Source: a virus. Taken from it: a DNA stretch of 64,000 nucleotides. Under the pieces are notes generated by a model. That model had not been told where the DNA came from. It did not search any database and saw nothing but the letters and a program-made list of their open reading frames with translations. The stretch spans positions 1 through 64,000 of the IMG/VR virus record IMGVR_UViG_3300046690_000339. One strand, written 5' to 3'. Shown here piece after piece: positions 1-64,000 of this stretch. Each line of letters begins with the position of its first letter. The first letter of the stretch is position 1. Made by a program: the position numbers and the translations under genes.

Positions 1-69
1 AGTCGTCTTACCCGTAACCTTGTTTTTCGCTCAGGGTCCCCCGATTTACTAGCGACGATTTCCTTACGC

Positions 70-285
70 CTACTCCTGTACTAGCACCCAACTGGAGGTT
101 GCTCGAGCCGGACAAAACTGGGTGGTGGAATGGTGGGCGATGAATGATTCTCCGCACTTCTCGCATGACTTGGCCTTCCGGAAAGGTCCACGTTTCGCAT
201 CTCGGGATTTTGTTCGACAGCGCGCGTTGCAATACTTCCGCTTGTGCCCGTCGAACCCAGCCCCACAGTCCTTACATTCCTGCAT
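70..285 (-). pseudogene. Zn-finger N-terminus of an HNH-type endonuclease, apparently truncated
   Basis: CxxC...YCNARC and CEKCGESF...TQFC repeats typical of phage HNH N-termini. The pattern breaks after TQFC (about 110) and no HNH domain follows. Confidence 0.45.
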
Positions 286-286
286 A

Positions 287-550
287 TTATCGCGCTCTGC
301 GTATCCCCTGCGCACACTCCACCCCCGTTGAACTCATCTGCTTCTTGTTCTTTCCACCCGGGTGACGACCGGCACCGAGGTTGCGGCTAACCGTTCGTGG
401 TTGCATGCCGTTGAGCGCGTGTCTTCTCATGTGATCGTCCATCGATGACTCCGGAAAGATTACGGTTTTCATTATGCACGTGCTGCACACCGAGCCAGTA
501 ACTATCTGATGGCCGACACGGATCTGTCGCCGTTTGGGTCTGCTGTTCAA
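287..550 (-). CDS. hypothetical phage protein
   Basis: 87-aa ORF in the tightly packed minus-strand operon. Confidence 0.5.
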   Translation of the reverse strand: MNSRPKRRQIRVGHQIVTGSVCSTCIMKTVIFPESSMDDHMRRHALNGMQPRTVSRNLGAGRHPGGKNKKQMSSTGVECAQGIRRAR

Positions 551-569
551 CCCTGTTTGGCTCCTTCGT

Positions 570-776
570 TCATTCTGGTTTTTCTTCCTCGATCACGATT
601 CCGTCGAGATCGATCATCAGCTCCAGCGTGAGCAGGCGCGCGTGCCCGAGCTGCGAGTCGAGCCTCCAATTCACTACGCCCTTCAGCTCTAATCCGTCGA
701 GCGAGATCGAATCTCTGCGCGCGATCGCGGAGCTATGCGCAATAATCTTCACCTTGTGGAACTTAAAATTGCTCAT
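570..776 (-). CDS. hypothetical phage protein
   Basis: 68-aa ORF in operon context. Confidence 0.55.
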   Translation of the reverse strand: MSNFKFHKVKIIAHSSAIARRDSISLDGLELKGVVNWRLDSQLGHARLLTLELMIDLDGIVIEEEKPE

Positions 777-786
777 TCGAATATTC

Positions 787-1182
787 TCATTTCAAAATCC
801 TCTCGACGTCGTCGTAATCCGCAGGGTGCCAGACATAGGTCTCAGCACCAGGACAGCGGGACAGCAGATCAAACCAGTCCTGCTGGTCCTTGTCCCTGAT
901 CTTTTCGCCGTCTCTCTTGCACTCCACGAATAGGATGCGAGGAGGTCTGACGAGGACCGTATCGAGAAACCCTTTGCCGTCGCCCTCGACTGCGGTGCGA
1001 TAGATGAAGCCTTTTCCTTTGCAGAAGCGACAATCTGGATAGAGCCCGACGCGGCCCTTGCAGCGCTTGCACTTGGCGAGGGATGGGCGGAAGTGGCAAG
1101 CCTTCCAGCCAAACCACCTCCCGAGATTAATCACCTGATGCTGCCAAACTGTTTCAGCTATTACAGGTCGCCCGTTTTTCAC
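787..1182 (-). CDS. VRR-NUC domain nuclease (resolvase-like)
   Basis: ETVWQHQVI...GW...H, GFLDTVLVR...FVECKR...QQDW...VWHP motif. Start is uncertain. Confidence 0.8.
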   Translation of the reverse strand: MKNGRPVIAETVWQHQVINLGRWFGWKACHFRPSLAKCKRCKGRVGLYPDCRFCKGKGFIYRTAVEGDGKGFLDTVLVRPPRILFVECKRDGEKIRDKDQQDWFDLLSRCPGAETYVWHPADYDDVERILK

Positions 1183-1786
1183 GGAGGCAAACCTTGCAGT
1201 ACGCAACAAGATTCGTTCCTTTCCGAATGTAAGCCTCGGATCGAGGATGACCTTTTCGGCAAACACCCTGTTTATGCAAAGAGGCAAGAGGATGATCACC
1301 ACGCAGGAAATTGACGCGTTGTGGAACAGCTTCTAAATGATCTGGGTTGCAGCAAACTCTAATTTTGCAGAGATGATCCAACACCAACCCTGCGGCGACC
1401 ACGCCGTTTTTATGCTCGTAAGCAATTATGTGAGCATGGCGATGCCCGCTGCCCGTGTTTATATGACCATAACCACCCTCGGTTTTCGCACCATTCCAAA
1501 TCCAGCAGCCGTTTTTGTCGCTGGTTTTCCAATAGCTTATTATCCGCTCTCTCTCGTCAGATGTAAACGGATCAGGTTTCTGTCTTGGCATACGCGGCCA
1601 CTTCAACAATGAAAACGGATCATCGCGCGCTTTATCGAGATTGGCGACACCGAGCTGAATGCCGCCCTCCAGAATCTTTGCGCTATTGGAGACTCCGAAT
1701 AGCTGGTGAAGTCGTGTCTGTTTCTTAACACCAAAGTGTGTCTTTATTGCGTCAAGAAACTGCTGCTGTCGCTCGACGAGGTTCAT
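1154..1786 (-). CDS. chimeric ORF: unknown N-terminus + tyrosine-integrase-like fragment + HNH endonuclease
   Basis: C-terminal GCWIWNG...GYG...AH...DHLCK...CCNPDHLEAV...N is an HNH. The middle KWPRMPRQKPDPFTSDERERII resembles a phage integrase segment. Confidence 0.6.
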   Translation of the reverse strand: MNLVERQQQFLDAIKTHFGVKKQTRLHQLFGVSNSAKILEGGIQLGVANLDKARDDPFSLLKWPRMPRQKPDPFTSDERERIISYWKTSDKNGCWIWNGAKTEGGYGHINTGSGHRHAHIIAYEHKNGVVAAGLVLDHLCKIRVCCNPDHLEAVPQRVNFLRGDHPLASLHKQGVCRKGHPRSEAYIRKGTNLVAYCKVCLREKRATCNS

Positions 1787-2219
1787 TCGCCCACCTTATA
1801 GCCCTTTGCTGAAGGACATTCTTTCGCCATCAGAGGTGGCACTGCATTTCCGATTTGACGAAATGCGGGATTCATCGTGGTCCGCCGATAACCACATCAA
1901 ATGCTTCAGCCGTACGTCCCAGATCAAGCTCACGTACTAAGTCTTTCGGAGTCGTGCGCGTAATGTCACGCGGTAACGAATGCATTGGATTTCCGGCGTG
2001 GAAATTACGGCCGTGTGACGCCGCTGCACTGTCATCATTTTCAACAGCCCCGCGAATTACAAATCCCGCAGCAGCAAATCCCAATGACAAGCCGCCACAT
2101 CCCGAAAAGAGATCCAAGACGCGCGGCATTCCATCTCCTGCGAGTCGCTCGATTTTGCGGTGAATGGCTGCGATTTCCATAGTTGATTCAGGAACGTGCG
2201 TTTTCAGGTATCTCTTCAC
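1783..2219 (-). pseudogene. C5-cytosine DNA methyltransferase with internal deletion
   Basis: Motif I (VLDLFSGCGG) runs to GGP, then joins out of frame to C-terminal motif X (FRQIGNAVPPLMAK, about 1815-1865). The catalytic PCQ and the core are missing. Confidence 0.8.
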
Positions 2220-3411
2220 TCACGCGTGACCCTACAGCCCCGGTTAAGGGCAATGCGGCTTGAACCGGTACCGTTTTAGTTGCACTCTGAGCAGCCAAAA
2301 CTGGCTCAAAAACATGGGCAGCAAGATGGCGTACTACCGGAACAACGACACCATCCCCCGTTAGATGATACGCCTCATTGTAGTTCCCTGGCAGATCGTA
2401 ATCGTCGGGAAGGCCCATTAGGCGCGCGGTTTCGCGTGTTGAAATTAATCTTGATTTTACCGATCGCCCGTCCACCACAACGATAACCTGCCGACTTGAC
2501 CCACCGGCGGGAGTTCTCAGACAACCCGCAACATCATCGAAACGGACCTCCGCTCGCTGCACCTTGTCGCCGTCCTCATCATGGCGAGTTCGTTTGTAAA
2601 CGGTTCCGACCATGCGCCGGCCCATGCGCTTTGCTATTTCAACTTTCTTCAGATTGATATCGCTCATCATTGCAAGCAATTCGCGGGTTTCCGCTGCTGT
2701 ACGCCATTCAACGCTGGTTGGATTGTCTTCTATGATATCGACGAATCGGTTCTTGCGCTTCGCCGGTTCTGGAAAATTCCACCAAACCCAATTGTTCTTC
2801 ATCTTGGCGGGCAGCCGTTCGTATGCCGCTCGAAGGGCGCGAGTGTGCCATCGTTCTGATGGTTCCCCTGATAACGCGACTGGCAATTCACAGCCTTCTT
2901 TGACGCCGATGACGAAAAGCCTTGGTCGTGATTGCGGTACGAAGAGTGCGGCGTCGATTACAACTGCTCCGAACTTGTAACCTTCCTGTTGGAAGGCGGA
3001 GCAAATTGTGGTGAAGTCTTTGCCACCGTGCGATGTGATCGTTCCGCAGACGTTCTCCAATGCGATTATCGATGGGGCGCGATCTTCCTTGATGAGAGCC
3101 TTCATGAGATTCCAAAAAGGCCAGAACGTGCCGGAACGCTCGCCTTTTAGCCCAGCGCCAGCACCCGCAAGCGACAAGTCCTGGCATGGGAAAGAGGCCC
3201 AAACCATATTCGCTTTGTCAGGTAGGTCACCCAGAACCAAAGAAGTTACATCTGCTGCCTTGAGGATGCCCTTGCCCCAATTCTTTTCATATATCCGTGC
3301 TTTCTTGAAATCAAAATCGTTAGAAAAAAGGCAGCTCCACTCTTTACCAAGACCGGCACGCGCCATTCCAGCGCCCGCGAAAAATTCGTAAAATGTTAGC
3401 CCCGGTTTCAA
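2188..3411 (-). CDS. C5-cytosine DNA methyltransferase
   Basis: EFFAGAG, FPCQDLS, ENV, PQSRPR, RETARLMG and GDGVVVP motifs. Confidence 0.93.
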   Translation of the reverse strand: MKPGLTFYEFFAGAGMARAGLGKEWSCLFSNDFDFKKARIYEKNWGKGILKAADVTSLVLGDLPDKANMVWASFPCQDLSLAGAGAGLKGERSGTFWPFWNLMKALIKEDRAPSIIALENVCGTITSHGGKDFTTICSAFQQEGYKFGAVVIDAALFVPQSRPRLFVIGVKEGCELPVALSGEPSERWHTRALRAAYERLPAKMKNNWVWWNFPEPAKRKNRFVDIIEDNPTSVEWRTAAETRELLAMMSDINLKKVEIAKRMGRRMVGTVYKRTRHDEDGDKVQRAEVRFDDVAGCLRTPAGGSSRQVIVVVDGRSVKSRLISTRETARLMGLPDDYDLPGNYNEAYHLTGDGVVVPVVRHLAAHVFEPVLAAQSATKTVPVQAALPLTGAVGSRVSEEIPENARS

Positions 3412-3550
3412 GTGGTTCCCCTTTGTCGGAGTATGAGCGGAAGCTGTAGGTCACCAGTTCTGTGACGCTCAAGAAATTCACGGATGGCAACCAGCTCGGC
3501 GTCGAACACGTGGCCGCAGTCACAACTTATGCGCGTGGTTGAGATTCTCA

Positions 3551-4135
3551 TCATGCCCTCGCCGGCATCACGGCGCCGGTCACCCTGTCCATGCCCGCCG
3601 CGCTAGCTTCGATCTTGACGGGATCCTCCTCGCCTGCATAGTACATGTGAAACGTTTCGACCCCGACCGCCCTCAGCGCCTTGAGGAGCTTCTCTAGTGT
3701 CTCGACCTTGAACGCGATTTCGCCGATCTTTTCCTGCTTTTGTTCAAGATGCGACTCATACGTGAACAGATCGAGCTGTGCCGTGGGCAGGAATTTATAT
3801 CTGCCGACCGATATCGCCAGCGGCCCGTCTCCATGGGAGACCGTAATCGTGGCGGCTTCGCCGGTTAGAGCCTTCGCTTTGAGAATCTGCGCGCACATCT
3901 CAGACTCGACCGTGAACGGCTCCTTGATGTCGAATTTCTCGGCCGGGATGAGCTTTAAAAGCATGTGACCGTCGGTCGCCATCGCGGAGCTCGGCTCGAT
4001 TCTCACACAGCGGAGCTGTGTCCGCTCCTCATCCGTGCTGGCTGCTTTCCAGAGCGCGAAGATTTGCGCTGGTAGGGCTTTGAACTCCTCGACTTTCTCG
4101 GCTATTTTTTCGTCGGCTTTCTTTGTTTTAGGCAT
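3551..4135 (-). CDS. beta-clamp-like phage protein
   Basis: RTQLRCVRI...ATDGHML and a C-terminal GAVMPAR, resembling DnaN domains. Confidence 0.55.
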   Translation of the reverse strand: MPKTKKADEKIAEKVEEFKALPAQIFALWKAASTDEERTQLRCVRIEPSSAMATDGHMLLKLIPAEKFDIKEPFTVESEMCAQILKAKALTGEAATITVSHGDGPLAISVGRYKFLPTAQLDLFTYESHLEQKQEKIGEIAFKVETLEKLLKALRAVGVETFHMYYAGEEDPVKIEASAAGMDRVTGAVMPARA

Positions 4136-4388
4136 CGCTTCTCCATGCGTTTTCTCTGACTGCTTCCCTTAAAAGTTTTAGCTGTCCGATGAAGTGCTTG
4201 ATGTCGTCCATGCAGCCGACGTTAAACACAGCGTTGCCTGTCGGCAGAAAACAATACTGACGCCATGGCGGATACCAGCGGACTTCGCCCAACTTGAAAT
4301 CGCTGTGGTTATTGAGGCAGGCGAACACGGCTGTCTTTTCCTTGCGCTCAGTCTCCACGAAATGAATGAATTTGTAGCGGCTGGTCAT
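4128..4388 (-). CDS. conserved phage protein
   Basis: LGEVRWYPPWRQYCF...FNVGCMDDI motif. Confidence 0.6.
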   Translation of the reverse strand: MTSRYKFIHFVETERKEKTAVFACLNNHSDFKLGEVRWYPPWRQYCFLPTGNAVFNVGCMDDIKHFIGQLKLLREAVRENAWRSDA

Positions 4389-4641
4389 GGGTTCGTCCTT
4401 GCCATCATCGCTCGCAATTTGTCCGCGAAACTTAACCGCCGCTTGTGCTGCCCTGGCTCCAACTGATGGCCTTTTTTGGCTTTAGAGTGACGACGTTTTT
4501 TTTTCTGTTCGTTGTATGCGTAGCTCATCCTCGCTTCTTTCTAGCTGGGATTGTTCAGGCGGTCTTTCCGCCAAGTGACCGAGCGCCGATTCTGGAAACT
4601 CCCACAGGCCCAGCGAGCCACTGCAGGTAAACCTCCTTGCA

Positions 4642-6387
4642 CTACTCTAAAAAGAGCACTGATTTTGCCTTGGCCGTTCCCGGCTGCGGATAGTCGATCA
4701 GGCCGAGACTCCTCAACGATCCTAGATTGTTAAAATAACCGCCCGAGGTCGGCGATACGCCGAGCTGCTTGGCCAGCGCGTCTTTCTGTATGGCGTCCGG
4801 ATATGCGTCGATCAGCGCTTTCAAAATCCGCCATTTGGCCGCCGGCAATCTGGCGCTAAGCGATTGGTGGAGTTCAGTCGTATTCGTCGGCACACCGTCT
4901 GTGTTCGCTACGGCTCTTCCGGCATCGGTAAGCATTGCGGTCCCGCCGCTTGGATATTCGATGAGATTATCTGATCGCAATGCGCCCAAGTTGTTAAAAT
5001 AACCGCCGCTGGTAGGGCTGACACCGACCAATAGCGCGAGCTGCGTTTTATCGGCGGTGGTTACTCCGATCCCTTCCAGAAATGCGAGCCCGTTTAGAAT
5101 CTTTTGCTTGGCGGGTGGAAGTTGGCCGGCGACCGCCTCTTTAACGCGCCGTATTGATTCAGGCGAGACCATCATCGGCTTTCGGCCATTGTGCGTAATG
5201 ATCGGCCGAGATTGCGAAAGCTTGAATTCCGAGACGGCTTTGCGGATTTGCGCGACGTATTCTTTTAGATCCCTGAGATTATCGTTGGCCTCGGCTACGC
5301 CGCTCATAGCATCGCTCAGCGTGGTTTGGATCGTGCGGAATTGTTGCTCGTCTATCACCGGCACCTTGACTTCGACCGGCTCTTTGACGACTTGCGGCGC
5401 GGTGGCCGGCGTGGCTTTTAACTGCTTCTCCAGTTCGGCGATCTTTTTCCTGAGCTCGCGCGGGTCGTCGGCTTTGGCGCGCTCGATGGTCGCCGCCATC
5501 CGGAGCGTGAGTGCCTCTAAGTCAACGTCGGCAAGGTTCTTGGGTTGGACCCTCTTTTCGCCCGGTTTGGGCGTCGCGCCGCTGTCGAACGTCTCGATCG
5601 GTAGGACATGGACCCGCTTGAATATGCCCGCCGTTGTCGGCCAGCCCGGTGACCAGAACCACGCATCGCCGACCGGCAATGACGGCAAGGACTCCATCAG
5701 TGTCTTGCGCTGTTCGGGCTCGCCGTGCACCTGTATCCAGGCATCCATTGCGGCAAGATCCTGCGGCGCGATGGTGCGCAGCGCGACCAGCATTTGCGCC
5801 TGGGTCAGCACATTTTTATTGAGAACAGCGGAGCGCTGCGTTACCAAGACACAGCCGATGCCGCGCTGACCACCTCGACGGACGATGTCTTCGGCGGCGC
5901 CGAGCATGCGCTCCTCGCCCTTTTGAGGCTTCTGCGGTGCGATCGCGTCGGCCTCGTCGATCACGAGCATCATCGGCGTGCGGTAGATTTCACGCGCTTT
6001 TAGCCTGTAAAGGTTTTCGAGAAACGCGGTCATGAAGGTGGCGACCTCGTGCTTACGGAACAATGAAACATCGAGCAGGATGCTGACCTGCTCCTCGACC
6101 ACGAGTTTGGCGACAATCTCGCCGCCGCTCGATTCTAGGGGTACGTCGCCGCGCTCGCCGCCCAGGATGACGATTGGCAGTCCGGGGTTCTTGCCGTCGG
6201 CGGTGGACCGGATGCCCCATTGATCGCCTTTTGGATCCACCAAGACGACTTGCTGGCCTGATTCAAATAATTGCTCGACCAGCCTCCGCATGGCGTAGCT
6301 CTTCCCCGCGCGCCGCTTGGCCAGGATCGCGATCGTCTGCGTGACGGTGTCGACCGGGAGAGTTAGGTTTTTAGCGAGTTTCAGCAC
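4642..6387 (-). CDS. HerA/DUF87-like P-loop ATPase with two C-terminal winged-helix-like repeats
   Basis: Walker A AKRRAGKS, DPKGD, Walker B VIDEAD and TQR motif; repeated GVSPTSGGYFNNLGxLRS. Confidence 0.8.
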   Translation of the reverse strand: MLKLAKNLTLPVDTVTQTIAILAKRRAGKSYAMRRLVEQLFESGQQVVLVDPKGDQWGIRSTADGKNPGLPIVILGGERGDVPLESSGGEIVAKLVVEEQVSILLDVSLFRKHEVATFMTAFLENLYRLKAREIYRTPMMLVIDEADAIAPQKPQKGEERMLGAAEDIVRRGGQRGIGCVLVTQRSAVLNKNVLTQAQMLVALRTIAPQDLAAMDAWIQVHGEPEQRKTLMESLPSLPVGDAWFWSPGWPTTAGIFKRVHVLPIETFDSGATPKPGEKRVQPKNLADVDLEALTLRMAATIERAKADDPRELRKKIAELEKQLKATPATAPQVVKEPVEVKVPVIDEQQFRTIQTTLSDAMSGVAEANDNLRDLKEYVAQIRKAVSEFKLSQSRPIITHNGRKPMMVSPESIRRVKEAVAGQLPPAKQKILNGLAFLEGIGVTTADKTQLALLVGVSPTSGGYFNNLGALRSDNLIEYPSGGTAMLTDAGRAVANTDGVPTNTTELHQSLSARLPAAKWRILKALIDAYPDAIQKDALAKQLGVSPTSGGYFNNLGSLRSLGLIDYPQPGTAKAKSVLFLE

Positions 6388-6714
6388 TTAATCGTCGCCT
6401 TCGTTCTCCCCGTAGTCCATTGGCAGCCGCCGCTGCGGGTTGAGAATTTTATCCAACGACGGAATGTAAACGCTGATCGGCGCCGGCCTGATCTGTGCCA
6501 GAGCTGCGCGCGCTACTTGCTCGCCGCATGGCGTCATCGAATAGATCGCGCCTTGGCCGTAGAACTTTGTGAACGCCGGCTGGCCGTCACACTCCGGCAC
6601 GTCGACACGGATAAACGAGCAGCCGACGATGCTGGCCTCAGTCACTTTGCCCGCGATCTGCGTATGGCCGAAGATTTCGATGATCGCCCACGATTCGAAT
6701 TTCTCAGACTCCAT
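6388..6714 (-). CDS. conserved phage protein
   Basis: WAIIEIFGH...AG...FIRVDVP...AIYSMTP motif. Confidence 0.6.
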   Translation of the reverse strand: MESEKFESWAIIEIFGHTQIAGKVTEASIVGCSFIRVDVPECDGQPAFTKFYGQGAIYSMTPCGEQVARAALAQIRPAPISVYIPSLDKILNPQRRLPMDYGENEGDD

Positions 6715-6729
6715 TTTCTAGCCCTCCTG

Positions 6730-7308
6730 TCATTCAGCATCTCCAAACAGCGACCGGATTTTAGACGCCCTTTCCTGTATGTACTTCCGCTCCTCCTCGG
6801 GAGGCTCCGGCGGTGCCGGCGCTTCGTACCTTTCCATCTTCTCGCGGATTGTCGCCCTCAATTCCCTTTGACTCTGAGCAGCTATGTCCCAGCCCTTTCC
6901 AGGCCAGCGTTGATCGAGCTCCAGATAGGCGTCGACTGGATCGCGTTTCGACTCCAAGAACCGCAGCACGGTTCTAAGCGCGTCCTCTCCCTCGGTGATT
7001 TTTTGTGGATCGCGGGCCTCGAGCTGTTCCCCCAGCTGGGTGATCGGTTTTCTGGGCTCGGAGTCTTTCACCTTCTGCCAGAGCTTCTCCCTGCCCTCGG
7101 TAACAAAGCCGCGCATACGCTCTTTGCTGGGAAACATGCCGGGAGGCATCTTGTCGCAGGCAAGGTTCGCGGCCTCGAAGAAAATCTCGTCGTGCTCTTT
7201 CTGGAAGTCCTCCCACCAGTCAATGCGGACCTGCGGGTCGAGGTGGCCGGTCTTGCCGTGGTATTTCTCAACCCATGTAAAACACTCGTTGAATGTCTGT
7301 TCGGTCAT
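6730..7308 (-). CDS. replication-associated protein (helicase loader-like position)
   Basis: Coupled directly downstream of the initiator-like gene. Confidence 0.45.
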   Translation of the reverse strand: MTEQTFNECFTWVEKYHGKTGHLDPQVRIDWWEDFQKEHDEIFFEAANLACDKMPPGMFPSKERMRGFVTEGREKLWQKVKDSEPRKPITQLGEQLEARDPQKITEGEDALRTVLRFLESKRDPVDAYLELDQRWPGKGWDIAAQSQRELRATIREKMERYEAPAPPEPPEEERKYIQERASKIRSLFGDAE

Positions 7309-8099
7309 GGCTGCGCCTTGGCCTTCGCACGTTTAGCGTTCTCAATCGCCCTTTGCCTGATCTCGGCCCGGTTCATAATCAGAGGTGTTGCCACCGGCTC
7401 TTTGTCAGGCTCGTAGAGGTCCATCCAGCCGCTGCGCACGGCTTTTTCCACTATCTTGGTCGGGTCATGGCCTTTGTCCTGGGCATCGGACAAAAACTTG
7501 TAAATCATCTCGACTTGAAAGATCGTTAAACGCTTGCCTTCGCCCTTCCAGAACCGCTCAAGACGGTTCCACATATCCCAGCCGCAAATCTTCGCCGGAT
7601 GCTTTTCGAGTCCTAGGTCATTGTCTATGACTAGCTCCGCGCGCGCGCGAAGAGGGGGCGCGCCAGCGCACCCGATAGAAGATGAAGGGGAATGTGAAGG
7701 GGAAGGGGAAGGGGAAGCGCTGTTTTCCGCACTTTCCCGCTGATTTCCGCTGGTGTTGATTTCATTGAGTTTTGGCGTTTCGCGCCGGTTCTGCTTACCC
7801 ACATAGCTCTGATACTTGTAGAAAATTTCGGACGGAAAGAAGTAATAACCCTCCTCATCAATGCCCATCAGTCGCTCCAGAACCAGCTCGGCAAAGGCAC
7901 TCGCCATGTCGGCGCTGGTGCGGTTTTGGCGACCTGGAAAGATTAGAAGCCGCAACTCCTCAGGATCGCGTTTAGGCAGTCTGCAATCATCCCTGGCGTG
8001 CGGTACGCACCAGGTGTAGAGCAGTGCCGCGAATTCCGATACGCGGTTGAGCTTCCCCTCAATCGACAAATCAGTGCTTATTTTTCGGCAGCGTGCGAT
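7305..8099 (-). CDS. phage replication initiator / replisome organizer-like protein
   Basis: xARCRKIS...LLYTWCVPHARDDCR N-terminus and SPSPSP linker. The family-like N-terminus begins at an ATC codon (8099). Confidence 0.65.
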   Translation of the reverse strand: MARCRKISTDLSIEGKLNRVSEFAALLYTWCVPHARDDCRLPKRDPEELRLLIFPGRQNRTSADMASAFAELVLERLMGIDEEGYYFFPSEIFYKYQSYVGKQNRRETPKLNEINTSGNQRESAENSASPSPSPSHSPSSSIGCAGAPPLRARAELVIDNDLGLEKHPAKICGWDMWNRLERFWKGEGKRLTIFQVEMIYKFLSDAQDKGHDPTKIVEKAVRSGWMDLYEPDKEPVATPLIMNRAEIRQRAIENAKRAKAKAQP

Positions 8100-8101
8100 G
8101 G

Positions 8102-8293
8102 CTACGCCTTCTTCCCAAAAGTCTGCTCGAAAACCTTGATCGCATCATCGTTAGTCTCGACAACTTGAGCAGCCCTGGTACGGCGCCAGCGTTCCAAGGC
8201 TTTGAGTGCGATCAGCCCGCAGTTACGCGAGCAGTATTGATGCGCAATTTGACTGAGCGCTTCGATTAAGTCTTCGACTTGGTCCATCCTCAT
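8102..8293 (-). CDS. hypothetical protein
   Basis: ORF with GAGGAG SD. Confidence 0.5.
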   Translation of the reverse strand: MRMDQVEDLIEALSQIAHQYCSRNCGLIALKALERWRRTRAAQVVETNDDAIKVFEQTFGKKA

Positions 8294-8375
8294 CTCCTCA
8301 TAGCGGCCAGCAGTTTCCCTACTTGCAGCCCTACTGCTGCTGCGTAAAGCCGATGACCGTGGGCGTGTTGGCCGG

Positions 8376-8567
8376 TCACTCGGCGCCGCCGATCTCCTCG
8401 ATTGATTGAATCCGCACCGCCCCTTTGAGCGTTAACGCCATTTGCATGACGGCGCTTGTGCACGGAGCCCGGTATTCCCGCAGGACAACCCTTTCCTGTC
8501 TGTGCACAAGGCAGACGACTGCCACGCGCCAGAGCTTGCGCGGCGCCGGCTTACGTACTGGCATCAT
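8376..8567 (-). CDS. hypothetical protein
   Basis: ORF overlapping the end of the exonuclease gene. Confidence 0.45.
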   Translation of the reverse strand: MMPVRKPAPRKLWRVAVVCLVHRQERVVLREYRAPCTSAVMQMALTLKGAVRIQSIEEIGGAE

Positions 8568-9600
8568 AATCCGCCGAGGATTTATCGATGGCCGCCGTCT
8601 CGTCGAGCTTCTCTATCGAGAGCCCGAGATATTTCTCCGTGTGAGCCTCCACGGCCGGCTGAGCCTTCATGCGTCTTGACTTCTCGTCAGCGCAGACCAG
8701 AAAATCCCCGATGATCCATTTGTCGTTGGGCTTCATCGCGGCCTTCAGTGTCGTCTTGATCTCTTTATCGAGGTGGTCGTACTCCGTCGCAGCCGCGTCG
8801 AGCTCCGAGCGCCGACTGATCTTGTAGGAAAGCTCGGGGTCATTGACCGCTGCCATGCCTTCGCCAGAAAAGAACGGAGGCAAACAAACTCTTTTAAAAC
8901 TCCAACATTTTAAACAGACAGAGGGATCATCATGGAATGGCGGCAGTGATGACAACTCATCAGCGCCAGCCCGGATGGCCTCAATAGATTCAACCGCAGT
9001 TTCAAGTTGACGGAGTATCCTTTCCATCATTTCCCAATCCAAGGGAACTTCAATAAATTTCCACTTGCCGAGCATGTTATCGAGCCATAGAAACCCGATG
9101 GCGATGTCGTTCATGTACTGATAAACCATGATTTGCTTCACGTATTTACAAAAAAAGGGGTGAGCAAGAAGATCATCGACAGTGTCAAATCGGTCAAAAA
9201 TAGAAGGGTGCATCGTCTTCAAATCAAACGGAACCAACTGTTTCCCGATCTGGATTTTGCCATCAATCTTGCCGCGCAATAGCAAACGCCCCTTCGCGTC
9301 TTTCAATTCAAATGCGCGCTGTTGCTCTACTGGCCTGATACCAAGACTAAGCATCTTCATGTTTGCGATATTTTCTTGCTCGGTTCCGGCTTCCAATCGA
9401 GCCAGTAGATCAAGACCGAAGGCAGGCCGATCTTCCCAATGAAGTACTCCAAGTGCGGTCTCGCGAGCACAATTGGAGATGTCACTTGCTATCGGGTTAT
9501 TGCGCGGCCATTTAGCCGCCCTTAGCGAGAGTTGTTCTTCGCGCTTTTTCTGAACTTCTTCGAAGAAGGGCTCTAACATTTCCGATCCTCCATTCTCCAC
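8551..9600 (-). CDS. Cas4-like PD-(D/E)XK exonuclease
   Basis: ASDISNCAR, GKIDG...FDLKT, QxxxY and C-terminal CxxCxFxxxC. Confidence 0.8.
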   Translation of the reverse strand: MENGGSEMLEPFFEEVQKKREEQLSLRAAKWPRNNPIASDISNCARETALGVLHWEDRPAFGLDLLARLEAGTEQENIANMKMLSLGIRPVEQQRAFELKDAKGRLLLRGKIDGKIQIGKQLVPFDLKTMHPSIFDRFDTVDDLLAHPFFCKYVKQIMVYQYMNDIAIGFLWLDNMLGKWKFIEVPLDWEMMERILRQLETAVESIEAIRAGADELSSLPPFHDDPSVCLKCWSFKRVCLPPFFSGEGMAAVNDPELSYKISRRSELDAAATEYDHLDKEIKTTLKAAMKPNDKWIIGDFLVCADEKSRRMKAQPAVEAHTEKYLGLSIEKLDETAAIDKSSADYDAST

Positions 9601-10034
9601 CTACGTTGCCGTTCGATATCGCAGGTTCGACAAACGCGCTGCCCTATGGCTAGTTTCGATTTGAGCAAATTGTCATCGCTCAAGGGGTGACCAGACGGGC
9701 AATGCGTCTTTCGGGCATTGATCGCCCAAGGTGTATCAGAGCGCGACTTATTAACTTCTGGCGTTACGGGCTCCAGGTGATGTTCATCAACGCAGGGCAT
9801 CAACCGGCATTTGTGGTCGAGTTCTAATCCATCCGGGACTGGTCCATTGATTTGTTCCCATCGCCATTTGTGAGCGATGACCCTTTTCTTATTTACTTTG
9901 AATTTGCCGTAACCCCTAGAAAGAGAGCCGATCCAAATAGTGCAGCCTGTGTTAGGTTCTGGCATGCAGTAATTTTCGAATCTTTGCATTGGGGTCAGTC
10001 CGCAATGAAGTCCTCTTTTGCCCATCGTAGCCAA
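9573..10034 (-). CDS. HNH homing endonuclease
   Basis: PEPNTGC.IW.G...GYG...AH...DHKC...CV...HLEPVT...N and a KTHCPSGH zinc tail. Confidence 0.9.
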   Translation of the reverse strand: MATMGKRGLHCGLTPMQRFENYCMPEPNTGCTIWIGSLSRGYGKFKVNKKRVIAHKWRWEQINGPVPDGLELDHKCRLMPCVDEHHLEPVTPEVNKSRSDTPWAINARKTHCPSGHPLSDDNLLKSKLAIGQRVCRTCDIERQRRWRMEDRKC

Positions 10035-10036
10035 CT

Positions 10037-10222
10037 CTATTTCCCTTCGGTATCTTGTTTGCGCAGGTATGCCCTGTAATCATCAAAGGTCGCCAAGACC
10101 GATGGCTCCAAATAAATCTTGTTTCGCGGGTCGTCGGGATAACCGTTTTCGGTGGTAAGCCAAATGCCGTAGCCGTCAGACTCCGCATAAACGGAATCGC
10201 CGAGGTAAATTTTCTTAGCCAT
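10037..10222 (-). CDS. conserved small phage protein
   Basis: YLGDSVYAESDGYGIWLTTENG...IYLEP motif. Confidence 0.65.
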   Translation of the reverse strand: MAKKIYLGDSVYAESDGYGIWLTTENGYPDDPRNKIYLEPSVLATFDDYRAYLRKQDTEGK

Positions 10223-10420
10223 TCATAGCTCCGGTATAGATCCGCCTTCCTCTATGACCTGGATAGAGGCATCAAGGAGCTTGCGAAATTCTTCCCACTC
10301 TTCGTTACGAAAGGTCAGGTCGCCGCACTTGGCCAAAACCATTCCTTCCATGCCGGCATAGACCCGGACATGCGTGTGGCCACCCATGACGCGATAACGA
10401 AGCCGTGCAACTACCTTCAC
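10223..10420 (-). CDS. hypothetical protein
   Basis: GTG start overlapping the upstream TGA; GGHTHVRVYAG...CGDLTFR. Confidence 0.55.
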   Translation of the reverse strand: MKVVARLRYRVMGGHTHVRVYAGMEGMVLAKCGDLTFRNEEWEEFRKLLDASIQVIEEGGSIPEL

Positions 10421-10751
10421 GCCGCCCTCTGGTGCTTGTCCAGGTCGCACTGCTCCCGGAGCCGCCGCAGGAAATAGCCCTCGTCGAGCCCGAGCACCGC
10501 GCAGCAGTAGCTGAACGACAGCGCGCTCTTGGGCAGCCGCCCGAGGAACCAAAGCTTGGCCTCCTCCCGCGCCTCGGCCTTGTCCTGCCCTTCTTACGCG
10601 TCGTCACGATGTCCACCGCGTCGGCGAGCACGGCGCGGCAGAGCCGGCGCTCGGGCAGATCGTCCGTGCTGGTGCTCAGCGAGTCAAAGGCGCAGGGGTT
10701 ACTGCTCGGACATATTGGCGCGAGTTTGCCGCAGCCGCATTGACAGAACAT
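10417..10751 (-). pseudogene. fused and frameshifted ORF (HNH-like N-terminus + PERRLxxAVLxDA-type protein)
   Basis: MFCQCGCGKLAPI joined to PERRLCRAVLADA. One extra G at 10588-10590 would continue into EAKLWF...SFSYCCAVLGLD. Confidence 0.55.
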
Positions 10752-10763
10752 TCGCTCTTTCCT

Positions 10764-11630
10764 TTAAACCAGTTTGCCCGTTTGCCCCGGCTGCGCGGGA
10801 GGCTGCTCTTTGCCGCCTCTGTCAGCAAAAGCGCAAAACATATCGTAATCCCCGCGCTTCACCGTAGACATGACCTCGGCATCCGTGCTCGGCATTTCCG
10901 GCAAGCCGTAATGGAGCTGGATCTTCTCCAGGATAGCTTGCTCGCTAACGCTGGCGGTCTTACATTTTGCCCAAAGACGTTTCAGTTGAGGTTCCGTGAT
11001 TCCCTGATTGGACTGGTTAGGCGTGCGGCCGCTGCCGTAGTCGATTGCCTGAATCCTGTTTGGATCGAGTCCCGCCTTGATGAGCAGCTCGGGGTCCGGA
11101 TCGCGTAAGCCAGCAAGTCGGGTCACGCCGTTGGTGATCCAATTCGTGATTGCGGATTTCTGCACGTCACCATGACCGGTCTCGGGCTTCCATCCCGGCC
11201 GAGCGTTAAAGAACGGGTCGCGGCTGTCGCAATACCCGACATAATAGCCGTGGCGTCGAAGCGTCTTACTCTCCATGTAACCTTCCACCCAATAAGCATA
11301 CCCGCCGCCACCGCCGTCCAGCGGCACATTGCGCACCGTGTACTTGTCGTAACTGATGCCGAGCGGGTTCATCAGCGCTTCGGCGCCCGGTCCCTGCAGG
11401 CTGAAGCGTGGAGAGTCCTTGGTTCCGTGATTGATCCAGTGCGATTCGCGCGTCAGCCGGTAGCAGGCCGCCACCCAACGCTTGTAGATATCGATGCCCT
11501 TCTCGAATTCCTCAACGAACGCCGAGGATAAGATGCGAGGTAGGCTCGGGCCGTCTTCAATGATCTGCGGAGCTTCTGCATCAAGTATCGTCTCCCGATT
11601 CTCCGCGTTGCCTGAGCTTGGAGTTTCCAT
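10764..11630 (-). CDS. putative ssDNA-annealing recombinase
   Basis: LQGPGAEAL motif and C-terminal ITEPQLKRL; next to the exonuclease gene. Confidence 0.5.
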   Translation of the reverse strand: METPSSGNAENRETILDAEAPQIIEDGPSLPRILSSAFVEEFEKGIDIYKRWVAACYRLTRESHWINHGTKDSPRFSLQGPGAEALMNPLGISYDKYTVRNVPLDGGGGGYAYWVEGYMESKTLRRHGYYVGYCDSRDPFFNARPGWKPETGHGDVQKSAITNWITNGVTRLAGLRDPDPELLIKAGLDPNRIQAIDYGSGRTPNQSNQGITEPQLKRLWAKCKTASVSEQAILEKIQLHYGLPEMPSTDAEVMSTVKRGDYDMFCAFADRGGKEQPPAQPGQTGKLV

Positions 11631-11793
11631 TCGTGTTGTCTCCTGTTTTCTGTCTAATTGGTGAATAGCTCGTCCAGGCAATGCAGGCAGAACGGCGCGC
11701 CCTCACAAGCTCTATCCTCGTGCGCCTTTCGCTGGTCGAGTTCGATCTCTTCTTGCTCGGCGTCGTGACGCGCGCCCCAGCCGGTCGGTCACT

Positions 11794-12006
11794 TTAAAAC
11801 CCGAAAAGCGCGCGCACGGCGGCGCGATGATCCCAGGAAAACCGCACAACCCAGAAGATAAAGGAGCACCAGGCGACGGTGATCACCGCGCAGCAAAACC
11901 AGCCGACCAGAATGTCGGTGTCGATCGGTTCGAGCTTTTCGTCCTCGTTTAGCTTCGGTGCAGTCCTCGCTATCATTGCCGCCGCTTGTGCTTCGGTATA
12001 TTTCAC
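11794..12006 (-). CDS. small membrane protein
   Basis: One hydrophobic segment. Confidence 0.45.
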   Translation of the reverse strand: MKYTEAQAAAMIARTAPKLNEDEKLEPIDTDILVGWFCCAVITVAWCSFIFWVVRFSWDHRAAVRALFGF

Positions 12007-12344
12007 GGCTTGCCCGCCTTGGTGATCTCGGCGGTCATGGCTGGGCCCCATTCTCTACTCATTGGCTCGCCTAGCTCCGGCTTGCCCGCCTTATCAATCT
12101 CGGCGGCAATGGCCCTCTCAATGCCGAAATCCACTGTCTGTATCTCGATCTCATCAGCTATTTGACGCGCCCGCTCTAGCCCCCGCACAGCCATGCGCCG
12201 CGCTACGTCCCCAACTTGACATGCTGCTAACTCATCCCGCTCGGCGATTGCAGCGGCAATAATCCGCTCAAATCGACTCAGCAATTGAGACCCGCCAAAC
12301 AATAATTCACTAGCAATCCGATTTGCCGTATCTTCGCCGGTCAT
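12003..12344 (-). CDS. hypothetical protein
   Basis: ORF with GAGG SD in the early operon. Confidence 0.5.
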   Translation of the reverse strand: MTGEDTANRIASELLFGGSQLLSRFERIIAAAIAERDELAACQVGDVARRMAVRGLERARQIADEIEIQTVDFGIERAIAAEIDKAGKPELGEPMSREWGPAMTAEITKAGKP

Positions 12345-13500
12345 TTCGCCACCTCATCCTTTTTTTGCTCTGCTCTATCATGTCAGCCAGCAGTCCACGC
12401 TCTAGGATAACCATAACCACGCCCGGCCCTATCCTTTTGCAATTTCTTCAATCTATTTTCAAAATCTATCGCGCAGAGAGAACACCACATAATGCTACCC
12501 GCTGGCTCGGCATAAATCTCTTTTTTAATTAGATGCTTGGTACAAATGCCGTGTGCCTTGCACCAAATGTAATCAATCAAGTTCATTTCCGATGCCCCGA
12601 ATTACAAGCCCAACACGCACCACGGACACGGCGCAAAGGTTATCTAGGCAGACCTTGCTCATCGCCCCGCTCCTTGTCCCTGAGTTCGCGCAACCTGTTT
12701 TGAAACCAGCTAGACTGCGGCCAGTCCCACCGCTGCGCCGTAAGATGATCTCCGAGATAGAGCCCGCCATTCACCCGAGCGGTTTCAAAAATCGTCTCTA
12801 CGTCCCGCTTGGTTAGCTCGGTAGTTTTCATCCTTGATCCTTTCCACCCACAACCGGAGTAGCGCCGCCTCTCTTGCACACTCCTGACACGCCACCTCGT
12901 CAAGTTTGTCCGAACGGACTCGGTAGATGAGCGGCTTGTCTCTTTTGCATCGCGGACAAAGGTTGTCGATTTAAATCAACTCCTGTGTGATCGTCTTATC
13001 CATCGGCTTCTCCTCGATCTGGCAACGGCAGTTCATTGCCTTGCCGGTCCTGAGCCAGTAAAGCAAATTGTCTATCTTCAGTCGGAGTTCCATATTTTCC
13101 GCCCGTAGCCGCCTGTTCTCAGCGCAGAGCGGATCTATCGACTTGTCCAAAAGTTCAATGTTGCCGTTGAGCTCGCCGACTGCTTTGTTGATGTCGGTTG
13201 CGATTTTCATTAGCACGTTCTCCGCTTTGAAATTCGACCAATGACCATGTTTAAAATCAGAGCCGAAATAAATACCGTCATCAGCCGGTCGATCCTTCCT
13301 ACTCCAATCATTGCTTCCACGGCCCAACACAGCGCACCTGTCACCATCAATATGAGGATGATCGCCGCAGCCAGGATCTTCATTTCACCTCCACGGCGGC
13401 GGCCACTCCCAGCGGCCGTCGAACACGATGAAGTACACCAGCACCGCTATGATTAAGATGAGGAGCGCTTGCTCGGTCCAGTTGAAGTCTTTCATCGTAC

Positions 13501-13917
13501 TCACGGCATCTTCGCCAGCATCATCCGCGCCTGCTGTTGTTCCGCGGTTAGAACGCCGCCGTCGAAATTACTGCCCGCAATGTATTCAAGGATCGTCGGG
13601 ATAAGCCGAGTCGGGAACAGCGCGACGCAATCGCGCGCGCTTTTTAGAGGATTGCGTCTCTGGCCTTCAAACCACAACTTGACGAGTTCCTTGGACACGC
13701 GCATCCCGAATTGAAAATCCTTGCGCTGTAGTCCGCCCATCTGCGCCAGCATGATCAAAAAAGCGACGTCCGAATCGGTCGCAATCTCCTGGGGATTCTC
13801 GTCCTCTATTTCCAGCGGAACACTGCCTAGCTGTTCCGATAGTTGTCTTGGGTCCAGCACATGCTGTTTTGTGAGCGCGCTGGACGCTGTTTTCTTTTTG
13901 GTTCGAGACAACTTCAT
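13501..13917 (-). CDS. putative CII-like regulator
   Basis: Lies directly after cro; SD GAGGA. Confidence 0.4.
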   Translation of the reverse strand: MKLSRTKKKTASSALTKQHVLDPRQLSEQLGSVPLEIEDENPQEIATDSDVAFLIMLAQMGGLQRKDFQFGMRVSKELVKLWFEGQRRNPLKSARDCVALFPTRLIPTILEYIAGSNFDGGVLTAEQQQARMMLAKMP

Positions 13918-13958
13918 ATCGTCCTCGTCCCGGTGCTAACTTCTGAGCCGCTATGCTC

Positions 13959-14162
13959 TTAGGCCGCCCTTCTTCGCCCCGGCAGATCATCCACCGTGCA
14001 GTTCATCAACGCCGCGAGCTTTTCGTCCAAAGGAGCGCTCGGAGTTTTACCGTTCAGGTAGTTGGAAATCATGCCGGAAGTGACTCCCCACATCCGGCCC
14101 AATTTGTAGTAGGTGAGGTTCAATTCTTTTTTGAGTTTTCGTTTGACTTGAGGGCGCGTCAT
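13959..14162 (-). CDS. Cro-like HTH regulator
   Basis: LTYYKLGRMWGVTSGMISNYLNG HTH, AGGAGG SD, divergent from the cI remnant. Confidence 0.8.
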   Translation of the reverse strand: MTRPQVKRKLKKELNLTYYKLGRMWGVTSGMISNYLNGKTPSAPLDEKLAALMNCTVDDLPGRRRAA

Positions 14163-14232
14163 CCGTAGCCTCCTGTAAGTAAGCAAGTAAGCAATCAAGT
14201 GTTACTTGTTCTAATAACGCATAACAGAGACC

Positions 14233-14358
14233 ATGTCAACCAAGAAAAATAAAAAGATACAGGCCGAGGGGATTGGCACGCGTTTACGCGAGCTTAGGGA
14301 AAAAGAAAAAATGTCGGTCAGGGCTTTCGCGTCTGTTTACGGGGCTGTGGATTTTTGA
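14233..14358 (+). pseudogene. truncated CI-like XRE repressor
   Basis: MSTKKNKKIQAEGIGTRLRELREKEKMSVRAFASVYGAVDF*: the HTH_3 start is cut before the recognition helix. Confidence 0.7.
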
Positions 14359-14368
14359 GAAAAATCGC

Positions 14369-14671
14369 TTATCCGACCGGATTCTCGGCCGCCACTGTGA
14401 AGTCGCCCTGATCGGCATCATCGACGACACCCGCGCTCTCATAGCGCCATGTCCATGAGCCTGCCGCATCGAGCAGCAAATCGACATAGAATTTACCCGT
14501 AGATTCGCGCACCAGCTCGACATCGACTCCATAAACCAGCACGAGCGGATCATCGACATCGGGTCTCTGGTAAATAAACTTGACCAGTGTCGGGTTGGTC
14601 AATACCTTGCCGAGGTAAAACCAGTGCTGAAATCTCGGCCGCTGCCCTAAAATAAATTCTTCACAGCTCAT
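14369..14671 (-). CDS. virion-associated Ig-like (BppU-N-like) small protein
   Basis: STGKFYVD...AGSWTWRY...GDFTV. Confidence 0.6.
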   Translation of the reverse strand: MSCEEFILGQRPRFQHWFYLGKVLTNPTLVKFIYQRPDVDDPLVLVYGVDVELVRESTGKFYVDLLLDAAGSWTWRYESAGVVDDADQGDFTVAAENPVG

Positions 14672-16686
14672 GTTTGCCGCCTTTCCTTGTCAATGAATGT
14701 GATCCCGCGATGATGAAAAAAAATCCTTGTCACGCCGTGATGGTAGAGAAAAATCCTGGTGAAGCCATGCTGCGCGCCGCTAACCGGCTGCGTGCTAATA
14801 ACCTCGGGCGAATAGCCTGTTAGGGTCAGGGCAGCAGTGCCGGGCGTGATGGTGTTTTGCGGGATATCGGGCGCGTTGCCGATTAAATTCAGGGCGCCGG
14901 ACGACGGTGTCAGGATGATGCCTTGGACAACGGTTGGTGAATTCCCGTTAAACGCTAGAGTTCCGGCATCTGGGGCGAGAGATCGGGCCGCCAATATGTT
15001 CGCCGCGCTACCATTTAGCGTCAGCGCGCCAGCCAATGGCGTGATTCGGCTATCTGTGCGCGTGCTCGGCGCGATGCCGACCAGGGTGAGCGTTCCGGTA
15101 TCCGGCGTGATCGACTGCCCGCTCGTGACCGTCGGCGCGTTTCCCGTAAAACTTAGCGCGCCCGGATCCGGCGTGATGGTCTTGGCGATGTTTGGCGGGT
15201 TGCCGTTGAAGACCAGGGCACCAGTGCCAGGAATGATGACGCCCGCCGAACTGGGCTGATAGCCGGTTAAAGTTAAGACGCCCGCGGCAGGCGTAATAAA
15301 GTCATTCTCGCGCAGGGTTGGCGCAATCCCGGTCAGTGTCAGCGTGCCCGCAGCGGGCGTGATAATTGCGCCGTTTACGAGCAACGGCGCTGCACCAGCC
15401 AATGTGAGAGTCCCGACTTGTGGCGTGATTCGTATGTCTTGCCGAAGTTCCGGCGCAATGCCGTTTATGATCAAAGCCCCAGCCTGCGGTGTGACGACAA
15501 CTCCCTGAACCGCGCCGGGTATCACGCCTGACAGCGTCAATGCGCCTGCTGAAGGCGTTAAGCGGAAATCAATAATGGTTACCGGCGCAATGCCTTGGAG
15601 TGCTAGGTCGCCCGTCTGGAGCGTTATTAGAGCGGCTTCTAGTATGTCGGGAGCATACCCTTGCAGGGTGAGCATGCCCTCTTGAGGCGCAATCTGGGTT
15701 TCGCCGGGAAAGTTGGGTTGGTAGCCGGTTAGAGTCAGCGAGCCGGTACTCGGTGTTATGGATTCGCTGGCAGTTAATTCCGGCTCTATCTCGGCGAAAG
15801 TCAGTGCGCCGGTGCTCGGAATAATCGCCCGGTCATTCCGGCCTGCAATACCCGTTAGGGTCAAAGCCCCTGCGGCCGGCGTAATAGTGCTGCCCTGAAC
15901 TCCGTTTGGAGCAATACCGGATAGGGTCAACGCCCCGACTGTTGGCCTGATTAGCGTTGACTGTACCGCCGAAGGAGCGACCCCGGTCAGCGTCAGAGTA
16001 CCGACTGTCGGCGTGATGACGGTGCTTTGGACAACCGCGGGCGCGTTTCCGGAAAGGGTCAACGTGCCGACCGTAGGAGTAATCGCATCGGCGCGCGCAA
16101 GGCTAGGTGCGTTGCCGCTTATTGTCAGGGCGCCGACTGTCGGCGTGATCAGTCTGCTTTGAACCGGGCTCGGGGCGACGCCCGAAAGTGTGAGCGATCC
16201 GACGCTGGGAGTGAGACGGAAATCCGTGAGAAGGGTTGGAGCGTTACCGGTGAGCGTCAGCGTCGCAGCAGGAGGACCACGGATCAGGGTTTGAGTCGGC
16301 GCCGCTGCGATCGGGACGAATGTCATCGCCCCGACTGTTGGAGTGATCAGAATCGATTGCACCGCCGATGGTGCGACACCGGCAATCGTCAAAGTTCCAA
16401 CCGCCGGCGTAATGAATATATTTTGCCGCGTGCTAGGCGCGACACCGGCAAGAGTCAAAGCGCCGATTGTTGGCGTCAGTACCGTACTTTGAACCGGACT
16501 CGGCGCAACGCCGCTTGCGGTCAATGTACCGACCGCTGGCGTGATGAAAATATCCTGGCGGACGGTCGGCGCAACACCGCTTGCGGTCAGAGTGCCGACT
16601 GCTGGTGTAATTGTCGGCGACTCGCTGACAACCTCGGCAACTCGAACGAAGCTAAAATATTTGCTCGTTCTCTGGATAAAACTCAT
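14668..16686 (-). CDS. Thr/Pro-rich repetitive fibre protein
   Basis: About 28-30 copies of a ~22-aa repeat ITPxxGxLxLxGxAP. Confidence 0.75.
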   Translation of the reverse strand: MSFIQRTSKYFSFVRVAEVVSESPTITPAVGTLTASGVAPTVRQDIFITPAVGTLTASGVAPSPVQSTVLTPTIGALTLAGVAPSTRQNIFITPAVGTLTIAGVAPSAVQSILITPTVGAMTFVPIAAAPTQTLIRGPPAATLTLTGNAPTLLTDFRLTPSVGSLTLSGVAPSPVQSRLITPTVGALTISGNAPSLARADAITPTVGTLTLSGNAPAVVQSTVITPTVGTLTLTGVAPSAVQSTLIRPTVGALTLSGIAPNGVQGSTITPAAGALTLTGIAGRNDRAIIPSTGALTFAEIEPELTASESITPSTGSLTLTGYQPNFPGETQIAPQEGMLTLQGYAPDILEAALITLQTGDLALQGIAPVTIIDFRLTPSAGALTLSGVIPGAVQGVVVTPQAGALIINGIAPELRQDIRITPQVGTLTLAGAAPLLVNGAIITPAAGTLTLTGIAPTLRENDFITPAAGVLTLTGYQPSSAGVIIPGTGALVFNGNPPNIAKTITPDPGALSFTGNAPTVTSGQSITPDTGTLTLVGIAPSTRTDSRITPLAGALTLNGSAANILAARSLAPDAGTLAFNGNSPTVVQGIILTPSSGALNLIGNAPDIPQNTITPGTAALTLTGYSPEVISTQPVSGAQHGFTRIFLYHHGVTRIFFHHRGITFIDKERRQT

Positions 16687-17423
16687 CTGATCTTTTCCGA
16701 CATCGACATGCCGTCGCCGACTTTGATGAACATGTAATTATTGAAGGCAACTGGCTTCGGATCTTTTTGGAAACTCGCAAGAATCCCCGTCGCAACCAAG
16801 CTGCCGACGCCCGGCGTTAAAACTGTACTTATTTGCAATGCAGGGAGAAGAATCCCCGCAGCCGTTAAAGCGCCGACAAGCGGAGTTCTGGTCGCAGACT
16901 CGGCGACAATTATCGATGGGACTTGGGCATAGGTGCCGGTGAAATCAGTGCCATTATTAGTGACTCGCAGGCCAATGAGATCGCCGTGAGAAACGTCGGC
17001 ACCACGGATCTGAATGGAATATTCAACTTCAAAATTACCGCTCGCTGCTATGTCGAGTGATGCACCGCCCGCTGCGCCATCTGCTTCGTCAAAGCCGGTC
17101 AGCCCCTGGAAGGTTCCGGTCCCGCCGCTTAATTGCTGCGTTAGATCGGCGGCGTCGGCAAGATTGGGCGAAGCGGTTGCCCTGACTACGGTACTTGCGC
17201 CGGTGACGTTAGTAGATGCGCCACCGTTGAGAGTAAATTCAAGCTGAGCGACGAGATTATTGAGCGCCGTCGTCCCGGCGTTCTGCATGAGAAACCGGAC
17301 GCGAAAGTTGGTGTCGACCTGCTGCGTCCAGTTGACATTTTGCGCGGCTTTGAACGTCGCGGTCGTTTCATTGCCGTCATCGTTGCGACCGCGAAATCCG
17401 GCTTGCCCGATTGTGACTGCCAT
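16683..17423 (-). CDS. virion fibre/accessory protein
   Basis: FRGRNDDGNE...NFRVRF domain plus two copies of the 22-aa repeat. Confidence 0.6.
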   Translation of the reverse strand: MAVTIGQAGFRGRNDDGNETTATFKAAQNVNWTQQVDTNFRVRFLMQNAGTTALNNLVAQLEFTLNGGASTNVTGASTVVRATASPNLADAADLTQQLSGGTGTFQGLTGFDEADGAAGGASLDIAASGNFEVEYSIQIRGADVSHGDLIGLRVTNNGTDFTGTYAQVPSIIVAESATRTPLVGALTAAGILLPALQISTVLTPGVGSLVATGILASFQKDPKPVAFNNYMFIKVGDGMSMSEKIR

Positions 17424-17439
17424 AGACTCACGGCAAACT

Positions 17440-18003
17440 TTAGTTCAGCGCTTCGAGCGTATATTGCAGCCCGAGAATAATATTGCTCGCGCTATTGCCT
17501 CCCATTTGTGCGGTTAAAGCCAGCGCGGTGTCCGCCGTCAAATCCAGCGTCGCTATTGCTGGCGTAACCTGGCCACCGTTCGTCATCGGTGCTATCGCTG
17601 GTGCGCCAGTCGCAGAACCGATCGTCGGAGCATTCGCACCGAACATGCGCGCGACGCCGTTGCCGATGACTGTGCCGGTGGCACCATTGCTGCGAACCGT
17701 CACATAGATTTCGACATCCCAAAGTGCAGCAGTCAATGAAATGACCTGCGTGATCGTTCCCGATTTACAAATGACCGTACCAGCCACGCCGCCCCAACGA
17801 AGCTCAAAGATATTCGTGACCGTACCAGAGCCTAGCGTCGAATGACTTCCGATGGCTTTCAGTCTCAACGTTCGACCATCGGCCAAATAGTTCGCCGGGA
17901 TCGTGATGTTCGGAAAAATAATCGTTTCGCTCGTGCTGGTATTGATCGACGCGCCGCTTGCCGTAGCCCAAGCGAGAAGTTCGTTCCAGTATTGTCTCGA
18001 CAT
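17440..18003 (-). CDS. putative virion structural protein
   Basis: Beta-rich, Gly/Thr-rich ORF in the fibre cluster. Confidence 0.55.
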   Translation of the reverse strand: MSRQYWNELLAWATASGASINTSTSETIIFPNITIPANYLADGRTLRLKAIGSHSTLGSGTVTNIFELRWGGVAGTVICKSGTITQVISLTAALWDVEIYVTVRSNGATGTVIGNGVARMFGANAPTIGSATGAPAIAPMTNGGQVTPAIATLDLTADTALALTAQMGGNSASNIILGLQYTLEALN

Positions 18004-18012
18004 TTTTTCTCC

Positions 18013-18675
18013 TTATCTTGCTAGACCGGGAGCGAAGATACGCGGCCGGATTATGCGTTGAATATTTTTGCCTGAAGGCAATGGTGGATCAGCAGCCGCG
18101 CTTCCCCCAACAAAGTTATCGCCAATCTGACTGATGTTAGTCATCACGCCAGGTCGCCCAGTAGTGAGCGGTGAAACGGAATCGACATAGGACTGCCCGG
18201 TGAGCACGCTGTTCTTGAAGCCGGTCAGCGTCGGCGGGTTGCCGATGCACTCCAACTCGACTGTGTCGTTTGGCGCCCAAACGATGGCTCCCGTCACTTG
18301 CACGCTCTCCACACCGTTTTTGCAGTGCCCTAATTGAGTAGTCCTTGACGCCGACCCGGATGTGCCCGCAGTTTCCATCACGCGATAAAAATAATAATCC
18401 CTGTTACCGTCGACATCGCCTGAGGCACGGCAAATGACTCCCAGCATCACATCGAGACTGCCGGTGGCATTGATGGTAATTATCTGAGCCACAGCGTATT
18501 GATCAGGAAAGGCATCGAAGTCGGTCCCTGACCAGCGAGCAGGATTACCACTGGTGATAGAGTGGACGGACGTAAAATGGCTACCCGTTACCGAAAAAGT
18601 CGCGCTACCTGGTACCAATCCTGTCCAGTTCCCAGCCGAATCGAAACCGTCTGTTATTATTGTGATGCGCGACAA
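18013..18675 (-). CDS. putative lectin-like virion protein
   Basis: DQYA...GVICRA...GRPGV, ConA-like pattern. Confidence 0.5.
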   Translation of the reverse strand: MSRITIITDGFDSAGNWTGLVPGSATFSVTGSHFTSVHSITSGNPARWSGTDFDAFPDQYAVAQIITINATGSLDVMLGVICRASGDVDGNRDYYFYRVMETAGTSGSASRTTQLGHCKNGVESVQVTGAIVWAPNDTVELECIGNPPTLTGFKNSVLTGQSYVDSVSPLTTGRPGVMTNISQIGDNFVGGSAAADPPLPSGKNIQRIIRPRIFAPGLAR

Positions 18676-19749
18676 TTAAAACCACTTCCTTTCGTCGCTC
18701 GAACTTAGTTCTCCAGTTTTAAATCTATCAAACGCAAAAATTGAAGAGCCCGAACCGCCTACAGGTAGAGCAGGCGCGGCCGATTCATCGGCGCCAAGAT
18801 CCCAAGAGTTATCGACGGGTCTAGTTGTGCCGTCGATATCATCTGAAAAGGCGATATTAGCGTCTGCACTCAAATCAACACCGTTATTCCGAACGCCTGA
18901 GTCGTCTGTGCTGTGAATATGAAGATCGCCGTTAGTTTCATCAACATAGAGCGGATGACGGTTGACAAAGACGTTGGAACCCGGTGCCGATGCGTCGTCA
19001 GAAAGATTATTACTGCTTCCGGTCGTGGTAGCGCCTGGAAGGAGGTATGCTGCTGAATTGACGTCAGGATTCGCCCCTCTGTCACCTATGTTGTTTTTGA
19101 AAACCATCGTCGGTGTCGCGCTCAGCTCGACGGTATAGCAGGCAGCGAACGGGCCAAAAATTCGGCCCACCACGGTATTGTTGTACAGATAATGCGTGCC
19201 GCTACTGCCGGCGAACATCGTGTTCCAGTCGTCCGTCAAGGTTCCGTCAGAGCCTGACATGCAGTTCCAAATCTTAACTCCGCTGGTGCTGTTGAAGGTT
19301 CGACAAAATGCCCGGTCGTTGGTAAACGTGCTTAAATAAATTTTACTGAGTCTGATATCAGATGATCCACCGCAGTCGATATGAAAGCCGCGATCGCCAT
19401 AGAACGGACCGGCTTCCGAAACCAACGCGATACCCTCCATGCGCACATTGTCTTCGCGAATATCACCGCCATGTCCAAAGCCACTAATGACTAGCTGATA
19501 CCCTGTACCGCGAGTTGCTGTGTGCTGTTGCCCAACCGCCACATAAGCGCGAATGTAGCGAGTCGCGTCGGTCGTCCAACCATCCCAAAGAACTCCATCA
19601 CCGACTGGCACATCCCGAAACGCATAACATTCCGCCTGTTTGATCTTGTCGGCAGTAACGAGATTCACCTGTTCCGCCGCTTCATAAGCCGTAAGCGAAG
19701 AGTAATCGCCACCGGCCGACTTCACTGTTTTCGTTTCAGTCGTTGGCAT
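18676..19749 (-). CDS. beta-helix-like virion protein
   Basis: GDYSSL N-terminus, YNNTV, and DIDGTTRP...WDLGADE C-terminal motif. Confidence 0.6.
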   Translation of the reverse strand: MPTTETKTVKSAGGDYSSLTAYEAAEQVNLVTADKIKQAECYAFRDVPVGDGVLWDGWTTDATRYIRAYVAVGQQHTATRGTGYQLVISGFGHGGDIREDNVRMEGIALVSEAGPFYGDRGFHIDCGGSSDIRLSKIYLSTFTNDRAFCRTFNSTSGVKIWNCMSGSDGTLTDDWNTMFAGSSGTHYLYNNTVVGRIFGPFAACYTVELSATPTMVFKNNIGDRGANPDVNSAAYLLPGATTTGSSNNLSDDASAPGSNVFVNRHPLYVDETNGDLHIHSTDDSGVRNNGVDLSADANIAFSDDIDGTTRPVDNSWDLGADESAAPALPVGGSGSSIFAFDRFKTGELSSSDERKWF

Positions 19750-19750
19750 A

Positions 19751-20179
19751 TTACGCCGCCAAAATCAGACTGCGTCGGCCACCCATTTGTTTTTTATCGA
19801 GCATGGCGTTGATGAATTCAGACCAAACAAGATTGACGATCTCGCCGCGATAGAGCGCCAGCCGTTTCTGCGGCGAGACTAGTTCCGCGCTGAATTGCCA
19901 GCGTCGTCGCGTTAGCGTGTTCGATTTGAGCTTGTGCGCGTTGTCTCCGCGCAGCCAGATATAATCCTGCGCGTACTCTGCATAGCAGAATTGGCGCATT
20001 TGTAATCGCTCGATGCCCGGCACGCGCACGCGCCAGAATGTAGGGATAGTTTCGAGCCTGCCCCACGTCCAGCCGTCGCGCATGACCACGACTGGATCGC
20101 CGCGCTTATAACAGCCACGGCGATCCTTTATCGGGTCGGGGTGTGACGCTGAAATCGCTTTGATGAGAAGTTCGGCCAA
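19751..20179 (-). CDS. conserved phage protein
   Basis: MAELLIKA...YKRGDPVVV.DGWTWG.E motif. Confidence 0.6.
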   Translation of the reverse strand: MAELLIKAISASHPDPIKDRRGCYKRGDPVVVMRDGWTWGRLETIPTFWRVRVPGIERLQMRQFCYAEYAQDYIWLRGDNAHKLKSNTLTRRRWQFSAELVSPQKRLALYRGEIVNLVWSEFINAMLDKKQMGGRRSLILAA

Positions 20180-20180
20180 T

Positions 20181-21038
20181 TTAATTTTTAAAACAGGAGC
20201 ACGTCGGGCAATGCTGTTGCTCGTGAACTCGCGCTCCCGGTGGTTGTTGCTTTACCCATAACTCTAAATTCTCTGGTCTATTATCACTTCGGATTCCGTT
20301 CCTGTGATGTACTTGCTCCTGCGGCAGCAAATAGCGTCCAAGTTGTTTTTCCATGATTAGGCGATGCTCGAAGACGTAATTTTTGCCAATTGTATTTTTC
20401 CTCGATGGATGGTCCGGGCACCACGTTAAAATATATCCACGGCGATCAGGCCTACTGCCGCCCTTCCAACTTTTGCTTTTAGAGCCTTTGTATCGTCCAG
20501 GATTTAATGCGTTTACAGCCTTCAATCCACAACTCCTAGAGCAATGCAATTGCTTGCGCGAATGGAATACATTGGCAAGAAATCTTTTGCTACAGATAGC
20601 GCATTTCTTAATTGATGCGCGTGAACGTTTATGAGGTTTTGTCCCTCCAGCCAAATACCACCATTGCCCTTTGTCGTCTTGCGAGTATCGCGGGTTATCC
20701 GAATTGATGAGCTTTTCAAATTTTCCTTGTTTAGTCGTGCTTGGCTTGCTTGCGTGCATCTCAGTAGCCGCGCAAACATGAGAACAAAATTTAGTCGTCG
20801 GTTTATGCGGAAAAAATTCTCTACCGCAGCCAACGCAATTAACTGTCTCATGTTCACCGTAAACGCTCTTTCGCTTACATTGCTCAGAGCAGAATTGGAT
20901 TTTCCGCCAGTTAATAAACTTCGCGTTACAAAATTCGCAGCGAAATACTTTACCGCGAATTCGACGACCATCGCTGAATGTATGCCACCAGTCACCGTCT
21001 TCATCTTGTGCAAACTCAACTGTTTTCGATCCGCGCAT
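20181..21038 (-). CDS. HNH homing endonuclease with multiple Zn fingers
   Basis: WKGG...GY...EHRLIME..LGR.L...E.VHHRNG..DNRPENLEL; GGAGG SD before ATG 21038. Confidence 0.9.
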   Translation of the reverse strand: MRGSKTVEFAQDEDGDWWHTFSDGRRIRGKVFRCEFCNAKFINWRKIQFCSEQCKRKSVYGEHETVNCVGCGREFFPHKPTTKFCSHVCAATEMHASKPSTTKQGKFEKLINSDNPRYSQDDKGQWWYLAGGTKPHKRSRASIKKCAICSKRFLANVFHSRKQLHCSRSCGLKAVNALNPGRYKGSKSKSWKGGSRPDRRGYILTWCPDHPSRKNTIGKNYVFEHRLIMEKQLGRYLLPQEQVHHRNGIRSDNRPENLELWVKQQPPGARVHEQQHCPTCSCFKN

Positions 21039-21106
21039 GGGAGCACCTCCGGCTAAAAGATGCTCCCACGAATATCTCTTTACTAATGCTAAGTCAAACA
21101 GTTTAC

Positions 21107-21601
21107 CTATGCAAGTGTAAACACGCCCGTTGCAGCCGGTAATATCGTCAGAGTGTTCGGGCTCGTGATGGTAAACGCCGCGGTCGATAGCGTGCAGAAA
21201 CAAAGCACCTTGCCCGCGCCCGCGCCCGACGATGTCCGAATCAGTGCATACTTGATGTTAGTCAAGCTCGCGCCGCTCGCCGTGAAGACAAGCCCGACTG
21301 TGGAGTAAGTAAATTTTAGTTGCTTAGTAGAAGCGCCGGTTGTCCACGTGCCAGTAGCGGGTAGCAGGTTGCGGCCGCCTGCAACGTATCCGCCTGTTGC
21401 GCTGATATCGCCGGGAACGGAGGCGAACGTGGAGATCCCGCCGATCGAGACTTTGAGGATGGCAGCCGATGCCGATGCGCGATGCAGCGACATTTTAAAG
21501 ACGCCAACGCCGAGCGTGATGCCGCCCGAGGTCATCGCGGCGCCGCCGGTGCCGATTATTTTCTTTGCCTTGGTATAAATTTTCCATGTTCCAGCAGCCA
21601 T
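21107..21601 (-). CDS. conserved virion/fibre-module protein
   Basis: W.IY..AK...GGYVAGG...TLTI...GVFTLA motif. Confidence 0.65.
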   Translation of the reverse strand: MAAGTWKIYTKAKKIIGTGGAAMTSGGITLGVGVFKMSLHRASASAAILKVSIGGISTFASVPGDISATGGYVAGGRNLLPATGTWTTGASTKQLKFTYSTVGLVFTASGASLTNIKYALIRTSSGAGAGKVLCFCTLSTAAFTITSPNTLTILPAATGVFTLA

Positions 21602-21604
21602 TGT

Positions 21605-21643
21605 GAAACTCCTTTTCCGATTTGCACCGGGTTAAGGAGCTTC
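21605..21643 (-). promoter_or_regulatory. hairpin sequestering the SD of the 21601 gene
   Basis: GAAGCTCCTT pairs with AAGGAGTTTC; inner stem closed by a GCAA tetraloop. Confidence 0.6.
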
Positions 21644-21671
21644 ATGGCGATGCCGAACTGCTCGTTAATAT

Positions 21672-21869
21672 TCATCTGCGTCTGATTATCTGATGGATTA
21701 CGGACTCATCTTGTTTTTCGAACTCGTCGGATGGCTTAGTTCTAGTCACCCCGCCTATCTCCATCTTCGTCACGCCGTTCTGATAGCATTCCAACTCGAT
21801 AACCACCTTGCCCGTCGGCGGCGCTACGAACTTGCGGATGGTTTCGTGAACCCAATTGGGTAAGTTCAT
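21672..21869 (-). CDS. small DUF2292-like protein
   Basis: TGKVVIELECYQNGVTKME pattern. Confidence 0.5.
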   Translation of the reverse strand: MNLPNWVHETIRKFVAPPTGKVVIELECYQNGVTKMEIGGVTRTKPSDEFEKQDESVIHQIIRRR

Positions 21870-23389
21870 TAGTCCAGCTTGATCTCTTGTATCTCAGCCT
21901 GCGCCGCCCCGACCTGCAAAATATGGCTCAACAATCCATCGCCCTTCACATCAAGCTCGATCTCATCGCCAAGATACTTGATCAGGTCTAAAAATTCATG
22001 CGCCTGCGATATCATCCAAGTATGACAATGAAACAACCGCCCACCCGGATCGACTATCACTGGCAACACTAACTCTGCGTCGTTTTCTTTCTGCTCATAG
22101 GCGTGGTGAACATATTGCAAATCATAAGCCGGCTGGCCGGCCAGCTTGCCATTTCTGTACTGTCGAACTTCGGCTTTATATTCCGGCGACTCGTATTCTT
22201 GCAGGCACGAATCGCACCCGTATAGAATAAACTTCCTATAGCCAAGCATGCGCATTAAAGGAATCGCCCTGAGCAATACCGTCGAGCCACCGGGAATCGA
22301 CCACCAACGGAGCGGGTAGGCTTCCTGCAATATGTCCTGAATCATTTCCGCCGTGGTGTGCCAGATGAAGGTCCGCTCCTTCGGCAGATGCTCAAACACC
22401 GAAGGGTCGCACTGCGAGGAAATGAGATATTTGCAGCCATCCACAATAGGGTCGACAAACCGCGCATTAAACGCCCGCGCATCAACGACGATCTGCGCCG
22501 AAGGGGTGATGCCGTGACGCACTGCCCAGTTATATGCTCCGTTGAGCGTGAGCAATTTCACCCCGTCGGCGCGATTCTTTTTGATTTCGTCTTCAAACGC
22601 CGCCATGGATGGGCCGCCGCCCAAAATCATGCACTCAAAATCATTGCCCTCGTGAGGCTGGCATGGCGTCCAGCCCTGCGCGCAATTGTGCCGGACATTG
22701 GCGCGTATCTGTTCCTGCTCGGTATTCAAGACGCCATGCTCGACGATCGCTTTGCCGTCTTGCCATGCGGTGACATAGAACTGGGCCGACCCATTGTCCT
22801 GTTGTGACCAATGGATAACACAGTCGCGCGCCTCAAACTGTTCCTTCCACCAGTCGAAGGGATGTACCGACAGGTGCAGGGTTTCACCGATCATGCCGCC
22901 GCAGGAATCATCAAACATAGCGATTGAAAACCAGACGTGCTGCGCGGCTTTTAGAATATTGTCAAGCACGACGCCGACCTTGTCGGGCGGGATATGTTCC
23001 ATGACATCCGTGCAGAAACCAAACTCGGCTGTTACCGGAATAGTTTTTTCTAAGTCCGCTTTGATGAAATACAATTTCGGGTCTGGACCATCGACTATTT
23101 CTTTAACGGCTGGATCAAGGCAATTCCGCACAAAGTCGATCATCGTCACTTGCAAACCAGCCTGCGCGAGCTTGGCGCCGCCGCGGCCCGTACCGCAACC
23201 GAAGTCGATCACCTTCGCCCCTTGGGCCGGCTTGGCGGTCAACATGAAGATGGTGGCAAAAAACTCGCCCGGCGCCATTGCGCGATATTCCGCCCGCTCC
23301 CACATGCGGCCATACTTCTGCGCCTCGGGATTGCCCGGCGTGACCTTCACTTCTGGCGCGTAGCCTTGCCACAGTTCGTTGGTCGTCAT
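21869..23389 (-). CDS. SAM methyltransferase fused to a DUF115/Maf-like (MptE-like) domain
   Basis: DFGCGTG and DVMEHIP, then ILGGGPS...LNGA...VVDAR...GGSTV...GCDS. Confidence 0.8.
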   Translation of the reverse strand: MTTNELWQGYAPEVKVTPGNPEAQKYGRMWERAEYRAMAPGEFFATIFMLTAKPAQGAKVIDFGCGTGRGGAKLAQAGLQVTMIDFVRNCLDPAVKEIVDGPDPKLYFIKADLEKTIPVTAEFGFCTDVMEHIPPDKVGVVLDNILKAAQHVWFSIAMFDDSCGGMIGETLHLSVHPFDWWKEQFEARDCVIHWSQQDNGSAQFYVTAWQDGKAIVEHGVLNTEQEQIRANVRHNCAQGWTPCQPHEGNDFECMILGGGPSMAAFEDEIKKNRADGVKLLTLNGAYNWAVRHGITPSAQIVVDARAFNARFVDPIVDGCKYLISSQCDPSVFEHLPKERTFIWHTTAEMIQDILQEAYPLRWWSIPGGSTVLLRAIPLMRMLGYRKFILYGCDSCLQEYESPEYKAEVRQYRNGKLAGQPAYDLQYVHHAYEQKENDAELVLPVIVDPGGRLFHCHTWMISQAHEFLDLIKYLGDEIELDVKGDGLLSHILQVGAAQAEIQEIKLD

Positions 23390-23399
23390 GTTTCCTCTG

Positions 23400-24029
23400 T
23401 CAATTCGGATCAGGCAAAGAATTCGGATTGACCGGCTGTAACTTTTCCATGTCGCTGAATCGCGGCATGAGGCCAACCATTGAACGTGAAACGGCTTTGA
23501 CGGCAGCGTTAGTTTTTGAAAGCAATACCGCGCCCTGCGGCGTAACACGATCGGTCGGTATGTGATAAATCCGCTTCGACGTAATGGCGATCAGGTACTC
23601 GCCCTCGGCGTCCAATATTAAAGCCCCGCCTTCGGCGAAGGCATTTGCGCGAGCGTCCGGTTTAATTATCCCTAAAACTTGTAAAAGAAAATTCACGCCG
23701 GCTGCCAATCCAGTAATGATACCGGAGCCTGCGCCCGCAGCACCCGCAGCAACAGCACCCGTACTCAAAGCCGCAACAGTAATCGCGCCGCTCGTGGCTA
23801 GGACTTCCGTGTTCATGGATCTCACGCCCCACTTATCCAGCACGGTGTGTGCATAGCGCATGATTCCCAAATCCGAAAGGCTGGTCTTTGCCAGCGGATC
23901 GACGGCTCCGCCTTTGGGCTCAAGCTGGTCCATGATCGAGGGCGTCTGCATCGAAGCGCAGCCGGCCATGCTCAAGAGAATCGCCAGCGCCAAGGCGACC
24001 GCATAGGCGATGAAGCTTGCCTGTTTCAT
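23400..24029 (-). CDS. lipoprotein
   Basis: Signal peptide with MAGC lipobox. Confidence 0.6.
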   Translation of the reverse strand: MKQASFIAYAVALALAILLSMAGCASMQTPSIMDQLEPKGGAVDPLAKTSLSDLGIMRYAHTVLDKWGVRSMNTEVLATSGAITVAALSTGAVAAGAAGAGSGIITGLAAGVNFLLQVLGIIKPDARANAFAEGGALILDAEGEYLIAITSKRIYHIPTDRVTPQGAVLLSKTNAAVKAVSRSMVGLMPRFSDMEKLQPVNPNSLPDPN

Positions 24030-24221
24030 TTAGCCCTCACTTGGCGGCAATAATATCCTCGTAAACCTTATAAATGATTTCAGATTCGGTCATGCAATTT
24101 CCAAATGTAGCGCAGGATAAGACACGAGAGCAGGAGCAACAAAATAATAAGCCAGTTGTCGAGTACGACATTCAATGCGCTGACGACGAAGATTACAAAC
24201 AAGTACCATAGGTCTTTCATG

Positions 24222-24461
24222 TCATCCGTTTGGCGGCGGTTCACCCTTGAGCTTCGCCGATGATTCCGGCGTTTGCTTTAAAGCCTGTTGGATAGTACGC
24301 GCCGCCGATACGAGGCCGCCGACTGCTGCGAGCAACCACACCGGATTGCTAGGCATCGTCACTTCTTTAGTCGCGACCATAGCCGTTGTAAGACCGGTCC
24401 CGCCTGTAATGACGGCGTCAGTTAGGGCACTGATGAGAAGAATAATCCATTCGATCTTCAT
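24222..24461 (-). CDS. holin-like membrane protein
   Basis: Two hydrophobic segments and a charged C-terminus. Confidence 0.45.
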   Translation of the reverse strand: MKIEWIILLISALTDAVITGGTGLTTAMVATKEVTMPSNPVWLLAAVGGLVSAARTIQQALKQTPESSAKLKGEPPPNG

Positions 24462-24464
24462 GGA

Positions 24465-24665
24465 TTAGACCTTCCACCAATTATCGAATCGGCCCTGCAA
24501 TGCGCCGATGATTGCCAACAGACCGAGAATCACGAACACGACTTTCAAAATATCAATAGGCACGCTTAGGCCGAGCATCGCTAAAACCCAGATGACTACG
24601 TAATAGGCCAGCACCACGAACGCGAGAGCCAACAGCACTTGGAGCACCCGAATAAATAAACTCAT
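24465..24665 (-). CDS. small membrane protein
   Basis: Two TM helices. Confidence 0.55.
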   Translation of the reverse strand: MSLFIRVLQVLLALAFVVLAYYVVIWVLAMLGLSVPIDILKVVFVILGLLAIIGALQGRFDNWWKV

Positions 24666-24994
24666 GAGTTCTCCTTGTTATCTTTGTCTCTTTCCTCTTC
24701 CGCTATTTCCGCTCTAGCCAATCCCCTGCCTTCCACTAAAGCAAGTTTGCGGGTAGTATCGACTAAGGCGTCTTTGATAGAATTTGTGTTTTTTTCCAAA
24801 TCGCGAAAACTGTCGGCTAAATCATTAAACTTAAAAGCTACAACGACTGTCGTAAGCGTCATCAAAACCATTGCGCCAAGGATTATCATTGAGACAATAA
24901 AGGCTTGGTAAGCTGATTGAGCCGCGCTATTCGCCGCTACGGCTGCACTAATAATCGCTTCAGGATTAGCTAGAGATTGAACTAAAATATTCAT
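24662..24994 (-). CDS. membrane protein with coiled coil
   Basis: TM segment followed by LEKNTNSIKDALV. Confidence 0.55.
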   Translation of the reverse strand: MNILVQSLANPEAIISAAVAANSAAQSAYQAFIVSMIILGAMVLMTLTTVVVAFKFNDLADSFRDLEKNTNSIKDALVDTTRKLALVEGRGLARAEIAEEERDKDNKENS

Positions 24995-25293
24995 CTTACC
25001 GGCCTCGCATTCTCATAGAGAAATTTCGGCACGCAGCTATAAAGATCGACGGGCATCTTGCTCCAATCCAACGGCTCGCCTTTAGGCAGCGTATAGATAA
25101 ACAAGTTGAGCTTTATCATACACACGATCTGATCGTGTTCGTCGCTGCGCTTTGAATGCTCCCAAAACGTCAATCCTGCCTCGGCTAATATAGTGATAAA
25201 CAAAAACGTAATAAGCGCGTCTCTGCCAATGAGCTTGAAACCGAATAGACCGGTTTTAAATTCTGCGCTATTTTGTGCGTCTCCATTCGCCAT
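24991..25293 (-). CDS. membrane protein, paralog A
   Basis: WEH..R..EH...C..KLNLF..TLPKG...W...P...SC.PK shared with the neighbouring gene. Confidence 0.6.
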   Translation of the reverse strand: MANGDAQNSAEFKTGLFGFKLIGRDALITFLFITILAEAGLTFWEHSKRSDEHDQIVCMIKLNLFIYTLPKGEPLDWSKMPVDLYSCVPKFLYENARPVR

Positions 25294-25337
25294 TTATCCT
25301 ACTAAAAAAAGCCACCACTATTTAAAGCTGACGTTTT

Positions 25338-25655
25338 TCAACGAATACTTTTTCGCTCATCAATGAAATTCTTCGGCATACAAGACCAATATTCCTGCGG
25401 AATATCCTGCCAACCGATTGCTTGACCCTTCGGCAATGTTTGGGAAAAGAGATTTAATTTACTGGTGCAGATTACCGCATCCATCTTTATTCTAACCGAT
25501 TCATTTTCTACCCGAATTAACGATTCAAGCGCTCGGTGCTCTTCTTTGCGGTTGGCATGTTCCCAGATTCCCATTACTGTAAGCGCGCTTATAACGACCA
25601 CGATAAACACTGTTCCGGCTGCGCTCCAAATATCCGTTGTGTTCGCCAATACCAA
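25338..25655 (-). CDS. membrane protein, paralog B
   Basis: Same motif as 24991..25293. Confidence 0.6.
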   Translation of the reverse strand: MVLANTTDIWSAAGTVFIVVVISALTVMGIWEHANRKEEHRALESLIRVENESVRIKMDAVICTSKLNLFSQTLPKGQAIGWQDIPQEYWSCMPKNFIDERKSIR

Positions 25656-25965
25656 CGTTCACGTCCTCGACAGCAACATTTCGAGCTGACTCTTTTTCCG
25701 GTTCAAGGCGGCAATTTGTTCCTTGGTCGCCTTCAGTTCCGCCTGTAGTTTCTTCCGTTCCTTCGCCGTCATGCTGCACGGTCCACTTGATCGCGTTCCA
25801 AGCCTCTCAGGATTGCCCGCCGCTCGAAATCCTCGATCCATTTCAGCCGGATCATGATCCACTTGATTCTCTCCTCGGCATATTCAAGCCGGATTGCCAG
25901 CGATGTTTTCTCATGCGGTATCGGTCCAGTAGCGGCCTCCATCAAGGCGTCTATATCGAAATGAT

Positions 25966-26274
25966 TCACCTTAGCTTTAACCCGCCCGGCGCATTCGGCG
26001 CCTTGGCGCTATTCGGTCCCGATACATACTCACAAGCCCCAATGTCCGGCGCTGCTCCCGACCATTCCTGGCATCCGCTTGGATCAGGCCCCGGCGCCGG
26101 GCAATGAAAGCCGGCGATCCATGCACCCTTGTCCATCAGCGTGTCACCGGGTTTCGGCAGCAAGTCCGCCGTCACGCATTCCACAGGACCAACCCATACA
26201 TAAACCCCATCGGTCCACATGTTGGTCGATCCTGGCAGAAGCGTAACGGCGGCGGCTAGCATCAGTCCGATCAC
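25966..26274 (-). CDS. small secreted protein
   Basis: Hydrophobic N-terminus, APDIGACEY, and a C-terminal PNAPGGLKLR. Confidence 0.5.
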   Translation of the reverse strand: MIGLMLAAAVTLLPGSTNMWTDGVYVWVGPVECVTADLLPKPGDTLMDKGAWIAGFHCPAPGPDPSGCQEWSGAAPDIGACEYVSGPNSAKAPNAPGGLKLR

Positions 26275-26492
26275 GGCACATTCGCTGCCAAGGCGTCGGC
26301 GACCGCCTGATCATTCGAGTTCACACTGTTGAACACGCCGTCAATTGCCGCTTGCTGAGCAGGGGTTAATTGACCAACCTTAGAAAGCGCGTCCACTAAC
26401 GCGGCTTTCAAGGTCGTAGTAAGCGCGACAAGCGAGCCGGTGTCGGTCGTTTCCTTTGAAACAGCCGCGACAACATCATCAATTGTAGCCAT
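26271..26492 (-). CDS. small helical phage protein
   Basis: AGGAGG SD; MATIDDVVAAV...ALAANVP. Confidence 0.55.
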   Translation of the reverse strand: MATIDDVVAAVSKETTDTGSLVALTTTLKAALVDALSKVGQLTPAQQAAIDGVFNSVNSNDQAVADALAANVP

Positions 26493-26711
26493 AATTTGTT
26501 TCCTCCTTTCGCCGACACCGAGCCGGCTATTTATTATTTTTGAGCGCTTCGTCCACCTTGGGGTCATTTTCCTGAAGCGCAGCAAACATGAAATCCAGTT
26601 TCGATTGATCCTCCGGACTCACATGGGTTTTGCCGAATAGATCCAATACAAATTTCGCAAAGCGCATAAATTCATCGACGGTCAATCTGCCCGGCTCCTG
26701 CGGATGGTCCA

Positions 26712-27152
26712 TTAGCATTTCCTCTCAAATTCCATGGCAGCCTTAAACAGTTCGGCTTTCACTTCAGGCCGCCAAACATAAGGCGCGCCGATATAGTTGG
26801 CACGCATAGCGGCGCGAGCTTTCGCTCCGACCCGCTGCCATATTTTTCTTATCAAGTCCCGATTGACGATTTCCCCTTCGATGGATTTTGTGATGTGCTC
26901 GTATTCGCGCGGTTCGACTAGAATCGGTTTGTCGTGTTTACTCTTGCGATGCTCAGTTTTACCAAACTCCAAATATTTCCAAGCCTGCCGAACTGCGTCG
27001 ATTGGATCTTTACCCCGCCATTCCGCAAATAGTGCTTCCTGCATAAAGTCGCTAAACGTCTCTCGATAATCGCTTTGCGTTCGACTCGCCCATTTCTTTG
27101 CCCACTTACGAATAAATGTCATCTGCTCCGCAGTCACTGCGGATAAACCCAA
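26712..27152 (-). CDS. sigma-70 region 2-like protein
   Basis: IRKWAKKW...FSDFMQEALFAEW resembles sigma region 2. Confidence 0.4.
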   Translation of the reverse strand: MGLSAVTAEQMTFIRKWAKKWASRTQSDYRETFSDFMQEALFAEWRGKDPIDAVRQAWKYLEFGKTEHRKSKHDKPILVEPREYEHITKSIEGEIVNRDLIRKIWQRVGAKARAAMRANYIGAPYVWRPEVKAELFKAAMEFERKC

Positions 27153-27490
27153 TTTCCATCGATCTTGAATACCGTTTCGTTGCTGGCATCGCCGAGCGGA
27201 TCGACAGAATCGCTATCATTGGCGCCCATCGCGATGCAATAATAAATACCGTTTACCCGCGGCACGACCTGCCAGACGTATAAGGAAGTCGACGTGCTGG
27301 TCGTCTTTGCAAAGCGCGTGTATTGTCCGGGCGCGGTTCCACAGGAGAGCTGAAAATATTTCGTCCAGCTATCCGGCACCCACTGCCAGTAAAACCGCGC
27401 CTGGTTATAATTGCGCGGCTCTGCCTCGACGAATGATGCCAGCAGGGCAACGAGCAGAACGGTAAAACCGAAAAACCGCACCTGCTTCAT
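27134..27490 (-). CDS. secreted FN3-like protein
   Basis: Signal peptide; CGTAPGQY...GIYYC...SNE. Confidence 0.6.
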   Translation of the reverse strand: MKQVRFFGFTVLLVALLASFVEAEPRNYNQARFYWQWVPDSWTKYFQLSCGTAPGQYTRFAKTTSTSTSLYVWQVVPRVNGIYYCIAMGANDSDSVDPLGDASNETVFKIDGNWVYPQ

Positions 27491-27894
27491 CTGACGATCA
27501 AATTAGTCGGCGCGTTAGACGGCAGCGGCGGGATAACCGGCGTCGTCCAGCATGCTTGAGGACTCGGCGCGCTAGGCGCGGCGGTATTGACCGCCAGCAC
27601 GTCCCAGCAATGGGCGACGTTTCCTGCATCCGTAAAAACATTCTGAAAAGTTACGACCGGTACATTGACCGTACCGATCTGGGTTTTTGCCCCGGCACCA
27701 TCCGCACGTCGGATCGAATAACTAGCCGGCGCGTCATGGGTGGCATCGGCTACTGAAGCCGTCCAATCCAATGTCGCCGTACAGTTTTGGCTTGTAGCAC
27801 TAACGCGCGTGCAGGTCTTTTGCGCCTCGGCATTGGACACCATCCATAAAAAGGCGATGACGAATCCGACAAGAGGCAACCAAGCTTTTGTCAT
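27487..27894 (-). CDS. secreted FN3-like protein
   Basis: Signal peptide; LDWTAS...Y.I.R...C.DVLAVN...SAPS. Confidence 0.6.
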   Translation of the reverse strand: MTKAWLPLVGFVIAFLWMVSNAEAQKTCTRVSATSQNCTATLDWTASVADATHDAPASYSIRRADGAGAKTQIGTVNVPVVTFQNVFTDAGNVAHCWDVLAVNTAAPSAPSPQACWTTPVIPPLPSNAPTNLIVR

Positions 27895-27920
27895 ATATTT
27901 CCTTTCTCTGCGTAAACAAT

Positions 27921-27959
27921 AAAAAAGGCCGGGAAGCTATTACGCTCCACCGGCCTCTT
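27921..27959 (-). terminator. intrinsic terminator
   Basis: AGGCCGG...CCGGCCT stem followed by a U-tract. Confidence 0.75.
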
Positions 27960-27998
27960 GGACCTGAAAGACTTAAACCGAACGGCCTCTATGGGCCT

Positions 27999-28226
27999 TT
28001 AGTTCTTACGGGGTTGGTCGTCTATCGGTGTTGCCTCCACGGTAAACACCACCATAAATTTGCAGCGGCACCGGATCTCGCCCACCAACACGCCCTTAAA
28101 CCACAGCCTGTCGCATTTCGGACATCTGACTTCGGGCAGGCCATCACCCCCGCTTATACAGGAAACCGCCTGGCTTTGCACATCTATCTTTCGCCTCGGA
28201 TTTTCTACCATGACCCCTTGTTCCAT
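27999..28226 (-). CDS. Mu Com-like zinc-ribbon regulator
   Basis: EVRCPKCDRLWFKG...EIRCRCK. Confidence 0.65.
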   Translation of the reverse strand: MEQGVMVENPRRKIDVQSQAVSCISGGDGLPEVRCPKCDRLWFKGVLVGEIRCRCKFMVVFTVEATPIDDQPRKN

Positions 28227-28347
28227 GCAGTTTTGCTCCTTAAAATCTTAACAGGCCTGGGCGGGTGGGATAGACAAGGGCCTCATATCGCGGGAATTGC
28301 GCCCGGATTACTGATTTGGCTCGTTCTATCCGCCCGCTTCTCACTCG

Positions 28348-28752
28348 TCAGCTTGCGCTGACTACTCTCACATTGGTGCCGTCACAGTAAAGAATCTTAG
28401 TATCGCCATTCGCCAGCGCGATCCCGGTGCCGGCTGCGGTTTTGACGGTCGCATTAAAACCGCCCGTTGCTTCATGTTTGAAGATATAAAGCTTCACGTT
28501 ATCCGGCACGATGATATTTCGCGCGCCGGTCATGGCACCGGATAGCACGAAGAAAACATTGCGCAGCGCCTTGTAAAGATTGGAGGCGGTATCCTGATCG
28601 CTGCCGGTTGTCAGATCGATATCGGCCACCGTGACGGTGATCAGGCCGAGCCCGCTGATCGCCGCTATCGCCTGCGCCAGCCCGGTGTTCGCCTGAATGT
28701 AATTCAGATTCGTGTTTTGGCTGACTTCCTGAGTATCTAAATTGTTCGCCAT
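28348..28752 (-). CDS. tail fibre-associated protein
   Basis: GAMTGARNIIVP...LYCDGTNV motif. Confidence 0.6.
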   Translation of the reverse strand: MANNLDTQEVSQNTNLNYIQANTGLAQAIAAISGLGLITVTVADIDLTTGSDQDTASNLYKALRNVFFVLSGAMTGARNIIVPDNVKLYIFKHEATGGFNATVKTAAGTGIALANGDTKILYCDGTNVRVVSAS

Positions 28753-28762
28753 CTTAATCCTT

Positions 28763-29017
28763 TTAGGTGACTACATAGACATGACAGGTATCATTTGAGC
28801 CCGGCACAAAATTGCGCGTGACTACGATCCGCGCCATTTGAGTAAGATCCAGACGAGCAGGCGGCCGCGTAACAGTCACCCTGGCCATCTGTGTCGCTGT
28901 CACCGGGACATTTGCCCGAGTGACGGCAATACGCGCTAACTGAGTTGCATCAACCGGCGAGGATGGATCGGTCGTGACTGCGACCCGCGGCTGTTGCGTT
29001 GTTACAATGTTGGGCAT
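28763..29017 (-). CDS. small repeat protein
   Basis: Three to four copies of TQ(L/M)AR(I/V)xVTR. Confidence 0.55.
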   Translation of the reverse strand: MPNIVTTQQPRVAVTTDPSSPVDATQLARIAVTRANVPVTATQMARVTVTRPPARLDLTQMARIVVTRNFVPGSNDTCHVYVVT

Positions 29018-29019
29018 CT

Positions 29020-30078
29020 TTAGCTGGTCTTTTCTATGCCGATCTCAGCGCCATTTAATTCGGTTGCCGTAAAGGCCGCGCTAGTCGCCGGGCTCACCAT
29101 CATCAAATCCTGAAAGTAAGCATACGACCCGGCGCTCGGCGCCTGATCCGCGCCCGGTGTGTATTCGGTCGCGCCAATCTTGACGTTGGTCTTAAAGGTC
29201 GCCGCGCCCGCCGTAGATTTTTTCGCGTAGGGCATCATACCTGCAGCAACAACTTCCTCGGTCGTCGGAATCGTCGCATAAGTGAGCAGGATTTTATCGC
29301 CGACGTTCACCAGCTCCGCATAAGTTGTGTCATTATCAGGCGGTGCCTCATCGGTTGCTTGCCTACTGTCGGCCGCACCAGTCGCCACGCCATCATCAAC
29401 CGAGCCCGTACCAGTCGGAAGATCTTCGCGCACCCGGCAGTCACCTAAAAACGCCGCATCATTCGTCACCATATCGTCAAACTTCACTGTAGTCGCCGGC
29501 ACTTGATTAGCAAGATTGGTTATCATAGTGGCGCCGATCGTGATCTCCGTCACAGTACCTGCGCCGCCGTTTTTGGTATCCTGACCGGTCAGGCTCAAGA
29601 TCGACGCGCCATTGACCAGAATATCGATCGTTCCGGTGGAATCGTCGATCACTGCTTTCATTTCGACGTGATAGAAAACATTTACAGAGGCAACAAAGCT
29701 GCCGGTCCCGAGCGCTGTTCCCGCGCGCGTGACTCTTAACGTGCCGTCCGGGAACAATCGGACATCAATGTGAACCGTACCAGACTCGCGCAGTTCCAAA
29801 AGAATGAAAGCTTGGCTGGCCACCGGTAAAACATTCGTAGAGAAAGCGAACGATTGATAGATCGTCGATAGGGCGGCCGGCAGTGTCTTGACCGCCTTGG
29901 CTCCTGCGTTTGAGCTGTTCGTATTGTTCGGAATTAGTGCCAACAGCCCTTGCGTCGAGTTGCGCCCGCCCGCGCCGATCGTGATCGTAGACGTACCGGT
30001 GATCGACGTCGAAGTAAAATAATGCAGCACGGTCGTATCGACCTCAAAGCCCATTGCCATGCCGTTCGGGATCGTCAT
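29020..30078 (-). CDS. tail fibre / LamG-like virion protein
   Basis: FYHVEMK...VNG...FDD...FLGD...DEAPPD. Confidence 0.6.
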   Translation of the reverse strand: MTIPNGMAMGFEVDTTVLHYFTSTSITGTSTITIGAGGRNSTQGLLALIPNNTNSSNAGAKAVKTLPAALSTIYQSFAFSTNVLPVASQAFILLELRESGTVHIDVRLFPDGTLRVTRAGTALGTGSFVASVNVFYHVEMKAVIDDSTGTIDILVNGASILSLTGQDTKNGGAGTVTEITIGATMITNLANQVPATTVKFDDMVTNDAAFLGDCRVREDLPTGTGSVDDGVATGAADSRQATDEAPPDNDTTYAELVNVGDKILLTYATIPTTEEVVAAGMMPYAKKSTAGAATFKTNVKIGATEYTPGADQAPSAGSYAYFQDLMMVSPATSAAFTATELNGAEIGIEKTS

Positions 30079-30570
30079 TTACGTTCTCCTGCCAAAGATC
30101 GAAAAGCCGAAGACCGCGAGCGTCGGATCGGGCGAAGCTGGATTGTGTACGGTGATATAATCGGTCCCACCGATAAAGCTCGTATCGCCGGGAAAGCTGA
30201 AGCTCGGCACCGTTGCGGCAGCGCCGACATTCATAGTGCCAAACTCAACGCCATTTTTTTTAATCGAGAAAGTCGTCGAGCCCGTAGCAGCGAACAACGC
30301 CTTGCCCGCGCTACGATTCCCCGCTGATGGAATAGTTATATCCTCAGTCGGGACGCCGATCGCTATCACTGCGTTTGCTACCTGCGGCTCCAGCATCATG
30401 CCGCCGAGCACATAAATCCATTTATCGATCAGATCGCCGCCGCTCTGCATAAAGTCATCGACGGTCATCTTCTTGCTGCCGGATGCGCCTAGAGACGGTC
30501 GCACGACATAGACAAGATCGCCGGTGACTAGCGTCGTGATTGCGGTTCTTCCTGTTAATGGTCCAGCCAT
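30079..30570 (-). CDS. tail-associated protein
   Basis: Follows the central fibre gene; ATGSTTFSIKKNG...PDPTLA. Confidence 0.55.
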   Translation of the reverse strand: MAGPLTGRTAITTLVTGDLVYVVRPSLGASGSKKMTVDDFMQSGGDLIDKWIYVLGGMMLEPQVANAVIAIGVPTEDITIPSAGNRSAGKALFAATGSTTFSIKKNGVEFGTMNVGAAATVPSFSFPGDTSFIGGTDYITVHNPASPDPTLAVFGFSIFGRRT

Positions 30571-30573
30571 AAT

Positions 30574-31776
30574 CTATTGCTCAAATTGCATCGCTGCGCC
30601 GTCCTCAAACTCGATCACGTTGCCGTCTTGGAATAGCATCTCGAAGGCGCCGAAATCGGCGGCGCCCGACGGATTGATGATCGCGTGCCCAGGATAGCCG
30701 CGCCCGACTTCGGCGCTGATTTGGTAAATGTTGATATGTAAGTTGGTGCCCTTTAGCCCACCGAAATCGGTTGTCTGATCCGCATCGTTATACGTGAAGG
30801 CTTCGGTCGTCGAGGTCAGCGTGCGAAGCACTGCGCTTTCATCATCCTCCAAGATATCCAGTTCGTAACTTTCCGCCGTCTCGGCAAGAGGCGGATCGTA
30901 AAAGTCCCGACCGTTGCGTCCTTGTAAACGGCTGCGCCGCTTGAAAGTAATCTGGACGTCATCCCCGATATCGGCCAAGCCACGAATGTCCACTGGAGCC
31001 CATGGCTTCAACGATATGCCGGTGTCGGTAAACGTGGTCGCTTGCGCACCGGTTATGTCCATGCCAGACGATACGGCTTTGAATTGCCGCGGCTGGCTAA
31101 TCACGGCCAGCGCATCGTTGATGCGGAAGGTAATCGCCTGGCGTAAAAGAATCGCCCGCTCATTCAGCAAGTGCGTTGCCATCGCCCACTCGGTTCCCTT
31201 ATAGCCGCGCACCATGGGACCGTCCAAGCTCCAGCGCGTCGCCGATAGCTGGCTGACATTCTGAGACAGCACGATTTCATCGCCGATCAAGTAAGCCACT
31301 TCGCCTTTCAGCATCTCTTCCAATGACATGCTTTCCAGCGTGCCGCCGATCAATTCGATCTCAAGCGTGTTGGCATAATCCAGCGTATTGATTTCGCCGG
31401 CCGGCAGCACTTCCTTGGCGAAACCGATCGGCGACGCTTGATCAACCGTTTTCACCTGCTGAAAATCCGCGGTATCATCGTCACTTTGCCAGAGGCTCGC
31501 CGCGCCCCAGGTCGCCAACGCGCCGCGCATGGCGACATAAAAGCCCGCGCCATCATCGGCATCGCGCAGCGTCGGGATATCCATTAAGCGCAGGATCGTC
31601 GAGCCCGGAACATTGACCGTCTGGTTCGGGAAGTTCGCCCGGACCGCTGTGACCGGATCGCCGAGCGCCTGACTGAAATAAATGGCGGGATCTTCCCGGT
31701 AGATTTTTACCGTGATCAATCCCTCGGCGGCCAGCGTCGCCTCGGCAATTCTTGCGGTGATATCTCGGGTTGCCAT
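30574..31776 (-). CDS. GTA-like central tail/host-specificity protein, C-terminal half
   Basis: LMDIPTLRDADD..GFYVA, IGDEI, RGYKGTE, RRSR and PLAE..ESYELDI motifs. Confidence 0.8.
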   Translation of the reverse strand: MATRDITARIAEATLAAEGLITVKIYREDPAIYFSQALGDPVTAVRANFPNQTVNVPGSTILRLMDIPTLRDADDGAGFYVAMRGALATWGAASLWQSDDDTADFQQVKTVDQASPIGFAKEVLPAGEINTLDYANTLEIELIGGTLESMSLEEMLKGEVAYLIGDEIVLSQNVSQLSATRWSLDGPMVRGYKGTEWAMATHLLNERAILLRQAITFRINDALAVISQPRQFKAVSSGMDITGAQATTFTDTGISLKPWAPVDIRGLADIGDDVQITFKRRSRLQGRNGRDFYDPPLAETAESYELDILEDDESAVLRTLTSTTEAFTYNDADQTTDFGGLKGTNLHINIYQISAEVGRGYPGHAIINPSGAADFGAFEMLFQDGNVIEFEDGAAMQFEQ

Positions 31777-31783
31777 TTAAGCC
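31774..31783. repeat. 10-bp direct repeat copy 1 (GGCTTAAATG on the minus strand)
   Basis: catttaagcc, identical to 34123-34132. Confidence 0.75.
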
Positions 31784-34125
31784 ATTGCCCCTAACAGCGG
31801 CGCATCGTCATAACAACGCCGATTTCCCAGCTCACAATACTTCCGCTCCAAGTCCATCCCGATGCCGCGCCGGTTCATCTTGTCAGCGACTAGCGCCGTC
31901 GTCCCTGAACCGCTGAACGGGTCAAGAATGATCGCGCCGGGCTTCGATACCAGCTTGATGAGATACTCGATCAGGTCTTGAGGCTTGACGGTCGGATGAT
32001 TGTTGCCCTCGCCACGGTCGGCCTTGTCGGCCTTGGCGGTATAGTGAAATCTATTTGCTGAGTCCGCTTCCCCACGAACCGTATTGAATAGCGTGATGTT
32101 GAATGTGGCAGGCTCTACAGACCCATTTGATTTCCAGCGGCTTATTGTAATCGTCGTGATGTCGGTCCGCCTTTGGGTTGCCGCAATTTTCACAAGGCAA
32201 CCGTTCGGGAAAGGCTTTTCTTGCTGCAGCTCGGGCGAGACATTTTTTTCTAAACTCAGAATTGCTGTGATAAGCGACTCGCAAAGTTTTCTTAACTCTC
32301 TCGGCGTTGCGCTCATAAAATGGTGCGTTGAATCGCTTAATCCAAGTCGTCCTTGGCTGGCCAAAATTGCTGCATGACTTAGAGCAGAAGCGACGTGATC
32401 GCTTGACAGGAAAGAAAGGTCGTCGGCAGTATTCGCAAGGTCTTGATTCCATGCTATTATTATAGCCTTGGCGTTGCAAAAAAGCGACTCAATTTCATTC
32501 AAAGAAACAGTTTTAAAAAACCGTGACGCGCCGCCGGTGTCGCCATACCAGTCAATCGGGTCTGCCCCTCTACTCTCTGCACCATAAACATTGCCTTGAT
32601 GACCAGACGTTGTTTTGGCGCGACTAACTGTTTTACCGCTGGTCAATTCCCCGCTCTGCTCATCGAGCAGCGCCGCCGCTTCTTCGTCGAGGATTAGGTT
32701 GGCGGGCCAACGACCGACGTTGCTGTGATGATTCGCTTTTGTCGGATCGTAGTTATCGCCAAGGCCGGTTTGAGACGGTCGCCCATTCGCGCCGCATTTA
32801 TAATCGCCATCGAGGTTGATTCGACACCCGTCGATATTCAGCGCCCCGGTACCGTATCGCTGCACGTTTTCGGCTACAGTGCCGATGATCGGCTTGCGGG
32901 CGACGATGATCGGCTGGAACTTAGGCCGTAATCCCAGCCCTATTTCTTCCGGGTGTAAGCGCTGCGCCTCGTCGATAGCATCGCCTAGAACAGAAAGCTC
33001 TTGGATGGCGTTGATGCTCGTGACGACGGCGTTCAAATATCTTGCCGCAGGCAAGGCATTTAACTGTAACCCAGGCGCTTGCAACTCTGCCTTTATGATG
33101 ATGCTTGGAGTGAGCGCCGATAAGCATAACTTCAAGATTTTTAGGTCGATTGTCGGATTTGTTTTCGATTCCCTCTCGCTTGTGGTGGACGTGCTCATTT
33201 CGTCGAAGTGGGCGACCAAGGCGCTGCGCCATGACGACACGATGCTCAAGCTCGTATTTATCGCCGACACGCACAGCGACGTATCCGTCTTTGCGCGTAA
33301 ATCGTCCCAAATATTCTTTGGCTGCTCGACATCCCATCGAGCAAAAGCGAGCGCCGCGTCGTGCTCTGCTTGGCTTAACTTGAAATGTTGTTCCGCAATT
33401 CTCGCAGGTAATATCGACCATAGTTGCGCCTCCAATTTCAATAGGTTCGCAACTATTATACTCCGTTCCGTTGATTCTGGAAATGGTTTTTGTGCTACTA
33501 TGATATTTTCCCATGCGGGTTTAAGCGCCGTGCCCCAGCCTTGCCACTCTTTTGCGGCGTCGGTAGATGGTGCAGTGAGTTTTTCTATTCCATAACCAAA
33601 GATAGCAGTATTGTTTCGATTAGCTTCAGCTGCGGCCATCGTGACGCCGTTTCGTTTTGCCGCCTGAACATCTCCCCTAACTTTTTCTCCAACAATCTCC
33701 CGCTCCGCTCCTGCCGCCTTATCAATCGCCTTACTCACGTCCAACGATTTCGGAAATCCGCTGCCGTAGAGCCACATGATGCAATCACGAATCTCAAAGC
33801 CTGCGTCCTCGATTGCGCAGGTCAGCCGGTGAAACGTCCGCGTGCCGCCGAAGGCGAGCAGGTAAGCGCCGGGCTTGAGCACGCGGAGGGCTTCGAGCCA
33901 GTATTCAACTCCCGGCACAACGGCGTCCCATTTTTGGCCCATGAATCCGCCGCCAGTTGTTACACGCGAGCGACCTGCAGGAGATTTCAGATTCAACGAA
34001 GCCGCGCCGCTTCCGCCTTTTTTGTTTTGAGTAAGTCCGTAAGGCGGATCGGTGATGATGGCGTCCACCGAATTATCCTTCAGCGGTACTTGTCTTGCGT
34101 CGGCGTTGAGAATTTTCCAGCTCAT
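31777..34125 (-). CDS. N6/N4 DNA methyltransferase (beta class) with two in-frame insertions
   Basis: TDPPY, WLYGSGFPKS, GRWPAN, HPTVKP and LDPFSGSGTT. 782 aa; 427 aa without the inserts. Confidence 0.93.
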   Translation of the reverse strand: MSWKILNADARQVPLKDNSVDAIITDPPYGLTQNKKGGSGAASLNLKSPAGRSRVTTGGGFMGQKWDAVVPGVEYWLEALRVLKPGAYLLAFGGTRTFHRLTCAIEDAGFEIRDCIMWLYGSGFPKSLDVSKAIDKAAGAEREIVGEKVRGDVQAAKRNGVTMAAAEANRNNTAIFGYGIEKLTAPSTDAAKEWQGWGTALKPAWENIIVAQKPFPESTERSIIVANLLKLEAQLWSILPARIAEQHFKLSQAEHDAALAFARWDVEQPKNIWDDLRAKTDTSLCVSAINTSLSIVSSWRSALVAHFDEMSTSTTSERESKTNPTIDLKILKLCLSALTPSIIIKAELQAPGLQLNALPAARYLNAVVTSINAIQELSVLGDAIDEAQRLHPEEIGLGLRPKFQPIIVARKPIIGTVAENVQRYGTGALNIDGCRINLDGDYKCGANGRPSQTGLGDNYDPTKANHHSNVGRWPANLILDEEAAALLDEQSGELTSGKTVSRAKTTSGHQGNVYGAESRGADPIDWYGDTGGASRFFKTVSLNEIESLFCNAKAIIIAWNQDLANTADDLSFLSSDHVASALSHAAILASQGRLGLSDSTHHFMSATPRELRKLCESLITAILSLEKNVSPELQQEKPFPNGCLVKIAATQRRTDITTITISRWKSNGSVEPATFNITLFNTVRGEADSANRFHYTAKADKADRGEGNNHPTVKPQDLIEYLIKLVSKPGAIILDPFSGSGTTALVADKMNRRGIGMDLERKYCELGNRRCYDDAPLLGAMA
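32051..32452 (-). CDS. hidden HNH endonuclease 2 (-1 frame inside the methylase)
   Basis: CEYC...FCSKSC, PCENCG...HHDDYNKPLEIKWVCRACH...H; TATAAT 6 nt before the ATG. Confidence 0.85.
   Translation of the reverse strand: MESRPCEYCRRPFFPVKRSRRFCSKSCSNFGQPRTTWIKRFNAPFYERNAERVKKTLRVAYHSNSEFRKKCLARAAARKAFPERLPCENCGNPKADRHHDDYNKPLEIKWVCRACHIQHHAIQYGSWGSGLSK
32921..33421 (-). CDS. hidden HNH endonuclease 1 (-1 frame inside the methylase)
   Basis: CENCG...FCSMGC, DGY, EHRVVM...LGRPL...VHH...DNRPKNL...H..HH; GGAGG SD and TATAAT upstream. Confidence 0.88.
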   Translation of the reverse strand: MVDITCENCGTTFQVKPSRARRGARFCSMGCRAAKEYLGRFTRKDGYVAVRVGDKYELEHRVVMAQRLGRPLRRNEHVHHKREGIENKSDNRPKNLEVMLIGAHSKHHHKGRVASAWVTVKCLACGKIFERRRHEHQRHPRAFCSRRCYRRGAALTPGRNRAGITA

Positions 34126-34132
34126 TTAAGCC
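34123..34132. repeat. 10-bp direct repeat copy 2
   Basis: catttaagcc, identical to 31774-31783. Confidence 0.75.
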
Positions 34133-36429
34133 GCTACCCTCAAGTTCACCGGATCAGCCGCATCCAGCGCCACATATTTTCTAGGCAGCATCAGCACGCG
34201 CGGATCGCGTTCGAGCCAGTGCGTCGCGCTTAAAACCTCGGCAATCTGTTTCGCCTTGGTCGATGTCATCACAATAGCAAGATCTACCGTAACCACGTTT
34301 TTCGATTCGCTGTTTAATCGACCTGACGAAACAACGTGACCGGTTTGATAGCTCGCATCCTGATCTTTAAACCGTACGTGGACAATGACAGGGAGTTCGC
34401 TTTCCTGCGAGCGCGTGATTTCCTGCACCGGCGGAAGAGCGGCGTTCAAGTCGAGCCGCGCCGCACAATCCCCCTGCAGTATCGTCGCCACGGCATTATG
34501 TCCGCGCTTGCGGAAGTAAAGCATGTTGTCGCTTTCCGGCCCGTCATAGTAGGCATAGCGCTGGAGCGGTAGCGTGGCGTCGCGGCCTGTCATCTGCTGA
34601 TCGAGGGTGAAGCCGCGCACGCAATCGGTAAGCTCGGTGACGTTGAATTCGTTTTCTTCCATACCGCAAGCGATGCAGATATCACGCTGGATTTTCCACA
34701 GCGGACAGCACAGACCCTCGGCACCCGGTGCCCAGGCATGAACGGTGAAGTCATAAAATCCCCAAGTGCCAAAATTCCCGGTGTACCAAATTCCATTTCG
34801 GACAAAGAGCGTACCGTCGAGGCCCGAGTTGACATGAGGAGTCGCCGATTGACCAAGAAAAGTTATTTCGCCATCGTTCCAATCCCAAAAGAGCGCCGAG
34901 CCGAAAGTCTGTCCGGTATTGCCAAAAAGTCTTATTCGGGTATCGCTCTCGACGAAAAAATTTCGGACTTTATTCGTGCCAAGATCGTAACTTTGCACAA
35001 GCGACATATCTTCGGGGTCGAACTTATAAAGCATCGCGTGCGCGAGAATATTTCCGAATGCGTCAAAATTGACTCCGCGCAAGGCCCACAAAAAGTCATC
35101 GCCCATATTGATGCTGCTAAGACCGCCATGATCCGTCCAAAAGCTGTCGGCGATCTTACCGATCAATGCACCGCCATCCGCGTTGAATCGCTCGATCAGT
35201 GAAAATTTTCCTCCTGTCGGGACCCGACGCATCAAATAAAGATCGGTTCCCTTCTTCGCAAAGAAATCATAAGGCGGCTGCGGCGGCCCGATTGTTGTGA
35301 TAATTTTTCCTGCACGCACGAGCCAAGCTTTGCCGTCACTCGCGAAGAGCGCAGCCGGTTCGTCGCTGACTCCAGTCGCCATCACGCCGCCCAATTCGCT
35401 TGGGCTCGAATTGTCTGTAAAGACTGCCGGCGGTCGTTCTTCTTCGATGTATGATCCATCCGATAGCAGGCGAAACGCGCGAATGAAATACTCGCCTGCA
35501 TTGGGGCCGCTCGGAATGATGTCGGTATAGACTTGGCTCCCATGACCGACCATCATCAGAATTTCGCCGTTAGGATCGACATAGGACCAACTGCCGAAGC
35601 TACCGCTTGCGCCGCCCTCATCGGTCATCTGCCAGTAGCCTTTTTCCTGATAATTTTCATCGCCGTCCGTGTAGCACTCAAAAGAAAGATTCGGGATAGT
35701 CCCGTACTCCGTCGTCTCGAAATCTTGAAAGACGGCCAAGAATTGATTTCTATACGCCGTGGTATTACCGACGCCCTCGAAGGCTTCGATTAGCGCGGGC
35801 GGCAGCTGTTCTTCGTTGCCATCATAAAAAGTAACCGAGCCGGCGTTTCTGCCTTCGAGATTCTGCCCGGTGCCAATTAGGCTTTGCAGACTGGCATCCA
35901 TGCTGTGATCATAAATTAATTTTGGCCCGGCCCAGATTCGGATCACGCCACGGCAGTTCGACGCGCCATTTATCGCCACGGCAAAGTCGGCAAAGTACGT
36001 AAACGTTTCACCCGACGACCCACCTTTGCCCTTACCGCCGACGGTGTGCTTAAATGTGCGAATGCCACGACCGCCATGGCCGTCCGAGCCGATCCAGATC
36101 AAATTTCCTGCCATGCGATCGACGCCCCAGAATCGTTTGATCGGCGAGCCGAATGCGGCCGATTGAATGTGTGCGTCTTTCAGGCGCGGTCCGGTTACGC
36201 TTTGGTTTGCGCCTTGGAATATTGAAAACAGAGTTGAACTTATTGACCACGCCAGTTGCGCACTGGTGAGAATCGAGCTTACCGACCACGTTGCGGCGGC
36301 GGCAGTAGCGCCGGCCGCAACCTCGGCAGCAACCGCGCTCGCCGCCGCCACTCCGGTCGTCGCAGCTGCGCCGCCAGCGCCAATCTCGGCGGCGGAGCCG
36401 ACTGCCGCCATTATTGTAACAAAACTCAT
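34126..36429 (-). CDS. GTA-like central tail/host-specificity protein, N-terminal part
   Basis: GPRL...FG.PI...G..RMAGNLIW, RIWA, AYR, IPNLSFE, QESELP...YQ and LDAADPV. Confidence 0.85.
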   Translation of the reverse strand: MSFVTIMAAVGSAAEIGAGGAAATTGVAAASAVAAEVAAGATAAAATWSVSSILTSAQLAWSISSTLFSIFQGANQSVTGPRLKDAHIQSAAFGSPIKRFWGVDRMAGNLIWIGSDGHGGRGIRTFKHTVGGKGKGGSSGETFTYFADFAVAINGASNCRGVIRIWAGPKLIYDHSMDASLQSLIGTGQNLEGRNAGSVTFYDGNEEQLPPALIEAFEGVGNTTAYRNQFLAVFQDFETTEYGTIPNLSFECYTDGDENYQEKGYWQMTDEGGASGSFGSWSYVDPNGEILMMVGHGSQVYTDIIPSGPNAGEYFIRAFRLLSDGSYIEEERPPAVFTDNSSPSELGGVMATGVSDEPAALFASDGKAWLVRAGKIITTIGPPQPPYDFFAKKGTDLYLMRRVPTGGKFSLIERFNADGGALIGKIADSFWTDHGGLSSINMGDDFLWALRGVNFDAFGNILAHAMLYKFDPEDMSLVQSYDLGTNKVRNFFVESDTRIRLFGNTGQTFGSALFWDWNDGEITFLGQSATPHVNSGLDGTLFVRNGIWYTGNFGTWGFYDFTVHAWAPGAEGLCCPLWKIQRDICIACGMEENEFNVTELTDCVRGFTLDQQMTGRDATLPLQRYAYYDGPESDNMLYFRKRGHNAVATILQGDCAARLDLNAALPPVQEITRSQESELPVIVHVRFKDQDASYQTGHVVSSGRLNSESKNVVTVDLAIVMTSTKAKQIAEVLSATHWLERDPRVLMLPRKYVALDAADPVNLRVAA

Positions 36430-36995
36430 TATTTGCCCTCGGTGATCATTGCGGTGAAATCCTCGATAGCGCGTCGAAGCTCAAGATCGGCGGCCGTCGA
36501 GAGCAATCCAATCTCTTCATAGTTCTCGGCGATTAATTCATCTTCGATCTCGTCAATGTGAGATTCGTCGCCAAATTTAGTTAGATGGACGGTAAGCCAA
36601 AGCGTATCTTCGAGCGCCATGCCAACGCGCTTGGTTCCTGCTTCTGCAATAAAAACATCGCCCGCCTCATAAGCTATTTTGCCCGCCTCGGTAAAAGTTG
36701 CTCCCTTGCCTTTGAGCACAACTGTCATTGTCGCATGTCGATGGATCTTCCCGAACGTGACCGAGCCTTTAGGAATAACCACCTTTCGACCATAGACGCA
36801 GCATCTATACTCTTCATGGATCGGCGTGAAGTAATGCGTTAGGATCGCTTGGTCGGCGATATCTGTGAGTTGACCATCCTCAATCGCTTGCGCGATATTC
36901 TTTTCGCTCTCCAAAATAATCTGGCGCATCTCGATGCGCTCTCGCGAATTGATCGCAGGTCGAAAATTTTCAATGACTGGAAGATGCTTACTCAT
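36429..36995 (-). CDS. cupin-like phage protein
   Basis: HYF...Y.R...IPKG...GKIHRH...GTKR...EDT.W.TVH. Confidence 0.7.
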   Translation of the reverse strand: MSKHLPVIENFRPAINSRERIEMRQIILESEKNIAQAIEDGQLTDIADQAILTHYFTPIHEEYRCCVYGRKVVIPKGSVTFGKIHRHATMTVVLKGKGATFTEAGKIAYEAGDVFIAEAGTKRVGMALEDTLWLTVHLTKFGDESHIDEIEDELIAENYEEIGLLSTAADLELRRAIEDFTAMITEGK

Positions 36996-37416
36996 CTTCG
37001 AGTCCTTTATATCGATAGATTGCTACGATTCGGGTTTCTAGCATTGACTCGATCGGCGCTTCTTCGACATCCCGGTAATTCACCGCCTGAATCAGCGTAT
37101 TGCGAAACGTCAATATTCCAAGGTGCTGCGCATGATCGACCGAACGCATCCACGGAATATCACCAGGTAGGCGCTCATCTTTCGGCACGCGCAGAAACAA
37201 CCGATCAAGCGCGCCTTTCATCTTGATCGGGTCCGGCTGGCGCCCGTAGCCTTTGATGTCTGCCGAGCCGTCGTGCGGCAAGCATCCGCAGGTCAAGCCG
37301 ACGCCGAGTACTATGCCGGCGCAATCGACGCCGACAGATTTCAAACGACCCTGGTGTGCCCAAGGAGTTCCCTTCCAGGTCATTGCTTCGGCGACTATTT
37401 CATTGCGCGTCGGCAT
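36988..37416 (-). CDS. NlpC/P60 tail-tip peptidase
   Basis: W.GTPW.HQGR...GVDCAG...PGD...HLGI. Confidence 0.92.
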   Translation of the reverse strand: MPTRNEIVAEAMTWKGTPWAHQGRLKSVGVDCAGIVLGVGLTCGCLPHDGSADIKGYGRQPDPIKMKGALDRLFLRVPKDERLPGDIPWMRSVDHAQHLGILTFRNTLIQAVNYRDVEEAPIESMLETRIVAIYRYKGLEDE

Positions 37417-37894
37417 TGATCATCTTGCTTATCGTCTTAATCCAAACAGCATCAGGTCGACGCAGTAGCCGACGATGTTCTTCGCTGACCGGCGTTCCTT
37501 CCCAATTGAGGCCGACCGAGGTCAATGTCCTTCCATTCTTCCATTCCTGCAAACTTAAAAACGTCCCGCCATTAGGCACGTCGCCGACGCGGTGCCAATC
37601 ATCCGGCCCGACGTGATACTGCGCGCTCCAATTGGCTTTGCCGTTTGAAAGGTCTTTTCCATTGACGATCAAAGGGACATGGTCGGACATGCAGTATTCA
37701 ATGCTGTCCACATCGGGATGCCTGTGGTCACGCGGGAATCCGAGGTTAGGGCGGATCATAAAAAGCTCGGCCTGAAATTGGCCCAAGCGAAACAAGATTT
37801 GTGAAAGCACTGAGCCATAATCGTAAAACTCCAAAGCGCGCAAATCGCCCAGCGGTTGGGCAATAAATAGTGGTACAAAACTCTCAAATTTCAT
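37400..37894 (-). CDS. cupin-like protein
   Basis: HRHPDVDSIE...WH...GGTFLS.Q.W. Confidence 0.65.
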   Translation of the reverse strand: MKFESFVPLFIAQPLGDLRALEFYDYGSVLSQILFRLGQFQAELFMIRPNLGFPRDHRHPDVDSIEYCMSDHVPLIVNGKDLSNGKANWSAQYHVGPDDWHRVGDVPNGGTFLSLQEWKNGRTLTSVGLNWEGTPVSEEHRRLLRRPDAVWIKTISKMINADAQ

Positions 37895-40725
37895 TGCGGC
37901 CTATCCGGCGTAAGTAAGGCAACATCCGTTCCGGGCGTCTCATCCTCTGCCCTCCGGTTATAAATATTTCTAAACTTAAATTTACACATCGCCTTTGAAA
38001 GATCGCAGCCCGCGCTGGCGACATACTCATCGCCCAGCTCAATATCGAACGGCATGCGCTCGAACAATTCAAATTGCCCAGGCCCGGCCAGAATATTGCC
38101 GTCCACCGTCGCATCGGCGATCACGCTGCCAACCGTGATCTCGGTCTGATCGGTCCCGATGTTATAGAAAACAGCGACGACATTGTATTCGGTATCATTC
38201 CCGGTGGATCCCGCGACCGCCAGGCGCTGGCCCACAATAAAATTCGCCGATACATCGCCATCAAGCATAAACTTAAAAGCGCCTTGATTGACTGCGACGA
38301 CCGGATACTGAGCCAGGGTAAATTCCTTTATCTCCTGCGTTATGCCGACGTTCAAACCCGTCAGGAAAGTAAGCAACCCGTTGGTAAAAAATCCGCTTGC
38401 CAGAGCATTCGGCGCAGCAACCGTACCGCCTGCGCGGTCATCCGGTATCGTCTCGGCAACGGCGATCCTTGTCCGCCCAGATACCAGCGATGAAACCGTG
38501 ACGGTATATGTCGCATCGTTGGCAATCGATTCCGTCACGGCAAAGGTCGTACCTGGCAAAAAGACGCGGGTTAAGTCGCCGCCCTCAATCTCAAAATAGT
38601 TGCCGCTGACACTGGCAGCAACTATCGCGAATAAAGCAATCTGCGTATTGATGCCGATCCCGGTCGTCGGCGGTTCATAGCGCCCGCTGTCTTGAAAGAA
38701 TCTTCTATTGATCGCGCCGGTAACCGAGCCGAATACTTCCAGCGCGAGGATTGCCCGCCAGGTTACGCTGCCATCGGTTGTCGTCGCGCCGACTGCCAGA
38801 TTCCAAGCGGGCTCGGTCTGCGGCGCAGGATATATTGCCGAAGTTCCAGCTATCGTGCATTCAAAATGCCGACCGTTGTAAATATTCGGTTTGACCACCG
38901 AACCGATCGCCGCGTCGTTTGGCGGTCGCACCGTATAAGCAGTCTCGCTACGCCAAAAAGGCGGATCGATCCTCACCTTGCAGCCGAACCGCTGCTTCTT
39001 GTAATCATGCGCACCAGTACCATCGCCGACATCATCGCCCACGCGCGCGCGGCAGAGCTTGCTGATCAGGTCGCCGAAAGTCTGTTGCAGAAAATATTGC
39101 TTCCCGCGCGTCTCAGCTTCAAAGGTGCCGCGCTTAGATTTGATTTGCCCGATGCCGCCAGAGCTTGGCAGAAAATATTTGCCCATCGACAGGTCTTCAT
39201 AATTGACCAAAAAAAGCTCATCGCGCGCGTTGTCGAAGCGACCGATCTCGATATCTTCGTCAGTTAAAACCCCCTTGATCAAAAAGCCGAGTTGGTTCGC
39301 AATCGCTTTGTTAGCCATGATGCCGACGAGCTCGCTGTTGTCCACGGACAGATCGGCGCCGCCCTTGATTGACCGTGGCGCATAGCCGGCAGCGGCGCGA
39401 TAGGTCAAACCGCCAGCAAATTGCCTGACTGTGCTTTGGATGGAAATCGACCCGTTGATATTGTAAGCAATCACGACGACGAGCGTCTGTCCTGGTGGAA
39501 GCGGCACTGAACCGGTCGGCGGCAAGCCAGTACCGACACCGGGTATATCGACCGTGTCGCCATCGCTGCCATAATCGATCGTGCCTCCACCTCCTGGCGG
39601 CAGCGGATTCGGCGTGACTACTACGACTGGAGTCGGCAGATCCTCGCCGCCGAATTCAAGCGCTCCCGCGTCAGGAGAAGAACCGGTATAGGCAACCCCA
39701 TCAACGATCACGCCGAAATCGATCGCTGGAGATCCGAGCGTTAAATGGAAGTCGTCGCTACCGGGACTTAAAAAAAAAGGGTCGGTCATCAGATTGTGGT
39801 CTTCAATAGTGCCTGTTCCGCCATCCACGATCACATCCGTAGTGTTCTGGTAGAAAATATTGTTGCGGTAAGTAAGGTTCGATCCTTCAATCGAGATGCC
39901 ACCGACGTTTTGGACAATCGTATTGTTGTAGACTTTATTGTCGTTACGGCGAATCACAAACCCGAAATAGCAATCACGGACGATGTTGCCGTAAGCTATG
40001 TTGTTGTTTCCAGAAAATAAAATACCGGCTTCGTTAGCGGCAAACCCTTCGTCGTAAACCCTGCAACTTCTTACTACATAATTGTTTGCCTCAGCCGGGT
40101 TGCCGTTATCGTAGATGTGAACCCCATAGCCCACATTGGTATGGATATCACAATTATCGACTAGGCCGTCATTCCCGCCCAGATACAGACCGTGACAAAA
40201 CCCGATGGTTGGCCCCAAAGCTTTACCGTTATCGTGAATGTGGCAAGCTATATATTCATTATGATGCGTAAGCTGCGACTCCAGAACTCCCGAGCCTTGC
40301 GCATTCTTTAGCTCGCAGCCTCTTAACCTGATATGATGACTGGTGGTTGAAAGTGTCGGGTTATTTGGTCCGGTAATCTTCACGCACTCCAGCTCTGCAC
40401 CACTCGTCCCGTCTATAACGAGCCCGTTGATTTCTATGTAATGCTGCGATGCTCCGTTGACCTGTTGGAAATGCAAAACCCGATCGCCTGAAGAGGGCTG
40501 TAGCGTTACAGCTTCGCCGTTGTAGTTAGAAACTAAAGTGAAATCGCTCCAGCTTGTCCCCGAAGGGAGGCTGTCAAGGATGCTTTCGACATACACGCCC
40601 GTCCGGATGTACAACGTATCGCCACCGCTCAGCAATCCGATACCGGCAGCAATCGTCAGCTTTGGCTGAGCGAGGCTGCCTGGATTGCCATCGTTGCCCG
40701 TCTTAGCGACGTAATAAATAGCCAT
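37891..40725 (-). CDS. right-handed beta-helix domain fused to the C-terminal part of a DUF2163/BR0599 baseplate hub
   Basis: YYVAKTGND.NPGS...GDTLYIR.G.Y beta-helix, then LTYRAAAG...LSVDNSEL...CRARVGD...GCD...C...F.N..N. Confidence 0.85.
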   Translation of the reverse strand: MAIYYVAKTGNDGNPGSLAQPKLTIAAGIGLLSGGDTLYIRTGVYVESILDSLPSGTSWSDFTLVSNYNGEAVTLQPSSGDRVLHFQQVNGASQHYIEINGLVIDGTSGAELECVKITGPNNPTLSTTSHHIRLRGCELKNAQGSGVLESQLTHHNEYIACHIHDNGKALGPTIGFCHGLYLGGNDGLVDNCDIHTNVGYGVHIYDNGNPAEANNYVVRSCRVYDEGFAANEAGILFSGNNNIAYGNIVRDCYFGFVIRRNDNKVYNNTIVQNVGGISIEGSNLTYRNNIFYQNTTDVIVDGGTGTIEDHNLMTDPFFLSPGSDDFHLTLGSPAIDFGVIVDGVAYTGSSPDAGALEFGGEDLPTPVVVVTPNPLPPGGGGTIDYGSDGDTVDIPGVGTGLPPTGSVPLPPGQTLVVVIAYNINGSISIQSTVRQFAGGLTYRAAAGYAPRSIKGGADLSVDNSELVGIMANKAIANQLGFLIKGVLTDEDIEIGRFDNARDELFLVNYEDLSMGKYFLPSSGGIGQIKSKRGTFEAETRGKQYFLQQTFGDLISKLCRARVGDDVGDGTGAHDYKKQRFGCKVRIDPPFWRSETAYTVRPPNDAAIGSVVKPNIYNGRHFECTIAGTSAIYPAPQTEPAWNLAVGATTTDGSVTWRAILALEVFGSVTGAINRRFFQDSGRYEPPTTGIGINTQIALFAIVAASVSGNYFEIEGGDLTRVFLPGTTFAVTESIANDATYTVTVSSLVSGRTRIAVAETIPDDRAGGTVAAPNALASGFFTNGLLTFLTGLNVGITQEIKEFTLAQYPVVAVNQGAFKFMLDGDVSANFIVGQRLAVAGSTGNDTEYNVVAVFYNIGTDQTEITVGSVIADATVDGNILAGPGQFELFERMPFDIELGDEYVASAGCDLSKAMCKFKFRNIYNRRAEDETPGTDVALLTPDRPQ

Positions 40726-41087
40726 TAGAGACCTATCTCCAGATTGCGATTGAAGTTAGTAAACCCGATCACACGCCTTGCCTCGCCTTTTCCTTGGTAA
40801 AAATTAAAGCTCGTCGAGTCTTCATTGATCTGAAAAAAGTAGTCACTGACCTTGAGGATCGGAAATTCTCTAAAGTTCAATTCCGTCATGCCTCGCACAT
40901 TCATTATTTTGACGACATCGCCGTCGACGTAGCCGTGCGGCCATAGCGTTTGGATCAAACAAGGATCGCTGTTGTAAATTCTGAGAATCCGCGGCTGATG
41001 CTTGACCAGAATCAATTTGACACACATTGCTAAGGACGTACGCTCTTGCCTGACATGCCGCACCATCGCTTCACTGCTCGATTTCAT
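40725..41087 (-). CDS. N-terminal fragment of the DUF2163 hub with an FCCH-like insert
   Basis: MKS.S.AM..H...TSLAMC...IGFTNFNRNL, with HG..DGD.V.I..V.GMTELN inside. Confidence 0.7.
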   Translation of the reverse strand: MKSSSEAMVRHVRQERTSLAMCVKLILVKHQPRILRIYNSDPCLIQTLWPHGYVDGDVVKIMNVRGMTELNFREFPILKVSDYFFQINEDSTSFNFYQGKGEARRVIGFTNFNRNLEIGL

Positions 41088-42244
41088 AAGTCATCCACCA
41101 CTCGCAACTCGATCACCGGCAGCTCAACGCCCGCCGCTTCCCACGCGACAAACGTCATCGGAATAGAATCGGTATCGAAGCGCACCGGGCAATCAAACTC
41201 GAATCCCGCGGTCACGCGCTCAGCTACGGTGAAAGTCCCGCCGCCTGAATAGGTCGTATAGAGCACCGAATTTTTATTGATGCGAAAGGTAGTAGGCGAT
41301 GGCGTCTCGACTACAATTGCTTCTACGGTGTTAAGTTGCGTCATGCCACCGATAGAAGCGAACACGCCGACATCGCCTGGCACCAGATTGTGAGCGCCGG
41401 ATGTCGTCACCAAAGCACGGACGTGCTTGCTGATCGCCGTGATAGAAAGGATCGACGAGACGGATTGGCGCTGAGTGTTGATTGTGCCGCCCGAAGTAAA
41501 CGCGGTGAAGCCGGTGGAATTGATATCGACGGTGATATGCGTCGAATCGCCGACCGCTGTCACCTTGCCGCGCAGGCCGCGAATCTGTGTAGTGCCGCCG
41601 ACCGTCATGGAGAAATGGACCGAGTCATTGATTGAAAGGCCATGCGCGGCACTGGTTTCCACGATCGTAGTCGCGCCCAGCGTCAGGCCGGTGATTGTCT
41701 TTTGAACATTCGCGCCGAGTGTCACGCGCCCGATTGTTTCGTGACCTTCGAGCGCCTGCGTTTCTGGCACATAGGACAGATTCCAGCCGCTGCTCGGGAT
41801 CTCCACGCCTTGGATCGCAATCGAGACCGTCCCAATGACCGGCTTGGCGATGAACCGGCGCGTCGCGAGGAAGCCTACATAATACGTTTTCATCAACTGG
41901 AACTGATCCGTGGTCGTCGTATTAATACTGATCACCTGATCGAAAGCCGAGGTCGTATTGCGAACGAAATGCGCAGTGCGGCGAACGCTCTGGTAATCAT
42001 TCCAATCGCGATAGCGAAACCCGTGCGTGCGACCCTTAACCGCGCTGAAGAAGTCGAGCACCGTTGTAACCTTATCGAGTTCGCGGACTCCGTAGCCGAT
42101 ATTCCACGTGCCGCGCGATTGATCCCAATATTGATTGCGTTGCTCGAAGCCGCTTTCGAGGATAGCAACATCGGTGTTGAAGCCAGGTCCACCCGGCTTG
42201 TTGAAGCCGATGTCCGTCGGAAATCTCACGCTTTCCAAAAACAT
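41084..42244 (-). CDS. DUF2460 distal tail protein with two FCCH-like inserts
   Basis: RFPTDI...GGP.F.T...SG.EQRN..W, FRYRDW.D and AGFEFDCPVRFDTD. Confidence 0.9.
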   Translation of the reverse strand: MFLESVRFPTDIGFNKPGGPGFNTDVAILESGFEQRNQYWDQSRGTWNIGYGVRELDKVTTVLDFFSAVKGRTHGFRYRDWNDYQSVRRTAHFVRNTTSAFDQVISINTTTTDQFQLMKTYYVGFLATRRFIAKPVIGTVSIAIQGVEIPSSGWNLSYVPETQALEGHETIGRVTLGANVQKTITGLTLGATTIVETSAAHGLSINDSVHFSMTVGGTTQIRGLRGKVTAVGDSTHITVDINSTGFTAFTSGGTINTQRQSVSSILSITAISKHVRALVTTSGAHNLVPGDVGVFASIGGMTQLNTVEAIVVETPSPTTFRINKNSVLYTTYSGGGTFTVAERVTAGFEFDCPVRFDTDSIPMTFVAWEAAGVELPVIELRVVDDL

Positions 42245-45200
42245 CAGCGGTTCCTCTTGCCAGATTCCATGGCGGCGGCTAGTTGAGCGCTGGCCTGGCC
42301 GACCGATTGACGGTTTTGAAATTGCGGGTTGTTGAAAATCGCGACGTTGGCGGACGGCCCGTTGTTAATTCCGCGTGAGCCTCCCGGCAACATTAGCGAT
42401 GCTTGCGGAATTGTTCCCGCTTGAAAGGTCGTCGATGATGGCGCGTCCGTCCTGCCCGACGACCATTGGGGAATGGAACCGATATCGTTGGAATCGATCA
42501 GGCCGCCTGTGCTGAACTCGCGAATCATCCCGCCGAAATGAAATCGCGGCGTCACCGTGGCCTCGGCGCGGTTCAGCTTTTGGAGCTTGTCCGCACCGAT
42601 TGTCATCGCCGTTTTTTTGTTGATGACGAACTCGCCATCCTCGGCGATAATCATGCGCTCGCCGGGCTTTAAGTCCGTGCCCTTCACGCCTCCGTGCGAC
42701 ATTTGTCCGCCACTGTGGAATCGTGGGAGATTTTGCGATGAAGCAAGAGAAACGGAGCGAGTAAAAGTTGGCGAATGACCAATGATGCCGCCGCGGTGAT
42801 ATCCTAGCGCGAGCAGACCGCCGCCGACGGCTTGTGCCCCTGTATCGGCCGCCGCGCCGCCACTGCTAAAAAGAGAACCAAGAAGAGGAATGCTACTCGC
42901 CAGATTGCTTCCATTAGAACCAACGCTATTGGCAGCCCCAGCCGCTTCGATCGCCGTGATAGCGACAGCCTGCAATGCGGCTATGCTCGCTTCCGTCGCC
43001 GCGCCAAGCGTAGTGATTGTCGTTTCTGCAACACCGAGACCGGCCTGAATCCCGGTCATCGATTCCGTCGATACTGCCTGAATACTCGTCTGTGTAGTTA
43101 GCCCGGTAGTTTGTATCGCCGCCGACGCTTCGGTCGCGACGGTTTGAATTGCTATTATCGCCGGCTGAGTCTGGCTAGCTGCACCGGCAATCTGTCCGGC
43201 TGCACCTGGAATACCTACGCTCTGCCCTGCCGGTATTGCGCCGGGAATGGGCAGCTTGAGAAACCCGCCGAATAGATCGTTGGTCTGTTTCTTGATCCAC
43301 TCTTCAAACGGCTTCGTTATCAGTGCGTCGGTGATGGCCCGGTTGATGTTGCTGGCAAGCCTTTTCGCTACGTCCTTGATCTTGGCGCCGTCGGCCAGAT
43401 CGGTCAGCGCGTCAATAGCGGATCTGCCGATATCCTGAAATGCTTGAGCAAAATGCTCGGCGGCTTTGGCGTCTTCGAGCTGGGCTTTTACTACTTCAAT
43501 TTCTGGACTGAGAGGCTTGAAGCCTTCCGCCCTGAGACGTTTGAGAGCTTCGGTTAGCGCGTTGATGCTTTCGCTCGGCAGATCAATCGCACCGCCGAGG
43601 ATTTCGGCGTCCGCTCTGATATCTTCGAGATTCTTTTGCAGGTTCGAAAATATGTCGGCGACTTTGAGGTTTCGTAGTTGCTCAGCTAGTTGTTTCGCTT
43701 CTTCAACTGAGGATTTTAAACCGCCTGAAGCCATCTGTGCTAAATGACTTTGAACGACTTGCACGCGCGCACCGGAGAGATCGAAAGTCCGTCCTAACAA
43801 CGCCGCCTGGACGTTTGCGATTTCCAGTTCACGGTCGACATCCTCAAAGGGTTTGGCGAGTTGTTTTTGATCAAGCTGGGCGCTGAGCTTATTGACTAAG
43901 TCGTGCGCTTCGGGAGTTTTATCAGCGCCTCTATCAACCTTCAGTGCGTTTGCAAGTTGAGTTTTTAAGGATTCAATCTTCGCTGCGGATTCGTCGAATG
44001 AGTTGGCAAAAACTTTATTAACAGCATCGGCGGTGCGTTCGGCAGATTCAAAATCAATAAGAACCTGCTCCTTGATTGTCTTTAACTTTGAAGTATCGAG
44101 CTGCGGTTCAATTTCTAGCTTTGCGTTTATAGCTAAATTTTTGACTACTGGGCTGGTAAACTTATCGGCAATTATTTTATCAAGCGCGTCACTTGCCTTT
44201 TGTAATGCATCCGTGTTGATACCAGAGATATTTGTCGAAATGTCCCCAGGTTTATTTTTTATTTCGGCGAGATTTTGTTCGCTCTCTAAAGTATTCTTAA
44301 TCTGCGGAATCTCAGCTTCCGCAAGAGCCTTGTGTAATTCTCGTTGCTCTTTAGCAGCTTTGCGCGCAGCATCGCCCATATTGCCGAGCTTCGCGTTAGC
44401 GATTTCGTAAGACAGCGCAAGGTCATCGGCAGATGCTTTGCCTTCGACCATCGTGGCGATTTGTATTTTTAGAGCTTGATTTCCCTTGGTGAGTTGATCG
44501 GCGAATTGTGCTTGCTGAAGTTCAAGACTTACCTTTTTAAATTTTTCTAACTGTGCAACAAATTCCGCATTGGCCGTAGTGAGATCAATCAATCCGGCTT
44601 TGGTCACAAGCGCGGCGGCTGCGTTGGCGATCTGCGCTTCCTTGCTCGCCGTAAGCCCAAGCACCTGCGAGCGTAAACTTTCGATTGTCTCATCAAGAGA
44701 TTTTTTGAATTGGATTTGATTGTCGGTTTCTTGTGGACCGACACTAAGTTTGGCTATTTCACTGGGCGTGCCGAATGTCGCCTTGGACAAATCGATAGGT
44801 CTTGCACTGATTGGTGCGGGGAAATTTCGGAATGTCGTTGATTGCTTCGCGGCTTCAAGCTCCGCTTGCGGTGACGCTGGAACTTCTGATGCCGCCTTGT
44901 TCTGCGCAATCAGTGCCGCCACATCTTCGCGAGTAGGCCCGAACGCAGGTAATTTCTCTCGCAGCTTATCTATTTTATCAATAACAAGATCAACGGCCTT
45001 GCCGATTTTTACAAAAAGGTCGAAAACCTCTAAAATTCGGACAGCCGCAAGAGCTTCCAGACTTATCTTGGCTCTATCAAAGGCCGCCGTTACGCTGTTA
45101 ATCGCTGCGATCTGCTCACTAGTGACGAGCGGCTTTTCTGCTTGAATACCCTCTATTCCACCGCGTTTCTCGATCCCAGCAAATGCCGCCGCCAATTGTG

Positions 45201-46071
45201 GACCGCCACGCGCTAGCAGGTTACGCGTTACTTGAACTCGCGTTGCCTGATCGGCGATACTTGCTAACCCCTTTGATAGCTTTCCAATCAAGCCTTCCGG
45301 ATCGTCGGCGAACTTTAGGAGTTCATTGGCAGTGAGGCCAATTTTATGAAGCGCCTCGACAGTTGCGGGCGACCCTTCAATGACTGCTTTCTGAAACTGA
45401 TTGACGCTTCTAGCAAAGTCCTCGATTGAACTGCCGGTGTCGTTGGCGATTGGCTTTAACTTGAGAAGTGTTTCGCCGGTAAAGCCAGTCTGATCGGCTA
45501 GGTTATTTAATGCACCGGTTGCGTTGAATGCTTCCTTAATAAAACCGACGGCAAAGCCGACGCTAAAGACAAGGCCGACAGACTTGGCGACGGCAAGCAG
45601 ACTGCCCATCGAGGACGTTAAACCGCTTGCGCTCGTGGCACTTTCGGCTAATGAACTGTTAACATTTTTGGAGCCTGCCCTGACGCTGTCCTCGAAGTCT
45701 TTGAACGCGGCGCGGCTGGCAGTTAAGGCGTCTTGACGGATTTTCTCGAACCGAGCGAATTCCGCCGCATCGCTCTTGACGCCAGTGGTAGCACTAGGAG
45801 CACGCGGAGCCGCGCCCGCGAGATTCGCAGCGGCTAAAGTGGATATGTTTTTAAAGCCACCCGGCGCAACCGTATTGACGGCTGCCGCTGTCGCCGCTTG
45901 ATCGGCGCGAAACTTTCGCGAGGCGGCATCGATTGAAGCGAAACTTTCAATCCCAGCGGCGCCGATGTTGGCAAAGCTCGTCTTGAAATCATTTTCAAGA
46001 GTCTTGATGTCGTTTTGTATCGTCGCGATATTCGCTTCGATGACAATAGTTTGTTTAATCTCGTCAGCCAT
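42244..46071 (-). CDS. tape measure protein
   Basis: 1275 aa, Ala-rich and helical, with C-terminal (Y/F)HxGG motifs; expected position. Confidence 0.9.
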   Translation of the reverse strand: MADEIKQTIVIEANIATIQNDIKTLENDFKTSFANIGAAGIESFASIDAASRKFRADQAATAAAVNTVAPGGFKNISTLAAANLAGAAPRAPSATTGVKSDAAEFARFEKIRQDALTASRAAFKDFEDSVRAGSKNVNSSLAESATSASGLTSSMGSLLAVAKSVGLVFSVGFAVGFIKEAFNATGALNNLADQTGFTGETLLKLKPIANDTGSSIEDFARSVNQFQKAVIEGSPATVEALHKIGLTANELLKFADDPEGLIGKLSKGLASIADQATRVQVTRNLLARGGPQLAAAFAGIEKRGGIEGIQAEKPLVTSEQIAAINSVTAAFDRAKISLEALAAVRILEVFDLFVKIGKAVDLVIDKIDKLREKLPAFGPTREDVAALIAQNKAASEVPASPQAELEAAKQSTTFRNFPAPISARPIDLSKATFGTPSEIAKLSVGPQETDNQIQFKKSLDETIESLRSQVLGLTASKEAQIANAAAALVTKAGLIDLTTANAEFVAQLEKFKKVSLELQQAQFADQLTKGNQALKIQIATMVEGKASADDLALSYEIANAKLGNMGDAARKAAKEQRELHKALAEAEIPQIKNTLESEQNLAEIKNKPGDISTNISGINTDALQKASDALDKIIADKFTSPVVKNLAINAKLEIEPQLDTSKLKTIKEQVLIDFESAERTADAVNKVFANSFDESAAKIESLKTQLANALKVDRGADKTPEAHDLVNKLSAQLDQKQLAKPFEDVDRELEIANVQAALLGRTFDLSGARVQVVQSHLAQMASGGLKSSVEEAKQLAEQLRNLKVADIFSNLQKNLEDIRADAEILGGAIDLPSESINALTEALKRLRAEGFKPLSPEIEVVKAQLEDAKAAEHFAQAFQDIGRSAIDALTDLADGAKIKDVAKRLASNINRAITDALITKPFEEWIKKQTNDLFGGFLKLPIPGAIPAGQSVGIPGAAGQIAGAASQTQPAIIAIQTVATEASAAIQTTGLTTQTSIQAVSTESMTGIQAGLGVAETTITTLGAATEASIAALQAVAITAIEAAGAANSVGSNGSNLASSIPLLGSLFSSGGAAADTGAQAVGGGLLALGYHRGGIIGHSPTFTRSVSLASSQNLPRFHSGGQMSHGGVKGTDLKPGERMIIAEDGEFVINKKTAMTIGADKLQKLNRAEATVTPRFHFGGMIREFSTGGLIDSNDIGSIPQWSSGRTDAPSSTTFQAGTIPQASLMLPGGSRGINNGPSANVAIFNNPQFQNRQSVGQASAQLAAAMESGKRNR

Positions 46072-46450
46072 TATCGATCATCTCAGCTCGACTAACTTTG
46101 CGCCGGCCTTTGGGAGCGCGTTGTTTGTGTTGCGAGAGGATGCCGACGAAAAACATATCGATTTCGGCGGCTGTCGCTTCGCGCACGTGAGGGTCTTCGT
46201 CACCTGATGATTTGAGCCCAGGAAAGATATCGGCTGCGGTGAATGGATTGTGATGCCGCTTGGTGTCGCGATAGACGTTATAGGTCGCCGCAGCGATGGT
46301 GCCGGCGCAAAGAAATTCTCGCTCGGTTTTTTCTCGATGGCGCTTGGCGAGAGCATGAAACTCCGTGAAGGTCAGGTTCCAGAAACGTGCCTCACTTAGC
46401 CCGAGCTCGACTACTGCAAAGGTCCAGAGGTCGAGCCAGGGCGTAGGGCC
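46064..46450 (-). CDS. tail assembly chaperone gpT portion (reached by -1 frameshift)
   Basis: The -1 frame after the slippery site reads WLDLWTFAVVELGLSEARFWNLTFTEF... to a TGA overlapping the TMP start. Confidence 0.8.
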   Translation of the reverse strand, partial: GPTPWLDLWTFAVVELGLSEARFWNLTFTEFHALAKRHREKTEREFLCAGTIAAATYNVYRDTKRHHNPFTAADIFPGLKSSGDEDPHVREATAAEIDMFFVGILSQHKQRAPKGRRKVSRAEMIDNG

Positions 46451-46839
46451 AAAGGGCGTTCATCAGTCGCTCCGTTTGTCTTAGCCTGATCGGCCTTGGT
46501 GGTAGCCGTCAAATAGTAATCCCAGATCAATGTCAGGATCTTGGAGCGCGTGAGCGGCGAGACTTCGATCAGGTCGGGTACGTCATCAATGGCCAGGTTC
46601 GGCTCTTCGTCGGTCAGTCCGGCCCACAACAAGACCATCAGCAAATCAAGCGGAAAACTCCCATTGTCATTAAGCGAAGTCTTGGCGCCCTGAATGATCA
46701 AAAAATCAATGGAGGCAAACTGGCCAATTTCGGCGCCGCGCCGTCGGTTGATTTCCCGCTCGGCGCGCATCAAGGCTTTTAGGTTGAGCTTGAATTTCCG
46801 TTTACGATCTAATTCGATTTCGATCGGTTCATATAGCAT
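46411..46839 (-). CDS. tail assembly chaperone gpG
   Basis: IELDRKR...LLWAGL; between the tube and TMP genes. Confidence 0.8.
   Translation of the reverse strand: MLYEPIEIELDRKRKFKLNLKALMRAEREINRRRGAEIGQFASIDFLIIQGAKTSLNDNGSFPLDLLMVLLWAGLTDEEPNLAIDDVPDLIEVSPLTRSKILTLIWDYYLTATTKADQAKTNGATDERPLALRPGSTSGPLQ
46450..46456 (-). promoter_or_regulatory. programmed -1 frameshift slippery site C CCT TTG
   Basis: XXXYYYZ heptamer in the correct phase near the end of gpG. Confidence 0.75.
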
Positions 46840-46890
46840 TTAAACATCTCCGAGCTGATTGCGCCCTGTTAATCTGAGCCTGAATTTTGC

Positions 46891-47325
46891 TTACGACATC
46901 TCGATCGCTGATGGCAGACCGGTTACCTTGATACTCCAGTTGAGAAATACCAGCGCCGAGAAATCCAGCGGCAAATCGAATTTGGATACACGGCCCTCAT
47001 ATTCCCAACCATCAGTTAGTTCAGGCGCCAACAATGTCCGCCAGAGCAATTTCGTCTGATCGATGAAGTCCTGATAAAGCTGTTTGTGCATGGCAATATT
47101 AGTGCTGTAAGCCAACACTAGCGTTAAATCATCGCCTTGCTTGATCGTCGGCACATTCTCTTCAAAGCTGCCCGGCGAGTCGTGATTGGTTCCATCGGCG
47201 TAGACTTGCGTCGCCGAAGGCGCAGGAATGATTCGCATCTGCGGCACGGCCTCGAAAACTAAAGTGTCCGGGTTGCGGCGATAGAGCTGCGAACCTTTGG
47301 CATAAGTGAGTTGACTTGCGGGCAT
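46891..47325 (-). CDS. major tail tube protein
   Basis: D.TNHDSPG.F.E..P..K...IKVTG.P. Confidence 0.85.
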   Translation of the reverse strand: MPASQLTYAKGSQLYRRNPDTLVFEAVPQMRIIPAPSATQVYADGTNHDSPGSFEENVPTIKQGDDLTLVLAYSTNIAMHKQLYQDFIDQTKLLWRTLLAPELTDGWEYEGRVSKFDLPLDFSALVFLNWSIKVTGLPSAIEMS

Positions 47326-47351
47326 TGGGTAGTCCTCCTATGGATTACGAT

Positions 47352-47804
47352 TCAGGAATTAAAAGCGCTCACGCTTGGATCTTTTTCCTCTGTTGCGTAG
47401 GTGATAACAAAATTAATATCTGCCCCGGCACGGGGGTAATGTTCGTCGAGAAAGAGCCATTTAGTCCCGATCTTAACCGTATCGGCAGCGAATCCTCCGC
47501 GCTTGGTGTCCACGAGCAGGGCCTTATGCACGTCTCCGATAATTGCACCAAGCGTTTTACGAGATCTTTCTGCTCCTTCGTCAACGACCACCCGGACGGC
47601 GACGCGAAGTTTTTCGAGATAGGCATCATCGTTGGGGCCATGCGTCATGTTTTCAGTGACTTCCTCGTCTGGAATCACACCGACCGCAGGCCGAGAGACC
47701 TTGTAAAGCTCGAAGGTTCCCTGCGCTATCGTCACTATCGATTCGACTTGAGACAACGTCTCTTCGATATCGTCCAGAATGAGATCCTGAATTGTGTCGG
47801 CCAT
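47352..47804 (-). CDS. tail terminator protein
   Basis: Position; ALLVD..RGG.A.D...I.Y...DP. Confidence 0.65.
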   Translation of the reverse strand: MADTIQDLILDDIEETLSQVESIVTIAQGTFELYKVSRPAVGVIPDEEVTENMTHGPNDDAYLEKLRVAVRVVVDEGAERSRKTLGAIIGDVHKALLVDTKRGGFAADTVKIGTKWLFLDEHYPRAGADINFVITYATEEKDPSVSAFNS

Positions 47805-47807
47805 TAT

Positions 47808-48368
47808 TCATCCGGTCACAAAGCGAAACGCGCGCGCGACTTCCAGCGGTACTTTCTCGCGCAGGTATTCTATGATCTTGCCCTTGATTTTTTTCCGTGA
47901 GAAAACCAGCGCAACAGACGGGCCGAATAATTCTTGGATCGGCAGGCGCGACTTGCTGCTGCGCTTGAAAACTCCGATGTGGCCGCTTCTCACTCGCGCA
48001 ATGAACGATCCTGGAATTAGCTTCGACTGCGTTCCGTATCTGACGCCGCCCTCGGGCCTGCGCTTGGTCACGCTTTTAGGTTTCGGCTTCATCTCGTAAA
48101 TCGGAATGCGGTCTTTCTTCGATGAAAACGCTGTCAAGCGCGCCTGCGGTTTCGCGCCTGTCGCCTTGGTGAGCGTGATGTTTCGCCGAATCGTCTTTTG
48201 CGAGCTGGCCCCGATATCGGCCTGGACCTCGCGCACGGCCAATGTAAATGCGCCCGCAGCGGGTTTGTTGATGCCAGCGGCGGCCAAGCTTGGATAGCGT
48301 TTGACCTTCTGGTCGAGCTTGCGCGCCAGGCCGGCGGCGTCGGTGGTGACTCGTAAGGTGTTGGCCAT
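47808..48368 (-). CDS. lambda gpZ-like minor tail protein
   Basis: FIA...SGH.GVF.R...RLPI.ELFGPSV. Confidence 0.8.
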   Translation of the reverse strand: MANTLRVTTDAAGLARKLDQKVKRYPSLAAAGINKPAAGAFTLAVREVQADIGASSQKTIRRNITLTKATGAKPQARLTAFSSKKDRIPIYEMKPKPKSVTKRRPEGGVRYGTQSKLIPGSFIARVRSGHIGVFKRSSKSRLPIQELFGPSVALVFSRKKIKGKIIEYLREKVPLEVARAFRFVTG

Positions 48369-49117
48369 TAGGCCGCCTCTTTCGCGTGATAGTTCTCGAC
48401 GACCCAGGGAGATTCGTATGTCGTTTTCTTCTCGATGATGGCCCACGGTTTGACGCCGCCGTAAAAAAACACGATGCGCGCCTGCTCCGGTAAGCGCCGT
48501 TTATGCTCGGCCCGAATGCTCGGCCAGCCATAGACGCCGTCGTCCTGACTCCAGCCCTTCTCGTCGGGGCCCAGCACATGACGGATCCACGCCTGGTCGG
48601 TGCCCATGTAGGAGCTCGCCGCGCGTACGCTCGGGTTGCCGTAAAACTCTTTCCATACCTGCTTTCTCGCGCCGGCGGACATCATCCACATCGAGCCCTG
48701 GTAGCAGTTGACCAGGTCGAACGGGATCGCCTGAACATGACGGCGATAAATCAGGAAATCTTCCGGCCGGTCGAAAAGGCTGTCGAGGTTTTGCAAAACG
48801 ACACAGTCGAGATCGATGCTGACAAAGCGTGGACCGAAAAACTCCGCAGCCTCCTCGCTGAAGGCTTTGAGCCGGACGTAACAATGAGCCCTGCCGCGAC
48901 CCCATCTCTCGTTTCTCACCGTGCGCCAGTCGTCCCACAGCGGGATGGGAGTGATTAAAGGATCATAGGTGGCGTCGGGCTGATCGGTGGCCAGGACAAA
49001 ACGGTGCGGCAAAGTCAGGTTCCGATGAATCATGCGCGCCCAGGTGTTAACATGATCCGCCGTGTACGTGACTTTGCCGTTGTCCTGCTTCCAGAGCCAG
49101 CCGACTATGGTCAACAT
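48368..49117 (-). CDS. glycosyltransferase-like protein (GT-A, DxD)
   Basis: HVN...RNL..PHRFV..TD, SIDLDCVV, DQAWI; paralog of 58849..59556. Confidence 0.75.
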   Translation of the reverse strand: MLTIVGWLWKQDNGKVTYTADHVNTWARMIHRNLTLPHRFVLATDQPDATYDPLITPIPLWDDWRTVRNERWGRGRAHCYVRLKAFSEEAAEFFGPRFVSIDLDCVVLQNLDSLFDRPEDFLIYRRHVQAIPFDLVNCYQGSMWMMSAGARKQVWKEFYGNPSVRAASSYMGTDQAWIRHVLGPDEKGWSQDDGVYGWPSIRAEHKRRLPEQARIVFFYGGVKPWAIIEKKTTYESPWVVENYHAKEAA

Positions 49118-49131
49118 GAATCTCGCCAATC

Positions 49132-50160
49132 TTACGAAGCGTTATCCAGTCCGACCTTGATGACTGCGTTCGGCCGCTTGTTGATCGGCAGAGGATTGCT
49201 CTGAGCCTCGAACTGGACACCCTTGTCGAAATCCATCAACTTCTGTTTGCTGTAGTAGGGCAGCCCGATCGTGTTGACGGTCTCGACGTAGTTGGCCGGC
49301 GCAAAATAGGTCTTCCACATCTCGGGAACACCAATCGGGAAAACGAAGGCTTCGTCGGCTTCGATATAATTCGTGCCGTTGACGTTGCCGCGGTACTCTT
49401 CCCATACGATGTTGCCGATGCGAACCGCGCCGTAGCGCAAGTCATCTTCGCGGAAGAAACGAGCGTCTTGCCAGTTGAGGTAATATTGCGCGACTTTCGC
49501 GTGACCGAGCAGGGCATCGATGAACTCTGATCCCGCAAATCCATGAATCGCCTGATAGGTGAAAGCGCCGAGAGCCGACTCGATCTTGCGGATGATCTGA
49601 CGACACTGTCCGACCACGTCCGTTCCAGCAGTGCTGAGCTCCATGTCATGAGTTTGCTGCGTGACATTGAGCTGGGTGAAAAGATCGTAGAGCGTGGTAA
49701 CGTTGCCGGACTTGTCGATCTGCAAAATCAGCCCCTTCAGCGCGCCGATCTTCATCCACTCGATCGTCACATCGAGCTTGTCTTTCATGCGCTGGAGTTC
49801 GCGGTTGACCTTGGCGTCGATCGCGTCGCGCTCCGTCTCCGAGCCAAAGGCGCGGATGCCCTGGACTTCGTCGGCCATGACGGCGCCTTGTTGGGGCAAA
49901 TGCGGGACGGCCAAGTTCCGCAGCACCCGCTTGTCATCGACAACGACTGATGCGGGCGCATTGCGCGCAACGGTCGGAACGAGCGATAACGAGCCGCTGA
50001 CCTCTTCGATATCAACACTCAAGGTGTCGATGCCCTGCTCCTCGAAAAGACCCATCTCGGAGAGGCGCATGGGTTTGTGCGGGAGTTTGTTGATGGTGTC
50101 GGTGAGCGACGTCAGGCTGTAGCCATCCGCCTTAAATACATCGAGCATATTACCGGGCAT
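49132..50160 (-). CDS. major capsid protein (lambda gpE family)
   Basis: SLT..IN.LP, VQGIRAFG, TIEW...GALKG, FAPA...ETVNT.G.PYY and QSNPL. Confidence 0.93.
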   Translation of the reverse strand: MPGNMLDVFKADGYSLTSLTDTINKLPHKPMRLSEMGLFEEQGIDTLSVDIEEVSGSLSLVPTVARNAPASVVVDDKRVLRNLAVPHLPQQGAVMADEVQGIRAFGSETERDAIDAKVNRELQRMKDKLDVTIEWMKIGALKGLILQIDKSGNVTTLYDLFTQLNVTQQTHDMELSTAGTDVVGQCRQIIRKIESALGAFTYQAIHGFAGSEFIDALLGHAKVAQYYLNWQDARFFREDDLRYGAVRIGNIVWEEYRGNVNGTNYIEADEAFVFPIGVPEMWKTYFAPANYVETVNTIGLPYYSKQKLMDFDKGVQFEAQSNPLPINKRPNAVIKVGLDNAS

Positions 50161-50207
50161 GGGTTTTTCTCCTTTGTTCGTTCAGCGCTTGGAGCCGCTG
50201 GTTTTTG

Positions 50208-50573
50208 TTAGTCGCGGACAATAATTCCGAGCGCCAAGAGATCCGCCCGTCCGGCAGTAATCGCTGTGCCGTCGCTGCTGCCCCAATCGAGCATTGCGGC
50301 CTTGACGACGCAGTCGCGGACAATCACCGCAGCCTTCTTATCGCCGCCGCTGGCGTCGCAGTCGTCAAAGAGAATTCCGGCAGCCGCTTGCGTGCCGTCG
50401 CTGGCGCCGTTGTCGTAAACCGCATATTTCCCGCCAGAAGTGATTTTGCCGAGTACCTTGCAGGCCGTGAGGTTCTGCCCGCTGACGACGGTCACTTCCT
50501 CGCGCGAGCGATCGTAATTCGCCTCGCTCAGAATAAATTCGCCGCTATGTTTGCCTTCAGTTTTCGCCGCCAT
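50208..50573 (-). CDS. head decoration protein (gpD-like)
   Basis: EFILSEA...SRE...VLGKIT...DGTQ.AAGIL...LGIIVR. Confidence 0.9.
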   Translation of the reverse strand: MAAKTEGKHSGEFILSEANYDRSREEVTVVSGQNLTACKVLGKITSGGKYAVYDNGASDGTQAAAGILFDDCDASGGDKKAAVIVRDCVVKAAMLDWGSSDGTAITAGRADLLALGIIVRD

Positions 50574-50600
50574 GTTTTGTCCTCCTGAGTTTTGGAACGT

Positions 50601-51704
50601 TTATTTTTGCTGTTTTCGGCGCAGCGCGTAGATCTCTGCCGCGGTTGATGTCGGCTTCGTTTTCTCCGTGCGCCGCTCGGCTTCAGGCGCAAGCTTGTTA
50701 TCGATCTCCGGCCCCTGGCGCGCGATCAGAACGTCGAAAAGATCGTCGGCGACTTCTTTCACCGACATGCCGGCTTTGATGTAGTTATTCGCCCGGTCCG
50801 GAAGTCTGGCGGCAAGGCAGCGCGCGCGAATCTTGGTGGCGTCGGCGAGCTTCGATTTGACCTCGTCCGCGCTCAGCCCACGGTCGAGGAACGACGCGGC
50901 GGCTTCCGGCACGCCGGCATCTGTGCATGCAGCGAGAATATCGCGGGCGCGTTTCTCGCCCGCCTTCTGAGCGTTCTCTACATTTTTGGCGCTTTGATGG
51001 GCAGCTTCTGCTTCTTCGGCGGCAATCTCCTCGGCGGTTTTCGCCGGTGCCGCTGGCTCTGGCTCGGTGACTGGTGCCGGTTTCGGGTCGGGTTCCGGTG
51101 TTTCGGCAAAAGGCTTGAGAGCAGTGGGAAGGTTTTTGAAAGTCGCAAGGTTCGCATTTGCCGCCATCTTCACCGAGTCGGTGACTTCATCGGCCAGGCC
51201 CGCATCGAGCGCTTCCTGAGCGCTGAACCAAGTGTCCTCGTTCATCCATTTTTTGACTTCTTTTTCGCTTTTGCCGGTTTTGACCATGTAGGTCGATTGC
51301 AGGGCACCGGCGATCTTCTGCAGCTCGTCGGCCACGCTGATCATGTCTTCGGCGTCGCCGATGACGATGGCGAGCGGGTCGTGAATAAACATAAACGTGT
51401 TGGCCGGCATGATGACTTTGTCGCCGGCCATGGCGATGATCGAAGCGATTGAAGCGGCGATGCCATAGACCTCGACCGTGACGTTGGCGGGGTGGCGCTT
51501 GAGCGCGTTGTAAATGGCGATGCCGTCGAAGACCTCGCCGCCGTTTGAATTGATCCGCACGCGGATGTTTTGAATATTGTCGCCAAGTGCTTTCAGATCG
51601 CCGATAAAATCCCTGGCGCTGATGCCCCAATAACCGATGATGTCGAAGATATCGATGAGCGCTTCGTTCTCGTTCTGAGCTCTGATGGAATACCAAGTTT
51701 TCAT
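50601..51704 (-). CDS. ClpP-type head maturation protease with scaffold
   Basis: INSNGG.VFDG.AIYN, AASIAS.IAMAGD, IHDP and TWFSA.EA. Confidence 0.93.
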   Translation of the reverse strand: MKTWYSIRAQNENEALIDIFDIIGYWGISARDFIGDLKALGDNIQNIRVRINSNGGEVFDGIAIYNALKRHPANVTVEVYGIAASIASIIAMAGDKVIMPANTFMFIHDPLAIVIGDAEDMISVADELQKIAGALQSTYMVKTGKSEKEVKKWMNEDTWFSAQEALDAGLADEVTDSVKMAANANLATFKNLPTALKPFAETPEPDPKPAPVTEPEPAAPAKTAEEIAAEEAEAAHQSAKNVENAQKAGEKRARDILAACTDAGVPEAAASFLDRGLSADEVKSKLADATKIRARCLAARLPDRANNYIKAGMSVKEVADDLFDVLIARQGPEIDNKLAPEAERRTEKTKPTSTAAEIYALRRKQQK

Positions 51705-51723
51705 TTTTCACCTCGTAGAAACG

Positions 51724-51765
51724 AAAAAAGCCGCCCGACTCCCCGAAGGAAGTGGGCGGCTTTTT
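51724..51765. terminator. bidirectional intrinsic terminator
   Basis: A6-GCCGCCC...GGGCGGC-T5. Confidence 0.8.
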
Positions 51766-51813
51766 AGCGCCAAGCCGGCGGCGCGGTTATGAAATCAGTT
51801 GATCGTTCTTAAA

Positions 51814-52011
51814 TTAATCGCTCTCAGTCGTCAAGTCTGTTTTTCCGTGCCCCTCATAGAGCACTTTCACCGGTTCGCCGTTTTTCGCACCCAGGATGAC
51901 CTCGAAGTGGATCTTGGTGAGCGTGCGGTCGATCTCCAGCACCTTATCGCGGCGCGCAAGCTCGCGAATTATGACCTCGCTGATCCTTGTCGCTCGCGGT
52001 AGCATCAGCAC
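51814..52011 (-). CDS. small hypothetical protein upstream of the terminator
   Basis: 65-aa coupled ORF. Confidence 0.55.
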   Translation of the reverse strand: MLMLPRATRISEVIIRELARRDKVLEIDRTLTKIHFEVILGAKNGEPVKVLYEGHGKTDLTTESD

Positions 52012-52423
52012 TTCCCTGCTTCTTTGACCGTTTCCAAATCGACTACAGTGTCCATGATCTCGGCCATGCGCGGCAAGCCAACCTTTAACAATTCAAAAAA
52101 GATGTGAGCGCGATTGTAAAACTCAACGCCGTCAAAGCCGTAATTAGCCAGTGGAAGTGGATCGGGAATTAAGATGACTTGATCCACGCTATCGCCCTAT
52201 TGTGTTTCCTTGTTTGTCTCTAACGTGCCAGCCTCTAGACACTTTTTCGATTTTCATTCCGCACAGAGTGGTATCTGGCGCTATATGATGGCTAAACTTA
52301 AAGCCAATTCCTCTGATGCACTCATCGAGATCGGCTTCGCTGGCCACTAATGTTAGGTCCGGCTTCTCCGCGTAAAGTTTCATAAACTCGTGACTCGCCC
52401 AAAGAAGATCGCCCAATTTCATC

Positions 52424-54001
52424 CTAGTAGCCCGCCCCAGCCTGACTAGGGTCGGCATTTGGATCAGCATTCGGGTCGGCATTTGGATCCGCCTGCGGCG
52501 GCTTGCTTGCCGATGATCCAAAGTCTGAAACCAGGCCCAACTCGCGGTCGCGCTTCAAATCTTCCTGACGCTCCAAATCGATTTCTCTCACATCCTCGCC
52601 GTCTTCGCTCTTGATCCTCTTTCGGCTGGTGAGTCCGGCCTTGAGCGCCTGCACGTCGGCTTCCACGTCCTGCAGCGCATGGAGATATGGCCAGCCTTCC
52701 GGATGGCACGCGACTTTCTGATAATCCTGCGGCGCAACGCCGACCGGTTCCGGAAGCGCTCCGGATAAAATCGCTATATCAATAAAGTCCTTCCAGATCG
52801 GAAGGCAGACTTGCGGGATCGTCAATTGCCAGCGGTCCTGCTCGACGGAGCGATGATACTCGGCCAAAACAACGCGCAGCGTGCGGTCGTTCAGCTTGGA
52901 AAAATCGCCGCTGATGAATTCATAGGGCACGTCCTGGCCGGCGCCGATGCCGAGGAGCTGCTGGCGAACGAAATCGGCATAGCCGCCGCCACTACTATCG
53001 CCCTCGAAGAGCTTCACATCCTCGCCCGGCAGTGTCGTGAAAAACTGTCCGGCCTGAATGTCGGTCACAGGGATGCCGTTGAAATCCTTGTTGATCGGTT
53101 CGCCCGTCAGTGGGTCGAAAAGATCGTCGACGTCGGGCGTGTAAGTGGGGCGCGTGATCGCACCGGTGAAAGCCGAGCGGTTTTTCTTCCTGACGAGCTC
53201 GGCGTCATCATACTCATCGAAGTCCTTCGCCTTGATGAGCGCCTGGACGATCGCCGGCACGCCGCGGATCTGACCGGGCCGCAGCGGCGCGTAGTGATGA
53301 ATCACCGACTCTGCAGGTATGGCTATAAGCTCCAGGTCGCGGAATTGCCCCAAAAAGAAATCGCCCGGGTGACTCCGATACATCCAATAGGCGCGGCGCT
53401 TGCCGATAGGGTCGAACTCGATGCCGGCGCGGACCGTCCGCCCGCCGGCAATGAACGAGTTTTGATCGTGCGGGCAAAGCTCCGGTTCGATCAGTTGGTA
53501 TTGCAGCGGGACCGGCAGACCGTCAGAGGAACGGCGCAGTCTGCGGCGAATGAAGATCTCCCCTGCCGCGCGGCGGGTGCGGACGATCTGGCTCAGCATG
53601 CCACTAAAATCGAACATCCCGTCGGCGTCGAAATATTGCGATTGGCGCTCCCATAACTTGTCGGCCATCTTGCGCCACTCTTCATCAGGTGCTGCGGATT
53701 TGAAAGTAATCCCACAGCCGATTTCATTGGCGACCCAGGAATTGACGCCCCTGGTGATCCAGGGATTGTTGCGGATCAAATCACGGCTGCGGTTTCTCAG
53801 CTGAGTCAGATCGCGGAGGATGGCCTGATTAGGACCGATCGCGCCGGGAAGCCAGCCAGCGAGGCGCCGGCCCATGGCACCGGCTTCGTATTGATTGCGG
53901 ACTGATAGGCGCGAGGATGTTTTGGCGGTGCCGGTTTTTTTGGGCTTTGGTTTGCCGCGCTTGGCTTTGTTGCGCGGACGCGGTTTGCCTCTGGCGTTCA
54001 T
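52424..54001 (-). CDS. portal protein, lambda family
   Basis: YEAG...R, LRNRSRDL.RNN, GIEFD..G...AYW, RPGQ.RGVP and SGDFS..N. Confidence 0.95.
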   Translation of the reverse strand: MNARGKPRPRNKAKRGKPKPKKTGTAKTSSRLSVRNQYEAGAMGRRLAGWLPGAIGPNQAILRDLTQLRNRSRDLIRNNPWITRGVNSWVANEIGCGITFKSAAPDEEWRKMADKLWERQSQYFDADGMFDFSGMLSQIVRTRRAAGEIFIRRRLRRSSDGLPVPLQYQLIEPELCPHDQNSFIAGGRTVRAGIEFDPIGKRRAYWMYRSHPGDFFLGQFRDLELIAIPAESVIHHYAPLRPGQIRGVPAIVQALIKAKDFDEYDDAELVRKKNRSAFTGAITRPTYTPDVDDLFDPLTGEPINKDFNGIPVTDIQAGQFFTTLPGEDVKLFEGDSSGGGYADFVRQQLLGIGAGQDVPYEFISGDFSKLNDRTLRVVLAEYHRSVEQDRWQLTIPQVCLPIWKDFIDIAILSGALPEPVGVAPQDYQKVACHPEGWPYLHALQDVEADVQALKAGLTSRKRIKSEDGEDVREIDLERQEDLKRDRELGLVSDFGSSASKPPQADPNADPNADPNADPSQAGAGY

Positions 54002-54258
54002 AATCCCTTGCAATACCTCGACCGAATAATCATCCGCCGGTGGCCGGTGACCTGCGCCAGTTCGTCTTGAAGCTCTTTTAAGCGCGCCTGGAGATCTTTA
54101 TAGGATGGACGCACGCCTTGCTCGCTGCGATCACCCTGGATACCCATGACTAAAGCGTTGCGGAGTCCGACGCTACCTTCCTTCGTCGACTCCATTTCTT
54201 TCAGCGCGCAACGAATGCGCTCGATATCAGCGTTGATTTCTGCGGCAGTGCGAGCCAT
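53998..54258 (-). CDS. gpW-like head-tail joining protein
   Basis: GDRS...SYKDL..L...; directly upstream of the portal gene. Confidence 0.55.
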   Translation of the reverse strand: MARTAAEINADIERIRCALKEMESTKEGSVGLRNALVMGIQGDRSEQGVRPSYKDLQARLKELQDELAQVTGHRRMIIRSRYCKGL

Positions 54259-54334
54259 TTCTGCGATACGCTAAATTAAATTGCGCAGTCGCGCAACTGC
54301 AAAGCACAACTAATTGGGGTTTGATGGGTCGGCG

Positions 54335-55012
54335 CTAGAGAGAGGCTCTGGTTGGTCGTTTCGCCAGCAACAGCCTCAATAGATACCCGCCGGCGCTGCC
54401 GATATCGACCGCGTGAATCCCGCGACTCGCCAGCCGGTTCGCAAGACAGGTCGCCGTCGGTCCACAGCACAACAGCGCCACCTCGGGCTTGGACCTGACG
54501 ATTTCGTCCTCGAGCCGGTCAATCTCGGCGTAGGCCTCGCGGCTCGGACATGGAATCTTTTTCATTCTTTTGGCCGAGAGCCTGACAGCCTTCACGATTT
54601 TGTTTTCCGGTTCCGAAAGCACGGCTACGCGCTTGTCTTTCCAGATCGACTCGACTTTCGCGGCAAACTTGCCGACGTTGATCCATGGAGCGGAGTCCGG
54701 CCTGGTGATAAATGCGCTGTGATAGCACACATCGTTGGGCCGCAGAATCTTAGCGAATCTTTCGGCGTGACGCATCCAGTTGTCATACTTCGGCCCCGCC
54801 GGAGACATCGTCGGGATACCGACCAGGCAATTCACGTCGGGATCTTGCAAAACCTTTAACAGTTCTGAGCCGAGCTCCGCGCAGCCCGGCTCGCGCATAT
54901 AGCCGCCGCCGTCCATCAGCTTCAGCTCGCCGTCACCGAAGCGGGCGAGCGACTTGCCGCTCAACACGGCGTTGATGGTTTTGAATTCGCCTATGACTTG
55001 GGGATAGGTCAT
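54335..55012 (-). CDS. GT-D fold (DUF1792-like) glycosyltransferase
   Basis: SLARFGDGE, FITRPD and GPTAT.LA..L...AVDIG. Confidence 0.85.
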   Translation of the reverse strand: MTYPQVIGEFKTINAVLSGKSLARFGDGELKLMDGGGYMREPGCAELGSELLKVLQDPDVNCLVGIPTMSPAGPKYDNWMRHAERFAKILRPNDVCYHSAFITRPDSAPWINVGKFAAKVESIWKDKRVAVLSEPENKIVKAVRLSAKRMKKIPCPSREAYAEIDRLEDEIVRSKPEVALLCCGPTATCLANRLASRGIHAVDIGSAGGYLLRLLLAKRPTRASL

Positions 55013-55044
55013 AGATTAAACAGATGACACCAACATCGTGCTCA

Positions 55045-55848
55045 TCATAATTCCCTCGTCCAAGGAAACCGCAACGGGTTTTTCGGCTTCGGATTGCCTT
55101 TTTCCATCACCGCCAGGCGCCGCTTTTTATATTCCATCTTGTCGCGCGGCAGTGACCAATCGCTGGCGTCTTTGATCACGTCGCGGGTATAGACCTCCAA
55201 GCGGATCGGCGCCGGCAGTAGCAGCGGCGCACCATGCAGCGCCTCCAGCCGATGCAGGAAAGCGTTGCCGCCGCCGATGGCGCCGGAAAAATCTTCGTTG
55301 TAGCCACCGACCTTATTCAAATAAACGTCGCGGCGTACCAGATAAGAATCGACGTGCGGGTGAATCTCGCCATATTCCTGCTCGTCGGAGATCTTGTCTT
55401 TCTTGCGCGTCTCGTCGGCGCGGCCGACGCGCCAGCGCGGAAAGCGATACCAGTGCTTAGGATCCGGCGTGAAGTTCAGCAACTCGGCTGCTACGTCGGC
55501 GGGTAAAATATGATCGACATCTACAGGTAAAATCCATTCGGTTGTCGCGACGTGAGCGCCGAGATTTCTCGCGCCGCCGCGGTTCCAGGGAATATCCTTC
55601 TCGATGCGGTATAGGTTGAGCGGTGCTTCGCGGAGAAACGGAATCGGGTATCGGTTTGGTTCGGCAAGATGACGCCGTCCGAATGCGCGCTCGGTGATAA
55701 TCGGTAATGCTGCCTCGGGGCTGCCATCGTCGACGCAGATCACCTTGATGCCCTCGGGATAGTGGTTCCACTCTTCGACCTGGCGCTCTAACATAGAAAT
55801 ATTGCGGTAGAACGGCACTATCAACGTCACTTCATTTAGCGCATTCAA
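55045..55848 (-). CDS. GT2/GT7-like glycosyltransferase
   Basis: LIVPFY, VDDGS, WNRGGARNLG, DVDH and GGYNEDF. Start is uncertain. Confidence 0.85.
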   Translation of the reverse strand: MNALNEVTLIVPFYRNISMLERQVEEWNHYPEGIKVICVDDGSPEAALPIITERAFGRRHLAEPNRYPIPFLREAPLNLYRIEKDIPWNRGGARNLGAHVATTEWILPVDVDHILPADVAAELLNFTPDPKHWYRFPRWRVGRADETRKKDKISDEQEYGEIHPHVDSYLVRRDVYLNKVGGYNEDFSGAIGGGNAFLHRLEALHGAPLLLPAPIRLEVYTRDVIKDASDWSLPRDKMEYKKRRLAVMEKGNPKPKNPLRFPWTREL

Positions 55849-56449
55849 AGACGATATCCTCTCCGACTCGTTCGACCGGGCGATAATCCAATGGTGCAAG
55901 AAGGGACTCCAAATCTCCATATTTATAACCTAAACGGTGCGCTTTTTTGTTCTCTTCTAGCACGAGCAGCGGCCTGTATTTACCAAGAGTCGCCTGCGCT
56001 CCCTTGAGCGCCGGAATTTCGTAACCCTCAAGATCCAGAAAGATCGCGTCGCAATACTCGAGCGCGAGATCGTCAATCCGGAGCATTGGTATCGGCCCGG
56101 CTGTCTCATCGATCTGGTGACCGCCGCTGTTCTTGCCCCGTATGAGCGCGGCCCCACGGTGATTTGTGCCGAGTGCGGCGCGCATCGCATAGACATTCGG
56201 CAGCGCTGCATTTATCGCAAGACAGGCGAAGTTCTCCCAATCGGGCTCGAAAGTGTAAACGTGTTCAAAATCCTCGGCCAATTTCTTCGGGTAAATGCCG
56301 ATATGGCCGCCCGCCTGGATCGCAACGCGCCGCTTGCGCACGCGATTAACGTGTCGATCGAGTTCGAGCGATCGATGAAGATACACCGACGGACCGGAAA
56401 GCGTAGGCGGACACCACCAACCATCTACTTGTTGCGTTCCCTCGATCAA
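55832..56449 (-). CDS. FkbM family methyltransferase
   Basis: QAGGHIG, FEP, IDDL and LDLEGYE..ALKGA. Confidence 0.9.
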   Translation of the reverse strand: MIEGTQQVDGWWCPPTLSGPSVYLHRSLELDRHVNRVRKRRVAIQAGGHIGIYPKKLAEDFEHVYTFEPDWENFACLAINAALPNVYAMRAALGTNHRGAALIRGKNSGGHQIDETAGPIPMLRIDDLALEYCDAIFLDLEGYEIPALKGAQATLGKYRPLLVLEENKKAHRLGYKYGDLESLLAPLDYRPVERVGEDIVFECAK

Positions 56450-56639
56450 ATTTTTCGCTCCACGCGTCTCGCCAGGATGATTTCAGCGTGAAAAGTGACA
56501 CTTCTAAGCATTAGAATTGGTTGGAAAGACTTCAAAAGCGGTATGTTGATATGCCTTTTTTCCAAAATCTCGCCACGCTCAACCACGCTCGTTTACGAGC
56601 TGGTCGATTTTTCTTCAAAAGCTCGCGTCCGCAAGTCTT

Positions 56640-57251
56640 TCATGCCTCCACAGCCCGTAGCCAGTTTTTTATCCTGTCCTCATGCGTAGGCCCGCGCATC
56701 ACATCTTTCGAGAATGCCACGCGCGGAAATCCAAACGGCTCAAGCCTGGTTCTCAGTTCCGCCTCGCGGTGCTTTTGACTCGCGATCTTACGCACGTCAA
56801 AATCGATCATGACAAACCAAACTTTTGCGAACTCGTTGGAGTCCAAAAGATCGTCAAGAATGTCACACTCAGCGCCTTCACAATTGAGCTTGAGATAAAC
56901 GATATCGCGGTGATCGACGTTTTTCTGAAACCAATCGGTTGCGCGGACAAACTGACACAGTTCGGAAGCATCCGACCGGGCTTTGTCCTTGTGCCAAACG
57001 CTTCCGCCCAGCCTACCGGGCTCGTGTATTATCCATTCGCAGCTTCGATTCCATAGTCCGAAGTGCTCGATTCTCACCAAGACCGTTGGGGGAAAGACGG
57101 CGCGTAAGTCGGCGATCTCCTGTAAATACGGCCAGCATAATTCTACCGGCTCAAAGCAAACGATCTCATCGAAGCGAAAGATCGGGTCGAGAGCCGCTGC
57201 CAGGCTTTGGCCGGTGTTGGCGCCGACGTCCAGGAATATGCGGCGGGTCAT
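56640..57251 (-). CDS. FkbM-like methyltransferase
   Basis: DVGANTG, FEP and KLNCEGAE. Confidence 0.85.
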   Translation of the reverse strand: MTRRIFLDVGANTGQSLAAALDPIFRFDEIVCFEPVELCWPYLQEIADLRAVFPPTVLVRIEHFGLWNRSCEWIIHEPGRLGGSVWHKDKARSDASELCQFVRATDWFQKNVDHRDIVYLKLNCEGAECDILDDLLDSNEFAKVWFVMIDFDVRKIASQKHREAELRTRLEPFGFPRVAFSKDVMRGPTHEDRIKNWLRAVEA

Positions 57252-57453
57252 TGACCCTCCAGCTTAAAGTCATTCGGCTTGAATTCGTCCGGCACGTCCG
57301 CCCAATCGATGATTCCTTTTTTAACCGCGCAGATGGCCAGCTCCTTGACGGAGTGATCGCTTAACTGACCATGCCCATCAACGGTACAAAGACGACCTTG
57401 GCCAAGCGCATACCAGTCCCAAAACTTTTGCGGGAACCTTTTTTCTTCCATTT

Positions 57454-58146
57454 CTACGCCTTCACCATTTGCAGAATACGCTGCCTTCCCGGCCACGGAA
57501 TTTCTGTGAGCGAGTAGCCTAGATCGCTCGCGACTCTTGCGTAAAACGAAAGTGGATGCTTGAACTGTTTCAGCCCGGTCCGAGTGTTGTCAGGCAGGTC
57601 TGTAGGAACATAGCTGAAATAGAAGTTACGGCTGCGCGGCGCGATATCTGCGATGGTCTCGGAGACGATAGCGGACGGAAGATGAATAAAAACCGAAAAC
57701 GCCCATGCGTAATCAAAGCACGGCCAAGTCGGCCAAATCTGCGCGTCAAAAGAATCCACGAAAACAGGACCCTTGAGCGCCCAGGCTTCTGTCACCGATA
57801 GAGTACGGCAGTGCGCCAGCGCTTCGGCAGAAATATCGATACCGGTATAATTGCCCGCGTTGAGACAGGGAACAATCGCGCGCGCCAAGCGGCCAGTACC
57901 GCAGCCGAAGTCGAGCAATCGATCCTCCGGACGTAGTCCCTGCGCGATCAAGAAATCCCGCTGAACTGCACCGTAAAACTCCCAATCCCCACCGATGGCT
58001 TGCTGCGGATCGGCTTTCACGCGGGCGTCGGTGTGCTTGCCGTAGGCGGTGAGAAAGTCGTTCTCGCGGTAGAGTTCGACGATATCAGGGTCGCGGCTCG
58101 ACTTGTCCGTGAGCCGAGCGATTTCATCCTGGGTAATCCGGTCCAT
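57454..58146 (-). CDS. class I SAM-dependent methyltransferase
   Basis: LDFGCGTGR, YTGIDIS and SVFIHL. Confidence 0.88.
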   Translation of the reverse strand: MDRITQDEIARLTDKSSRDPDIVELYRENDFLTAYGKHTDARVKADPQQAIGGDWEFYGAVQRDFLIAQGLRPEDRLLDFGCGTGRLARAIVPCLNAGNYTGIDISAEALAHCRTLSVTEAWALKGPVFVDSFDAQIWPTWPCFDYAWAFSVFIHLPSAIVSETIADIAPRSRNFYFSYVPTDLPDNTRTGLKQFKHPLSFYARVASDLGYSLTEIPWPGRQRILQMVKA

Positions 58147-58655
58147 TAATCTCCGTGCGCCTTGCGCATGTGGTTGTCGCGCGAGCTCGGCGTCGGAAAC
58201 GTCAGCACGCAGTCATCGTCGGTGCACTCGAACTTATAGCCGGTGCCGCCGCTTCTGTGCTTGATCCGGTTGTGAGCGTCAAGTCCGCGATGATTGAGGA
58301 ACGGCTTCTGATGCTCCTCACAATAATAGTCGCCGCGAGCGCTACTCTTTCGCGCTATGCCGTGCTTATTCAGCCTGTGATTGTTGAGATGACCAAGGAC
58401 GGCATAAGAGGTCTCGCACCCGGGATGATCGCATCTGAACTTCAAGCGAGGGAGATCGACGGGCAGGTCTTCGGGCAGCTTCTCGACCAACGGCAAACGC
58501 GCGTGGTCGGTATCATCGGACAGATCGCCAATGAAGGCACGCGGCATATCCGTGAACCTGGCTTTCAGCGTCACGTTCTCGCCAGCCGGAAACTTAAAGC
58601 CCTCGTGGAAAAGCTCGTCCAGGTCTGAGGTTTCTAGTTCGATAATGTGCCGCAT
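58146..58655 (-). CDS. triple C2H2 zinc-finger protein
   Basis: CDHPGC..HRLNKH; CEEH..HNRIKH; CTDDDC..HMRKAH. Confidence 0.7.
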   Translation of the reverse strand: MRHIIELETSDLDELFHEGFKFPAGENVTLKARFTDMPRAFIGDLSDDTDHARLPLVEKLPEDLPVDLPRLKFRCDHPGCETSYAVLGHLNNHRLNKHGIARKSSARGDYYCEEHQKPFLNHRGLDAHNRIKHRSGGTGYKFECTDDDCVLTFPTPSSRDNHMRKAHGD

Positions 58656-58848
58656 CTGTCACCTTTTAGAATTCTGCTACGGCCATATAATCCCCGCAAT
58701 CTCCCACGATGTTTTTATCGAAAGCCGGCCCTCCCCCCATTCACGCCACACGATGCCGAGAAACAGCCATAGGCGTTTTAGATATATTTGCCAGCGGGGA
58801 TAATGCTTCATTCTTTCACCTCACCATGTAGAGCGTTTATCATACGCT

Positions 58849-59556
58849 CTACAATTTCCAATGCTCTTTTAGCCATGGATACTTTTTCTTCTGTTCTTTG
58901 CTCCAGGGAGGATATGCGCCGCTAGTAAACACCATGCAGGCGGCCGGCGCCTGGCGCGATCGCGCCGGTGTCCAGTTGATCTTCATCAAACCGTCGTCGT
59001 TGCTCCACTTGCCTGGCGGTGGATACATCTTGAAGCTCATCCAGCCCTGATCGGAGCCACGATTGCCCGCTGCGGCGGCCTGGGTCGGCGATACGAGCGG
59101 ATCGAAGTCTTCCCATATATAAGGATGGGTCCCGGTCCGGAGCAGATAGACACCGCCGGCGATCTTGCCCCAACCGAAGCGCTTGTCGCACCAGCCGACG
59201 AAATCCTCGTCGCGGTCGACCAGCGGCCTAATGTCGCCGAGGATGACACAATCGATATCGAGCGACAAAATCCGCTCACCCAACACGACTGCTTCACGTG
59301 AAAAACTCCATAACCGACAGTAACAGCTTGGAAATCTCTCGCCGTGCGGGCTCTTGATGTCGTCGAAGCGCACCGGCATCGGCATAGCCTCGATGCGCGG
59401 ATCGAGATCTTTAGCGTCGTCGGTAATGCAGATGAAGCGAAACTCGCGCGGATACCAGCGGGCAACCATGGCGTAGAGCACGTTGACGTGTTTGGCACGA
59501 AACTTTCGCCGGCTGCTGTTCGGGTCGCGCCATTTCCAGGTGACGAAGGAAATCAT
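58849..59556 (-). CDS. glycosyltransferase-like protein (GT-A, DxD)
   Basis: VTWKW, HVN.L..MV.R, FICITDD, SLDIDCVI and SDQGW. Confidence 0.78.
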   Translation of the reverse strand: MISFVTWKWRDPNSSRRKFRAKHVNVLYAMVARWYPREFRFICITDDAKDLDPRIEAMPMPVRFDDIKSPHGERFPSCYCRLWSFSREAVVLGERILSLDIDCVILGDIRPLVDRDEDFVGWCDKRFGWGKIAGGVYLLRTGTHPYIWEDFDPLVSPTQAAAAGNRGSDQGWMSFKMYPPPGKWSNDDGLMKINWTPARSRQAPAACMVFTSGAYPPWSKEQKKKYPWLKEHWKL

Positions 59557-59861
59557 TCAAGGGAGTGCGGCCTGGGCCGATGACTGGGTAGGTGGCCGGT
59601 CACTCGGCGCCGCACGAATGGCAAATTTCCAGAACGAGCATTCTCTAACGTATGAAGGGACAACTGGAATCCCTTCATATCCTGCACGCCCTGAGCCTTT
59701 GCAGGTCGGGCAAACATCGGGGCGGAGCTGCATTGGGGGTTCCGGACTCATTGGAAATCTAAATTGATAGCCTTCGCCACAGCAGGCTTTGCAATCTTCG
59801 ATCATCGCGTTTCCCTCGGCGTAATTTGTCTGGCCGCTCGCCGGCTCAGCGCGTTTATAGC

Positions 59862-60053
59862 TCACCGCTCCTGGCTCTCGATCTGCTTCAGCGCGAGCTC
59901 AATCGCCTTGGATATTTTGGTTTGGCCGGTCTCCCAGCGAATAATGCTCAGCCTCTGCACCCCAATGCGCTTGGCGAGCTCCTCCTGAGTGAAACCGAGC
60001 CGCTCGCGGCGTCTTTTCATATCTTCGCCAGTCATGGTTTCTCTGTGTACCAT
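59862..60053 (-). CDS. XRE-family HTH regulator
   Basis: RERLGFTQEELAKRIGV....I.RWETG. Confidence 0.88.
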   Translation of the reverse strand: MVHRETMTGEDMKRRRERLGFTQEELAKRIGVQRLSIIRWETGQTKISKAIELALKQIESQER

Positions 60054-60075
60054 AATAATACACCGTAGCGCAAGC

Positions 60076-60990
60076 CTAATCGAGCAAACTCAGCGCCTGT
60101 TGGGTAGCCTTGGCCCGGTTGAGAGCTTCGCGGATACGGCGCAGATGCGCCATGATGATGTCCAGGCGTTGGGCCCTGAGTTCGGTATCGCCGTCGAGGA
60201 CCGACGACAGCACGGCGACCTCGTCGCTCTTGAAGCTCCGGATGACAAGCGACTCCACGCGCGCCATCAATTCGTCATACTTCGAGGTGATCTCGCGCCG
60301 GTGCTTTTGCTCGTCAGTGTTGCCGGTGTCAAAGAGCTGTGTCTGCTGCTCGTTCTGCGCCATGGCGTCGACCAGCAGCCACCAATGATTGAGATTCATC
60401 GAGCCGGCCTTCTTGAAAGCGAGCATCTGGTTCTGGTGATTGATCTTCGTCAGGTGCAGCGCCTGGGCCGGGCTAATGGCGCCGTGCACCACGCCCTCGC
60501 GCATGGCGGCGCTCAGCTTCTGGAGCTTTAACCTGTCGCGCACGAAGGTCCAGGGTTTGCCGATGATCTTGGCGACCTCGGCCTCGTCGATGCCACCGCG
60601 GGTTTTCTGGAGCTCGGCCAGGGCGTCGCTCTCCTCGATCACGTTTAAATCCTTGCGATGCAAATTCTCGATGATAGATAAGGTCCGGATGCGCAACGGG
60701 TCGCCATCGTCATTTACGAGCGACTTGATGGTGCCCAGGCCGGCCAGTAGATGAGCCCGCCAGCGCCGCTCGCCCGCGACAATCATCCATCGCGCGCCGT
60801 TGGGCCGGATCGTGATCGGCTGCATCAGCCCGTCTTTCTTGATCGACTCGGCGAGCTCCTCGAGGTCGCGGTGCGTGAATTGCCGTCGTGGTTGACCTGG
60901 GTCCGCGTCGATATCGGCGACGGGAATTTCTATGACGCTGGTTTTCATCCGGCGCATTCTATGATCTTCGATCTCAATCACCTTGCTCAT
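60076..60990 (-). CDS. ParB/Spo0J-like protein
   Basis: QPRRQF, ELAESI...GLMQPI, VAGERRWRA and ENLHRKDL. Confidence 0.9.
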   Translation of the reverse strand: MSKVIEIEDHRMRRMKTSVIEIPVADIDADPGQPRRQFTHRDLEELAESIKKDGLMQPITIRPNGARWMIVAGERRWRAHLLAGLGTIKSLVNDDGDPLRIRTLSIIENLHRKDLNVIEESDALAELQKTRGGIDEAEVAKIIGKPWTFVRDRLKLQKLSAAMREGVVHGAISPAQALHLTKINHQNQMLAFKKAGSMNLNHWWLLVDAMAQNEQQTQLFDTGNTDEQKHRREITSKYDELMARVESLVIRSFKSDEVAVLSSVLDGDTELRAQRLDIIMAHLRRIREALNRAKATQQALSLLD

Positions 60991-61152
60991 CTGTTCTCCT
61001 CGGCTTGATGATGAGTTGATTATCGAATTGCTGGTTCTCGAATTGCTCGCAGCGCGCGCAGCCTACGGCATCAAAGAAAACCACCCACTCCCGCTGGAAG
61101 TAATCAGCATTTGCTTGCGCTTGTTGCTTTGCGCTTTCGAAGTCTCTGCAAA

Positions 61153-61420
61153 TCATCGCGCACCTCCCTCTGCGTCCGAGATGTGTATCGCCAATTCCTG
61201 CAGGTCGTCCCAAACTTCTTTGAGCTTGTAAACGCGGACGGTGTACTCTTGGACCGCCGTGTTGATTGCGTCGGGGCCTTGCGGATAGTAGTCGCGCCCG
61301 TTGGGTGACGCGGCTTCGAGCGCCTTCAGGGCCTCGTAAACCTTGTGACCAGCTTCCAGTACCTGTTCGAGCAATTGATCGCGGCCTGTGCCATTTCGGT
61401 GAATGGTTGGCTTGATCATG
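61153..61420 (-). CDS. conserved phage protein
   Basis: PTIHRNGT...PNGRDYYPQG motif. Confidence 0.6.
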
Positions 61421-62040
61421 ATCGGCCTCGTTTCGCCCGTTCGATTTCGGTCAACACTTCTGTTTTCTTGGGTGTGATGCAGGGCCATGGATCGCCGAGC
61501 GATACCCACTGGCCGCACAAGCGGACCGACACCCAGGTATAGGTGAGACTGCCATAGCGCCGGCGCACCAAGCTGATCTCGTCGCCGGTCTTGAGTGTTT
61601 GGACTGTCATGGCGGAAATCCCATCACGACCATCATCAAGCCAAGGAATATGGCGATGATGATGAGTAGGGCGACCTTCAAAATCGTTTTCATCATCAGC
61701 TCTCTACCACTCCAGCAGCGCGCAAACCGCGCCGCCGAGGATGATGATTGCAAACGCCACGTATCCAGCAGCCGCAAGAATAAGTCCCGACTGCAACTGG
61801 ATGCCGATTAAATTTAACGCTGTTTCCATGATTTTCTCCTTGTCTGTATTGAATTGATACCAATGCGGATAAAAAAATATCGACCTATTTCTCGCACGCC
61901 TTTTTGCAGTCGCCGCAGAGCGGTTCCCAAAGTGCGAACTCATCTGGTTTGCTTTGCGGATAGCTCAGTGCGAGCACAACGCCGCATTTACAAGTTTTTA
62001 AGCCGAGCGCTTTGGATTCGTTGTTTGTTTTCATATTCTT

Positions 62041-62069
62041 AATGTAACATTTTGATACGTAGATGTCAA
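62041..62069 (-). promoter_or_regulatory. sigma70-type promoter, probably leaderless
   Basis: TTGACA-17 bp-TACATT with an extended TG; ATG 6 nt downstream opens a 49-aa ORF (61885..62034). Confidence 0.7.
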
Positions 62070-62085
62070 GAGGAAAGATTATTTT

Positions 62086-62283
62086 TCAGCCTTCTCTTTT
62101 GCTCGCCGCCCGTTGATTCCAGTATCGCTCTGCATTTCCGGCGCTCTTAAACCACGGTCCTTGTGCGCCACAGGATCTACACCTTACAAAGTGAGCCCAT
62201 GCGTCAGGCTCACCGTCTTGGCATCCATCGCGGAGTGATTTGGCTAGCATTCCTTGACCCGCACAGAATGGGCATGGCTTCAT
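62086..62283 (-). CDS. Lar-family restriction alleviation-like protein
   Basis: KPCPFC...VRCRSCGAQGP...A...WNQR. Confidence 0.7.
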   Translation of the reverse strand: MKPCPFCAGQGMLAKSLRDGCQDGEPDAWAHFVRCRSCGAQGPWFKSAGNAERYWNQRAASKREG

Positions 62284-62495
62284 TTCTCTACTCCTTTTCC
62301 TTTGCGCTCATCGTGGCCCGAGCAATCCACACCGGATGCAACTCAACGATGACTTGGTTCGTGATCGATCCGTCGTCATGCTTCACCATCCGATCGACCG
62401 TGACGAGCAAGCGTCCCTGGTCGAGTATCTTTTCCACCTGTGCGCTCCCATAAGGCAGCACATTAACTTTTTCTCCGCGTCTCGGTTGAATCATG

Positions 62496-63265
62496 TTAGC
62501 TCCTCTCCTGTCCCGGCAACTCATCGCCGCCGGCCGCTTGGTTGAGTTTCTTCACCAGATCGAGCCTTAAAAACTTGATGTGCGCGTGGCCGTTGCCGTA
62601 GCACTTGATCTCGAAATAGTCGTCGCTCCAGGACTCGCCTGTACGCTTGTCTTTCATGCCTGTGTTGAACCTGGTCCTGAAATCGTGCGGGTATTTCTGG
62701 ACGCCCTTGCCGTCGAGCAGGGAAAACACGTTGCCCAGGGAATTGAAGTTAGCGTCGTGGTAGTAATCGATCTCGAAGCCGCCGCTATAAGTCGGTCGTA
62801 CGCCGGAAACGATGACGCGCGGGCCGATCTTCCATCTCTGGTTTGTTTTGAGAGCGCCCGTACCCAGGCGCTATGTGGTCGTAGCCAGTCAAAGACCTCT
62901 TTTATCGACTCGTCGAGAAGACCCTTGACCCTGCCGGCCAGCCCCTGCAAGGTGCCCATGATGTTGTCGGCGGTCAGCGGCGGCAGCTCGTTTTTCTGGA
63001 TCTGCTCCTCCATCTCCTTGCGCCGTTTCTCCGTCATGTAGTGCTTGAGACCGGTCTGGTCCAGGATGTATTTCCAGGCGTTGCGGGTGAGGTGATCATA
63101 AACTTCTTTCTCGGATCGCTCCTCGAACACCGAGTCGCCGTAGTTGTGGGAGCTTGGAAGGATGTTGTGATAATAGCCGCCCTTATCACCGAGCGTCGCC
63201 TGGAGCCGCGCCTTTGCACCGCGCAGCGTCTCAAAGGCTTGCTTGATTTCGAGCTTCTTCTGGCC
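62496..63265 (-). pseudogene. DUF4942-like protein, 5'-truncated, with a single-base frameshift
   Basis: EVFDWLRP...KTN...IG.RVI and YFEIKCYGNGHAHIKF.R.DLV..LN. The frame breaks at the G run 62863-62865. Confidence 0.7.
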
Positions 63266-63589
63266 TACTATTTTGTCGAACGTCATGCCAGTCCTGAACA
63301 AAAACGTGAAATTATCGATGCATATATTCTTGGAAAAGATTTAACGCAATGGTATCCGCTTTTGATAATGCATGACAGCAGGCCAACCCAGGCGATCGAC
63401 CAAGCCTGCAACAACATCTCCAGTCCACCGGCCAAATCCCGCAATCCATGTCAATCAAAACCTCAATATATAGTGGCCATGCTGCACCTCGTGAGCTTCG
63501 GTGCTAGAAAAGTTTGACTTAACGCCGCTTTTTGACTTAATTTGTTCTCTGTGGGGGCTGCTGAACGACGTCACAAAAAAATCGACCTG

Positions 63590-63866
63590 GATATCTTCAA
63601 AGGCCAGCGCCAGTTCGGTGTCGATTGGCCGGGTATCAGCGATTACACGGCTTAGCACGCTTTGATCTCTGCCCACTACTACCGCGAAAACTTGTCATTT
63701 GCTCTGTCAAGCATAAAGTTCAGTTTAATGAATAAATATGCGAATTTTGCATTTTGGCATTGACAAAGCCTTTCCGGCCAAATATAAGAAACAAGCATGG
63801 CGCTCTTAGAACAAACACCTGTGCAATTCGTTAGGGAATTGATGGAAAAGCGCGGCTGGAACCAAG
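63590..63866. pseudogene. HigA-like XRE antitoxin split across both strands
   Basis: Plus strand 63797-63866 reads MALLEQTPVQFVRELMEKRGWNQ. Minus strand from 63694 reads QVFAVVVGRDQSVLSRVIADTRPIDTELALAFEDI. Confidence 0.6.
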
Positions 63867-64000
63867 CTGCTCGTTGACGTTGGCACCGCCTGCGGGAAGT
63901 ATCACCATGAGCATGTGCGCAATCTGAATACCCGCCGCGTCCAGGCCGATGAAATTTGGTCTTTCGTCTATGCGAAGGCGAAGAATGTACCGGAAGAAAA
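63861..64000 (+). mobile_element. internal fragment of an IS1-family DDE transposase
   Basis: TKLLVDVGTACGKYHHEHVRNLNTRRVQADEIWSFVYAKAKNV. Confidence 0.75.

Follow-up and report, generated by a model that had tools for sequence, protein, structure and literature searches.

Two embedded HNH-type genes and protein-level motif repeats in a probably read-through phage DNA methyltransferase gene

The window, a 64,000-nucleotide stretch of viral DNA (positions 1 to 64,000 of IMG/VR record IMGVR_UViG_3300046690_000339), encodes on its minus strand a beta-class N6/N4 DNA methyltransferase of 782 residues (31777..34125), which was taken from the list of open reading frames and matches PF01555 (E=6.8e-31). 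The protein contains DPPY at residues 26-29, HPTVKP at residues 710-715, and FSGSGTT at residues 737-743, and satisfies the motif order of the beta class (PF01555), in which motif IV (DPPY) precedes motifs X and I (FxGxG) and HPTxKP. The catalytic and AdoMet motifs are all intact in the window methylase and in other carriers of the inserts described below. The nearest solved structures are M.BceJIV, M1.HpyAVI, CcrM, MboIIA, and RsrI, on which phmmer and Foldseek agree. The methylase frame has no stops over its 782 codons, including two inserts, and each of these inserts contains an HNH gene, unrelated to the other, in the +1 frame relative to the host gene. The HNH frame is open over residues 201-401 in insert 1 and 545-691 in insert 2, and 16 and 10 stops, respectively, fall in the third frame of the inserts. 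The host is an uncultured phage with a GC content of 55% and GTA-like tail genes. The methylase stop codon overlaps the ATG of the next open reading frame (TAAATG), which is the downstream half of a split tail gene. A megablast search of positions 31000-35000 against phages found no near relative.

Insert 1 is a ShiLan-type element. The ShiLan domain is a hidden out-of-frame HNH endonuclease in gp65-type DNA methylases of mycobacteriophages (Gosselin et al. 2023 PMC9957025; Arsenault, Gosselin, Gogarten 2025 PMC11855218). The insert comprises residues 207-404 (32914..33507, minus strand), with bounds determined by alignment to insert-less methylases: the Glu of the first copy of the interrupted motif is on one side and the Pro of the second copy on the other. 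It is positioned between ALKP and the (A)xEPIVVARKP strand of a PF01555 gp65-type methylase; the empty site was defined from Nala gp101 and 39 distinct insert-less motifs. Insert 1 is homologous in either frame to two known inserts: that in gp66 of Mycobacterium phage Starcevich, which has been named as a carrier of the ShiLan domain and with which it aligns column for column, and that in g59 of Cylindrospermopsis phage Cr-LKS3. The HNH-1 gene (32921..33421, minus strand, +1 relative to the methylase frame) encodes two zinc ribbons and an HNH_3 core, both recognized through weak matches (E about 1e-3), and its product is 53-54% identical to the hidden HNH proteins of Starcevich (53%) and Cr-LKS3. 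The longest open reading frame begins at 33514. The likely start is the ATG at 33421-33419, which is preceded by GGAGG (33433-29) and TATAAT (33460-55), and 26 of 57 homologous loci have HNH-frame stops upstream of this methionine. HNH-1 nearly fills the insert, and its TAA stop (32923-32921) is in the last bases, inside CCT AAG of the second motif copy. The GC content drops at approximately 33650-32920, a segment that takes in the first motif copy together with about 130 bp upstream and ends at the second copy, which suggests that insert 1 was imported. The carriage of insert 1 is patchy, at about one in 80 of the family members sampled through the N-terminus (L216). A comparison of the N-terminal 200 residues with viral contigs found no near-identical empty allele, the best match being 56% identical.

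The HNH-2 gene (32051..32452, minus strand) is also in the +1 frame relative to the methylase. Its product contains the motifs CxxC ... RHHDDYNKP ... CxxCH, is without sequence relation to HNH-1, and has no Pfam match at E<=0.01; the putative assignment to the HNH proteins is based on the motif and on relatives. Translation may start at the ATG at 32452-32450 or at a TTG upstream at 32479, and the TAG stop sits within AAT AGA of the second motif copy at this site. All six embedded relatives of insert 2 are at the same RFF/Y-AKA site and have no stops in the host frame. Judging from its sequence, insert 2 is a second hidden-HNH element, of the same kind as ShiLan and from an unrelated family. 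A further insert, with the repeats LDVSKSID, LDVSKALD, and KAIDKAAGA, is present in P0125.

The motif interrupted by insert 1 is present on both of its sides. Copy 1, ALKPAWENIIVAQKP, spans residues 200-214 (33484..33528, minus strand) and is composed of the native ALKP (U, residues 200-203) and AWENIIVAQKP (D', residues 204-214). Copy 2, GLRPKFQPIIVARKP, spans residues 398-412 (32890..32934, minus strand) and is composed of GLRP (U', residues 398-401) and KFQPIIVARKP (D, residues 402-412). The last seven residues are encoded by AT-rich codons in copy 1 (ATC ATA GTA GCA CAA AAA CCA) and by GC-rich, host-like codons in copy 2 (ATC ATC GTC GCC CGC AAG CCG); these strings and codons, and those reported for site 2, were all located on the minus strand as quoted in the first-pass annotation. 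When the two junctions of insert 1 are aligned locally with each other, the score is 47, compared with 20.1 +/- 3.6 for shuffled sequences (p=0.0005), and the repeat was found in all 49 scorable homologous loci. By hand count, 16 of the 33 bases of the 11 D codons are identical between the copies in the window. Across the 49 loci, the identity of the copies is 62% at codon positions 1 and 2 and 35% at position 3, which bears out the first-pass claim of a protein-level duplication with DNA-level divergence. The purpose suggested there, recoding in order to destroy the nuclease target, is not shown by this divergence: third positions have simply been randomised, an outcome equally expected from age or from another donor allele.

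The copies are conserved in the pattern of methylase codons. Entropies at codon positions 1, 2, and 3 in 47 loci are 0.96, 0.79, and 1.64 for D' and 0.89, 0.61, and 1.53 for D, compared with 0.65-0.73, 0.51-0.65, and 1.41-1.48 for the native flanks; in the HNH body the entropy is highest at the second host position, the third position of the HNH codons. In copy 1, E206, K213, and P214 are conserved in 100% of the loci and A211 in 98%, with free third positions; AAA and AAG are used about equally for K213, and the P214 codon varies freely at its third position among the loci. In copy 2, P405, A409, R410, K411, and P412 are conserved in 89-98%. Insert-less relatives have the Glu in 39 of 39 motifs and the Pro in 38 of 39. 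In carriers, the copies are complementary: Glu is present in 100% of first copies but in only 45% of second copies (position 404), whereas Pro (96%) and Arg (89%) are retained in copy 2 and are both variable in copy 1. At five variable positions, D' and D of the same gene covary, with a similarity of 1.66 versus 1.02 +/- 0.12 for shuffled partners (p=0.0002). Examples are the pairs WIL/WIL, PAVL/PAVL, and ITV/ITV, and L045, in which both copies have Val in place of Ala. D' does not vary (ETVTFASKP) in one of the HNH lineages, where D changes with the host (PCIM, PVVL, PIIL). Codon-position conservation shows that both copies are under purifying selection in the methylase frame, and both would be parts of the mature enzyme. 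Because the element moves horizontally, part of the selection signal in the flanks could be older than the insertions. An HNH N-terminus as the cause of the conservation of D' was rejected, since the HNH frame has stops there in 26 of 57 loci and the periodicity is that of the methylase frame. A slippery frameshift site in D' was rejected because the third positions hold no conserved nucleotide.

At site 2, the upstream native motif is GGASRFF (residues 531-537, 32515..32535, minus strand; SRFF residues 534-537, 32515-32526), in which A533, R535, F536, and F537 are invariant and their third positions variable. The second copy consists of U' (SANRF, residues 689-693) and D (HYTAKA, residues 694-699) at 32029..32061 on the minus strand (NRFHYTAKA residues 691-699, 32029-32055). 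Y695, A697, K698, and A699 are invariant, and R692 and F693 are retained in six of seven loci through synonymous codons (AGA, CGC, AGG, and CGG; TTT and TTC). The repeat is weak in the single window sequence, with a score of 27 versus 20.8 +/- 4.1 (p=0.09), and recurs as (S)AxRF before Y-x-AKA in seven DNA loci and nine further proteins. The GE-D in the U' of site 2 is dictated by the C-terminus of HNH-2. A partial upstream copy of the downstream Y-x-AKA, LFCNAKA (residues 548-554, 32464..32484, minus strand; FCNAKA residues 549-554, 32464-32481), overlaps AAGG and TATAAT immediately before the HNH-2 start. This LFxxAKA copy is limited to a subfamily that includes the window, L069, L074 (degenerate), and P0121-P0129. 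It is missing from L070, L071, and L040.

The state of the host frame was analysed in loci retrieved through the HNH protein alone, that is, independently of the methylase frame. Among loci retrieved with HNH-1, the methylase frame is without stops in 56 of 57, and the third frame contains 3-32 stops; seven distant free-standing HNH-1 relatives have 2-9 stops in the corresponding frame. For HNH-2, the host frame is open in all six embedded loci, and 10 free-standing relatives have 2-9 stops. The host frame remains open in five loci with a stop within the HNH body, and the HNH proteins across insert 1 loci are only 41-62% identical. Recoding by window codon usage gave an expectation of 5.2 host-frame stops for HNH-1 (P(0)=0.0013) and 1.7 for HNH-2 (P(0)=0.14). 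This resampling was used for the stop expectation in place of synonymous shuffles of the genes' own codons (P(0)=0.08 for HNH-1 and 0.54 for HNH-2), which are weakly discriminating, as NTG and NTA are already under-represented among those codons. On the strength of the open frame in 56 of 57 and 6 of 6 independently retrieved loci, translation of the methylase evidently continues across both inserts. Something other than methylase activity could be what maintains the open frame.

AlphaFold2 models of the window protein and a compact homologue, P0031 (509 residues), agree with the earlier suggestion that the enzyme may fold with the insert looped out: in both predictions, D occupies a strand of the core beta-sheet, the insert is extruded, and copy 1 has a pLDDT below 50. 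In the window model, the strand of copy 2 comprises residues 406-410, and the block-mean pLDDT is 73 for residues 401-410 and 93 for residues 411-420. Copy 1 is modelled without structure although it is conserved as much as copy 2. A beta-ribbon clamp formed by D' and U' was rejected, since neither model has strands there.

We consider it probable, at approximately 0.7, that the gene contains two unspliced HNH cassettes through which the methylase is read, with direct repeats of the interrupted motifs that are selected on both sides. Minimal homing-endonuclease cassettes would have entered the methylase gene on two occasions, each cassette comprising little more than an HNH open reading frame with its own start signals, in the +1 frame relative to the host. 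The cassettes would stay in, and the stop-free host frame would give a 782-residue protein with two extra segments. The insertion points are conserved motifs, the motif-VIII strand ALKPAxEPIVVARKP and ARFFYxAKA, and the repeat around each cassette has the order U-D'-HNH-U'-D. The downstream copy, contiguous with the next helix, probably provides the core beta-strand, and the upstream copy holds the invariant Glu beside ALKP. The upstream copy and U' may let the chain exit and re-enter the fold with the motif unbroken and the insert extruded. The synonymous divergence of the copies may stem from different donor alleles, age, or both, and would incidentally block deletion by recombination between the repeats and the re-creation of an empty target site. 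In the window, U, D', HNH-1, and U' may have come jointly from an AT-richer donor.

The copies may also be an adaptive device, a possibility that we regard as tentative and on balance doubtful. The cassettes would carry a recoded D' at their 5' end and U' at their 3' end, so that a whole motif is formed at both junctions. D' would serve as a placeholder or clamp strand while the N-terminal half folds and the insert of 140-200 residues is made, and D would then complete the core. If true, selfish nucleases would have, in addition to introns and inteins, a third general means of residing in conserved protein motifs. It is less likely still that the duplication is a functionless historical scar, left by a target-site-type duplication, illegitimate recombination, or offset cleavage at each homing. 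A direct repeat around an insert is the topology seen here, with a whole motif on each side of the HNH gene, and the covariation of D' with the D of its host would be expected if D' was repeatedly derived from host sequence. However, E206, A211, K213, and P214 are 98-100% conserved despite HNH proteins that are 41-62% identical and saturated third positions, the ETVTFASKP form of D' travels with its element, and the window D' has the AT-rich codons of the insert. The absence of repeats from other hidden-HNH sites fits a scar. In the flank-repeat test of other such sites, only L021 is significant (p=0.013), and L005, L042, L054, L039, and L052/L057/L061 are not; the test windows of L040 and L059 were mis-set by long open frames. 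A flank repeat is not detectable at the hidden-HNH sites of L005/L042, L054, L226, and L052/L057/L061 in the family, and motif duplication is therefore not obligatory. The generalization of the first-pass annotation that each insertion rebuilds its motif is retained for site 1 (p=0.0005) and, by recurrence, for site 2, and goes too far in view of these other sites. An origin as a scar and a present-day function are compatible.

Group I introns of phages often carry HNH genes, and the inserts could be unrecognised self-splicing introns, or be removed from the RNA in another way, with the repeat acting in guide-sequence pairing. The repeat has been raised as a possible intron signature (PMC11855218), and Rfam is limited to described families; a permissive Rfam search of 31500-34400 had no match at E<=10, and a search with RNAweasel by the authors of that paper was also negative (PMC11855218). 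Introns need no open host frame, yet the frame is open in the loci retrieved with either HNH protein, and RNA pairing needs nucleotide similarity, whereas the copies are alike at the amino-acid level with third positions 35% identical. Almost no room for a ribozyme core is left outside the HNH open reading frame. The selection on both copies in the methylase frame indicates that neither is spliced out, and the translation of both into the mature protein would count against splicing and bypass alike; removal from the RNA is improbable. Group I and group II introns were rejected, as there is no Rfam core, no stop soon after the 5' boundary, and the frame is open throughout. An intein was also rejected: the first residue of insert 1 is Asn or Ala and its last is Gln, with Pro next in the chain, the first residue of insert 2 is Lys, the 782-residue protein has no Pfam match to a Hint domain, and the in-frame sequence of the inserts is dictated by the HNH frame. 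It is scarcely credible that the copies are take-off and landing sites of a ribosomal bypass that yields a short methylase of 427 residues, the other role offered by the first-pass annotation. The Lys-Pro codons that end the copies (AAA CCA and AAG CCG) could be read by the same tRNAs, and the bypass in T4 gene 60 is tied to a mobile HNH-type cassette. However, there is no stop, stall, or rare codon after the take-off site, no conserved nucleotide signal at the K213 and P214 codons, and the gaps, at approximately 590 and 460 nt, are tenfold longer than the known hops of about 50 nt. Under bypass, strong selection to keep the gap free of stops would serve no purpose, and one of two copies that are both under protein-level selection would be dropped. 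It is very unlikely that the methylase is dead or irrelevant and its frame kept open by polarity avoidance, coupling to the downstream gene, or HNH expression. Its stop codon overlaps the ATG of the tail gene, and the methylase is dispensable in related phages (PMC11855218), but the catalytic and AdoMet motifs are intact, polarity would not select the identity of residues in D', D, and U', and the open frame occurs in many unrelated genomic contexts.

To our knowledge, homing endonucleases have been thought to persist within conserved coding sequence only by means of introns or inteins. ShiLan-type elements suggest a third route, in which the element remains in the protein and keeps the host frame open, and in the present gene at least two unrelated HNH lineages appear to have taken this route. 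It is widespread beyond actinophages, in more than 120 clusters of proteins and over 60 viral contigs. Avoidance of host-frame stops would shape the codons that the nuclease genes use. The arrangement also gives a concrete hypothesis on how a beta-sheet enzyme may tolerate an insertion of 200 residues in a core strand. For annotation, a nuclease is probably concealed in a long "methylase" whose middle part is of low complexity.

Insert 1 shares with the ShiLan domain the methylase family, the site, the relative frame, the stop-free host frame, and the homology of the HNH protein, as well as the HNH stop in the last bases of the insert, an 11-residue repeat, and the lack of an intron or intein signature. 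The repeat of the first 11 residues of the ShiLan insert in the 11 residues past the insertion site was already published (PMC11855218). That purely computational study read the repeat as a possible intron signature, without a selection test, the U' half, or the loss of Glu versus Pro and Arg (PMC11855218). New here are the selection tests on the frame and on both copies, the complementarity of Glu and Pro/Arg, and the covariation of D' and D. The present host differs in not being an actinophage, its gene also holds a second, unrelated cassette, and HNH-1 has a canonical GGAGG-ATG start, whereas a leaderless GTG was proposed for ShiLan (PMC11855218). Pacc40 gp60 is similar in being a read-through methylase with a second, unrelated out-of-frame nuclease gene, and differs in its methylase family and site and in that a flanking motif repeat was not reported (PMC11855218). 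Unlike Pacc40 gp60, insert 2 is in the ShiLan-type methylase family, at RFF/Y-AKA.

The bypass in T4 gene 60 is linked to mobE and involves an untranslated hop of 50 nt, matched GGA codons, a stop codon, and a nascent-peptide signal. In both systems, a coding sequence is split by a mobile nuclease cassette and no classical intron or intein is involved, but all four of these features are missing here. Rickettsia palindromic elements of approximately 100-150 bp, which Ogata and co-workers are said to have described in 2000, are reportedly inserted in frame in protein genes. They resemble the inserts as selfish DNA that is translated within a host protein and tolerated as a surface insertion, and differ in having no gene of their own and no motif duplication. 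Inteins and group I intron homing elements in this methylase family likewise spread by homing and are directed at conserved motifs; the intein of Lilac gp101 and Starcevich gp66 is positioned after WLYG, elsewhere than inserts 1 and 2. However, their splicing restores the host product, whereas here nothing would be removed, and an open frame and a duplicated motif are found instead.

The window encodes a methylase of 782 codons (31777-34125, minus strand) with a PF01555 (N6/N4 DNA methylase) domain (E=6.8e-31), and the closest solved structures are the beta-class enzymes CcrM, M1.HpyAVI, M.BceJIV, MboIIA, and RsrI. Alignment with the insert-less gp101 of Mycobacterium phage Nala (410 aa) reveals two large extra segments, each of which holds a same-strand ORF shifted by +1 relative to the methylase frame. 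HNH-1 (32921-33514, minus strand, 197 aa) contains two CxxC zinc ribbons and an EH..HH..N..H core, and HNH-2 (32051-32479, minus strand, 142 aa) has a CxxC motif followed by RHHDDYNKP and CxxCH. The gene carries two HNH cassettes that are out of frame with the methylase. No stop interrupts the methylase frame, the HNH frame is open exactly across each insert, and the third frame contains 16 stops in insert 1 and 10 in insert 2. The inserts have a GC content of 0.42-0.50, against about 0.56-0.60 in the surrounding sequence, and the dip at insert 1 begins about 130 bp upstream of the first motif copy and ends at the second. HNH-1 probably starts at ATG 33421, behind a GGAGG (33429-33433) located 7 nt before it; HNH-2 has only AAGG, 13 nt before ATG 32452. 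A TATAAT is located inside the methylase coding sequence shortly 5' of each HNH start (33455-33460 for HNH-1, 32459-32464 for HNH-2). No known ribozyme was found at either insert.

The methylase gene sits within a GTA-type host-specificity (tail) gene (30574-36429). In alignments to gp175 of Caulobacter phage BL47 (1196 aa), the 767-aa ORF upstream of the methylase covers residues 26-803 and the 400-aa ORF downstream of it covers residues 807-1192. The sequence GGCTTAAATG, in which a stop overlaps a start, is present at both joints (31774-31783 and 34123-34132) and nowhere else in the window. The arrangement is nested, with nuclease genes in a methylase gene in a tail gene.

Insert 1 is positioned at the ALKP strand motif and insert 2 at the RFF/Y-AKA motif, in the order U-D'-HNH-U'-D, where U and U' are the upstream and D' and D the downstream halves of the motif. 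Both cassettes are flanked by direct repeats at the protein level, and the motif strings and codons quoted in the first-pass annotation were all found where it had placed them. The two 15-residue copies at site 1 have eight residues in common, and their junction alignment score is 47, compared with 20.1 +/- 3.6 in shuffled controls (p=0.0005). At the DNA level, 20 of 45 bases are identical, with a match at just 1 of 15 third positions; the similarity of the repeats is at the amino-acid level, not the nucleotide level. The repeat at site 2 is shorter (GGASRFF ... LFCNAKA upstream, SANRFHYTAKA downstream) and is not significant in the window sequence alone (p=0.09); it is found again across relatives.

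Base entropy was calculated for each methylase codon position from a codon alignment of 47 distinct site 1 loci. The native flanks have entropies of 0.65-0.73, 0.51-0.65, and 1.41-1.48 at positions 1, 2, and 3, a pattern of ordinary methylase-frame purifying selection. Across the HNH body (aa 232-397) the values are 0.6-0.8, 1.2, and 0.7-0.9, and the peak at methylase position 2 corresponds to HNH position 3. Residues in the HNH body are constrained by the HNH frame only, and the in-frame likeness to a domain (TSTT, SWR, LEAxLW) is a shadow of EHVHH, other HNH motifs, and the SD-ATG. The 17 codons separating copy 1 from the HNH start exhibit no codon periodicity among the 47 loci (1.43, 1.26, and 1.49). 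The methylase-frame pattern reappears, with third positions near saturation, in copy 1 (D', aa 204-214; 0.96, 0.79, and 1.64), and copy 2 (D, aa 402-412) has values of 0.89, 0.61, and 1.53.

Glu206, Lys213, and Pro214 of copy 1 are conserved in 100% of the 47 loci and Ala211 in 98%; insert-less relatives have the glutamate in 39 of 39 cases and the proline in 38 of 39. In insert-carrying methylases, the glutamate is invariant in copy 1 and 45% conserved in copy 2, and Pro405 (96%) and Arg410 (89%) are conserved in copy 2 at positions that are variable in copy 1. Conservation is complementary between the site 1 copies. Within U', Pro401 (89%) is retained along with a hydrophobic residue. At site 2, the upstream copy has an invariant RFF, Arg692 and Phe693 of the downstream copy are retained via synonymous codons in six of seven loci, and the GE-D portion of U' is set by the HNH-2 C-terminus. 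Because methylase-frame conservation is seen in both copies, both are translated and selected as methylase protein at both sites.

This dual selection bears on two ways in which the insert could be kept out of the product. Splicing would remove it, and the repeat was handled as a possible intron signature, with the question left open, in a study of a related element (PMC11855218); the strongest argument against splicing is that it would remove one of the two selected copies. The ribosomal bypass put forward in the first-pass annotation meets the same objection, since it would drop one copy.

A protein search with the insert 1 region identified more than 120 clusters that read through the insert. 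Because such a search can detect open frames only, loci were re-collected via the HNH proteins alone. Among 57 loci of close HNH-1 relatives, 56 have no methylase-frame stop and one (L024) has a single stop, with 3-32 stops in the third frame; all six loci that carry HNH-2 inside the methylase at this RFF/Y-AKA site have none, with 6-25 in the third frame. Free-standing relatives, namely seven loci of distant HNH-1 relatives and ten of HNH-2 relatives, have 2-9 methylase-frame stops in each group. When the genes are recoded by window codon usage, 5.2 host-frame stops are expected for HNH-1 (P(0)=0.0013) and 1.7 for HNH-2 (P(0)=0.14), and NTG and NTA codons are depleted in the actual genes. Five loci (L011, L027, L031, L042, and L043) have one stop each within the HNH-1 body and a host frame that is still open, which suggests decay of the nuclease while the host frame is maintained. 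The open host frame is kept by selection, and the 782-aa methylase is probably produced and active.

D' and D also covary. In 32 distinct pairs, agreement at five variable positions is 1.66 within genes and 1.02 +/- 0.12 for shuffled partners (p=0.0002), as in WIL/WIL, PAVL/PAVL, and ITV/ITV; in locus L045, valine replaces the invariant alanine in both. Since D' is constant (ETVTFASKP) in one HNH lineage in which D varies with the host, and the window D' is written in AT-rich codons like the insert, D' normally moves with the element, yet it tracks host-specific features. The covariation could originate from shared structural constraints, homing between similar hosts only, or occasional re-formation of the repeat.

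The window methylase was predicted using AlphaFold2 from an 80-row alignment with a mean pLDDT of 67. Residues 406-410 of copy 2 form a strand (block-mean pLDDT 73 at aa 401-410 and 93 at aa 411-420). Copy 1 (residues 203-214) falls below pLDDT 50 and lacks secondary structure, and insert 2 has pLDDT of 35-79. The compact carrier P0031 (509 aa), predicted from a carriers-only alignment, provides an identical picture. The models are consistent with D, which is contiguous with the next helix, as the core strand, with the insert extruded; they do not explain the conservation of D'. Insert 1 contains predicted helices with pLDDT of 84-90 at aa 221-310 (about 33196-33465), where codon statistics detect no residue-level selection in the methylase frame despite the helix confidence. 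The high pLDDT of these overprinted helices may be artefactual, caused by conservation that stems from the HNH frame; the segment would be either such an artefact or a real helical stalk. In the best explanation, D would form the core strand, and D' would provide the glutamate and help the chain exit the fold. Synonymous divergence of the copies would guard against both repeat-mediated loss and the re-forming of a cleavable site.

HNH_3-type genes are also concealed elsewhere in this methylase family, in both alternate frames. Hidden HNH-type ORFs occupy seven or more additional insertion sites, and the host frame remains open in every case. They are located between AKAS..ER and HPTVKP (L005:1549-2046, L042:2016-2489), in the target-recognition region (L054:2811-3272, L021:3292-3888), before VLDPF (L039:1834-2541), near the N-terminus (L186:2307-3014), and after GFPKS (L226:3311-3931). 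Six of these are assigned to HNH_3, five by Pfam hits (E 1e-6 to 1e-20) and L226 by motif only; L186 is likewise assigned by motifs only. Members of the HNH-1 family in L052, L057, and L061 (at about 2300-3040) are positioned directly after GFPK(S/G) and before ALKP, in place of the variable DVSKAIDKAAGAERE region, with a candidate short KG(L/F)NV repeat that lacks statistical support. Two viral contigs (L058:1579-2088, L020:1270-2220) have an intein of this methylase family (CL...VTGN/S, following WLYG) that contains an HNH_3 ORF in a different frame and has a middle of low complexity when read in frame; these inteins seem to bear a hidden nuclease instead of an in-frame one. L059 combines insert 1 with a different HNH at site 2 (3524-4027; flanks GGASRYF ... 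GAATRFLY), and protein P0125 has a further insert within DVSKAIDKAAGAERE, with the repeats LDVSKSID, LDVSKALD, and KAIDKAAGA. The insert in L021 is bordered on either side by an IPxxxLKY repeat (p=0.013). No flank repeat was detectable at several hidden HNHs in variable loops, so motif rebuilding does not hold as a universal rule for every insertion; these sites fit the idea that duplication matters where a conserved structural motif is interrupted. The first-pass observation is confirmed and its interpretation supported in part, for the protein-level duplication with divergent DNA but not for bypass or universality.

The ShiLan domain (Gosselin et al. 2023, PMC9957025; Arsenault, Gosselin and Gogarten 2025, PMC11855218) is inserted in mycobacteriophages at the same site of the same methylase family as insert 1. 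Its host frame has no stop, an out-of-frame HNH occupies the insert, its first 11 residues are similar to the 11 residues following the site, and an intron or intein signature was looked for and not found (PMC11855218, PMC9957025). Because the insert of Starcevich, named in PMC11855218, aligns with insert 1 in both frames, insert 1 is a new member of the ShiLan family. Insert 2 encodes an unrelated HNH at another motif, is absent from the descriptions in PMC11855218, and represents a further, new lineage of this type of element. The evidence for selection on both motif copies is a new but incremental addition to these published systems.
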